From Ardenticatenales bacterium (lineage in GTDB: Bacteria; Chloroflexota; Anaerolineae; Epilineales; Epilineaceae), in the NCBI GenBank assembly GCA_039931375.1, contig JBDTSC010000002.1, positions 1-41,104 on the forward strand: DNA of 41,104 bases. Direction: 5' to 3'. The translations under genes were made by a program, and so were the position numbers. Shown piece after piece: positions 1-41,104 of this stretch. The notes under the pieces are model-generated. The model worked only from the letters and a program-made list of their open reading frames with translations. It was not told where the DNA came from and searched no databases. How positions within the stretch are numbered: position 1 is the stretch's first letter; each line of letters starts with the position of its first letter.

Positions 1-76
1 CGTCGGCATCGTCGGCATCGTCGGCGACCGCGACGACGAGTGCGGTGGGCGCGTGACGGCCCCGGCCCCGGCGTCG

Positions 77-679
77 ATGGCGCGCATCGCCGCGACCGCC
101 ATCGTCGATCCCAGCGCCCGGATCGGCGACGGCTGCCAGGTCTGGCATCACAGCCAGATCCGGAACGGCGTCGTCCTGGGGGATGGCTGCATCGTGGGCA
201 AGGACGTTTACATCGACAGCGACGTGCGCGTCGGGCGGAACGGCAAGATCCAGAACGGCGCGCTCTTGTACCACGGCCTCACGGTCGGCGACGGCGTCTT
301 CATCGGCCCGCAGGTCTGTTTCACGAACGACCGCGTGCCGCGCGCCGTCAACCCGGACCTCAGCCTGAAAGCGGCCGACGATTGGGTCGTCGGATCGACG
401 ACGGTCGGCGACGGCGCCGCGATCGGGGCCGGGACCGTGGTCGTGACCGGCGCATCGATCGGCCGCTGGGCGATCGTCGGCGCCGGATCGGTCGTGACCC
501 GCGACGTCGAGGCGTTCGCCTTGGTCGTCGGCAACCCGGCGCGCCGCATCGGCTGGGTCTGCAAGTGCGGCGATCGGTTGGACGATGTCCGCGACCGGTG
601 CTGGGGCTGCGGCGTCGCTCTCGTCGACGGCGTACCGACCGAGGACGCCGCCGGGCCGCCGCCGGGAGCGGGGCGATGA
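77..679 (+). CDS. Hexapeptide-repeat (left-handed beta-helix) sugar N-acetyltransferase, WbpD/WlbB-like
   Basis: In the ORF 53..679 frame, with an ATG at 77. Successive hexapeptide turns are visible (VVLGDGCIVG, VRVGRNGKIQNG, LTVGDGVFIG, TTVGDGAAIGAG, ASIGRWAIVGAG), followed by the GNPARRIG tail typical of LbH sugar acetyltransferases. There is a C-terminal CKCG..CWGCG ribbon. The stop overlaps the next start (ATGA at 676-679). Confidence 0.75.
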   Translation: MARIAATAIVDPSARIGDGCQVWHHSQIRNGVVLGDGCIVGKDVYIDSDVRVGRNGKIQNGALLYHGLTVGDGVFIGPQVCFTNDRVPRAVNPDLSLKAADDWVVGSTTVGDGAAIGAGTVVVTGASIGRWAIVGAGSVVTRDVEAFALVVGNPARRIGWVCKCGDRLDDVRDRCWGCGVALVDGVPTEDAAGPPPGAGR

Positions 680-1665
680 CGCTGCGCGCCGCGGTGATCG
701 GCGCGGGCGCGATGGGCCGCCACCACGCCCGCGTGTACGCCGGCCTCGATGATGTCGAGCTGGTCGGCGTCGCCGATCCGTCGGCCGACAGCCGGGCGTG
801 GATCGAGCGGCGCTTCCGGATACCCACGTACGACGACCATCGGACGCTGCTCTCCCGCGAGAAGCCGGACCTCGTGAGCATCGTCGTGCCGACGGGACAG
901 CACACCGCGGTCGCGCTCGAAGTCATCGCCGCCGGCGTCTCGCTGCTGGTGGAAAAGCCGATCGCCGCCACTGAGGCCGAGGCGCAGGTCATGATCGACG
1001 CCGCGCGCGTGGCCGACGTCGTGCTGACCGTCGGGCACGTCGAGCGCTTCAACCCGGCCGTGCGCGAGCTGAAACGGCGGGTCGATGCGGGCGAGATCGG
1101 CCGCGTGTTCACGGTGCAGGCCCGCCGCCTCGGTCCGTTCCCGAACCGCGTGCGCGACGTGGGGGTCGTCATCGACCTGGCGACGCACGACCTCGACATC
1201 CTGCGCTGGATCGTCGGCACCGAGGTGGTGCGGATCCAAGCGGAGACGGCGCAGCAGATCCACACCGCGCACGAGGACCTTTTGGTCGGTCTTCTGCGAT
1301 TCGAAGACGGCGAGATCGGGTTGCTGAACATCAACTGGTTGACGCCGACCAAGATCCGCGAGCTCTCCGTCACCGGTGAGCGCGGCATGTTCGTCGCCGA
1401 CTACCTCCGTCAGACGCTCACGTTCCACGAGAACACGGCCGCCGACGCCCACTGGGAATCGTTCGGCCAGCTGCAGGGCGTCGTCGAGGGCAACACGACG
1501 TCGATTCGCATCGAGGGCGGCGAGCCGCTCGTGGCCGAACTGGCCGCCTTCGCCGCCGCCGTACGCGACGGCACGCCGCCCATCGTCAGCGGCGAGGACG
1601 GCCTGGCGGCGCTGCGCCTCGCCCGCGCCGTCGTCGCGGCGGGCGAGCGGGGCGCCACGTGGTGA
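676..1665 (+). CDS. Gfo/Idh/MocA-family NAD-dependent sugar oxidoreductase (WbpB-like)
   Basis: Internal ATG at 676 of ORF 40..1665. Rossmann N-terminus AAVIGAGAMGRHHARVY and the family EKP motif (LLVEKPIA). Size of about 330 aa fits the family. Translationally coupled to both neighbours. Confidence 0.75.
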   Translation: MTLRAAVIGAGAMGRHHARVYAGLDDVELVGVADPSADSRAWIERRFRIPTYDDHRTLLSREKPDLVSIVVPTGQHTAVALEVIAAGVSLLVEKPIAATEAEAQVMIDAARVADVVLTVGHVERFNPAVRELKRRVDAGEIGRVFTVQARRLGPFPNRVRDVGVVIDLATHDLDILRWIVGTEVVRIQAETAQQIHTAHEDLLVGLLRFEDGEIGLLNINWLTPTKIRELSVTGERGMFVADYLRQTLTFHENTAADAHWESFGQLQGVVEGNTTSIRIEGGEPLVAELAAFAAAVRDGTPPIVSGEDGLAALRLARAVVAAGERGATW

Positions 1666-3107
1666 TGAGCGCGGCCGCGGCGACCAACGGATCAGACGGC
1701 GACGAACGGAACAGGACTCCGATGCGCGATGCAGCACGGTTCGACCAACTTGCCGCCCAGCTCGACGACCGCACCGCCCGTTTGGCCGTCGTCGGCCTCG
1801 GCTTCGTCGGCACGCCCGTCGCGTGCATGCTCGCGGGCGCCGGCTACGCCGTCCTCGGGCTCGACGTCGTCGCGGACAAGGTGGACGCGATCAACGCCGG
1901 ACGCGTGCCGTTCGAGGGCGAGGAGCCGGGCCTGCCCGAGCTGCTGGCCCGCGTCGTCGCCGACGAGCGGCTGGTCGCGAGCACCGACCCCGACGCGCTG
2001 CGCGCCTGCGATGCGATCCTCATCGCCGTCGACACGCCCGTCGATCCGGACAGCCACCTGCCGGGCTACGCCGCCTTGACCGGCGCGCTGGAGTCGATCG
2101 GGCCGCGCCTCCGGCCCGGGATGCTGGTCATCGTCGAGAGCACGCTGGCGCCCGGGACGATGGGGCGGCTCGTCGGTCCGACGTTGGCGCGCGCGAGCGG
2201 GCTGCGGATCGGCCGCGACGTCCTGCTGGTCCATTGCCCCGAGCGCGTCATGCCGGGCCGGCTGTTGGCGAACCTGGCCTCGATGAGCCGCGTCGTGGGC
2301 GGTACGACGCCGGAGGCGTCCGACGTGGCGCTGCGCCTCTATCGCCACGTCGTCACCGCGCCCGAGGCGACGCTGGACGCGAGCGACGCGCTGACCGCGG
2401 AGCTGGTGAAGACGGGCGAGAACGCCTACCGCGACGTCCAGATCGCGTTCGCCAACGAGATGGCCCTCGTGTGCGAGGCGGTGGGGGCGGACGTCTGGCG
2501 GGTGCGGGAGCTGCTCAACAAGTCGCCGGGCCGGGCGATGCTGCTGCCCGGCGCCGGCGTCGGTGGCCACTGCATCCCCAAGGACCCGTGGCTCCTGATC
2601 AGCGGCGCGACCGGCGATGACGTCGACCTGCCGATGACCGCCCGCCTGATCCCAGCCGCCCGCGCCGTGAACGACGCCATGCCGGCCCACATGGCCGATC
2701 TGGCCGCCGACGGCCTGTCGGAGGTCGGCCGGACGCTGCGCCGCAGCCGCGTCGCGGTCCTGGGCATGAGCTACCTGGCGGACACGGAGGACGATCGGAA
2801 CAGCCCGAGCGCCGCGCTCGTCGACTCGCTGGTCGCCCATGGCGCCGACGTCGCCGCGCACGATCCGTGGGTGCCCGCCTACCGCGATCGGACCGTCGAG
2901 GAGGTGATCGCCGGCGCCGACGCGGTGATCGTCATGGTCGCGCACACCGCTTATCGCGGCCTCGACTGGGCCGCCCTAGCCCCGCTGGCACGCACCCTCG
3001 TCCTCGTCGACGGCCGGCGGTCGGTCGACGCGGCGGCGGCGCGGGCGGCGGGGTGGACGGTGCGGGTGGTTGGGGTTGGGGGCGAGGCGGTAGGCAGCGC
3101 CGGGTAA
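1665..3107 (+). CDS. Nucleotide-sugar 6-dehydrogenase (UDP-GlcNAc/UDP-ManNAc dehydrogenase, WbpA/WecC family)
   Basis: ORF 1659..3107. The ATG at 1665 overlaps the upstream TGA (TGATG); the GTG at 1659 and the ATG at 1722 are alternative starts. Rossmann motif LAVVGLGFVGTPVA, catalytic Cys motif GVGGHCIPKDPW, and C-terminal domain VAVLGMSYLADTEDDRNSP. Confidence 0.85.
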   Translation: MSAAAATNGSDGDERNRTPMRDAARFDQLAAQLDDRTARLAVVGLGFVGTPVACMLAGAGYAVLGLDVVADKVDAINAGRVPFEGEEPGLPELLARVVADERLVASTDPDALRACDAILIAVDTPVDPDSHLPGYAALTGALESIGPRLRPGMLVIVESTLAPGTMGRLVGPTLARASGLRIGRDVLLVHCPERVMPGRLLANLASMSRVVGGTTPEASDVALRLYRHVVTAPEATLDASDALTAELVKTGENAYRDVQIAFANEMALVCEAVGADVWRVRELLNKSPGRAMLLPGAGVGGHCIPKDPWLLISGATGDDVDLPMTARLIPAARAVNDAMPAHMADLAADGLSEVGRTLRRSRVAVLGMSYLADTEDDRNSPSAALVDSLVAHGADVAAHDPWVPAYRDRTVEEVIAGADAVIVMVAHTAYRGLDWAALAPLARTLVLVDGRRSVDAAAARAAGWTVRVVGVGGEAVGSAG

Positions 3108-3185
3108 GTGGCGGCCGATCGCCCTTCGATTCATCGCCGGGTGGTCGAACGACCGCTCGGCGAAGCAACGATGTACCAACATTCG

Positions 3186-4046
3186 TCAGGGCTGTGGGCA
3201 GTCCATCCCTCGCCGCCGGCACACGAGCACCTCGGTAGTCGGGCTCTCGGCGACGACGCGGGTCAGCACGACCTCGATCGGAAACAGCAGCGCCCCCGCC
3301 AGCCAGCCGATCGCGTTGCGCCGCCGCACGAGCCGCGCCGCGCGCTGCCACACCGCGGGCCACCACGTCGAGCGGGCATCCACGGGATAGTTCATCCAGA
3401 CGAACATCGGCACGCGGCGCACGATCTCGAGGCCGGCGGCGTCGAGCGCGGCGACGATCTCCGCGCGGGTTCGGCTGGCCTGGTGGGCCACCCGCAGAGT
3501 CGGGCCGTGGCGGAACGCGTCGGACCAGATCAGCCAGCCGCCGGGCTTCAGCAGCGCCGCCAGGTTCGCCAGCGCACGCGCATACGCCTCGTCGTCGACG
3601 ATGTGAAACAGCACGTCCATCGCCGTCGCCGCGTCGAACCGCCCCGCCTCGAGCGGCAGCGCGTCCAGCGGGCCGCCGATGTCGCCCTGCACGAAGCGGC
3701 AGCCGGGATGGCGCGCCGCGAGCCGCTCGACGGCGACCGCTGTGATGTCGACGCCCGTGACGTCTGCCGCGCCGTGCGCCAGCCAGCGCTCGACGTAAAA
3801 CCCGGTGCCGGAGCCGACGTCCAGGATCCGCGCGGCGGAAGCGTCGAGGCCGAGCCCCGCGACGACGCGGCGGAAGACGATGGCACGAACGCGGTACAGC
3901 CATTCGTTGTACGCCCGCCCGAGGCTGAGGTATCCCACCCCGGCCAGGTCGTAGTGGGCGCGCAGTCGGTCCTCCCAGTAGCGGGCGGTGTCGAGCAGCG
4001 CATTGTCGTCGTTCGAGGTGGCTGCATCCTGTTTGGACGGCGTCAT
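3186..4046 (-). CDS. Class I SAM-dependent methyltransferase
   Basis: ORF 3186..4145 on the minus strand. The internal ATG at 4046 overlaps the upstream gene's stop (ATGA). SAM motif I ILDVGSGTGFY, post-I VTGVDI, and LKPGGWLIWSD. Confidence 0.7.
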   Translation of the reverse strand: MTPSKQDAATSNDDNALLDTARYWEDRLRAHYDLAGVGYLSLGRAYNEWLYRVRAIVFRRVVAGLGLDASAARILDVGSGTGFYVERWLAHGAADVTGVDITAVAVERLAARHPGCRFVQGDIGGPLDALPLEAGRFDAATAMDVLFHIVDDEAYARALANLAALLKPGGWLIWSDAFRHGPTLRVAHQASRTRAEIVAALDAAGLEIVRRVPMFVWMNYPVDARSTWWPAVWQRAARLVRRRNAIGWLAGALLFPIEVVLTRVVAESPTTEVLVCRRRGMDCPQP

Positions 4047-5389
4047 CGTTCGTGCTCCATTGGCGACGCGGCGATCGAAGTTGGGCGGATGGCCGAGGCG
4101 AAGAGATCCTCCATCCGGCGGACCCACGCATCCGGCGCACAGCACGCGACGACAGCGGCGCGCCCATCACGAGGATCGGCGTGGTGCCGCCTTCCAGCTT
4201 CGCCGGTCGTTTCGTCAGCCGCTTCGTCGGCCGCGTCGTCCGTCACATAGCCGATCGCCTCGCCCATCGCCTCGGCCATCGCGTCGACGTCACCGACGGG
4301 CGTCGACCAGCCGCCGGCCGCCTCGACGAGCGCGTCCGGCCCGCCCGAACGCGTGGCGACGACGCGCAGGCCGCATGCGAGCGCCTCGGCGACGGCGAGT
4401 CCGAACGTCTCGACCTCGCTGGCCGACACGAGCGCGTGGCTGTCGTGATAGAGGGCCAGCAGCTGTTCGCGCGAAAGCGCGCCAAGGAACACGATGCGAT
4501 CGGCGACGCCGAGGTCGTCGGCCAGCGCTACCAGCCGCCCCCGCTCCGGCCCCTCGCCGGCGATGCGGAGCACGACGGCGGGCGTCGCGTCGGCGGTCGC
4601 GGCAGACGTCGACGTCGACGTCTGCGTCCCTGTCACCGCTCCCGCCGGTCCTGTCGGTCCCTTCGGTCCGAACGCCTTCGCGAAGGCGCGGATCAGGACA
4701 TCGACCCCTTTGACAGGTCGCAGATGGGCGACCGCGAGGAAACGGAACGGGACCGCCGCGGGCGGCACGACGGGCGGGGTGAAGTACGCGACGTCGACCG
4801 GGTTGGGCACGACGCGGACGTCGACGGCCGGGGCGAACGCGCGAAGGGCGGCGGCCAGCCCGGGGCCGACGGCGCAGACCGCGGCGGCGGCGTCGAGAAC
4901 GGCGGCGACGACCGGCCGTTCGTCGGGCCGGATGAGCCCACGCAGGAACGCTGACGAGTGCTCGGTCACCACCACGGGGACGCTATGGCGACGGCCGTGG
5001 CGGACGGCCAGGAACCCGCCGAGCAACGTTCCCTGGGCGTGGATCACCTCCGGCACGCCGTGGTCGGCCACGTAGCGCCGCCACAGCCGATCGGACGCGC
5101 GCGCCAGCTGCCAGCGGATGACGCGCGGGCCGAACCGGCCGGGCAACCAGAGCCAGCGGGCCGTGCCGTACGTTGGTAGCCCATGATCGTCTACCCGTCG
5201 GATGGGGTTGGCCGCGCTGCGGCCGCGGACAGCGGCGGGCAGATCGCGCAGAAACCGCGGCGGCGGCACGGTCAGCACGCCGACGGTGTGGCCGTGGTCC
5301 GCCAACAGGCGCGCCTGGTCCCGAAAGAAGCGGCCACGCTGTGAATCGGCGGCATCGGGGTACCACGACGGAAAGACGAGGACATGCAT
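4043..5389 (-). CDS. GT4-family (GT-B fold) glycosyltransferase
   Basis: N-terminus MHVLVFPSWYP and a C-terminal E-x7-E region SEVETFGLAVAEALACGLRVV. A low-complexity inter-domain insert (GTQTSTSTSAATADAT) is present. Confidence 0.85.
   Translation of the reverse strand: MHVLVFPSWYPDAADSQRGRFFRDQARLLADHGHTVGVLTVPPPRFLRDLPAAVRGRSAANPIRRVDDHGLPTYGTARWLWLPGRFGPRVIRWQLARASDRLWRRYVADHGVPEVIHAQGTLLGGFLAVRHGRRHSVPVVVTEHSSAFLRGLIRPDERPVVAAVLDAAAAVCAVGPGLAAALRAFAPAVDVRVVPNPVDVAYFTPPVVPPAAVPFRFLAVAHLRPVKGVDVLIRAFAKAFGPKGPTGPAGAVTGTQTSTSTSAATADATPAVVLRIAGEGPERGRLVALADDLGVADRIVFLGALSREQLLALYHDSHALVSASEVETFGLAVAEALACGLRVVATRSGGPDALVEAAGGWSTPVGDVDAMAEAMGEAIGYVTDDAADEAADETTGEAGRRHHADPRDGRAAVVACCAPDAWVRRMEDLFASAIRPTSIAASPMEHER
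4602..4625. repeat. 24-bp perfect palindrome GCAGACGTCGACGTCGACGTCTGC, i.e. (GACGTC)x3, inside the GT4 gene
   Basis: Self-complementarity was verified by hand. It encodes TQTSTSTS in the inter-domain linker of the minus-strand GT4 gene. Confidence 0.85.
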
Positions 5390-5424
5390 GGACGTTACAG
5401 CCGGGAGAGTGAAGGCAAGCTGAT

Positions 5425-6894
5425 ATGATACCCGCCATGACCCAACCGCCCGGCCTCGGCCAACGCACCGTCCGCTCGTTGGCCTGGAACATGGCGGCCA
5501 GCCCGGTCAAGATGGCGATCATGTTCGCGCGCAGCATCCTGCTGGCGAACCTGCTCGCGATCCCGGGCCTGTTCGGCGACTTCGCCACCGCGGGCAGCAT
5601 CGTCGTCGTCACCTCGGTCATCGCGGGCCTCGGCATCGACGGCGCCTTCCTCAACCGGACGGCGGAGACCGAGGACGAGGCGGAGGCGGCGAACGTCCTG
5701 TTCACCCTCAAGGCGCTGGCGTGCGCGGTGTGGGCCGTCGTGTTGATCGCGGGCGCTTATGCGTTCGCGTCGGGCATCACGCGCTTCTTCCTGGTCGGCC
5801 TGACCTTGACCCGCGCCGCCTCGATCTTTCTGGACACGCCCCGCGTGATCCTGACGCGCCGCGTCGTCCACCGCCGCCTCGTGTTGGCCGACGGGATCGA
5901 GCTCGTCGGTTCGGCGATCGTCAGCGTGCTGTTGGCCCTGAACGGCGCACGCGGCTGGGCGCTGCTCGGCGGCGAGGTGGCGGCCGTGCTGATCTCCGGC
6001 ACCGCGCTCATGCTGTGGCGCCCGTTCTGGCGGCCGCGCTGGCGCCTCCGGCCGGACATCGTGCGGTATTACCTCGGGTTCGGGCGGCGGACCGTCCCGG
6101 CGCGGCTGCTCATGGTCGGCACGGACCGCTTGGACGATCTCTGGACGCGGGCGGTTCTGGGCGCGCCGGCGCTCGGGCTGTACTCGCGGGCCTATCGCTT
6201 CGCGATCTATCCGCGCAACTTCCTGGTCGGCCCGCTCACGAGCGTCGTCCGCGGGACGTACGCGGAGCTGAAGGACGATCGGGTTCGCCTATCGGCGGCC
6301 TTCAAAGCGGCGACGACGGCGCTTGTAACGACGGGGTTTCTCTTCAGCGGTGGGCTCATCCTGACCGCGCCTGAGATCGTCGCCTTCCTGCTCAACCCCG
6401 TCTGGCAACCGATCGTTCGCCCGTTCCAGATCATGATGTTCTTCACCCTTGCCGATCCGGTGCGCCTGAAGCTCTCCGACATGCTGGTCAGCCTGGGCGA
6501 TCCAGCGCCCGTCCTGCGCAGCTACATCGCGCAGACCGTCGTGCTGGCGATCGGCCTCGTCGCCCTCGGGCCGCGCTGGGGCATCGAGGGGGTGGCGATG
6601 GCGGTGAACATCATGGCCGTCGTCGGCATGGTCCAGCTGGCGCGCCACGTGAAGCGCTACGTGGACACGCCGCTGACGCCGATCTGGCTCGCGCCGGCGG
6701 CGGCATGCGCCGGTGCCGCGGGCATCGCGCTGGGCGTGGCGGCCGCGGTCGGCCCGGTCCGCTCGGTGCTCCTGTACGGTCTGCTGAAGGGGCTGACGTT
6801 CGCGGCCGCCTACGTGCTACTGCTCGGCATCGTGCAGCGCCGCACCCTCCTCGATCTGTGGGCGATGATCCGCCCCACGCTGGCCCGCCGATGA
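5425..6894 (+). CDS. Polysaccharide/oligosaccharide flippase (MOP superfamily, Wzx/PST-like)
   Basis: A 489-aa polytopic hydrophobic protein with many predicted helices, sitting in a glycosyltransferase operon. It diverges from the GT4 gene across a 35-bp gap. An alternative start exists at 5437. Confidence 0.7.
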   Translation: MIPAMTQPPGLGQRTVRSLAWNMAASPVKMAIMFARSILLANLLAIPGLFGDFATAGSIVVVTSVIAGLGIDGAFLNRTAETEDEAEAANVLFTLKALACAVWAVVLIAGAYAFASGITRFFLVGLTLTRAASIFLDTPRVILTRRVVHRRLVLADGIELVGSAIVSVLLALNGARGWALLGGEVAAVLISGTALMLWRPFWRPRWRLRPDIVRYYLGFGRRTVPARLLMVGTDRLDDLWTRAVLGAPALGLYSRAYRFAIYPRNFLVGPLTSVVRGTYAELKDDRVRLSAAFKAATTALVTTGFLFSGGLILTAPEIVAFLLNPVWQPIVRPFQIMMFFTLADPVRLKLSDMLVSLGDPAPVLRSYIAQTVVLAIGLVALGPRWGIEGVAMAVNIMAVVGMVQLARHVKRYVDTPLTPIWLAPAAACAGAAGIALGVAAAVGPVRSVLLYGLLKGLTFAAAYVLLLGIVQRRTLLDLWAMIRPTLARR

Positions 6895-8183
6895 GCGCAC
6901 CGCCGCCCGAGCGCGCCACCGGGCCCCGCCGCCCGAGCATCGTCTGCCTCGCCTTCTCCCCGATCGCCCGCGACGCCCGCGTCCTGCGCCAGGCGCGGGC
7001 GCTGGCCACGCTCGGCGACGTCGTCGTGTATGGCTACGGACCCCGCGCTGATGACGGCCGCGACCTCGGCGGCGGCGCCCGGTTCGCCGCGATCGGCGCG
7101 CCGTCGCGCGGCGGGATCGTCGACCGTTTGGCAAAGGCGGCGCTGCTCGTGCTAGGCCGCATCGCGCCGCGCCGCTGGCGGGGGGCGCTGTACCACCGCT
7201 GGTACTGGCGCTACGAGCTGTACATGCGGGCCCGGATCGCGCTCGTGGCGCACGCGCCGGACGTGATCGTCGCGAACGACTGGAACGCGCTGCCGGTTGC
7301 GATCGAGGCCGGGCGGGCGCTGGGCGCCGGCGTCGTCGTCGACCTGCACGAGTTCGCGCCGCGGCAGTTTGAAAATCGTCCTTTCTGGCGGATCTTCGTC
7401 GCGCCGGCGATCGACCGGCTCCTGGCCGACCACCTCCCGCGGACCAACGCCGCGATCACCGTCGGCGATGCGCTGGCGGAAGCCTACGCGAGCCGCTACG
7501 GCGTCCGGCCGGTCGTCGTCCTCAACGCCCCCGCGCGCCGCGACGCACCGCTGTCCTCGCCCACCCCGACCGACCCGCACACCATCCGCCTGGTCCACCA
7601 CGGCGTCGCGGCCCGCGGCCGCCACCTGGAGACGATGCTCGAGGCCGTCGCTGCCGCCGGCGACCGGTTCACGCTCGACCTCGTGCTCGTGCCGACGGAC
7701 GTCGCGTACATCGCCGAGCTGACCGCGCTGGCCGCGCGCCGCGCGCCGACGCGGATCACGGTGCGTCCGCCCGTCGCGCCGGACGACATCGTCGCGATGC
7801 TCGCGGGCTACGACGTCGGGATCTTCGTGCTGCCGCCGACGACGTTCAACCACGCGAACGCGATGCCGAACAAGCTCTTCGACTTCATCGCGGCCGGCCT
7901 GGCCGTCTGCGTCGGGCCGTCGCCGGCGATGGCCGATCTCGTGCGCCGCCACGGCTGCGGCGTCGTCGCCGACGGCTTCGACGCGGCGGCGACGGCGCGC
8001 TGCCTAGCGGCGCTGACGGGCGAGGCGATCGATCGCTACAAGGCGGCGTCGCGGGTGGCCGCCGCGTCGCTCAACGCCGAGACGGAAGCCGAGACGCTGC
8101 GCGATGTGGTCGCCGGCGTGCTGGCGGCGCATCCGCTGGGCCGCCGGCCCGACGAGGCGGCCGCGCTGGACGACGGCGGATGA
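6891..8183 (+). CDS. GT-B fold glycosyltransferase (GT4-like), paralogue 1
   Basis: Internal ATG at 6891 of ORF 6705..8183 overlaps the flippase stop (ATGA). Conserved blocks are shared with the next gene: ARDARVLRQ, RWYWR, HHGVAARGR, and MPNKLFDFIAAGLAVCVGPSPAMADLVRRHGCGVVAD. Confidence 0.75.
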   Translation: MSAPPPERATGPRRPSIVCLAFSPIARDARVLRQARALATLGDVVVYGYGPRADDGRDLGGGARFAAIGAPSRGGIVDRLAKAALLVLGRIAPRRWRGALYHRWYWRYELYMRARIALVAHAPDVIVANDWNALPVAIEAGRALGAGVVVDLHEFAPRQFENRPFWRIFVAPAIDRLLADHLPRTNAAITVGDALAEAYASRYGVRPVVVLNAPARRDAPLSSPTPTDPHTIRLVHHGVAARGRHLETMLEAVAAAGDRFTLDLVLVPTDVAYIAELTALAARRAPTRITVRPPVAPDDIVAMLAGYDVGIFVLPPTTFNHANAMPNKLFDFIAAGLAVCVGPSPAMADLVRRHGCGVVADGFDAAATARCLAALTGEAIDRYKAASRVAAASLNAETEAETLRDVVAGVLAAHPLGRRPDEAAALDDGG

Positions 8184-9430
8184 GCGCGCGGCGGGTGTGC
8201 ATCGTCAGCCTGTCCGACCTGGCGCGCGACGGGCGGGTGCTGCGCCAGATCGACGCCGCCGCGGCGGCCGGCTACGCCGTGACGGTCGTCGGCTGGGGCA
8301 AACCGGGCACCGTACCCCTGCCCGACGGGGTCGCGTTCCACCCGATCGAACCGATCCGCCTCGGCAAGGTCGAACGCGCCCTTCAGGCGCTGCGTCTCTT
8401 TCTCGGCCGCCTCGACGCCGCGTGGTACGCCCGCTGGTACTGGCGCAAGCCGGACCACGTCGCGGCGCGCGACGCGATCATGGCCGCGCGGCCCGACCTC
8501 ATCCACGCGAACGAGGCGATCGGGCTGCCGGCGGCGCTGGCGGCGGCGGACCGGATCGGCGACGGCGTGAACGGCATTCGCCCGGCTCTCGGCGCGTCGA
8601 CGTCCGCCGCACGCGCTACGATCCCCGTCTTGTTCGACGCGCACGAATATAGCCCTGACCGGCTGCCCCACGGCTCGCTGACCCGCTTCCTGGCGCGTCC
8701 GTTCTACACCTGGCTCATCCGCACCCAGGCCCCGCGCGCCGCCGCGATGACCACCGTCGCCGACGGGATCGCCGAGCGCTACCGCGGCACATTCGGCCTC
8801 GACCCGCACGTCATCCGCAACTGTCCCCGCTATGAGTCGCTGCCGTTCGTCCCCACCGATCCGGACCGCATCCGGCTGGCGCATCACGGCGTCGCGCTGC
8901 GGGCGCGGCGCCTCGGGGACATGATCGAGGTCGTCGCGGCCTGCGACGAACGGTTCGTCCTGGACTTCATGCTCGTCGAGAGCGACGTCTGCGCTATCGA
9001 TGACCTGCAGGTCGACGCGGATCGCCGCGCGCCGGGCCGCGTCACGTTCAGCGCCCCCGTCGCGCCCGCCGCGATCGCCGCCACGCTGAACGCGCGGGCG
9101 GACATCGGCCTCTTTCTCCTGCCGCCCGTGGACTTCAGCTATCGCTTCGCCCTGCCCAACAAGCTTTTCGAGTTCATCATGGCGGGCCTCGCCGTCGCGA
9201 TCGGCCCGTCGCCGGAGATGGCCGGCGTCGTGGACGCGCACGGCTGCGGCGTGGTGGCTGACGACTTCGCGCCCGCGACGCTGGCGGCGCGCCTCAACGC
9301 GCTGACGGCCGCGGAGATCGACGGTTACAAGCGGCGCTCGCTCGAGGCGGCCAAGTCGCTGAACGCGGCCGCAGAGATGGGGCGGCTGATGGCGCTGTAT
9401 GGGTCGCTCCTTGAGGCCGGCACCACGTGA
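8180..9430 (+). CDS. GT-B fold glycosyltransferase (GT4-like), paralogue 2
   Basis: ATGA overlap with the previous gene. It is collinear in sequence with paralogue 1: ARDGRVLRQ, RWYWR, HHGVALRAR, and LPNKLFEFIMAGLAVAIGPSPEMAGVVDAHGCGVVAD. Confidence 0.75.
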   Translation: MSARRVCIVSLSDLARDGRVLRQIDAAAAAGYAVTVVGWGKPGTVPLPDGVAFHPIEPIRLGKVERALQALRLFLGRLDAAWYARWYWRKPDHVAARDAIMAARPDLIHANEAIGLPAALAAADRIGDGVNGIRPALGASTSAARATIPVLFDAHEYSPDRLPHGSLTRFLARPFYTWLIRTQAPRAAAMTTVADGIAERYRGTFGLDPHVIRNCPRYESLPFVPTDPDRIRLAHHGVALRARRLGDMIEVVAACDERFVLDFMLVESDVCAIDDLQVDADRRAPGRVTFSAPVAPAAIAATLNARADIGLFLLPPVDFSYRFALPNKLFEFIMAGLAVAIGPSPEMAGVVDAHGCGVVADDFAPATLAARLNALTAAEIDGYKRRSLEAAKSLNAAAEMGRLMALYGSLLEAGTT

Positions 9431-10917
9431 TGAACGAGGTTCCCGGGACGGTGGTCGAGGGCGCAGCGGAGCCTTCGCATTCCGGCGCGCCCTCGTTGTC
9501 ACCTCCGCACGGCGCTGACTCCGCCGCTCCCGGCCGCCCCGTCGTGCTCGTGGCGACGCCGTTCATCTGGGAGGCCGGTCCGCACAAGGGCAAGCCGACG
9601 GTCTATCACGCGCTGCACGGTTTCCAACGCGCCGGCTGGGACGTGCACGTCATATGCGCCACGAACCGTCGGGGCGTCGACCGCGAGGTCGTCGATGGCG
9701 TGGCCGTCCACTACTTTCGCATCCCGCTCGACGGCGTCGACTTCGTGTACGACGCCCAGCACTCGTATCTCAGCCTGGTCCGCGGCGCTTCGCACCCGCT
9801 GATCCGGCACTTTAAGTTTCGATTGTGGTGGCTCCAGTTCGTCGTGCTCGGCATCCGGCGGGCCGATCGCCTGGCCCGCACGCTGCGCCCGACGGCGGCG
9901 TACGGGGTGAACAATCCGGGCATCCCGATCGCCGCGTGGGTCGGCTGGCGACGCCGCATCCCGGTGTTCGGACGGATCATGGGCAGCGTCTTCGTCCAGC
10001 ACGTCCGCGGCATCCTGGCGACGGGCAGCGACACGCCCGGGATGACGACGCCGTCGCCGTCCTCTGGAACGCGACACCATGCGTCGACGCTTTGGCGGCG
10101 TCGCGTCCGATCGCTCCTGGCGTGGATGGCCCTCTGGCTGACCCGGTTCGACGAGCTCCTGGCGTTCCGCCTGCCGACGGGCGCGGTGATCGTCACGGAC
10201 GACGGGACGATCGACGCGGCCGAGATCACGGCCTGGCTCGGCGTGCCGCCGGAGCGCTTGTGGCTGTGGCGGAACGGCATCGACGCGGCGTGGCGGTCGG
10301 CGGCGCCGGACCGCGCGGCGGCGCGACGGGCGCTTGCCGTGCCCGATTCGGCGCCCGTGCTGGTCTGGGTGTCACAGCTCGTCGATCTCAAGCGGTGCGA
10401 GCGGTTCATCGACGCGCTGCCGGACGTGGCGAGCGCGGTGCCCGCCGTGGTCGCGCTTGTCGTGGGGGACGGACCGTCGCGGCCGGCGCTCGAACAGCGC
10501 GCCAGGGCGCTGGGGGTGGCGGATCGCGTCCGGTTCGCGGGCTTCGTGGACCGGGACGCGCTGCCGGCCTACCTGCATGCCGCGGACGCCTTCGTGGCCC
10601 TCTACGACTACTCGAACCTGTCGAACACGCTGCTCGAAGCGCTCGTGGTCGGGCTGCCGGTGATCACGCTGGCCAACGGCCGGACCGGCGACGTCGTCAC
10701 GGACGGCGTAAACGGCCTCTTGTTGCCGCCGGATCGCCCGGACTTGATCGCGCCCGCCCTCGTGCGCATCCTTTTGGACGATTCCCTTCGCGCGCACCTC
10801 GCCGACGGGGCGGCCGCGTACGCCGCCGCCGCGCTGATCGGTTGGGATGCGCGCATCGACCGCGAGGTGCGGGCCATCGAGGGGATCGTCGCGCACTGGA
10901 AGGACCGCCGTCGATGA
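9430..10917 (+). CDS. GT4-family glycosyltransferase
   Basis: ORF 9427..10917. The ATG at 9430 shares one nucleotide with the upstream TGA; the GTG at 9427 is an alternative. The C-terminal domain reads VVGDGPSRPALEQRARALGVADRVRFAGFV ... NTLLEALVVGLPVITLANGRTGDVVTDGVNGLL. Confidence 0.8.
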   Translation: MNEVPGTVVEGAAEPSHSGAPSLSPPHGADSAAPGRPVVLVATPFIWEAGPHKGKPTVYHALHGFQRAGWDVHVICATNRRGVDREVVDGVAVHYFRIPLDGVDFVYDAQHSYLSLVRGASHPLIRHFKFRLWWLQFVVLGIRRADRLARTLRPTAAYGVNNPGIPIAAWVGWRRRIPVFGRIMGSVFVQHVRGILATGSDTPGMTTPSPSSGTRHHASTLWRRRVRSLLAWMALWLTRFDELLAFRLPTGAVIVTDDGTIDAAEITAWLGVPPERLWLWRNGIDAAWRSAAPDRAAARRALAVPDSAPVLVWVSQLVDLKRCERFIDALPDVASAVPAVVALVVGDGPSRPALEQRARALGVADRVRFAGFVDRDALPAYLHAADAFVALYDYSNLSNTLLEALVVGLPVITLANGRTGDVVTDGVNGLLLPPDRPDLIAPALVRILLDDSLRAHLADGAAAYAAAALIGWDARIDREVRAIEGIVAHWKDRRR

Positions 10918-11336
10918 CCAGCCACGCCCCCATTCCCGTCGACTCCATCGTCGGCTCGATCCCCGACCTCATGGCCGGCGTCCGCGTCGCCGAGTCCGCC
11001 CGCGCCGCCGGCATCCCGATGCGGCTGGTCGAGCGGGACGATTGGGCCGCCGCCCTGGTCGGCCCGCCACGGCCGGCGGGCGCCGTCGTCGACCTGACGG
11101 CGGACGGGGCCGTCGCGCGGATCGCGGCGGCGGTAGCGGCGGGCGTGCCGGTGCTCGCGTACGGCCCGCACGTCGACCTTGCGGTGATGGATGCCGCCGC
11201 GGCGGCCGGCGCGGTGCGGGTGGTGCCGCGCGGCCAGATGATGCAACAGGCGGGCCGGCTGCTGGCCGCCCTCGTTTCCGGCGCCGCAGCCGCCGGGCCA
11301 CCGTCCGCGGAGGATCGCGATGACGCCGGAACGTGA
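10914..11336 (+). CDS. Hypothetical small alpha/beta protein (possible receiver-like fold without the acidic pocket)
   Basis: ATG at 10914 within ORF 9825..11336, overlapping the upstream stop (ATGA). The 140-aa sequence has an alternating beta/alpha pattern (IPDLMAGVRVAESARAAG ... AVVDLTADG ... VLAYGPHVD). The function call is weak. Confidence 0.4.
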   Translation: MTSHAPIPVDSIVGSIPDLMAGVRVAESARAAGIPMRLVERDDWAAALVGPPRPAGAVVDLTADGAVARIAAAVAAGVPVLAYGPHVDLAVMDAAAAAGAVRVVPRGQMMQQAGRLLAALVSGAAAAGPPSAEDRDDAGT

Positions 11337-11658
11337 TCGCCTGGTCTACAGCACGAGCGGCGGCAAGGCGCCCAAGCCCGCGCCGGCCCGTGGCCCGAGC
11401 ATCAGCCGGCCGGCCGCGCAACAGGTGGCGTCCATCCGGCGCGAGAAGAAGGGGCGGGGCGGCAAGACCGTCACCGTCATCTATGACCTCGTGCTGAAGC
11501 CGGACGACCTCAAGGCGCTCGGCAAGCAGCTCAAAACGATCTGCGGCACCGGCGGGACGGTCAAAGACGGGACGATCGAGATCCAGGGCGACCACCGCGA
11601 CGCGATCGCCGCCGAGCTCCAGCGCGTCGGCTACAAGACGAAGTTCACCGGCGGCTGA
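11320..11658 (+). CDS. yciH: Translation initiation factor SUI1/eIF1 family protein (YciH-like)
   Basis: A 112-aa ORF. The central block EKKGRGGKTVTVI and the segment LKALGKQLKTICGTGGTVKDGTIEIQGDHRD are typical of bacterial SUI1/YciH. GGAGGA lies 5 nt upstream of the ATG. Confidence 0.85.
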   Translation: MTPERDRLVYSTSGGKAPKPAPARGPSISRPAAQQVASIRREKKGRGGKTVTVIYDLVLKPDDLKALGKQLKTICGTGGTVKDGTIEIQGDHRDAIAAELQRVGYKTKFTGG

Positions 11659-11816
11659 GATCCATCCGGCAAGGCGCCACCGCTGTTCCGATCCCCTGGG
11701 AACGCCGAGCTCCAGCTTGGCCATGACGAACAAGGTCCAACCTGCAAGATTCGGTACGATCACGTCCGCGCTGCCGGCCCACGCTGCCGACCGACGCAGC
11801 CGACCCGTGCTGTCGA

Positions 11817-13637
11817 TCAGCCCAGGACCGCGAAGATCCACCGCAGCCCAAACGCTACGAAGCAGCCGACCGCGGCGTACACCGCCATCGCGCGCGCCGG
11901 CCTGTGCTCGCGGTGCTCGTCGCCCTGCCGCCCGACCGATCCGCCGACGGCGCCGTACACCGCCCAACCGACCGTCCACGCGACCGCCAGCGCGCCGACC
12001 AACGGCGGCGTGCTCGCGGCCGAGGCCGTTTCGGCGCCCAGACCCCGGCGCCCGAGCTCGATGACCGCGGCGGTCAGCGCCGCGCCCGCCCAGCCGAGCG
12101 TCCAACCGATGCCGTTCTCGGCCAACGCCTGGCCGACCGGCGTGGCGCCGCCGCCCGTCGCGTTCGAGGGTCGCGCGACGGCTCGCAGCATCACGCTCAC
12201 GGCCAGCGCCGCGCCGCCGGAAAGCCACCCGCTCGCAAAGGACCACACGGCGCTCCCGGCGGCGCCGTCGCCCGCGGCACCTACGTTGGCGACGAGGACG
12301 GCCACGGCCACCGCGGCCGCCGCCGATCCAATCGCCGTCGCGAGCGCCACGGCCACGGCATGCGCCGCGCGCCGAACGCGGGCGGCGACGCGAGCCCAGA
12401 CGGACGAACCGGTCGGGGCCGCCGGCGCGGTGAGCGCGCGCCGGAGCACACGGGCCACCGTGCCGGCCGCAGCGCGAGCGCGCAAGACCACGGTCGATGC
12501 TTCCCGCCGAGGCGCAACCATGGGCGGGCGCACGGTGGCGGCGATCATCGGCTGGGCGGCAGTGCGTGGCGCACGACCTGGCGCACCGGGGGCGCGGATG
12601 CGCTCGGCGGGCGCTCGGCGGCGGGCGGGCCAGCCGGCGCCGCGGCGGCGGGCGCCGCACGTCGGGCAGGCGTCCAGGTGATCGGCGAACACGTGGCCAT
12701 TGCCGCACGTCGTCAGGTGGGCTTCGGCGTCCTCCAGGCGTCGCGCCCAGGACTCGGCCGTCGGCCGCTGGCGCGGGTCGGTGTGGCCGCGCACGAAGGC
12801 GGCGGCGAAGGCATCGACCAGGGCCGGATGGAGCTGGCCGATGCGGGCGGACCGCGGCGGCGGCGCGACGGGCCCGGCCGGTCGATCGAGGTAGGGGAAC
12901 CATCCCCGACGGATCTTCTCCTCGAGCGGCGGCGCCTCGCCCGACCCGAGCCACGCGCTCCGGAAGGGGTGGCTGCCGGCCATCAGCAGCTGGAAGATCA
13001 GCACGGCGAGGCCGAAGGAATCGTGTTCCGGCAAACGGACCGCGTCGCGGAACGGCTGGCCCTGCAGTTCGGGCGGCGTGTACTCGGCCCGTCCGACCGG
13101 ACACGGGTAGAAGACGATCTCGGCCGGGCGCAAGCGTTGGATCTGGAACGAGTCGGCGTCGATCAGCGTCACGAGCGCGCGGGGCGTGACCAGGATGTTG
13201 CGCTCGTTCAGATCGCCCACGATGACCCGCGTCGCGTGCAGTGCGTGGAGGGCGGAGGCCAGGTTGCGGGCGCAACGATGGAGGTAGGCCAGGTCGAACG
13301 CCGGCAGCGTCGCCGCGCGCCGCCGCGGGTTCAGCACGTCCAGGATGGGCACGGCCTCGCGAACGTGGGGCATGAGAAAGCCGATGAGCCGCCGCCCGTC
13401 GTCGTACAGGAGCTCGCGAGGCCACGCGATCGCGCTGTGCCCGGGCACGCCGGCCGGGTCCGCCGGCGGGTGGTCGCGCATCGCGCGCAGCTTGTCCTCC
13501 ATCGCCGTCCGGTCCGCGCTGAAGATCTTGGCCAGCAGCCGGCCGTCGCCGACGACGGTCCGGATGACCGCCTCGCCGCCGCGCGCCACCTCGTCGCCGA
13601 GGCGGACCGCGGCGCCGTCCGCCGTGCGCGCGATCAC
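11817..13637 (-). CDS. Atypical Ser/Thr protein kinase (YegI-like, TerY-P triad kinase) with a Zn-ribbon and a C-terminal polytopic membrane region
   Basis: The GTG at 13637 overlaps the PP2C stop (GTGA). Degenerate Hanks-type motifs are present: ARGGEAVI (G-loop), LLAKIF (Lys), VIVGDLNERNILV (catalytic loop), LIDADSF (DFG-like) and YTPPE (APE-like). These are followed by CGNGHVF..CPTCG, an Arg/Pro linker and about 5 Gly/Ala-rich hydrophobic segments. Confidence 0.75.
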   Translation of the reverse strand: MIARTADGAAVRLGDEVARGGEAVIRTVVGDGRLLAKIFSADRTAMEDKLRAMRDHPPADPAGVPGHSAIAWPRELLYDDGRRLIGFLMPHVREAVPILDVLNPRRRAATLPAFDLAYLHRCARNLASALHALHATRVIVGDLNERNILVTPRALVTLIDADSFQIQRLRPAEIVFYPCPVGRAEYTPPELQGQPFRDAVRLPEHDSFGLAVLIFQLLMAGSHPFRSAWLGSGEAPPLEEKIRRGWFPYLDRPAGPVAPPPRSARIGQLHPALVDAFAAAFVRGHTDPRQRPTAESWARRLEDAEAHLTTCGNGHVFADHLDACPTCGARRRGAGWPARRRAPAERIRAPGAPGRAPRTAAQPMIAATVRPPMVAPRREASTVVLRARAAAGTVARVLRRALTAPAAPTGSSVWARVAARVRRAAHAVAVALATAIGSAAAAVAVAVLVANVGAAGDGAAGSAVWSFASGWLSGGAALAVSVMLRAVARPSNATGGGATPVGQALAENGIGWTLGWAGAALTAAVIELGRRGLGAETASAASTPPLVGALAVAWTVGWAVYGAVGGSVGRQGDEHREHRPARAMAVYAAVGCFVAFGLRWIFAVLG

Positions 13638-14533
13638 GGCGGATCGGCGGGCGCGGGCCGAGCGGCCAGCACCAGCGTCACGTCGTCGTCCGTGCGCGCC
13701 CGAACGCGCGGGGATTCGAGGAACGCGGTCAGCGCCCGATCGGCCCGGCCTCCCTGGTCTGCGTCTCCCGCCATGTACCCGTCGACCGCGACGGGCCGTG
13801 AAACGAACCGAAAGAGCGGTTCGAAGAACCCGACGTGCGGGGTTCGCTCGGCCATGTTCATCGCCAGCCTGAGCAGCCCGTCCGTCAGCAACGCGACGGC
13901 GGCGACCGGGCCGTCGAAGCGTTGCATCGTCTCGATCGCCGTTTCGACGGCGTTCGGCGAGGTCAGGAACACGGTCTCGTTCGCGTACGCGCCGCGCTCG
14001 GGCGCTGAAAGCGGCACCAGCGCGTGCGTCGCTGCACTGCTTGCTGCGTCGTCCTCGCCTTCGTCGTGTCCGCCCTCGTCGTGGCCACCCTCGTCGTGGC
14101 CACCCTCGTCGACGCCGACCACGACGAAGCCGTCGCCGATCTGCGCCGCGAGCGCGCCGTCCGGCCCGACCATGGCGCACGACAGCGTGCACGCCAGGTC
14201 GCGCGGGGCGAGGCCTTCCGCCTCGGCCAGGGCGTGCACCGCGGCGGCGGCGGCGCGCAGCGCGGCGGCAAGCGCGGTGGCGGCTCGGTCGCCCCTCGTC
14301 TCACCGTTGTCCATCGATGCGTCGAACAGGGTGCCCACGGCGGCCGCGACGGCGACGGACGCACCACGCGCGCTGTGCGGCGCGCTCCCCGCGCCGTCGG
14401 CGATGGCGGCGACGAGCACGCCGTCCGGGCGGATCCGGGCGGCGTGGGCATCCTGGCACACCGTTCCGGCGGCCGCGTGCGAAGAGCCGATGACGCTGGC
14501 GGCGGCCAGCCGCCAAGGGGCCGCCGTGGTCAA
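13634..14533 (-). CDS. PP2C-like Ser/Thr protein phosphatase (YegK/PphC-like)
   Basis: ORF 13634..14836 on the minus strand. The likely start is the TTG at 14533, overlapping the vWA stop (TTGA). Motifs WRLAAASVIGSSHAAAGTVCQDAH, VAAIADGAGSA and AAQIGDGFVVV match the bacterial PP2C_2 type. The start codon choice is uncertain. Confidence 0.7.
   Translation of the reverse strand: MTTAAPWRLAAASVIGSSHAAAGTVCQDAHAARIRPDGVLVAAIADGAGSAPHSARGASVAVAAAVGTLFDASMDNGETRGDRAATALAAALRAAAAAVHALAEAEGLAPRDLACTLSCAMVGPDGALAAQIGDGFVVVGVDEGGHDEGGHDEGGHDEGEDDAASSAATHALVPLSAPERGAYANETVFLTSPNAVETAIETMQRFDGPVAAVALLTDGLLRLAMNMAERTPHVGFFEPLFRFVSRPVAVDGYMAGDADQGGRADRALTAFLESPRVRARTDDDVTLVLAARPAPADPP
14059..14103 (-). 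repeat. In-frame 15-nt tandem repeat (3 copies) inside the PP2C gene, encoding (EGGHD)x3
   Basis: Plus-strand units are CTTCGTCGTGTCCGC, CCTCGTCGTGGCCAC and CCTCGTCGTGGCCAC. The protein reads VDEGGHDEGGHDEGGHDEGEDD. Confidence 0.85.
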
Positions 14534-15300
14534 TTGGACGTGTCGGCGACGGCCCAACCGACCGGCGGCAGCGGCGCCTGGTCGCCGGGGCGCGACTGCG
14601 AGACGGCGGACAGGCTCTTGGAGAGCCACGTGAACAGCTCGGCGAACGCGAGGCCGCCCAGCTTGAGTGGCGGGCGGTCGACGGCGCAGAAGCGCGCCAG
14701 GATGCGCATGTCGGCGCCCTCCACCCCGACGCCGTAGATCGAGACGCCGCGGCGCGCCTCCTCGGCCTGCGCCTCGGCGGCAGCGGTTTCCCAGCCGCGG
14801 TCCGTCGGCCGGCCGTCCGTCAGCAGGAGCAGCCACGGCCGGAAGTAGTCGATGCCGTTCGCGCGGTAGCGCTCCTTGCGGGCGCGCAACAACGCCAGCG
14901 CCCGCTCGACGGCCTCGCCCATCGGCGTATCGCCGTCCGCCGTGAGGGTCGGCGCCTCGAAGCGGTCGACGGTCGTGAAGACGTCCGCCGGGTCGGCGGG
15001 CGGGGACGCTCCGCCGGACGGATCCGTGACGCGCACGGCGCCGCCGAACGCGACGACGGCGATCTCGACGCGCAGGCTGGCCAGCGCGTCCGCTTTCAGC
15101 GCCGCGGCAAGGCGCTGGAGGCCGGCGTTCAGCTCGGCGATCGGGCGCCCGTGCATCGACCCCGAGGTGTCGAGGACGAGCGCGACGGCGCAGCGCGGTT
15201 CGGGGTTGTCAGCGAACTCGACGCCGGCGAGCGCGTCGCCGTGCAGCGGGTCCGCGGATCGTGGATCGATGGGCGATGCCATGGCGGAGGGGTCGGTCAT
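14530..15300 (-). CDS. von Willebrand factor A domain protein, TerY/YegL-like
   Basis: MIDAS motif LVLDTSGSM, the segment LLLLTDGRPTD, and the family-typical C-terminal tail FAELFTWLSKSLSAVSQS. AAGGA lies about 8 nt upstream of the ATG. Confidence 0.85.
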   Translation of the reverse strand: MTDPSAMASPIDPRSADPLHGDALAGVEFADNPEPRCAVALVLDTSGSMHGRPIAELNAGLQRLAAALKADALASLRVEIAVVAFGGAVRVTDPSGGASPPADPADVFTTVDRFEAPTLTADGDTPMGEAVERALALLRARKERYRANGIDYFRPWLLLLTDGRPTDRGWETAAAEAQAEEARRGVSIYGVGVEGADMRILARFCAVDRPPLKLGGLAFAELFTWLSKSLSAVSQSRPGDQAPLPPVGWAVADTSN

Positions 15301-15324
15301 CGGATCGTCCTTTCGGGGGCGGTG

Positions 15325-16128
15325 CTAGGGGCGGGGGAACGAGAGCGTGCGTACGACTACGCCGGACGGGGTCACGCGGACCACGGCGTAGCCGGGCGGC
15401 GCCGTGCGGTCCTCGCCGGCGACCTCATCCGTCGGCCCACCGGTCAGTTGAGCGAACGTGCTCGGCGCGGCGGAATAGAAGATCCCGTCCACCACGCTGT
15501 GCAACGCCTGATGGATGTGGCCAAGGAACACCCCGCGCACGCGGTGCGCCACCGCCGCGAGCCGCCGATGGAGCGTCTCGCCGTCCACCACCAACATCGT
15601 CCGATCGATCCACGGCGACCCGACGCGCAGCAACGGGAAGTGCGTGAAGACGGTCAGCGGCGGCCCGTCGGACGTGAGCTCGCGGTCGATAACCGCCCAC
15701 TGGGCCGGCGAAATCCGCCCGTGCGGGTCGATCTCGTCCGGACCGCGCGCGTCGATGGCCAGGAAGCGGTGGCCGCGCAGGTCGAAGGCGTACGACCAGG
15801 CCTGATCGTCGGGCAGCAGCGGCGTGTGCGGGCCGATGGGCATGCAGCGCCGCAGGTCGGCGGCGGTGTCGTGGTTGCCGACGGCGCAGTACAGCGGGAC
15901 GGTCAGGCGCGCGAAGACGGACTGGGCATGCGCGTAGCTCGCCGCGGCCGGCTCCGTGACGACATCGCCGGTATGCACGACGAAGTCCGGCGCGGGGTCG
16001 AGCGCGTTGATCAACTCGACCATCCGTTCGGCGCACGGCAGCGCCGCCAGCCCGTGGCGGGCAAAGTCGGCCGTCGGGCCGATGTGGCTGTCCGAGATGT
16101 GGATGAAGGTCACGTCGCCGATGTCCAT
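15325..16128 (-). CDS. Calcineurin-like metallophosphoesterase (CpdA/Icc-like class III phosphodiesterase family)
   Basis: All five signature blocks are visible: ISDSH, HTGD, GNHD, FTHFP and LGHIH. It ends 24 nt upstream of the vWA gene on the same strand. Confidence 0.85.
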   Translation of the reverse strand: MDIGDVTFIHISDSHIGPTADFARHGLAALPCAERMVELINALDPAPDFVVHTGDVVTEPAAASYAHAQSVFARLTVPLYCAVGNHDTAADLRRCMPIGPHTPLLPDDQAWSYAFDLRGHRFLAIDARGPDEIDPHGRISPAQWAVIDRELTSDGPPLTVFTHFPLLRVGSPWIDRTMLVVDGETLHRRLAAVAHRVRGVFLGHIHQALHSVVDGIFYSAAPSTFAQLTGGPTDEVAGEDRTAPPGYAVVRVTPSGVVVRTLSFPRP

Positions 16129-16240
16129 GGCCGTCCTCGTACGCTGCCGCGGCGGTTCGCGTGAGGATACCGCAGCGCGAACCAGCGGACCTAGCCGGGG
16201 CGGCCGCGAACAACGCGGCGAACCCTCAGCAGGCGGCGCC

Positions 16241-16891
16241 TCAACGCAGCCGCCACGCCAGCTTGAGTGTGGCGGGCCATTCGCGCAGCCGCCACCACGC
16301 CATCGACATCGCCGGATAGGACCGCCGGTCGGCCGCGACGCCGATGATCGTGGCGTCCCAGGGGCGGCACGCCATCAGCGCTCGTGGCATGTGATACGCC
16401 TGGGTGATCAGGACAACCCGCTCGTCGGGGTGTTCGTGCGTCCATCGGGCCAGCCACCCCGCACAGCTGTCGTATGTGCTCGTGCCCCGGCTATCCAGCA
16501 GGATGGCCGTCGCCGGAACGCCGAGCCGTTCGGCCAGGCGCGCCATCGTATCCGGCTCATCCCGCCCGTTCGCGCCGACCGCGCCGCTCATGACCACACG
16601 ATCCACCTTGCCGGCGTGGTAGAGCGCGGCGGCGGTCCGTACCCGATCGTACAGAATCGGCGTTGGCGAGCCGTCGGGCCAGATGCCGGCGCCGAACACG
16701 AACGCCATCGTCCGCTGCGGGACGGCTTGAAGCGTGAATGTCCGGGTGCGGGCGGCCATCGCGCTGTCGCGCATCGGCCAGCCGGCGCCGGCCGCGGCGA
16801 GGGCGGCCAGCGCGACGAGGGCGCCCCCGATGTACGGGGCGCCGCCGATGTACGGGGCGCGTGAAAGGCGTGGATCGTCCAGACGGTGCAT
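16241..16891 (-). CDS. sanA: SanA/YdcF (DUF218) family membrane-anchored protein
   Basis: An N-terminal TM segment (GALVALAALAAAGAGW) is followed by FVFGAGIWPDGSPTPILYDRV, DEPDTMARLAERLGVP, LLDSRGTSTYDS and VVLITQAYHMPRA. Confidence 0.8.
   Translation of the reverse strand: MHRLDDPRLSRAPYIGGAPYIGGALVALAALAAAGAGWPMRDSAMAARTRTFTLQAVPQRTMAFVFGAGIWPDGSPTPILYDRVRTAAALYHAGKVDRVVMSGAVGANGRDEPDTMARLAERLGVPATAILLDSRGTSTYDSCAGWLARWTHEHPDERVVLITQAYHMPRALMACRPWDATIIGVAADRRSYPAMSMAWWRLREWPATLKLAWRLR
16821..16856 (-). repeat. 18-nt tandem duplication in the sanA 5' region, encoding APYIGG twice
   Basis: GCGCCCCCGATGTACGGG is followed by GCGCCGCCGATGTACGGG (17 of 18 identical). Confidence 0.8.
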
Positions 16892-16996
16892 GAACGTAAG
16901 GGTACCCGCATCGAGCGATCGGCGGCCCCCTCTTGCCCGCCGCGCGGCCGCCGCGAAACCGTCGCACGGTCACCGAAACCGTTAACACCGTCGCAG

Positions 16997-17028
16997 CTGC
17001 CCTCGGCCCATCCTGCCCTCGGCCCATC
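16997..17028. repeat. Perfect 16-nt tandem duplication (CTGCCCTCGGCCCATC twice) in the comM-sanA intergenic region
   Basis: Read directly from the sequence. Nearby direct repeats of CGAAACCGT and ACCGTCGCA occur at about 16954-16994. Confidence 0.8.
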
Positions 17029-17099
17029 CCGGCCGACCCTAGCCCTCGCCGGGGGTCGCAGAACGTCACCAACCGTCGTACCACGATCATCCCCCCACT

Positions 17100-18851
17100 T
17101 CAAGCGCTCTGCCGCGGCCGGTATTGCAGCGCCTCGGCCACGTGCCGCGTGGCGATGGCCTCCGACGCCTCGAGGTCCGCGATCGTGCGCGCCACCTTGA
17201 GGATGCGATGGAAGGCGCGAGCAGACAGGCCGAGGCGTCGCATGGCGGCCCGCAGCAGCGCCTCGCTCTCCGCGTCGATGCGGCAATCGCGGCGCACTTG
17301 GGACGCGGTCAGCTCCGCGTTGCATCGCGCGCGCGGGTCGCCCAATCGAAACGCGCGGGTCGCCCGCTCCGAAGGTTCGTCCGATCCGCGGCCCGTTGGC
17401 CCGCCCCGCTCCCACGACGCTTCCGGCGCAAGCGGCGTGTCGTCCTGCATCGACGGTGCAAGCGCAAGGGCGTCGTCGGCCCCGATGGATGCGACGAGAG
17501 CGGCGGGGTCCACGAGCGCGACCGGGGGCGGTACGCCGCCGTTAGGGTCCGTCCGGTGCGGTGCGTCCTCGTCGGCCCCGCGCAGCCGGGCGGTCTGTCG
17601 ATCCCGCGCCGCGACGACCCTCGCCCGCACGGCCGACGATGGCTCGCCGCTCGCGCCGCCGAGGAGCTTTTCGTGCGGCACCCGCGGCACCTCGAGGTGG
17701 AGATCGATCCGATCGATCAGCGGCCCGCTGACACGACGACCGTACCGCAGCACGGCCGAGACGGCGCACGTGCACGCGTGGTCGGGGTCGCCGAAGAAGC
17801 CGCACGGGCACGGGTTGCGCGCGGCGACGAGCGTCACGCTGGCCGGGAACACCGCGCTGCCGGCGGCGCGGGCGATCGTCACGCGGCGGTCCTCGATGGG
17901 CTGCCGAAGCCCCTCGAGGACGGCGGCGTCGAACTCCGGCAGCTCGTCGAGGAACAGCACGCCGTGGTGCGCCAGGGAGACCTCGCCAGGCCGCGGCCAC
18001 GAGCCGCCGCCGATCAGGCCGGCGTTCGAGATCGTGTGGTGGGGTGAGCGGAACGGGCGGGCCCGGATCAGCGGCACGTCCGCTGGGAGCAGCCCGGCCA
18101 CGGAGTAGACGGCGGTGACCTCGAGCGATTCCTCGAGCGAGAGCGGCGGCAGGATCGTCGGCAGGCAGCGCGCGAGCATCGTCTTGCCGCCGCCCGGCGG
18201 GCCGGTGAGGGAGAGGTTGTGCCCGCCGGCGGCGGCGATCTCGAGGGCACGGCGGGCGTGCTCCTGCCCGCGCACCTCGCTCAGGTCCGTCAGCGCCGCC
18301 TGCTCGTACGACGACGCGATCGGCGGGATGGGCGGCAGCGGCTTGCCCGTGCGCAGATGGTGCACCAGTTCCTTCAGGCTGTCGGCGGCCACGACGTCGA
18401 GGCCGGGCACGAGCGCCGCCTCGGCCGCGTTGGCCGCGGGGACGATCACGCGGTGGAAACCGTGGCAGCGGGCGGCGACGGCCACGGGCAGGATGCCGTG
18501 GGTCCGGCGTAACCGCCCGTCCAGCGCGACCTCGCCGAACACTAGGGCATCGTCCAGACGGGCCGGGAGCTGATCGCTCGCGGCCAGGATGCCGAGCGCG
18601 ATCGCCAGATCGTAGTGCGGACCGACCTTACGGACGTGCGCGGGCGCCAGGTTGATCGTGATCCGCGCCATCGGAAAGCCGAACCCGGCGTTGCGCAGCG
18701 CGGCGTAGAGGCGATCCTTCGATTCGCGCACCGTCAGATCGGGCAGACCGACCAGCGTGACGTGCGGCAGGCCGTTGTGAATGTCGACCTCGACCTGAAC
18801 CAGCTCTCCCTCGAGCCCCGCCAGGGCGCAGCTCCAAACCCGTGCCAACAT
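17100..18851 (-). CDS. comM: YifB/ComM-family Mg-chelatase-like AAA+ ATPase
   Basis: Start at the internal Met of ORF 17100..18902 (MLARVWSC). Lon-like N-domain, Walker A GPPGGGKT, Walker B LFLDELPEF, Zn motif CPCGFFGDPDHACTC, and C-terminal LSARAFHRILKVARTIADL. Confidence 0.9.
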   Translation of the reverse strand: MLARVWSCALAGLEGELVQVEVDIHNGLPHVTLVGLPDLTVRESKDRLYAALRNAGFGFPMARITINLAPAHVRKVGPHYDLAIALGILAASDQLPARLDDALVFGEVALDGRLRRTHGILPVAVAARCHGFHRVIVPAANAAEAALVPGLDVVAADSLKELVHHLRTGKPLPPIPPIASSYEQAALTDLSEVRGQEHARRALEIAAAGGHNLSLTGPPGGGKTMLARCLPTILPPLSLEESLEVTAVYSVAGLLPADVPLIRARPFRSPHHTISNAGLIGGGSWPRPGEVSLAHHGVLFLDELPEFDAAVLEGLRQPIEDRRVTIARAAGSAVFPASVTLVAARNPCPCGFFGDPDHACTCAVSAVLRYGRRVSGPLIDRIDLHLEVPRVPHEKLLGGASGEPSSAVRARVVAARDRQTARLRGADEDAPHRTDPNGGVPPPVALVDPAALVASIGADDALALAPSMQDDTPLAPEASWERGGPTGRGSDEPSERATRAFRLGDPRARCNAELTASQVRRDCRIDAESEALLRAAMRRLGLSARAFHRILKVARTIADLEASEAIATRHVAEALQYRPRQSA

Positions 18852-19051
18852 CGATCGCCTCCTGTGCCGCCCGCCGGAATCCAGCACGGGGCATGGGCAC
18901 ACCGTACCCGACGAGGCCGTGCGGTGCTACGCGCATGCGGACAGATGCGCGACACGAGGACGACACGGGTCCGACGCTTGCGCCGCCCGCCGATCGGGTA
19001 TACTACCCAGCGCCTGGGTGCCCCGACCCAGCCTCTCGTATGGGTGCGCAC

Positions 19052-20386
19052 ATGACCCTGACCCTGACCGACGCCCCCGTCCGGCCCCCCGCCGCCGCTT
19101 CGCCGGAGCGCGAACGCGTCTACGTTCTGCGCGGCGGTGCGCGGCTCAGCGGAACCGTCCAGATCGGCGGCGCGAAGAACGTCGCCCTCCCGATCCTGGC
19201 CGCGACGCTCCTCACGGCCGACCCGTGCGTCATCGAAAACGTGCCGGACATCGCGGACATCCGCGTTATGCTCGACCTGCTGCGCCACATGGGCGCGACG
19301 ATCGACTTCGATCCGACGGCCGGCCGGGTCACGATCGCGTGCGCCGACATCCGCACCCGAACGACGCCGGACGGCCTGGCGGAGCGGTTCCGCGGCAGCT
19401 TCCTGGTGATGGGCCCGCTGCTCGCCCGGTTCGGCCAAGCCAGCACCGCTCGGCCGGGCGGCTGCAACATCGGCTCACGGCCCGTCGACGTGCACAGCAA
19501 GGGGTTTCGCGCGCTCGGCGCGGAGGTCGCCAACGTCGATCATCGGTTCGCCGCGAGCGGCAAGCTCAAGGGCGCGAGCATCCTGCTGGACGTCCCAAGC
19601 CACACGGGCACCGAGAACATCATCATGGCGGCGGTTCTGGCGGAAGGCCTTACCGTCATCGAGAATGCCAGCATCGAACCCGAAGTGCTCGACCTCGTGG
19701 ACTTCCTCCGCTCGCTGGGCGCCCGGATCGCCTGGACCTCGACGGCCCGTCAGCTCGTGATCCAGGGGGTTCCGCGCCTGCACGGCACGGTGTATCGGCT
19801 GATGCCCGACCGCCTCGAGGCCGGCACGTACCTGCTGGCGGGCGCCATCACGCGCGGCGATGTGACCGTGGAGCGGGTGGTGCCCGATCATCTCCGCTCG
19901 GTGACCTCCAAACTGGTCGAGGCGGGCGCGCGGATCGAGGAACGGGACCACAGCGTACGGGTCATCGTCGACGGCCCGCTGACGGCGGTCGATGTCCACA
20001 CGTACTTCTATCCCGGATTCCCCACCGACCTCCAACAACCGTTCACGGCGCTTCTTACCCAGGCCACGGGCGAGAGCATCGTTCAGGAAACCGTGTTCGA
20101 GGCCCGGATGACGTATGCTTACGAGCTTCAGCGCATGGGCGCTGACGTCCGTGTGAACGGTTCGACGGCGTTCGTCAACGGCCCGTGTCGGCTCCACGGC
20201 ACGACGGTGACCGCGCACGATCTGCGGGCCGGCGCCGCCGTCATGCTGGCGGCCCTGACGGCGGAGGGCGACACGCTGATCCGCGCCGCGCACACGGTGG
20301 AACGCGGCTACAACGGTCTCATCGATAACCTGTGCGCCCTGGGCGCCGTCGGTCACGCCGATTGGCTGGAGACGATCCCCGACTAG
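19052..20386 (+). CDS. murA: UDP-N-acetylglucosamine 1-carboxyvinyltransferase
   Basis: Motifs [23 protein letters not shown] and the active-site loop [15 protein letters not shown] with the catalytic Cys. The ATG at 19052 is used; 19040 is an alternative. The N-terminal extension of about 20 aa is uncertain. Confidence 0.9.
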
Positions 20387-20453
20387 CGGGCGATCCGTTT
20401 CCGAAGCGTCATCGTGCGGCAACCGAACGTCTGCCAGCGCCTGCGGAGGCATC

Positions 20454-21473
20454 ATGTTCACGCGTCATATCGGCATCGACCTAGGCACCGTGAACGTGCT
20501 CGTTCACGAACGGGGCCGCGGCATCGTCCTCAACGAGCCCTCGATCGTGGCGATCTCCACCGGGGACAACCACGTCATCGCCGTGGGCGATGAGGCGAAG
20601 GCTATGCTGGGCCGAACGCCCGAGACGATCGAGGTCGCCCGTCCGCTCCGCGACGGCGTGATCGCGGATTATGTCGTGACGGAGGCGATGCTCCGCTACT
20701 TCATCACGAAGGTCTGCGGCCGAATGCCGCTCTTCAAGCCGGAGGTCATGATCAGTGTGCCCGTCGGCGTCACGAGCGTGGAGAGCCGTGCGGTCCGGGA
20801 TGCCGCGGAAGCGGCCGGCGCGAAGTCGGCGTTCCTCATCCCCGAGCCGCTCGCCGCGGCAATGGGCGCGGGCCTGCCCGTCGGCACGCCAACCGGCAAC
20901 ATGATCCTGAACATGGGCGGCGGCACGAGCGAGTCGGCCGTCATCGCCATGAACGGCATCGTCGTCGCCAGCTCCGTGCGCGTCGGGGGCAACAAGATCG
21001 ATGAGGCCATCGCCGCGTACGTCAAGCGCCGCTACAACCTGTTGATCGGCGATCGGACGGCGGAGTCGATCAAGGTCGAGATCGGCAGCGCGATCAAGCC
21101 CGATCGAGCGGAGGACGATCGTTCGATGGATGTTCGCGGCCGCGATCAGGTGACGGGGCTGCCCAAGACGATCCCGCTGCGGATGAGCGAGGTGGCCGAA
21201 GCGATCGCCGAGCCGATTCAGGCGATCATCGGGGTCGCGCGCGAAGTGCTCGAGCGCACGCCGCCCGAGCTGGTCAGCGACATCATCGACCGTGGCGTCG
21301 TCATGACCGGCGGCAGCGCCCAGTTGAGAGACTTGGACGTGCTCCTGACCGAGGAGATCGGCGTTCCGTTCTTCGTGGCGGACGATCCGATGGCGTGTGT
21401 CGCATTGGGCGCCGGCCGGGCGTTGGAAGCCTACCCGATCATCCGGCGGACGTTGCCATCGCTCACCCGGTGA
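20454..21473 (+). CDS. mreB: Rod-shape-determining actin homologue MreB
   Basis: Motifs [33 protein letters not shown]-type ([15 protein letters not shown]) and GGGTSE, with GGAGG upstream of the ATG. Confidence 0.9.
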
Positions 21474-21515
21474 CCAATCGACCCCGTGTGGGCTCGGTGG
21501 ATCGACGCGGCGGCT

Positions 21516-21544
21516 TTGCCAAAGGCGCCGCGACTGCATAGAAT
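21516..21544 (+). promoter_or_regulatory. Candidate sigma-70-type promoter for rpmH-rnpA-yidD-yidC-jag
   Basis: TTGCCA (21516-21521), a 17-nt spacer, then TAGAAT (21539-21544), about 60 nt upstream of the rpmH ATG. Motif match only. Confidence 0.4.
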
Positions 21545-21604
21545 CGCGGATTGCACTTATCGCGGGCGCGGCGCGCCCCACAACGCATGGTGTGAGGGAT
21601 CGAT

Positions 21605-21754
21605 ATGAAGCGGACATGGCAGCCCAATAAGCGCAAGCGGATGACGACCCACGGGTTCCGCAAGCGGATGTCGACACCGGATGGTCGCAACGTCCTGAAG
21701 CGGCGGCGGCTGCACGGGCGCAAGCGCTTGGTCGTCGACGGCCACCACAAGTAG
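21605..21754 (+). CDS. rpmH: 50S ribosomal protein L34
   Basis: Not in the ORF track because it is under 60 aa. My own translation is [49 protein letters not shown], followed by a TAG stop at 21752-21754. This is the canonical L34 sequence, and it sits directly upstream of rnpA. Confidence 0.92.
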
Positions 21755-21773
21755 GCGGGGCGGCTCCCAACGA

Positions 21774-22148
21774 ATGCAGCGCGACGTCCGACTCCGCTCC
21801 GGTGACGATTTCCGGCGTGTTCGGCGGGATGGGCGATCGCGAGCGAACGCCTTGGTGGTGATCGTCGCCGCTCCACGCCCGGATGGTCCGGACCGGCCGA
21901 CGCGTGTCGGCGTGGTGGCGGGCAAGCGCGTGGGCGACGCGGTCGTGCGCAACCGCGCCAAACGCCGCGTGCGAGAGCTGCTGCGCCATCGTTATGGTCA
22001 ACTCAAGGCGGGGTGGGACATCGTGGTGATCGTGCGGGCGACGCTGGTGGGCGCCGACGTGGTGACGCTCGATGGCGCGCTGTGGTCGTTGGTGCGGCGG
22101 CTGGACCTCGTGGTGGATGCCTCGTGCGCCGCATTGCCGTCGGCCTGA
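21774..22148 (+). CDS. rnpA: Ribonuclease P protein component
   Basis: A 124-aa basic protein containing the RNR-type motif [15 protein letters not shown]. It has the conserved position after rpmH. Confidence 0.85.
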
Positions 22149-22333
22149 TCCGGCTGTACCAGCGCACGGTGAGCCGGGTACTGCCTCCCAGCTGCCGGTT
22201 CACGCCGTCGTGTTCGGAATATGGCGCGCAGGCCATCGCTCGCTATGGCCTGTGGCGAGGTGGATGGCTGACAATGAAGCGGATCGGCCGTTGCCACCCG
22301 TTTCATCCCGGTGGGTTCGACCCCGTGCCCTGA
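22124..22333 (+). CDS. yidD: Membrane protein insertion efficiency factor YidD
   Basis: GTG at 22124 inside ORF 22013..22333. The sequence [31 protein letters not shown] ... [13 protein letters not shown] is canonical YidD. It overlaps the rnpA 3' end. Confidence 0.85.
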
Positions 22334-22354
22334 GGCACGTGCAGATAGGAACTG

Positions 22355-23245
22355 ATGTTGGTCTATCTCCTCACCAACCCCTTCATCGATCTCTTCGTCC
22401 GCCTCATCGACCTGCTCAACACCACCGTCGCGCGCTTGCCGTTGCCGGACTCGATCTCCTCGTATGCGCTCGCGCTGATCCTGGTCGGCATCGCGGTGAA
22501 GATCATCACGTGGCCGTTGACCGCAGCCCAGATGCGGTCGATGCGGAAGATGCAGGAAGTGCAGCCGCAGCTGCAGGAGATCCAGAAGAAGTACGCCGGC
22601 GACCGCGACAAGCAGGCGCAGGCGCAGATGGAGCTGTTCAAGGCGAACGGCGTCAACCCGCTCGGCGGCTGTTTGCCGATGGTCATCCAGCTGCCCGTGC
22701 TGTTCGGCCTGTATCGGGCGATCTCCCATCTTGGCCCACCGCCCGGCACTGGCGCGCTCATGGGGCAGCGATTCCTCTGGATTCACGACCTCTCGAAGTG
22801 CGAACCCAATCTCAAATACCTGTGCAAGCTGACGCCGGAAGGCCACGTGTTCGGTCTGCCGATTCCGATCCTACTGATCATCATGACCGCCGCACAGCTC
22901 GTCTTCCAGAAGTTCAGCACACCGCCTCAGTCGGGCACCGATCCGCAGGCACAGGCAATGCAGTCGGCATTCAAATGGATGCCGTTGTTGTTTGCCTTCA
23001 TCTTTGCTAGCCTCCCGTCTGGGCTGGTCCTCTACTACACCGTCTTCACGCTCACGAACGTGGTGCAGCAGGTGTGGTCCCGCCGCAACAAGGTCACCAA
23101 TGCGGTGCCGGTGCCTTCCTCCGATGCGACGCCATCCAAGGCTGTCGCACGCGGGACACGGCGCGCCGCTCAACAGGAGAAAAGCGATGAGCGAGCCGAA
23201 GTCAGCAAGCAGTCCCAAGGGCGAAAGCGCACGGGGCGCCGTTGA
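22355..23245 (+). CDS. yidC: Membrane protein insertase YidC (short, monoderm-type, basic C-terminal tail)
   Basis: Motifs LALILVGIAVKIITWPLT, MQEVQPQLQEIQKKY and NPLGGCLPMVIQLPVLFGLY. There is no large periplasmic domain, and the C-tail is Lys/Arg-rich. Confidence 0.9.
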   Translation: MLVYLLTNPFIDLFVRLIDLLNTTVARLPLPDSISSYALALILVGIAVKIITWPLTAAQMRSMRKMQEVQPQLQEIQKKYAGDRDKQAQAQMELFKANGVNPLGGCLPMVIQLPVLFGLYRAISHLGPPPGTGALMGQRFLWIHDLSKCEPNLKYLCKLTPEGHVFGLPIPILLIIMTAAQLVFQKFSTPPQSGTDPQAQAMQSAFKWMPLLFAFIFASLPSGLVLYYTVFTLTNVVQQVWSRRNKVTNAVPVPSSDATPSKAVARGTRRAAQQEKSDERAEVSKQSQGRKRTGRR

Positions 23246-24191
23246 GGTTGCCGCGCGGACCGTCGACGAGGCGATCGCGCGCGGGCTGGTTCGCCTCGGC
23301 GGCCTGAGCCGCACGGAAGTACAGATCGACGTCGTCCGGGAGGGCCGCTCCGGCCTCCTCGGCTTTGGCGCCGAGGAGGCGCTCGTCCGCTTGACGCCAT
23401 TGGGCGCGGGCGCGGGTGCGGCGCCTCGGTCGGACGCGGAGACGGTATCGACCGCCGCGGCGCGCGCCGGCGCCCGCCGCGTTGAGACGCCGCCGGCGCA
23501 GGTCGGCCCCGAATCGCCCGCGGAGGTGGACGCCGCTCCAACGACGCAGCCCGCCGACGAGCGTCGCGGACGCCGTCGGCGCCGATCGCAGGATGACGAG
23601 ACGCCGCCGATGCCCGAGCCGGCCCGTGCGGTGGACGATGCCCCGGCGACGCCGAGCGAGCGCCCGCCCGTGGTCGCTGCGATGCTCGACGGGGAGGATT
23701 CGACCGCGGCGGCGGCGGTCGTCGCCACCGATCTGATCCATCAGATGGGCTATGCCGACGCCACGATCGAGATTCAGGAGTCGCTCCTGCCGGATGGCGA
23801 GGACGACGATATCGGGTCCGCGGTCCTGTGCATTCGCGGCCGCGGCACGGATCGGCTGCTGGGCGACGATGCGGCGGCGCTCAACGCGCTGCAGTTCGTC
23901 ACCCGCCTGATCGTCAGCCGCCGCGCGAACGCGTGGTGCAACGTCCTGCTCGACGTCGACGGCGATCGACGCCGGCGGGTGAAGGAGTTGCTGGCATTGG
24001 CGAACCAGTCGGCTGAACTCGTCGAGTCCGGTGGCAAGCCGGTCTCGCTGCCCCCGATGGGCGCGTACGAACGACGCGTGGTGCATTTGGCGTTGCGCGA
24101 TCATCCGACCGTAGCCACACAGAGCATCGGCGCCGGCACGTACCGCAAGGTCACGGTTCGCGGCCGCGATCAGATGCTGCCCGACCTTTAG
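23187..24191 (+). CDS. jag: Jag/KhpB-type RNA-binding protein (Jag_N, KH and R3H domains)
   Basis: ATG at 23187 within ORF 22992..24191. The Jag_N-like start is VEVAARTVDEAIARGL and the R3H end is MGAYERRVVHLALRDHPTVATQSIG. A long low-complexity insert lies between the domains. The gene overlaps the yidC 3' end by 59 nt, so the start is uncertain. Confidence 0.75.
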   Translation: MSEPKSASSPKGESARGAVEVAARTVDEAIARGLVRLGGLSRTEVQIDVVREGRSGLLGFGAEEALVRLTPLGAGAGAAPRSDAETVSTAAARAGARRVETPPAQVGPESPAEVDAAPTTQPADERRGRRRRRSQDDETPPMPEPARAVDDAPATPSERPPVVAAMLDGEDSTAAAAVVATDLIHQMGYADATIEIQESLLPDGEDDDIGSAVLCIRGRGTDRLLGDDAAALNALQFVTRLIVSRRANAWCNVLLDVDGDRRRRVKELLALANQSAELVESGGKPVSLPPMGAYERRVVHLALRDHPTVATQSIGAGTYRKVTVRGRDQMLPDL

Positions 24192-24273
24192 CCGCGTCGA
24201 GGGTTCAACGCCCGTTTCGTTCCGACCGATTTCGCGCTCCACGCGTGATCGGTTTCTACCAGTCGTTCTCTAC

Positions 24274-24295
24274 CCGCGGGCGGATCCGCCCGCGG
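24274..24295. repeat. 22-bp perfect GC-rich palindrome CCGCGGGCGGATCCGCCCGCGG
   Basis: Read directly from the sequence. It lies 83 nt after the jag stop and 20 nt before the parA ATG, and could be a hairpin terminator or an operator. Confidence 0.6.
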
Positions 24296-24315
24296 CGTAG
24301 TGCAGAGGGGTTTTG

Positions 24316-25107
24316 ATGCACGTTCTGGCCATCGTCAACCAGAAGGGCGGCGTCGGCAAGACGACCACCGCCGTGAACCTTGGCGCATCGCTGGCCCTCG
24401 CCGGCCATCCGACGCTGGTGATCGACGCCGATCCGCAGGCCAACGCGACCCGATCGCTCGATCGCTCCGGCGCCGACCAACACACGCTGTACGACGTCCT
24501 CGTCGATGACGATGTATCGCTCGCCGACGTGATCGTCGAGACGGCGACGCCGGGGCTCTTCGTGGCCCCCTCGTCGACCGGGCTGGCCGGCGCCGAGGTC
24601 GAGTTGGTCGAGGTGGTCGGCCGTGAAGGTCGCCTGCGGCGGGCGCTTGACTTGCTCGGCGACCGCTTCGCCTTCGTGCTGATCGACTGTCCGCCCAGTT
24701 TGAGCCTCCTCTCGGTGAACGCGCTCGTCGCCGCCGAGGGCGTCATCGTGCCGGTACAGTGCGAATACTTGTCGCTCGAGGGTTTGGGCCATCTGAACCG
24801 CACGCTGCAGCTGGTGCAGGCGCGGCTCAACCCACGCCTCCAGATCACCGGGCTGTTGATGACGATGTTCGATCCGCGGACGAACCTGTCGTCCTTGGTG
24901 GTCGAAGAAGTCGGCAAGCACTTCCCGCGCGAACGGTTCACAACCGTAATCCCTCGGTCGATCCGCCTTGGTGAGGCGCCGAGCTACGGCGAGACGATTC
25001 ACCAGTACTCCCCAAACTCGCCCGGAGCCCTCGCCTATCGTGCGTTGGCTGGCGAGCTTGCCCAACGCCTCGGCGTGCCGGTGGCCGGGTCGCTGGTCAG
25101 CGCGTGA
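24316..25107 (+). CDS. parA: Chromosome partitioning ATPase ParA/Soj
   Basis: Deviant Walker A NQKGGVGKTTTAVNLG and the segment LVIDADPQANAT. The ATG at 24316 is used; the track start at 24313 is a TTG. Confidence 0.9.
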   Translation: MHVLAIVNQKGGVGKTTTAVNLGASLALAGHPTLVIDADPQANATRSLDRSGADQHTLYDVLVDDDVSLADVIVETATPGLFVAPSSTGLAGAEVELVEVVGREGRLRRALDLLGDRFAFVLIDCPPSLSLLSVNALVAAEGVIVPVQCEYLSLEGLGHLNRTLQLVQARLNPRLQITGLLMTMFDPRTNLSSLVVEEVGKHFPRERFTTVIPRSIRLGEAPSYGETIHQYSPNSPGALAYRALAGELAQRLGVPVAGSLVSA

Positions 25108-25150
25108 CCTCATCCGCGCCGAATCGCGTGGCTACGACTAAGGATGCGTG

Positions 25151-26071
25151 ATGGCAGCGTCGGCGAAGCGTAGCGGTCTCGGCCGCGGTCTCGATGCATT
25201 GCTCAGCAGCACCGCTCCGCCCGATACCCGCATGGGTGATGGGCCGCCCGCGCTGACGGCGGATGTCGCGATCGCCGACATCCGCCCGAATCCATACCAG
25301 CCTCGCAAGCACTTCGATACGGACGAGCTCGAAGAGCTGGCGGCGTCCATTCGATCCCACGGGTTGATCCAGCCGCTGCTGGTCATGCCGGACAGCGAGG
25401 GATGGTGCCTCATCGCCGGTGAGCGCCGGTGGCGCGCCGCGCAGCTGGCCGGGTTGGCCCGCGTGCCGGTCGTCGTGCGCGAGGCGACGCCGCAGGAGAT
25501 GCTGGCGATCGCGATCATCGAGAACGTCCAGCGGACGAACCTCGACGCCCTCGAGGCCGCGCACGCCTACCGTCAGCTCATGCACGAGTTTGAGTTGACC
25601 CAGGCGGACGTCGCGGATCTCGTCGGCAAGTCGCGCACGGCCGTGGCGAACACGTTGCGCCTGTTGGGCCTAACGCCCGAAGTGCAGTCGCTTCTCACGA
25701 ACGGGCACCTCACCGAGGGGCATGGCCGGGCGCTGTTGGCGCTCACCGATCACGCGGTCCAAGTCGCCACGGCCAAGCGGGCGCTGGTCGACGGCTGGAG
25801 CGTGCGCCGCACGGAGGCCGAGGTGCGGCGGTTGGTCGAACCGATGACGCCGACCGATACGCCGGAGCCGCGCGATGCATCGGCGGACGGCGCACCCGCG
25901 GACGCGGACACGCGGGCCGCGATGAAGGCGCTGGAGGGCGCGCTCGGGACGCGCGTGGAAATCCGACGCCGCGGCGACGCGGGCCAGGTGATCATCCACT
26001 TCTACGCCGAGGAAGAGCTCAGCGCGTTGTACGATCGCTTGATCGCCAGCCAGCAGCGGCGGCGACGATGA
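25151..26071 (+). CDS. parB: Chromosome partitioning protein ParB/Spo0J
   Basis: Motifs GLGRGLDALL and IRPNPYQPRKHFD, the arginine patch IAGERRWRAAQLAG, and an HTH segment. Confidence 0.9.
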   Translation: MAASAKRSGLGRGLDALLSSTAPPDTRMGDGPPALTADVAIADIRPNPYQPRKHFDTDELEELAASIRSHGLIQPLLVMPDSEGWCLIAGERRWRAAQLAGLARVPVVVREATPQEMLAIAIIENVQRTNLDALEAAHAYRQLMHEFELTQADVADLVGKSRTAVANTLRLLGLTPEVQSLLTNGHLTEGHGRALLALTDHAVQVATAKRALVDGWSVRRTEAEVRRLVEPMTPTDTPEPRDASADGAPADADTRAAMKALEGALGTRVEIRRRGDAGQVIIHFYAEEELSALYDRLIASQQRRRR

Positions 26072-27009
26072 CGCGAACATCGGACGACGCCGCCATGGGC
26101 GGGCAGGAACAGCGGACCAGCGCTCGGTCGCTGCCGGCGGCGACTGAGCCGCGCATCTGCGACTACGAGGGCAGCCCGTACCGGAAGGCGTTCTGGGAAA
26201 CGGTGGATCGCCGCTACGAGGACGCCGCCGAGCGGCTGGCCCTGCGGGACCTCCTGCCCGCTTCGGGTGAGCGACTCGTGGAGATCGGCGCCGGGTTCGG
26301 ACGCCTCGTCGACGAGTACCGCGGCTACCGCCAGATCATTCTCGTCGACTATGCCCGGTCGATGCTCGAGGACGCCCAGCAGCGCATCGGACCGGGCGTG
26401 ACGTATGTCTGCGCGGACCTGTATCGGCTTCCGTTCGCCACCGGGGCGTTGGACGCGGCGGTCCAGATCCGCGTCCTTCACCACGTCGAGGCCGTGCCGG
26501 ACGCGATCCGGGAGGCCGCGAGGATACTGGCGCCGGGCGGCTCGTTCATCCTGGAGTTCGCCAACAAGCGCAACGTGAAAGCGATCGCTCGCTGGCTGGT
26601 CCGCCGTTCGGCCGCGAGTCCGTTCGATCGCCGGCCGTTGGAGTTCATCCCGCTGAACTGGAACTTCCACCCAGCATACGTGGAGGATGCGCTCGTCGAC
26701 GCCGGCCTGAACATTCGCCAGCGACGGGCCGTCTCGCTCTTTCGGTTCCCGTTGGCCAAGCGGTTGGCATCGGCTGCCTGGCTGGCCCGCGCCGACCACG
26801 CGATCGGTGGTCTCCTGGGAGGTCTCGCGCCGGCGCCCAGCCAGTTCGTGCGCGCGACCCAGTGGACGGGGCGTCGCTCCGCCGCTCTCTGGCGCTGCCC
26901 AGCCTGCGGCCACGAACCGCTGATCGCCGCGGCGGATGCGGTGCCGTGCCCAGAATGCGGGCGACGATGGCCCATCGAGGGCGGCATCCACATGTTCCGA
27001 TCGTCGTGA
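26068..27009 (+). CDS. Class I SAM-dependent methyltransferase with a C-terminal CPxCG..CPxCG zinc-ribbon
   Basis: ATGA overlap with the parB stop. Motif I LVEIGAGFGRLV, then CADLYRLPF and LAPGGSFILEF, and a C-terminal WRCPACGHEP..VPCPECGRRW. Confidence 0.75.
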   Translation: MTRTSDDAAMGGQEQRTSARSLPAATEPRICDYEGSPYRKAFWETVDRRYEDAAERLALRDLLPASGERLVEIGAGFGRLVDEYRGYRQIILVDYARSMLEDAQQRIGPGVTYVCADLYRLPFATGALDAAVQIRVLHHVEAVPDAIREAARILAPGGSFILEFANKRNVKAIARWLVRRSAASPFDRRPLEFIPLNWNFHPAYVEDALVDAGLNIRQRRAVSLFRFPLAKRLASAAWLARADHAIGGLLGGLAPAPSQFVRATQWTGRRSAALWRCPACGHEPLIAAADAVPCPECGRRWPIEGGIHMFRSS

Positions 27010-27025
27010 TGTTTCACGTGAAACA
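27010..27025. promoter_or_regulatory. parS: parS centromere-like site (perfect palindrome TGTTTCACGTGAAACA)
   Basis: An exact match to the chromosomal parS consensus tGTTtCACGTGAAACa. It begins on the nucleotide after the methyltransferase stop codon, 130 nt upstream of dnaN. Confidence 0.85.
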
Positions 27026-27034
27026 ACCGAGCCA

Positions 27035-27063
27035 TTGCGTCTCAACGCGCCGTTGCCTACAAT
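27035..27063 (+). promoter_or_regulatory. Candidate sigma-70-type promoter for dnaN-recF
   Basis: TTGCGT (27035-27040), a 17-nt spacer, then TACAAT (27058-27063), about 90 nt upstream of the dnaN ATG. Motif match only. Confidence 0.4.
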
Positions 27064-27154
27064 CGGCGCCCCGGCCACGCGGGCCACTCTTGCTTCGACC
27101 GAGCGGTTGCCTGCAATCGCTGGTCGTGGCGCGACCCGGATCTGGAGCCAAGTC

Positions 27155-28291
27155 ATGAAGGTCATGTGCGCGCAGGACAGCTTGGCCCGTGGGCTGGGGA
27201 TCGTGAGCCGTGCCGTGGCCACGCGCAGCACGTTGCCGATCCTGTCCAACATCCTGATGCAGACGGAAGACGGTCGTCTCAAGCTGTCGGCGACGAACCT
27301 CGAGATCGGCATTCGCTGTTGGGTGAAGGCCGACATTGCGGATGCCGGCGCGGTCACCGTTCCGGCCCGTTTGCTCGGCGAGTTCGTGAACCAACTGCCG
27401 GCGGGCACCGTGACGCTCGATCTCAACGGCCGCAATCAGACATTGCGGGTCTTGGCCGATCGGCACAAGGCGGACATCAAGGGCATCGACGCCGCCGACT
27501 TTCCTCTCCTGCCGACGGTCGACGAGGGCACACGCTTCTCGTTGAACGCACGGATGTTCAAGGACATGATCCAGCAGGTCGTGATCGCCGCCGCGACGGA
27601 CGATGCGCGGCCGGTGTTGACCGGTGTTCTCATGGTCGCCGACCCCGATGCCGGGCGGCTGACGCTGGCCGCATCGGACGGCTTTCGGTTGAGCGTGCGG
27701 GAGAGCGAGCTCGATGCGCCGATCGAGGGGCGCCTCAGCTTGATCGTGCCGGCGCGCGCGCTGGCCGAACTGCAGCGAGTGAGCATGGACGACGACGATA
27801 CGATCGACGTCGCCGTGCCCTCGGCGCGCAACCAGATCCTGTTCCAGATGAAGGACGTGGACATCGTTTCGCAGCTGATCGAGGGCAACCCGCCCGATTA
27901 CGAGAAGATCATTCCCACGGCGGCCGCCACACGCGCCGTGATCAACACGAAGGCGTTCCTCGGCGCCGCGCGCATCGCCAGCTCGTTCGCGCGGGATGCG
28001 GCGAACGTCGTGCGCATAAAGTTGACGCCCGGCAGCGAGCTCGGCGGCACCGTCACGATCACGGCGCAATCCGCGGACATCGGCGGCAACGAGAGCGAGA
28101 TCGAGGCGGCGGTGGACGGCGAGGCGATGGAGGTCGCGTTCAACGCGCGCTACCTGCTCGATGTCCTCGGCGTCGTGGGCAGCGACCAGATCGCCTTGGA
28201 GGTCGCGAGCCCGTCCAGCCCGGGCGTGTTCCGTCCGGCGGACAATACCCCGTTCACCCACATCATCATGCCGATGCACATCGCGCGGTAG
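27155..28291 (+). CDS. dnaN: DNA polymerase III beta sliding clamp
   Basis: ATG at 27155 within ORF 26936..28291. The N-terminus reads LARGLGIVSRAVATRSTLPILSNILMQTEDGRLKLSATNLEIGI and the C-terminus reads PGVFRPADNTPFTHIIMPMHI. Confidence 0.92.
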   Translation: MKVMCAQDSLARGLGIVSRAVATRSTLPILSNILMQTEDGRLKLSATNLEIGIRCWVKADIADAGAVTVPARLLGEFVNQLPAGTVTLDLNGRNQTLRVLADRHKADIKGIDAADFPLLPTVDEGTRFSLNARMFKDMIQQVVIAAATDDARPVLTGVLMVADPDAGRLTLAASDGFRLSVRESELDAPIEGRLSLIVPARALAELQRVSMDDDDTIDVAVPSARNQILFQMKDVDIVSQLIEGNPPDYEKIIPTAAATRAVINTKAFLGAARIASSFARDAANVVRIKLTPGSELGGTVTITAQSADIGGNESEIEAAVDGEAMEVAFNARYLLDVLGVVGSDQIALEVASPSSPGVFRPADNTPFTHIIMPMHIAR

Positions 28292-28318
28292 GCGAGGCCC
28301 GTCCCGGGTACGGCCACC

Positions 28319-29545
28319 GTGTACGTGCGACGCCTCGAGCTCGTTCACTTTCGCTGCTATCGACACCTTGATCTGGCGCTCCCGCCGGGGCCGGTGATCC
28401 TGTACGGGGCGAACGCGCAGGGCAAGACGACGTTGCTCGAGGCGGCGTTCGTCCTGGCTACGACGCGCGCGCCGTACGGTGTCGCGGATCGCCTCTTGGT
28501 CCATTGGAGCGCGAGCGACGAGGTGATCCCGTACAGCAAGGTTCGCGGCGAGATCGAGCGCGCCGCCGGCATGACGACGATCGACGTCCTGAACGTCCAG
28601 TCCGCCGCGGCCCGCGGCGATGAGCGGTACACCAAACGCCTCCGCGTCGACGATGCCCCGCGGCGCGCGATGGACGTCATCGGGACGCTCAACGTCGTGC
28701 TGTTCACCCCGCGCGACATCGACCTGATCCATGGGGCGCCGGCCGAACGGCGGCGCTATCTCGATGTCCTGCTCTGCCAGATCGATCCGGCGTACGTCCG
28801 AGCGCTCGGGCACTACAACCACGTCGTGGTCCAACGGAACCATCTGTTGCGGCGGCTGCGCGATCGAGGCGGCGACCGCCGCGAGCTGGCCGTATGGGAC
28901 GAAGCGCTCGTCGCGCACGGCACCGTGATCCTGACCCGACGCATCCGAGCGGTGCGCGAGCTGTCGGTCCTGGCGCAGCCGCTGCACGCGGAGTTGGTGG
29001 GCGACGACGCTCGTCTGTCGCTCACGTACATCTCGCGGGTCATCGGTGACTTGGACCACTCCGGCGATGTCGCGCCCGTGGACGCCGCATCGTCCCGAGC
29101 GCCGGGCGCGGATGAGCCTGCGACGGCGGAACGCTTCGCGCGGCGGATCGCGGCGCGGCGGGAGGAGGAGATCGCGCGGGGCGTTTCCCTCCTCGGTCCA
29201 CACCGCGATGACCTCCAGCTCCGCGTCGGCGACGTCGACATTCGCACGTTCGGTTCGCGCGGACAGCAGCGGACGGTGACGCTCGCGCTGAAGCTGGCGG
29301 AGGCCGAGTTCATGTGGCGCACGACCGGCGAGCGGCCCGTGTTGCTGTTGGACGATGTCCTATCCGAGCTCGATCGCAACCGCCGTCAGCGCCTGTTGGC
29401 CCACGTCGCGGCGCACGAGCAGTCGTGGATCACGACGACAGATCTCGATGCGATCGACATCACGGCCCTCGGCCATCCGCACGTCTTCGAGGTCGCGCAG
29501 GCCACGCTCACGCCGCGAACGGCCGGCGGTCCGGCGGCCGGCTGA
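28319..29545 (+). CDS. recF: DNA replication and repair protein RecF
   Basis: N-terminus LELVHFRCY, Walker A GANAQGKTTLLEA, signature FGSRGQQRTVTLALKLAE, and Walker B VLLLDDVLSELD. The start codon is GTG. Confidence 0.9.
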   Translation: MYVRRLELVHFRCYRHLDLALPPGPVILYGANAQGKTTLLEAAFVLATTRAPYGVADRLLVHWSASDEVIPYSKVRGEIERAAGMTTIDVLNVQSAAARGDERYTKRLRVDDAPRRAMDVIGTLNVVLFTPRDIDLIHGAPAERRRYLDVLLCQIDPAYVRALGHYNHVVVQRNHLLRRLRDRGGDRRELAVWDEALVAHGTVILTRRIRAVRELSVLAQPLHAELVGDDARLSLTYISRVIGDLDHSGDVAPVDAASSRAPGADEPATAERFARRIAARREEEIARGVSLLGPHRDDLQLRVGDVDIRTFGSRGQQRTVTLALKLAEAEFMWRTTGERPVLLLDDVLSELDRNRRQRLLAHVAAHEQSWITTTDLDAIDITALGHPHVFEVAQATLTPRTAGGPAAG

Positions 29546-29607
29546 ACCGCCCATCGGCGGCGGCCAGCATTCCGACCCGGCCGGCCGGCCGTGTACAATC
29601 CCGCCCG

Positions 29608-30786
29608 ATGAACACACGCCCCGCCCAGACCGTATTGGCGCACGACTGGCTCAATCAGGCCGGCGGCGCCGAGGTCGTCCTGGGCGTGCTGCACGGGATG
29701 ATGCCGACGGCGCCGATCTACACGACGCTGGTCGATCCGGTCGCGGTGCCCGCCGCGGCCGCGTGGGACGTTCACCCGTCGTGGCTGGATCGCTGGCCGA
29801 TGCTCCGCCGCCGGCCGCAGGCGTTGCTGCCGATCTATCCGATCGTGTGGTCGCGGACACGCGTCCCGGCGGATACGGCGCTGGTCGTGTCGAACAAGAG
29901 CGCCTTCTGCCACGGCATCGACGCCGGCAGAGCGGTGCACGTCTGCTACTGCCTCACCCCGACGCGCTTCGTGTGGCAGCTGGACGAGTACCTGCGGCAC
30001 GAGCGGATCCCCCCCGGCGGACGCCTGGCGGTCCGCGCCCTGCTGCCGCTGCTGCGCCGCTGGGATCACGCCGCCGCCCAGCGGGTGGATGAGTTCGTGG
30101 CGATCTCGTCCGTCGTCGCCGAGCGCATCGAACGGTTCTACGGTCGTGAGAGCACGATCGTGTTCCCGCCGGTCGACGTCGATGCGTACGCGGCGCGCAA
30201 CGAGAAACCGACAGGGCCCGATGGCGGTGGGCCGACCGAGCCGTATGACCTTGTCGTGGCGCGGCTCGTGCCGTACAAGCAGATCGATCTGGCCGTCGAA
30301 GCCTTCAACCGCCTGGGCCGCCGGCTCGTCGTCGTCGGCGACGGCCGCGACCGGCGCCGACTGGAGGCGATGGCGGGGCCGACGATCACCTTCACCGGCC
30401 GCCTGCCGGACGGCGACGTGCGGCGCCTTCTGGCCGGTTGCCGGGCCTTGATCTGGCCGGGCATCGAAGACTACGGCCTCGTGCCCGTCGAGGCGATGGC
30501 CTCCGGGCGCCCGGTGATCGCGCGCCGCGCCGGCGGCGTGTTGGACACCGTCGTAGAGGGCACAACCGGCCTGTTCTTCGACCGCCCGTCCGTCGATGAC
30601 CTCGCCGACGCGATCGTCGCCGCGGATCGCCTCGAGTGGCAGCCGGCCGCCATCCGCGGTCATGCGCGGCGGTTCGATCGTGCGACGTTCGAGGCGCGGC
30701 TGAACGCGCGTCTCGACCTGGCCCTATCGCGCGGCAAGCGGACGCTCGCTCCGGCCATCCGCCGACCCGTGCGGGATGGCGTCTAA
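29608..30786 (+). CDS. GT4-family glycosyltransferase
   Basis: ATG at 29608 within ORF 29314..30786. The sequence includes VLAHDWLNQAGGAEVV, VPYKQIDLAVEAFNRLGRRLVVVGDG, and the E-x7-E region EDYGLVPVEAMASGRPVI. Confidence 0.85.
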   Translation: MNTRPAQTVLAHDWLNQAGGAEVVLGVLHGMMPTAPIYTTLVDPVAVPAAAAWDVHPSWLDRWPMLRRRPQALLPIYPIVWSRTRVPADTALVVSNKSAFCHGIDAGRAVHVCYCLTPTRFVWQLDEYLRHERIPPGGRLAVRALLPLLRRWDHAAAQRVDEFVAISSVVAERIERFYGRESTIVFPPVDVDAYAARNEKPTGPDGGGPTEPYDLVVARLVPYKQIDLAVEAFNRLGRRLVVVGDGRDRRRLEAMAGPTITFTGRLPDGDVRRLLAGCRALIWPGIEDYGLVPVEAMASGRPVIARRAGGVLDTVVEGTTGLFFDRPSVDDLADAIVAADRLEWQPAAIRGHARRFDRATFEARLNARLDLALSRGKRTLAPAIRRPVRDGV

Positions 30787-31543
30787 GATGTGGCCCGACT
30801 CCTCGCCGGCGGCGATCCTGGCTGGCCTGCGCCGGCGCGCCTGGCTGATCCTCGCCTTGCCCGCCCTGACCGCGCTGCTGACCATTGCCCGTCCTCCCCA
30901 AAGCGCCGCCACCATCGAGGCACGGCTGACCGTGGCCGTCGACGTCCAACCGGACGCCAACGCCGCGGACGGGTCGAACGGCACGGCAGCCGAGGTCGGC
31001 GAAGCGCTGGTGGACGATCTGAGCCGCGTTCTGCCCGGCGACGCGTTCGCCGCGGCCGTGTCGGCACGGCTGCCGGCTGCGCTGGCCGTTCGTCCAGGCG
31101 AGATCCAGGGCAGCGTCTCCGCCGAGGACCGCCACCGGGTGACGGACGTCACCGTGCGCCGGACGCTTCCCGCGGGCGCGCGGGCGGACGCGACCGCCGA
31201 GCGAGATGTCGCGGCGATCGCGGCGGCGGTGGCGGCGGAGCTGGCGGAGAACGGCGGCCGCTGGTCGAGTCGGCTGGGCGCGGAGGGCGCAGTCTTCAGC
31301 ATCGTCGACGGGCCACACGTCGCGATTGGGCCCCGCCCGCTCGCGGAGCGGCTGGCGCTGCCGCTGCGGGTGCTGGTCGCGCTGCTGGTCGCGTTGGCCT
31401 TGGCGGCGGCGCTCCATGCGTCGGACGATCGCGTCCGCACCGCCGGAGACGCGTCCGCCGCCACGCGGTCCCCCTTGCTGGCGACGGTGCCGCGGCGCAA
31501 AGGGGCCGCTCCACGCTCGACGAAGGACAGGATGCGCCGATGA
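30776..31543 (+). CDS. Two-TM membrane protein, tentatively a Wzz/polysaccharide co-polymerase-like protein
   Basis: An N-terminal TM (AWLILALPALTALLTIA), a roughly 170-aa soluble segment, and a C-terminal TM (LRVLVALLVALALAAAL). It sits in a polysaccharide operon. An alternative ATG exists at 30788. The function call is weak. Confidence 0.45.
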   Translation: MASKMWPDSSPAAILAGLRRRAWLILALPALTALLTIARPPQSAATIEARLTVAVDVQPDANAADGSNGTAAEVGEALVDDLSRVLPGDAFAAAVSARLPAALAVRPGEIQGSVSAEDRHRVTDVTVRRTLPAGARADATAERDVAAIAAAVAAELAENGGRWSSRLGAEGAVFSIVDGPHVAIGPRPLAERLALPLRVLVALLVALALAAALHASDDRVRTAGDASAATRSPLLATVPRRKGAAPRSTKDRMRR

Positions 31544-32511
31544 AGCTGATCGTCCAGATCCCATGCCTCAACGAGGAGGCGACGCTGCCGGCGACGATCC
31601 ACGACATCCCGCGGACGATCCCGGGCATCGACCGCGTGGAGATCCTGGTGATCGACGACGGATCGACGGACCGGACCGTCGAGGTCGCTCGGGCGCTCGG
31701 GGTCGAGCACATCGTTCGCTTTCCCCGCAACCGCGGGCTCGGCTACGCCTTCCGCGCCGGGTTCGACGAGGCGCTGCGCTGCGGCGCCGACATCATCGTC
31801 AACACGGACGGCGACAACCAGTACTTCGGCGGCGACATCCCGGCGCTAGTCCAGCCGATTCTGGACGGCCGGGCTGAGCTCGTGATCGGCGATCGGCAGA
31901 CCGCGGCGATCGCGCACTTCTCGCCCGTGAAACGGACACTGCAGGGGTTCGGCAGCCGCGTTATCAGTCGCTTGGCCGGGATCGACGTGCCGGACGTCGC
32001 GAGCGGCTTTCGCGCGTACAGCCGGCGGGCGGCGCTGCAGCTGTCGCTGGCCACGAGCTTCGACCACACCGCCGAACACGTCGTCCAGGCCGGACAGAGC
32101 CGGTTGGCGGTCGTCGTCGTCCCGATTCGAACGAACCCCAAGGCACGCGAATCGCGCTTGTTCGCGAACATCGGCGAGTTTGCGTGGAAGAGCGGCTCGA
32201 TCGCCTTGCGCACGTACGCGACCTACAAGGCGCTCAAGATCTTCACGTTGTTCGGGACGGTGACGTTCGGCATCGGCACGCTGCTCGGGCTTCGGTTCGT
32301 GTACTACTACCTCTTCACGAACCAGGGCGACCTGCACGTGCAATCCGTCGTCCTCGCCGCGATCCTGCTGCTGGCGGGCTTTCAGATGTTTCTTACAGGA
32401 ATCGTAGCGGATCTTATAGCTACTAACCGCGCCATCGTGGAGGACACAGCGGCACGGGTGCGGACGATCGAGCTCGATGGGCGTGCTACAATGCCGCCCG
32501 ACCAAGGCTGA
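31540..32511 (+). CDS. GT2-family polyprenyl-phosphate glycosyltransferase (GtrB/ArnC/DPM1-like)
   Basis: The ATG at 31540 overlaps the upstream stop (ATGA). Motifs IVQIPCLNEE, ILVIDDGSTDRT and NTDGDNQY, plus two C-terminal TM helices. Confidence 0.85.
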   Translation: MKLIVQIPCLNEEATLPATIHDIPRTIPGIDRVEILVIDDGSTDRTVEVARALGVEHIVRFPRNRGLGYAFRAGFDEALRCGADIIVNTDGDNQYFGGDIPALVQPILDGRAELVIGDRQTAAIAHFSPVKRTLQGFGSRVISRLAGIDVPDVASGFRAYSRRAALQLSLATSFDHTAEHVVQAGQSRLAVVVVPIRTNPKARESRLFANIGEFAWKSGSIALRTYATYKALKIFTLFGTVTFGIGTLLGLRFVYYYLFTNQGDLHVQSVVLAAILLLAGFQMFLTGIVADLIATNRAIVEDTAARVRTIELDGRATMPPDQG

Positions 32512-32569
32512 ACCGCGTGCGGGTTTCCCGACCATCGCCCGACGTGGGTGAGTGACGATGGGCATCTGA

Positions 32570-33967
32570 ATGGATCTGGATGCGTTCGTTCGGATGATCC
32601 TTCGCCGCGGCTGGCTCGCGTTGGCGCTGGCGATCATCGGGCTCGTGGCCGGCCTCGCGGTCGGGTTCGTCCAGTCGCCCGTGTACGAGGCGACGACGCG
32701 CATCGCCCTTGCGCCGGCCCGCCCCGCCGATCTCGGCCAGAACCAAGCGGTTCGCGAGATCATGCCGAGCTACATCGAAGACCTCAAGACGCACGACATG
32801 GCCGACGAGGCCGCGACCCAGCTGGGCGAGGCCTTTCTGACGACGCACCACCTGACGCCGGACGATCTCTTCAACATGATCCGCATCGACGCGGACGCCA
32901 ACGTGTTCGAGATCCACGTCAAGGCCCGCAACGCGGATCCTGACGTCGCCGGTCAGGTCAGCGAGAAGTGGGCGATCGCCTTCACGCAGCGCCGCACGAA
33001 GACGAACGAGCGGCTCGACCTGCGCGAGCGGATCTACGCCACGCTTCGGGACCGCACGGAGCTGGCGCAGGCCGCGCCTCGGCGAAAGCTGCTGCTGGGT
33101 GTCGGCGCCGTGCTCGGCGGTCTGCTCGGCAGCGGGCTGATCCTGTTGTGGGAGTTCCTCTCCCGCGCCGTCATCCTGGCGGCCGAAGACGCACAGCTCG
33201 TCGTCGGCGCGCCGGCGGTCGGCGTCATCCCGGGCGGGGCGCGGCGGCGCGCGTCCGGCTTGGCGGCGGGCGTGGCGGACGCGTGGACGGCCGTGCGCGC
33301 GGGCGCCGGACAACTGTGGCCCGTCGCGCTCCTGGCCGCGGTCGGCCTGGCGACGGGCCTGGCGCTGACGGCGGCCCAACCGACGGTGTGGCGCGCCCGC
33401 ACCAAGATCGCGATCGAGCCCGCGCTCGGCACGGACTGGGGCCGCACCCAGGCGATTCCGGAGTTCATGAAGAACCTGGCCGAGGATCTTCGAACGTGGC
33501 GCATGGCCGAGACGATCAACGCCGATCTCGGCCTGGACCTATCGCCCGAGCGGCTGTTGGACAAGGTGACGGTCGCCCCGAAGGAGAGCGTGTTCGAGGT
33601 CCATCTCGACGTTCTCGACCCCGACCGCGACACCGCGATCCAGATCAGCCGTGCCTGGGCGGAGCGGTTCGTCGAGACGCGCAACCAGGCGAACCTGAAC
33701 CTCGACCAGCAGGATCGGGTCCTTGTTCGGCTGCGCGATCGAACCCTGCCGGAGCGCTATTCGCCCAAGCCGTTGGCCAACACGTCCGCCGGCGTCGTCA
33801 TCGGCGCTCTGATCGGCGCGCTGCTGGTCGCGCTGCGGGCGCTCGGGCGCGCCGGCTCGATCCAGGATGGCCGAGAGGCGGGCCGGTCCGCCGCGGCGCC
33901 GCTGCTCGGCGTCATCCCGCGGCGACGAAGACGACCTTCGCTCGAGCGCACAGGAGTTCCACGATGA
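32570..33967 (+). CDS. Tandem-duplicated CapA/CpsC-type (PCP2b) polysaccharide co-polymerase / BY-kinase modulator
   Basis: There are two homologous TM-loop-TM modules. Module 1 runs SPVYEATTRIALAP ... VFEIHVKARNADPD ... LRDRT ... VGVIPG. Module 2 runs PTVWRARTKIAIEP ... VFEVHLDVLDPDRD ... LRDRT ... LLGVIPR. Confidence 0.7.
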   Translation: MDLDAFVRMILRRGWLALALAIIGLVAGLAVGFVQSPVYEATTRIALAPARPADLGQNQAVREIMPSYIEDLKTHDMADEAATQLGEAFLTTHHLTPDDLFNMIRIDADANVFEIHVKARNADPDVAGQVSEKWAIAFTQRRTKTNERLDLRERIYATLRDRTELAQAAPRRKLLLGVGAVLGGLLGSGLILLWEFLSRAVILAAEDAQLVVGAPAVGVIPGGARRRASGLAAGVADAWTAVRAGAGQLWPVALLAAVGLATGLALTAAQPTVWRARTKIAIEPALGTDWGRTQAIPEFMKNLAEDLRTWRMAETINADLGLDLSPERLLDKVTVAPKESVFEVHLDVLDPDRDTAIQISRAWAERFVETRNQANLNLDQQDRVLVRLRDRTLPERYSPKPLANTSAGVVIGALIGALLVALRALGRAGSIQDGREAGRSAAAPLLGVIPRRRRRPSLERTGVPR

Positions 33968-34611
33968 CCGATCTCGTCACGTTGACCGATCCGCGGTCAC
34001 CGGCCGCCGAGGCCTATCGATCGCTCCGCACGAACCTGTCGCTCAACGTGCCGGGCGAGTCACCCCGATCGATCCTCGTCGTCGCGCCGTCGCCGGCGGA
34101 GGATCGCGCCGTCGTGGCGGCGAACCTGGCGGTGGCATCGGCCCACGCCGGGCACGCGGTCATCCTGGTCGACGCCGACCTGCACCGGCCGTCCCAACAC
34201 ACGCTGTTCGATCTCGACAACGGCGCCGGTCTGGCCGACTACCTCGCCGCGACCGACAGCGGCGACCCGACCCTTCAGGATACGTCCGTGCCCGGACTGC
34301 GCGTGCTCACGGCGGGGGCGCCGCCCGCGAACCCGGCGGCGCTGCTGGACGGACCGCGGACCGCCGGTCTGTTGGCGCGACTGTCGACCCTGGCCGGCCT
34401 GGTCATCGTCGACGCGCCGCCGCTGCTGGCCGTGTCGGACGCCGCCGTATTGGCGCCGTTGTTGGACGGCGTGCTGCTCGTCGTCGCGGCGGGCCGCACC
34501 CGGCGCGAAGCGGCGCGCGCGGCGCGTGAAGCGCTCGATCGCGTCGGGGCGAACGTCCTCGGCGTCGTTCTGACCGAGGCCGACGCGGCCGCCACCGAGT
34601 ATCGTTACTGA
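33964..34611 (+). CDS. BY-kinase (CpsD/CapB) family protein with a degenerate Walker A motif, likely a pseudokinase
   Basis: ATGA overlap with the upstream gene. Motifs PAAEAYRSLRTNL, Walker A' VILVDADLHRP and Walker B LVIVDAPPL are present. The P-loop position reads PSPAEDRAVV instead of xxGxGKS/T. The C-terminus is EYRY. Confidence 0.75.
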   Translation: MTDLVTLTDPRSPAAEAYRSLRTNLSLNVPGESPRSILVVAPSPAEDRAVVAANLAVASAHAGHAVILVDADLHRPSQHTLFDLDNGAGLADYLAATDSGDPTLQDTSVPGLRVLTAGAPPANPAALLDGPRTAGLLARLSTLAGLVIVDAPPLLAVSDAAVLAPLLDGVLLVVAAGRTRREAARAAREALDRVGANVLGVVLTEADAAATEYRY

Positions 34612-34624
34612 TAGCGGAGGGCTT

Positions 34625-35692
34625 GTGAAGGGCTTGATCCTGTCCGGCGGCAAAGGCACGCGGCTCTACCCGTTGACCTACACCCGCGCCAAACAACTCA
34701 TCCCGGTCGCCAACAAACCCGTGCTGTTCCGCGTGATCGAAGCGATTCGCGACGCGGGCGTCACGGAGATCGGCATCGTGATCGGCGACACCGGTCCCGA
34801 GATCCGCGAGGCCGTCGGCGACGGCGGTCGATGGGGCGTGCGGATCACGTACATCCCGCAGGACGCCCCACTTGGACTGGCCCACGCGGTGAAGATCAGC
34901 CGGCCGTTCCTCGGCGACGACCGGTTCGTGATGTTCCTGGGGGACAACGTCATCCAAGGCGGCGTTTCGAGCCTCATCGAACAGTTCGCGAGCTCCGAGT
35001 GGAACGCGCAGGTCGTGTTGACGGCGGTGCCCGAACCACAGCACTACGGCGTGGCGGAGCTCGAGCCGGACGGCCGCATCCGGCGCCTGGTCGAAAAGCC
35101 GAGCGATCCGCAGAGCGACCTCGCGCTCGTCGGAATCTACATGTTCGATCCGAACGTCCACGCCGCGTGCGACGCGATCGAACCGAGCTGGCGCGGCGAG
35201 CTCGAGATCACGGACGCGATCCAGTGGCTGGTCGATCAGGGGTTGGCCGTCCATCCGTACGTCCACACCGGCTGGTGGATCGACACGGGCAAGCCGATCG
35301 ACATGCTGGACGCGAACGACCACGTGCTCGAGGAGCTGATCCATACGAACGAGGGGACGATCGACGCCGACAGCGTGGTCGATGGCCGCGTCACCGTCGA
35401 GGCGGGGGCGACGATCCGGAACTCGGTCGTGCGGGGGCCGGCGATCATCGGCCGGAACAGCCACATCGTCAACAGCTACATCGGCCCTTTCACGTCGATC
35501 TACCACGACGTCACGGTCGAGGACGCGGAGATCGAGCACTCGATCGTGCTCGAGCACTCCGAGATCCGTGGCATCGCCGGCCGGATCGCGGACAGCCTGA
35601 TCGGCCGCAACGCCCGCCTTGCAAGGGCGACGATGAAGCCGGTGGCCCACAAACTCACCCTCGGGGACTACAGCGACATCGGCTTGCTCTGA
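34625..35692 (+). CDS. rmlA: Glucose-1-phosphate thymidylyltransferase, long form (nucleotidyltransferase plus LbH C-domain)
   Basis: The start codon is GTG. Motifs KGLILSGGKGTRLYPLTYTRAKQLIPVANKP and GLAHAV, plus a C-terminal hexapeptide-repeat region. The length of 355 aa fits the long form. Confidence 0.85.
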   Translation: MKGLILSGGKGTRLYPLTYTRAKQLIPVANKPVLFRVIEAIRDAGVTEIGIVIGDTGPEIREAVGDGGRWGVRITYIPQDAPLGLAHAVKISRPFLGDDRFVMFLGDNVIQGGVSSLIEQFASSEWNAQVVLTAVPEPQHYGVAELEPDGRIRRLVEKPSDPQSDLALVGIYMFDPNVHAACDAIEPSWRGELEITDAIQWLVDQGLAVHPYVHTGWWIDTGKPIDMLDANDHVLEELIHTNEGTIDADSVVDGRVTVEAGATIRNSVVRGPAIIGRNSHIVNSYIGPFTSIYHDVTVEDAEIEHSIVLEHSEIRGIAGRIADSLIGRNARLARATMKPVAHKLTLGDYSDIGLL

Positions 35693-35755
35693 CGCCCCAA
35701 GGGCTCGCCGCACGCCGATGATGCGACGCCGACCACGACGCGACCACGGGCGAAG

Positions 35756-35783
35756 TTGACCCACGGGCCGTTCTCCGTTTAAT
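35756..35783 (+). promoter_or_regulatory. Candidate promoter for rmlB
   Basis: TTGACC (35756-35761), a 16-nt spacer, then TTTAAT (35778-35783), in the 236-bp rmlA-rmlB gap. Motif match only. Confidence 0.3.
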
Positions 35784-35841
35784 CACCCCTCCGGCGCGCT
35801 CGGCCAGCCGGCGGTTTCAGGTACGGCCGATGCGGACAGCT

Positions 35842-35886
35842 TGGTTTCAGGCAGTGTGGTTTCAGGCAGCGTGGTTTTAGACAGCG
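35842..35886 (+). repeat. Three tandem 15-nt repeats (TGGTTTCAGGCAGTG / TGGTTTCAGGCAGCG / TGGTTTTAGACAGCG), plus a degenerate copy at 35812-35826
   Basis: Read directly from the sequence. The repeats lie between the candidate promoter and the rmlB ATG at 35929. Confidence 0.8.
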
Positions 35887-35928
35887 CGGCGACCGGAATT
35901 GGACCGGGCCGACGTATTGTGGGGATCG

Positions 35929-36969
35929 ATGGTGAGCGGAGTGGGTCGAAGGCTGTTGGTCACGGGGGGCGCCGGGTTCATCGGCGCCAACTTCGTGCAT
36001 CACGTGCTGCGCGCCCACCCGGACGATTCCGTGGTCGTGTTCGACAAGCTGACGTACGCCGGCAACCTGGCGAACCTGGCCGATGTGGCGGACGACCCGC
36101 GCTATGCGTTCGTCCACGCGGACATCTGCGACCACGACGCCGTCGAGCGCGCCGTGACCGATCATCGGATCGACGTCATCGTGAACTTCGCCGCTGAAAC
36201 CCACGTCGACCGGTCGATCGACGATCCCGACGCCTTCATCCGCACGGACGTGAACGGCACGTACGCGCTCCTCGAGGCGGCGCGGCGGCACGGCCTCCGC
36301 TTCCACCAGGTCTCGACGGACGAGGTGTACGGCCACGTGGCGGACGGCGCGTCGCGCGAGACGGATCCGGTCGAGCCGCGCTCGCCGTACGCGGCCAGCA
36401 AGGCCGCCGGCGACCTGTTGGTCAACGCCTACCACGTCACGTACGGCCTGCACACGACGATCACCCGCGGCTCGAACAACGTCGGACCGTACCAATATCC
36501 CGAGAAGGCCGTCCCCCTGTTCTCGACGAACGCCCTCGACGATCTGCCGCTGCCCGTCTACGGCGACGGCTTGCAGGAGCGCGACTACCAGTGGGTGGGC
36601 GATCACTGCGAGGCGATCGACCTCGTGATCGACCGCGGCGCGCCCGGCGAGGCGTACAACGTGGGCACCGGCACCTCGATTCAGAACATGGCGATGGTCG
36701 GCATCATCCTCGAGACGTTGCAAAAGCCGCGCATCCTCATCCAACACGTCACGGACCGCCCCGGCCACGACCGACGCTACTCCATCGACACCGCCAAGGT
36801 GCAGGCGTTGGGCTGGCGATCGCGCCACACGCCCGAGCAGGCGGTGGCGATGGCGGCGGCGTGGTACCGCGACAGCGAACCGTGGTGGCGGCCGATCAAG
36901 AGCGGCGAGTTTCGCGCCTATTACGACAAGATGTACGGACGGCGCGCGGTTCTGACCGCCGACGGCTGA
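35929..36969 (+). CDS. rmlB: dTDP-glucose 4,6-dehydratase
   Basis: ATG at 35929 in ORF 35899..36969. Motifs LLVTGGAGFIGANFV, FAAETHVDRS, catalytic YAASKAAGD, and DRRYSIDTAK. Confidence 0.9.
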   Translation: MVSGVGRRLLVTGGAGFIGANFVHHVLRAHPDDSVVVFDKLTYAGNLANLADVADDPRYAFVHADICDHDAVERAVTDHRIDVIVNFAAETHVDRSIDDPDAFIRTDVNGTYALLEAARRHGLRFHQVSTDEVYGHVADGASRETDPVEPRSPYAASKAAGDLLVNAYHVTYGLHTTITRGSNNVGPYQYPEKAVPLFSTNALDDLPLPVYGDGLQERDYQWVGDHCEAIDLVIDRGAPGEAYNVGTGTSIQNMAMVGIILETLQKPRILIQHVTDRPGHDRRYSIDTAKVQALGWRSRHTPEQAVAMAAAWYRDSEPWWRPIKSGEFRAYYDKMYGRRAVLTADG

Positions 36970-36992
36970 GCGAACCCAGGAGGGAAGACCTG

Positions 36993-37547
36993 ATGGCTGT
37001 CCAGAGCGATATCCTGGCCACCGACGCACAGCAGGAAATGTCCAGGCGCGAGTTCTTGAACTACGCCTGGCTCGCGTCGCTGGGCTTGGTCAGCGCGCAA
37101 TCCCTTGTCCTGCTCTACCAGTTCGCGATGCCCCGACTGGGGCCGGGCGAGTTCGGCGGCCCGGTGGACATCGGCCTGGTGGATTCGCTGCCCGGCGTCG
37201 GCGCGCCGCCGGAGCCCTTCGCCAGGGCCAAGTTCTGGTGGGTCATGTCGGCCACCGGAGCGCGGGCGATCTACAAGGTCTGCACGCACCTGGGCTGCAT
37301 CTACCAGTGGAAGCAGGAAGAGTTCAAGTTCGTCTGTCCATGCCACGGGTCGCAGTTCGAGCGCGAGGGCAAGTACATCCAGGGACCGGCTGGCCGGAGC
37401 CTCGATCGCTTGGTCGTTCGCGCTTTCGATGCGAGCGGCAAGGTCGTCGCCGAAACGCCGCCCGATGGCGGTCCGGTCAAGATTCCCGCCGGTTCGAGGG
37501 TCGTCGTCGAGACCGGGATGAAGATCATCGGCCAAGCGCACGCCTAG
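36993..37547 (+). CDS. Rieske [2Fe-2S] subunit of a cytochrome bc/b6f-type complex
   Basis: ATG at 36993 with AGGAGGGA upstream. A Tat-like SRREFLN motif plus a TM helix, and the cluster boxes CTHLGC and CPCHGS. Confidence 0.9.
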   Translation: MAVQSDILATDAQQEMSRREFLNYAWLASLGLVSAQSLVLLYQFAMPRLGPGEFGGPVDIGLVDSLPGVGAPPEPFARAKFWWVMSATGARAIYKVCTHLGCIYQWKQEEFKFVCPCHGSQFEREGKYIQGPAGRSLDRLVVRAFDASGKVVAETPPDGGPVKIPAGSRVVVETGMKIIGQAHA

Positions 37548-37599
37548 TCGTCCCGGCCGTTCGGCCGTTTGGGTCGCCAGAATTCAGGAGCAGTAGACC

Positions 37600-39666
37600 A
37601 TGTTGGGATCGAACACACTGCGGAGCCTTCGCAGCAACGTAGCCGGCGAGTGGAAGCGCATTCGCACCTACGACTGGCTCAAGTGGGCGGCCGGTGTCGG
37701 CGACTACTGCGTGCGCGGGATCATGGCCGGCCTGTCCGGCAAGGAGCTGCGCGCGATCCTGCGCGGCGATGTCCCAACCGAGCGGCCCAACCCGCGCTAC
37801 CGCGCCCAGGTCAAGAGCTTCATGCTCCACCTGCGGCCCAAGTACTACCAGCGCGGGAGCACGTGGTTCACGCACACCTGGCGGCTTGGGTGGTTCGCGG
37901 TGTACTTCTTCGTCGTCGAGACGATCACCGGCCTGATCCTGATGCTGTTCTACGCGCCGACGCCCGAGCGCGCCTACGGCGACATGCTCAACATCCTGTC
38001 CAACGTGCCGTACGGCAAGTTCATGCGCGACATGCACCGCCTCGGCGCCGAGGGGATGGTGGCCGTCGTCCTGCTCCACATGGTGCGGGTGTACTTCACC
38101 GCCAGCTACAAAAAGGAACGCGCTTTCACGTGGCTGACCGGCGTCGTCCTGCTCCTGGTCACGTTGGTCCTGTCCTTCAGCGGCTACCTCTTGCCGTGGG
38201 ATCAGCTGGCCTATTGGGCCGTGACGATCGGCACATCGATGGCCGACGCCGCGCCGCTCGTCGGCACGCAGGTGAACCTGCTGCTCCGCGGCGCGGTGGA
38301 CATCTGGGCGGGCGGCTTGCTCCGGTTCTACTTGCTCCACATCTTCCTGTTGCCGCTGGTGGCGATCGTCTTCATCAGCGTCCACTACTACAAGGTGGCC
38401 CGCGAGCACTCGATCAGCCTGCCGGCGGTCGTGGAAGAGGGCGACATGTCGCCCGAGGAGAAGCGCCACAACGAAGAGCGCATCGACCTGATCCCGAACC
38501 TGATCATCCACGAGCTCATGCTGACCTCGGTGGCGACGTTCCTCATGGTCGTGGCGGTGGCGACGTTCTTCAGCGCCCCGTTGGAACAGCACGCCGACCA
38601 GCAGATCACGCCGCTGCACACCGAAGCCCCGTGGTACTTCCTGTGGCTGCAGGGCATGCTCAAGCTCGGATCGAAGCAGCTCTTCGGCATCGTGCTGCCG
38701 ACCCTGATCTTCGTGGTGCTGTTCGTCGTCCCGTGGATCGACCGGAACCCGCACCGCCTGGCCAAGCGCCGGCCGGTGGCCATCGGCATCGGCGTTTTGG
38801 CCAGCGTGATCATGCTCGTGCTGACCTACATGGGGACGCCGTCGTACGGCATCGAGACGCCGCCGGCGCAGGATATCCTCTCGGTCTTCGTCCCGCAGAC
38901 GCACCCCGGTCCGCTGCGCGAGCTGCCGTGGGATGCCCTGCACGCGGCGCAGACACCGGCGGACGCCACGGATACGCACCGGCTCCGAAAGTACTACGTC
39001 TCCTTCCCGGTGGGGATGGACAAGGATTCGCAATACGCCGATCGGGACAAGTTCGTCTTCATCAACGGCCTCGACCCGAGCGACCCGGCCTTCCTCGACG
39101 GCCTGCCGCCGGACATCGCCGAGGAGCCGAACTCGGAGTTCATGCAGCTCCTGGTGGCGCTCAAGGCCAAGGTGGAACAGCAGCCAAAATTGCTCCAGCG
39201 CGCGGACGGCGAGCCGAAGTCCATGGTGACCGTCGAGTACATCCAGCCCGAGCTGAAGTGGGTGACCGCGTCCATCAGCTGGGATGAGATGGAGCTCGAT
39301 CGGCAGAAGGATCTCACCTACATGATCCCGTTCACGGACTACGAGCTGAAACCGGACGGCACGGTGAAGATGGGCGACGACGGCAAGCCCGTTGCGTTGG
39401 AACCGGCCAAGAGCAAGAAGGTGGTCTTCGACCTCGAGTATGGCGAATTGGTCGACGGTGTTCGGCCCATCCTCAAGGATCCGAAGCCATATCTCAAGGA
39501 CGCCGACGGCAACCCGATCTACTTCGCCGCGGACGGGACGCTGGAGGTGACGGACGCGATGGGTGAGAAGTCGACGATCAACCTGGCCGACGCCAAGCCG
39601 AACCTCAAACCCAGCGTCCAGCTCGAGAAGCTGGCCATCCACCGCGACTCCCAGTACCACCAGTAA
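37600..39666 (+). CDS. Cytochrome b (fused b6-like plus subunit-IV-like) with a 277-aa hydrophilic C-terminal extension
   Basis: Four haem-ligand His residues (H146 and H160 in DMHRLG..LLHM; H247 and H262 in LLHIF..SVHYY). The Qo-loop motif is TEAPWYFLW. The last TM helix ends near residue 411, and 277 charged residues follow. AGGAG lies upstream of the start. Confidence 0.9.
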   Translation: MLGSNTLRSLRSNVAGEWKRIRTYDWLKWAAGVGDYCVRGIMAGLSGKELRAILRGDVPTERPNPRYRAQVKSFMLHLRPKYYQRGSTWFTHTWRLGWFAVYFFVVETITGLILMLFYAPTPERAYGDMLNILSNVPYGKFMRDMHRLGAEGMVAVVLLHMVRVYFTASYKKERAFTWLTGVVLLLVTLVLSFSGYLLPWDQLAYWAVTIGTSMADAAPLVGTQVNLLLRGAVDIWAGGLLRFYLLHIFLLPLVAIVFISVHYYKVAREHSISLPAVVEEGDMSPEEKRHNEERIDLIPNLIIHELMLTSVATFLMVVAVATFFSAPLEQHADQQITPLHTEAPWYFLWLQGMLKLGSKQLFGIVLPTLIFVVLFVVPWIDRNPHRLAKRRPVAIGIGVLASVIMLVLTYMGTPSYGIETPPAQDILSVFVPQTHPGPLRELPWDALHAAQTPADATDTHRLRKYYVSFPVGMDKDSQYADRDKFVFINGLDPSDPAFLDGLPPDIAEEPNSEFMQLLVALKAKVEQQPKLLQRADGEPKSMVTVEYIQPELKWVTASISWDEMELDRQKDLTYMIPFTDYELKPDGTVKMGDDGKPVALEPAKSKKVVFDLEYGELVDGVRPILKDPKPYLKDADGNPIYFAADGTLEVTDAMGEKSTINLADAKPNLKPSVQLEKLAIHRDSQYHQ

Positions 39667-39763
39667 CCACCGCCGCCGCCGCTCCGGTGGCGAACGCGTC
39701 GCCCGTTAGCCGCACGCCCAACCCGCCGCGCCGACCCGCGTGCGCCGCGGAGGAGAGAACGCC

Positions 39764-40849
39764 ATGACTCGAATTGAGATCACCCTCGGCCTCCTCGCCA
39801 CGATCGCCGCCATCCTCGTGATGGGCTGGATCGGCGCCACCGAGGACACCCGCATGGCCGGCGCCGCCCGCGGCTTCACCGTCCGCAGCGTCGAGCGCGG
39901 CGCCAAGCTCTTCGACGGCCAGTGTGCGCTCTGCCACGGGCCGAACGCGGTGGGCGGCAAGTGCCCGCCGCTGAACCAGCTCTCCGGCCTGCACGGCGGC
40001 TCGATCGGTCCGGGTGTCGCGTGGCGGCTCGAGGAGATGGGCTGGGAGCGGACGATGTTGTTCGAGTACGTCGTCAACGTCGTCTCGAACGGTCGCAACG
40101 CGAGCACTCGGCCGTGGCAGTACAAGGGGAATCGCGGCGTCGGCCCGGGCACGGAGTCGGTGATGGCGATGCCGGCGTTCGCGCAAACGAACAACGGGCC
40201 GCTGCGCCCGGACCAGGTCCGCGACCTCGCGAACTACATCCTGGCGTTCCAGGACTACCTGCCGTCGGACGTCGAGGAAGCCAAGGCGTTCGTCGAAGCC
40301 GTCCCGAACAAGGTCTCGATCAACGACGACCCTGGGATCAAGAAGCGCCCGGACGGCTCGGACCCCGTCGCGCTCGGTGAGTACCTGTTCAACGACGACT
40401 TGGGCTGCAAGACCTGCCACAGCATCGTCGCCGATCAGCCGCCGACGACCTGTCCGAACTTGTCGGCCATCTGGACGACCGCGGCGGATCGCGTCAAGGA
40501 TCCGGCGTACACAGGGTCGGCCGACTCTGCCGAGGACTACATCGCGGAGTCCATTCGCCAGCCCGCAACGTTCGTGGTGAACGGGTTCCCGAACGGCGTC
40601 ATGCCCACGACGTTCAGCACGCTGCCGGATTCCGACGTCGACGCGCTCATCGCCTACTTGAGCAAGGGCGCGTACACGCCGCTGGGCGCATCGAGCGCGA
40701 TCACGGAATCGGACGGGATCACCGCGACCCTCGGCACGACCATGACCCTCGGCACGACCGTGACCCTCGGCACGACCGCCACCACGGGCACGACCGCGAC
40801 GACGCGCCTCCGCTCGACCGCGCCGCTGTCGTCCACGACGGCTCCCTGA
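39764..40849 (+). CDS. Membrane-anchored di-haem cytochrome c with a Thr-rich repetitive C-terminal tail
   Basis: ATG at 39764 with GGAGGAG upstream. An N-terminal TM (LGLLATIAAILVMGWIG) and two CxxCH motifs (CALCH, CKTCH). The tail reads TLGTTMTLGTTVTLGTTATTGTTATT. Confidence 0.8.
   Translation: MTRIEITLGLLATIAAILVMGWIGATEDTRMAGAARGFTVRSVERGAKLFDGQCALCHGPNAVGGKCPPLNQLSGLHGGSIGPGVAWRLEEMGWERTMLFEYVVNVVSNGRNASTRPWQYKGNRGVGPGTESVMAMPAFAQTNNGPLRPDQVRDLANYILAFQDYLPSDVEEAKAFVEAVPNKVSINDDPGIKKRPDGSDPVALGEYLFNDDLGCKTCHSIVADQPPTTCPNLSAIWTTAADRVKDPAYTGSADSAEDYIAESIRQPATFVVNGFPNGVMPTTFSTLPDSDVDALIAYLSKGAYTPLGASSAITESDGITATLGTTMTLGTTVTLGTTATTGTTATTRLRSTAPLSSTTAP
40727..40798 (+). repeat. In-frame 18-nt tandem repeat (3 near-identical copies plus 1 degenerate copy) in the cytochrome c tail
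   Basis: ACCCTCGGCACGACC followed by ATG, GTG or GCC occurs three times, then ACCACGGGCACGACCGCG. Confidence 0.85.
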
Positions 40850-40912
40850 GCCGCGCCGCTTTCGCCGTCTCCGCCGACTGACCGGCAACCGCCAAGTGGA
40901 ACGGGCCGTCGC

Positions 40913-41104
40913 CTACGTCGGTGTCGGCCCGCCCGGCCGATCCGTGCCGCCATCGCCGAACGCGATCCCCTGCGCCAGCGGCAGGTCGCGCGTCCAGTTG
41001 ATCGTGCACGTCTGACGGCGCATGTAGGCCTTCCAGCTGTCCGAGCCCGCCTCGCGGCCGCCGCCGGTCTCCTTCTCGCCGCCGAAGGCGCCGCCGATCT
41101 CCGC
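40913..41104 (-). CDS. Aldehyde dehydrogenase, ALDH7 / piperideine-6-carboxylate dehydrogenase-like (C-terminal fragment; the gene continues beyond the window)
   Basis: My own translation of the minus strand gives [53 protein letters not shown]..., ending at a TAG whose complement occupies 40913-40915. It is absent from the ORF track because no start codon lies in the window. Confidence 0.75.

What the first reader, a model, noticed from the sequence alone, without database searches (positions are those of the whole stretch)
11817..16128. Four-gene coupled cassette of metallophosphoesterase, TerY/YegL-like vWA protein, PP2C phosphatase and atypical membrane Ser/Thr kinase
Seen in the sequence:
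- Four minus-strand genes are packed with almost no spacing. There are 24 nt with an AAGGA site between the phosphoesterase and the vWA gene, a TTGA overlap from vWA to PP2C, and a GTGA overlap from PP2C to the kinase.
- The vWA protein has an intact MIDAS motif (DTSGS) and the TerY/YegL-type tail.
- The phosphatase has bacterial PP2C_2-type motifs.
- The kinase keeps only degenerate Hanks motifs: LAKIF, GDLNERN, DADSF and TPPE.

Established knowledge, from memory: the vWA plus PP2C plus kinase trio was described computationally as the TerY-P triad, and it corresponds to E. coli yegL, yegK (pphC) and yegI. Its physiological role and substrates are still unknown.

Inference: a calcineurin-like (CpdA/Icc-type) phosphoesterase sits here as the first cistron of the same apparent operon. 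This suggests a phosphorylation switch joined to a nucleotide or phosphoester hydrolysing step, which would make it a candidate stress-sensing or defence-type signalling module. It lies between unrelated housekeeping genes (SUI1 on one side, sanA and comM on the other), as an accessory insertion would.
Basis: partly seen in the sequence, partly recalled or inferred. Interest (0 to 1): 0.72.

Follow-up and report, generated by a model that had tools for sequence, protein, structure and literature searches.

The report
YegL–PphC–YegI kinase triad beside phosphoesterase
The four genes are real, but three of them are an ordinary copy of a known bacterial signalling trio (metal-binding vWA protein, PP2C phosphatase, membrane Ser/Thr kinase), and the phosphoesterase in front looks like a resident neighbour that a few close relatives share, not a fourth component.

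Summary
Four minus-strand genes lie at 11817-16128 with the junctions described: a 24-nt spacer containing GAAAGGA, a TTGA overlap and a GTGA overlap.

Family searches place them in Metallophos, VWA, PP2C_2 and, just below threshold, Pkinase. The last three match E. coli YegL (48% identity), PphC (37%) and the kinase plus zinc-ribbon part of YegI (34%, E 4e-45). The residues essential in YegI are conserved. This is a new member of the known TerY-P/YegL-PphC-YegI triad, in a Chloroflexota (Anaerolineae) genome.

The proposed fourth component is not supported as a conserved part.
- The phosphoesterase belongs to a widespread Anaerolineae CpdA/GpdQ-like family.
- Its orthologues at 55-61% identity (4 of 4) and three more distant relatives (41-46%) sit in unrelated contexts with no triad.
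- None of 34 YegL-type and about 46 TerY-type loci from other species has such a phosphoesterase within 7 kb. The gene upstream of the vWA differs from locus to locus.
- The adjacency appears only in five closely related lineages (phosphoesterase at least 75% identical). There the housekeeping flanks (ComM, SUI1, glycosyltransferase) are syntenic too.

Co-transcription is plausible in this clade. Functional coupling is not shown. There is no compositional or repeat evidence of a recent insertion.

The parts
15325..16128 (-). Calcineurin-like metallophosphoesterase (267 aa) of the CpdA/Icc/GpdQ/Rv0805 type. A neighbour of the triad, probably the first gene of the same transcript, and not a conserved triad component.
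   Evidence: Pfam Metallophos 57.7 bits. NCBIfam CpdA 66 bits and SpdA 64.5 bits, far below the equivalog cut-offs of 225 and 400. Nearest solved structures are GpdQ 2zo9/2dxl (E 1.5e-12) and Rv0805 (E 9e-11). All metal-binding motifs are intact. The family is widespread in Anaerolineae.
15301..15324 (-). 24-nt spacer between the phosphoesterase and the vWA gene, with the Shine-Dalgarno-like GAAAGGA 7 nt before the ATG.
   Evidence: Read directly. It is conserved in L002 (22 nt) but is 67 nt and different in L095.
14530..15300 (-). YegL/TerY-like vWA protein (256 aa) with the MIDAS motif DTSGS and the YegL-type C-terminal tail.
   Evidence: Pfam VWA 50 bits. 48% identity to E. coli YegL, E 6e-60. 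Alignment A1. Sources name many homologues 'uncharacterized protein YegL'.
13634..14533 (-). PphC(YegK)-like PP2C_2 Ser/Thr phosphatase (299 aa, TTG start in a TTGA overlap).
   Evidence: Pfam PP2C_2 137.6 bits. 37% identity to PphC, E 5e-42, with CQDA, ADGAGS, TDG and TDDD conserved.
14047..14111 (-). In-frame 15-nt tandem repeat (about 4 copies) inside the PP2C gene. It encodes a GGHDE-repeat insert.
   Evidence: Tandem Repeats Finder, score 60-88. The insert shows as a gap against PphC.
12723..13637 (-). YegI-like Ser/Thr kinase domain (aa 1-305 of the 606-aa protein; GTG start in a GTGA overlap). K37, D142 and S163 match the residues essential in YegI.
   Evidence: 34% identity over 339 aa to YegI, E 4e-45. 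Pfam Pkinase 26.7 bits, below the 31.7 cut-off. YegI K39, D141 and Ser-162 are essential for autophosphorylation (bioRxiv 10.1101/819920). I mapped the positions by hand from the alignment.
12657..12707 (-). Zinc-ribbon-like C311-x3-H315-x8-C324-x2-C327 directly after the kinase domain.
   Evidence: Pattern match. It aligns with the YegI segment C..H..CPWC. The TerY-P kinase is described as fused to a zinc ribbon (PMC11090510).
11817..12368 (-). C-terminal hydrophobic region of the kinase (aa 424-606, with 4-5 hydrophobic segments) plus the stop codon. A clade-specific membrane anchor.
   Evidence: Kyte-Doolittle windows. Homologous only to L002. YegI is an experimentally shown two-pass membrane protein.
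16163..16171 (-). Conserved GGTATCCTC motif about 35 nt upstream of the phosphoesterase ATG. A candidate -10-like element (inference only).
   Evidence: Alignment of the DUF218-phosphoesterase spacers of the window, L002 and L095. The sigma-70 consensus scan found nothing.

Best explanation
Genes 11817-15300 are a self-contained YegL-PphC-YegI (TerY-P-type) phosphorylation module in an Anaerolineae (Chloroflexota) chromosome.

Likely mechanism:
- The kinase is anchored in the membrane by its C-terminal hydrophobic region. It activates by autophosphorylation in its DxDS loop. This is shown for YegI and inferred here from the conserved K37, D142 and S163.
- The PP2C_2 phosphatase resets the kinase. 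This is shown for PphC acting on YegI and inferred here.
- The MIDAS-bearing vWA protein acts as the metal- or ligand-binding sensor, adaptor or substrate. This is a hypothesis from the literature.
- The three genes are translationally coupled, which favours balanced amounts of the three products.

The phosphoesterase gene at 15325-16128 is a lineage-resident CpdA/GpdQ-like enzyme that lies directly upstream. In this clade it is probably on the same transcript, but it is not a conserved or required partner of the triad.
For: Homology to the E. coli trio. Family assignments.

The triad is conserved on its own. Of 34 YegL-type loci spread over many phyla, 28 have the order vWA, PP2C, YegI-like kinase.

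No phosphoesterase accompanies other triads. No homologue was found in any of the 80 vWA-centred loci, by phmmer and by a family HMM at E<0.01. That HMM did detect relatives of 24-33% identity elsewhere.

The upstream neighbours of other triads are heterogeneous: RIO1 kinase x3, ABC ATPase x3, type I restriction R subunit, ribonucleotide reductase, Tex, dynamin-like, gamma-glutamyltranspeptidase, transposases and integrases.

Phosphoesterase orthologues at 55-61% identity lie in four different contexts without a triad. The same holds for relatives at 41-46%.

The adjacency occurs only where ComM, SUI1 and the glycosyltransferase genes are also syntenic: L002, L095, L098 and L100.

Biochemistry of YegI and PphC.
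Against: - The phosphoesterase-vWA spacer is only 22-31 nt in three lineages and carries a good ribosome-binding site. No room for a promoter is evident, so the vWA gene is probably transcribed through the phosphoesterase gene.
- The adjacency survived the loss of DUF218 in L098.
- Synteny in Chloroflexota decays fast, so absence at 55-61% identity is weaker evidence than it would be in better-conserved genomes.
- Pfam results for singleton upstream neighbours were only partly displayed (25 of 123 families). One distant Metallophos upstream of another triad cannot be fully excluded.
Confidence: 0.8

Rival explanations
1. A true four-gene cassette. In this Anaerolineae clade the CpdA/GpdQ-like phosphoesterase has been recruited as the effector or input enzyme of the triad, for example by hydrolysing a nucleotide second messenger under phospho-control.
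For: - Tight spacing with a ribosome-binding site.
- The adjacency is kept in five related lineages, including one that lost DUF218.
- A conserved motif suggests a transcript start upstream of the phosphoesterase gene.
- TerY-P triads are known to pair with varied partners (PMC11090510).
Against: - There is no co-occurrence outside the clade, from either side of the pair.
- The phosphoesterase has the same length and motifs as its stand-alone orthologues, so nothing points to a new function.
- The depth of the adjacency equals the depth of housekeeping synteny.
- In L100 the phosphoesterase gene appears interrupted while the vWA gene is intact, although that contig has only 1.8x coverage.
Confidence: 0.12
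2. The triad is a stand-alone anti-phage defence system of the TerY-P kind reported by Gao et al. 2020.
For: - It has the same three-protein make-up.
- TerY-P is reported to protect against T7-like phages (PMC7699616).
- Some YegL-type loci lie next to a type I restriction R subunit, integrases or transposases.
Against: - The validated TerY-P-like modules are described as having the kinase fused to a C-terminal OB fold (PMC11090510). Here the C-terminus is a hydrophobic membrane region with no detectable domain.
- The locus is chromosomal, in a fixed position between housekeeping genes, with no neighbouring defence genes in view.
- PADLOC gave no hit for the vWA protein or the phosphatase. This is uninformative, because E. 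coli YegL and PphC also gave none.
Confidence: 0.25
3. The ORFs are artefacts of a high-GC sequence and not real genes.
For: At 72-78% GC, long spurious ORFs occur in all six frames.
Against: Each of the four ORFs has strong family and homologue support and conserved catalytic motifs.
Confidence: 0.01

Closest known systems
E. coli yegL-pphC(yegK)-yegI locus
   Same: - Same three proteins in the same order, with a four-nucleotide overlap between phosphatase and kinase genes (ATGA in E. coli B strains, GTGA here).
- Identities of 48%, 37% and 34%.
- The essential kinase residues (K39, D141 and Ser-162 in YegI) are conserved.
- A zinc-ribbon-like motif follows the kinase domain, then a membrane segment.
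   Different: - The kinase region after the zinc ribbon is unrelated: 4-5 hydrophobic segments and no long cytoplasmic tail, against two transmembrane helices plus a tail in YegI.
- The PP2C carries a GGHDE-repeat insert.
- The E. coli locus has no phosphoesterase upstream; sibA/ibsA lie there instead.
- The host is a Chloroflexota bacterium.
TerY-P triad (Anantharaman, Iyer and Aravind 2012, as summarised in PMC11090510)
   Same: TerY-like vWA protein, PP2C phosphatase and Ser/Thr kinase fused to a C-terminal zinc ribbon, proposed as a metal-sensing phosphorylation switch.
   Different: - There is a single vWA gene. The classical TerY clusters seen in Acinetobacter, Chryseobacterium and Bacteroidota carry 2-3 vWA genes and a larger phosphatase (L046-L087).
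- This locus is not linked to ter genes, CoCoNuT/McrBC or other DNA-processing genes.
TerY-P anti-phage system (Gao et al. 2020, via PMC7699616 and PMC11090510)
   Same: The same three enzymatic or binding activities.
   Different: The kinase C-terminus is reported as an OB fold there and is a membrane region here. No defence phenotype has been tested, and the locus is not in a defence-island context.
Class III cyclic-nucleotide phosphodiesterases and glycerophosphodiesterases (CpdA/Icc, Rv0805, GpdQ)
   Same: The phosphoesterase has the complete D-x-H / GD / GNHD / H / GHxH metal-binding set and matches these proteins best among solved structures.
   Different: Only family-level similarity: 64-66 bits against equivalog cut-offs of 225-400. 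The substrate is unknown.

Membership tests
TerY-P / YegL-PphC-YegI triad | TerY/YegL-like vWA protein with a MIDAS motif | tested here: met
   Pfam VWA 50 bits; DTSGS at aa 44; 48% identity to YegL including the C-terminal tail.
TerY-P / YegL-PphC-YegI triad | PP2C-type Ser/Thr phosphatase encoded next to the vWA gene | tested here: met
   PP2C_2 137.6 bits; 37% identity to PphC; TTGA overlap with the vWA gene.
TerY-P / YegL-PphC-YegI triad | Ser/Thr kinase of the YegI type with its catalytic residues | tested here: met
   E 4e-45 to YegI over 339 aa. K37, D142 and S163 correspond to the YegI residues essential for autophosphorylation. Pfam Pkinase is below its cut-off (26.7 against 31.7), which fits a family described as lacking several conserved kinase residues.
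TerY-P / YegL-PphC-YegI triad | Zinc ribbon fused C-terminally to the kinase domain | tested here: met
   C311, H315, C324 and C327 align with the corresponding YegI segment. This is sequence pattern only; no structure was predicted.
TerY-P / YegL-PphC-YegI triad | Conserved gene order vWA, PP2C, kinase with tight coupling | tested here: met
   Overlaps TTGA and GTGA. The same order occurs in 28 of 34 YegL-type loci.
Gao 2020 TerY-P defence system | Kinase fused to a C-terminal OB fold | tested here: not met
   Pfam finds no domain after the kinase. The C-terminus consists of hydrophobic segments. This is a weak test, by sequence only.
Gao 2020 TerY-P defence system | Protection against phage | not testable with these tools
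   Needs a plaque assay. PADLOC is uninformative, because it did not hit E. coli YegL or PphC or the TerY-type clusters either.
Class III cNMP phosphodiesterase (CpdA/Icc) | Metallophosphoesterase motifs D-x-H, GD, GNH[DE], H, GHxH | tested here: met
   D13xH15, G54D, G84NHD and G203HIH. Metallophos 57.7 bits.
Class III cNMP phosphodiesterase (CpdA/Icc) | Score above the NCBIfam equivalog cut-off for CpdA or SpdA | tested here: not met
   66 bits against 225, and 64.5 bits against 400.
Proposed four-gene cassette (phosphoesterase + triad) | Co-occurrence of the phosphoesterase with the triad in independent lineages | tested here: not met
   - None of the 80 vWA-centred loci from other species has the phosphoesterase.
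- None of 7 more distant phosphoesterase relatives has a triad beside it.
- The pairing is present only in five closely related, fully syntenic lineages.

Proposed four-gene cassette (phosphoesterase + triad) | Co-transcription of the phosphoesterase gene with the triad | not testable with these tools
   The short spacer and ribosome-binding site are compatible with it. The consensus scans found neither promoter nor terminator anywhere in 11200-19200.

The most novel reading that the evidence does not exclude
In one shallow Anaerolineae clade, a resident CpdA/GpdQ-like phosphodiesterase has been captured as the first cistron of a YegL-PphC-YegI operon and works with it. For example, the membrane kinase and phosphatase pair could control the turnover of a nucleotide messenger or phosphodiester. 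That would give the first defined output for this long-uncharacterised triad.
Probability: 0.1. Interest if true: 0.55.

Novelty: new member of a known kind. Interest (0 to 1): 0.22.

Why it matters
The YegL-PphC-YegI/TerY-P triad is widespread; this search found 1771 close vWA homologues at E<=1e-40. Its physiological input and output are still poorly defined. A conserved fourth enzyme would have been a useful handle on its function.

The survey shows that the triad travels alone and that its upstream neighbour is essentially arbitrary. The phosphoesterase link here should therefore not be used to infer function.

The locus does add a Chloroflexota example with a distinct polytopic membrane anchor on the kinase. 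It also confirms that the catalytic Lys and Asp and the activating Ser mapped in E. coli YegI are conserved across phyla.

Tried and rejected
- **PADLOC scan.** No vWA or PP2C hits. E. coli YegL and PphC and the TerY-type clusters gave none either, so this says nothing about defence.
- **Promoter and terminator consensus scan.** Zero sites. Uninformative for a 72% GC Chloroflexota sequence.
- **Metagenome scan with the phosphoesterase.** Only 8 loci, of which 3 had usable flanks.
- **Look-ups of the window's own vWA and phosphoesterase proteins and of P0032.** Not on record.
- **Search for insertion hallmarks.** Only imperfect GC-rich chance repeats flank the genes. There are no tRNA genes or Rfam matches in the window. 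GC and GC3 equal those of the flanks. 'Recent accessory insertion' is rejected as unsupported.
- **Literature search for a link between TerY or vWA triads and a metallophosphoesterase.** Nothing relevant.
- **Spurious-ORF explanation.** Considered and rejected on the homology results.
- **Structure prediction and fold search.** Not run, because they would not bear on the adjacency question.


Full report
**1. Observation**

The window is 65-78% GC, so long ORFs occur in every frame.
- Phosphoesterase (MPE): 15325-16128, 267 aa, ATG start.
- A 24-nt spacer containing GAAAGGA ends 7 nt before the ATG of the vWA gene.
- vWA gene: 14530-15300, 256 aa.
- vWA stop and PP2C start overlap as TTGA. PP2C gene: 13634-14533, 299 aa.
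- PP2C stop and kinase start overlap as GTGA. Kinase gene: 11817-13637, 606 aa.

Pfam gives Metallophos 57.7 bits, VWA 50 bits and PP2C_2 137.6 bits. Pkinase scores 26.7 bits, which is below its 31.7-bit cut-off.

The flanks are SUI1 (convergent) on one side and DUF218/SanA then ComM on the other. Both of the latter are on the same strand as the four genes.

**2. What the trio is**

BLASTP against the E. coli K-12 proteins, taken from NC_000913, gives:
- YegL: 48% identity, E 6e-60.
- PphC/YegK: 37% identity, E 5e-42.
- YegI: 34% identity over residues 5-336, E 4e-45.

The YegI match covers the kinase domain and a C..H..CxxC segment that corresponds to the zinc ribbon described for TerY-P kinases (PMC11090510).

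In YegI, Lys-39, Asp-141 and Ser-162 are each essential for autophosphorylation, and the protein is a two-pass inner-membrane protein (bioRxiv 10.1101/819920). Counting along the alignment by hand, these residues correspond to K37, D142 and S163 here. PphC is reported to dephosphorylate YegI (cited in PMC13232886).

The region after the zinc ribbon (aa 340-606) has 4-5 hydrophobic segments. It has homologues only in the closest relative. A hydrophobic segment directly after the zinc ribbon is the rule in YegI-type kinases from other phyla, so 'membrane kinase' is a family trait and not a peculiarity of this locus.

**3. Is the phosphoesterase part of the module? The phosphoesterase side**

The protein belongs to a large, well-conserved family of Chloroflexota, chiefly Anaerolineae, Promineifilaceae and Ardenticatenales. 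There are 302 hits at E<=1e-10, and the 120 best are 48-82% identical over the full length.

- The closest relatives at 82% and 76% identity (L002/L003, L095) have the same arrangement of phosphoesterase, vWA, PP2C and kinase.
- All four orthologues examined at 55-61% identity lie in four different neighbourhoods with no vWA, PP2C or kinase gene. These are L004, L093, the P0013 contig and L094.
- Three relatives at 41-46% identity (L005-L007) also have no triad.

**4. Is the phosphoesterase part of the module? The triad side**

A scan of one genome per species with a YegL alignment returned 80 loci, each with up to 7 kb of flank on either side.

- Thirty-four are YegL-type. They come from Chloroflexota, Cyanobacteria, Acidobacteriota, Alpha-, Beta- and Gammaproteobacteria, Verrucomicrobiota, Planctomycetota, Clostridia and others.
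- Twenty-eight of these show vWA, PP2C and a YegI-like kinase in that order.
- The remaining loci are mostly multi-vWA TerY-type clusters.
- No locus contains a homologue of the phosphoesterase, either by phmmer or by an HMM built from 120 family members at E<0.01. That HMM did recover relatives of 24-33% identity in other loci.

The genes upstream of the vWA are heterogeneous: RIO1 kinase x3, ABC ATPase x3, a type I restriction R subunit, ribonucleotide reductase, Tex, a dynamin-like GTPase, an oxidoreductase, a LysM protein, transposases and integrases.

Intermediate relatives found through the vWA protein fix the boundary.
- At 81% and 76% vWA identity (L098, L100) the phosphoesterase is upstream.
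- At 69% (L101, an Ardenticatenia genome) the upstream gene is a gamma-glutamyltranspeptidase and no phosphoesterase is present.

**5. Reading of the survey**

Wherever the adjacency exists, the housekeeping flanks are syntenic as well: MurA and ComM upstream, SUI1 and glycosyltransferases downstream. The adjacency therefore reaches exactly as deep as ordinary synteny in this clade. The triad itself keeps its order across phyla. That is what chance neighbours look like, not functional partners.

The short spacers (22-31 nt in three lineages, 67 nt in L095) and a motif conserved about 35 nt upstream of the phosphoesterase ATG make co-transcription in this clade plausible. Co-transcription alone does not establish a shared function.

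The phosphoesterase shows no change in length or motifs compared with its stand-alone orthologues.

**6. Insertion claim**

GC3 of the four genes (0.88-0.93) is the same as that of the neighbours (0.85-0.92). There are no flanking repeats of note, no tRNA genes or Rfam matches, and no integrase. The block sits at the same place in all five related lineages. A recent accessory insertion is not supported. An old insertion cannot be excluded.

**7. Function**

The best-supported mechanism is the one worked out in part for E. coli. A membrane-anchored kinase autophosphorylates, a PP2C reverses this, and the MIDAS vWA protein serves as the presumed sensor, adaptor or substrate.

The physiological role is open. 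TerY-P-like modules have been reported as anti-phage systems (PMC7699616), but those are described with an OB fold at the kinase C-terminus (PMC11090510). This kinase lacks one by sequence. PADLOC cannot decide the matter, because it does not recognise E. coli YegL or PphC either.

**8. Verdict**

The interpretation of a four-gene cassette is not supported. This is a new member of a known kind. Interest is low. There is a small residual chance, about 0.1, that the phosphoesterase is a clade-specific recruit to the operon.

Noticed in passing
window 14047-14111: In-frame 15-nt tandem repeat (about 4 copies) in the PP2C gene. It encodes a GGHDE-GGHDE-GGHDE-GEDD insert that is absent from E. coli PphC. 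The L002 orthologue, at 268 aa, is 31 aa shorter. This may be a variable acidic/His loop.
   Followed up: partly
window 16819-16860: 18-nt repeat (2.3 copies) at the N-terminus of the DUF218/SanA gene, encoding APYIGG-APYIGG.
   Followed up: no
window 16997-17028: Perfect 16-nt tandem duplication, CTGCCCTCGGCCCATC x2, in the spacer between comM and the DUF218 gene.
   Followed up: no
window 16163-16171; L002 about 7965; L095 about 750: The motif GGTATCCTC (TCATCCTC in L095) is conserved about 35 nt upstream of the phosphoesterase ATG in three relatives. It may be a -10-like promoter element.
   Followed up: partly
L002 10375-12167: In the closest relative (GCA_046328485.1) the kinase matches in three different reading frames after about aa 255. 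This is either an assembly frameshift or a pseudogene.
   Followed up: partly
L100 2732-3535: The phosphoesterase orthologue is interrupted (called as 206 aa plus 57 aa; only aa 1-236 match) while the adjacent vWA gene is intact. The contig has only about 1.8x coverage, so this may be a sequencing error.
   Followed up: partly
L098 4394-6969: This relative lacks the DUF218/SanA gene between ComM and the phosphoesterase gene, yet keeps the phosphoesterase next to the triad.
   Followed up: no
L015 2639-3655, L016 5714-6862, L018 5763-6851: In three Chloroflexota genomes a RIO1-type kinase gene lies co-oriented just upstream of the YegL-like vWA gene. L015 and L018 have no YegI-like kinase after the PP2C. 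This may be a variant of the triad in which the kinase has been replaced.
   Followed up: partly
L041 5976-9147 (Calothrix sp. PCC 7103): The gene order is permuted to kinase, vWA, PP2C. The kinase is short (326 aa) and the PP2C long (504 aa).
   Followed up: no
L046-L087: Classical multi-vWA TerY clusters in Acinetobacter, Enterobacter, Chryseobacterium, Chitinophaga and others. They carry 2-3 vWA genes, a roughly 600-aa PP2C-like protein and a roughly 500-aa kinase. They are clearly distinct from the single-vWA YegL type found in the window.
   Followed up: no
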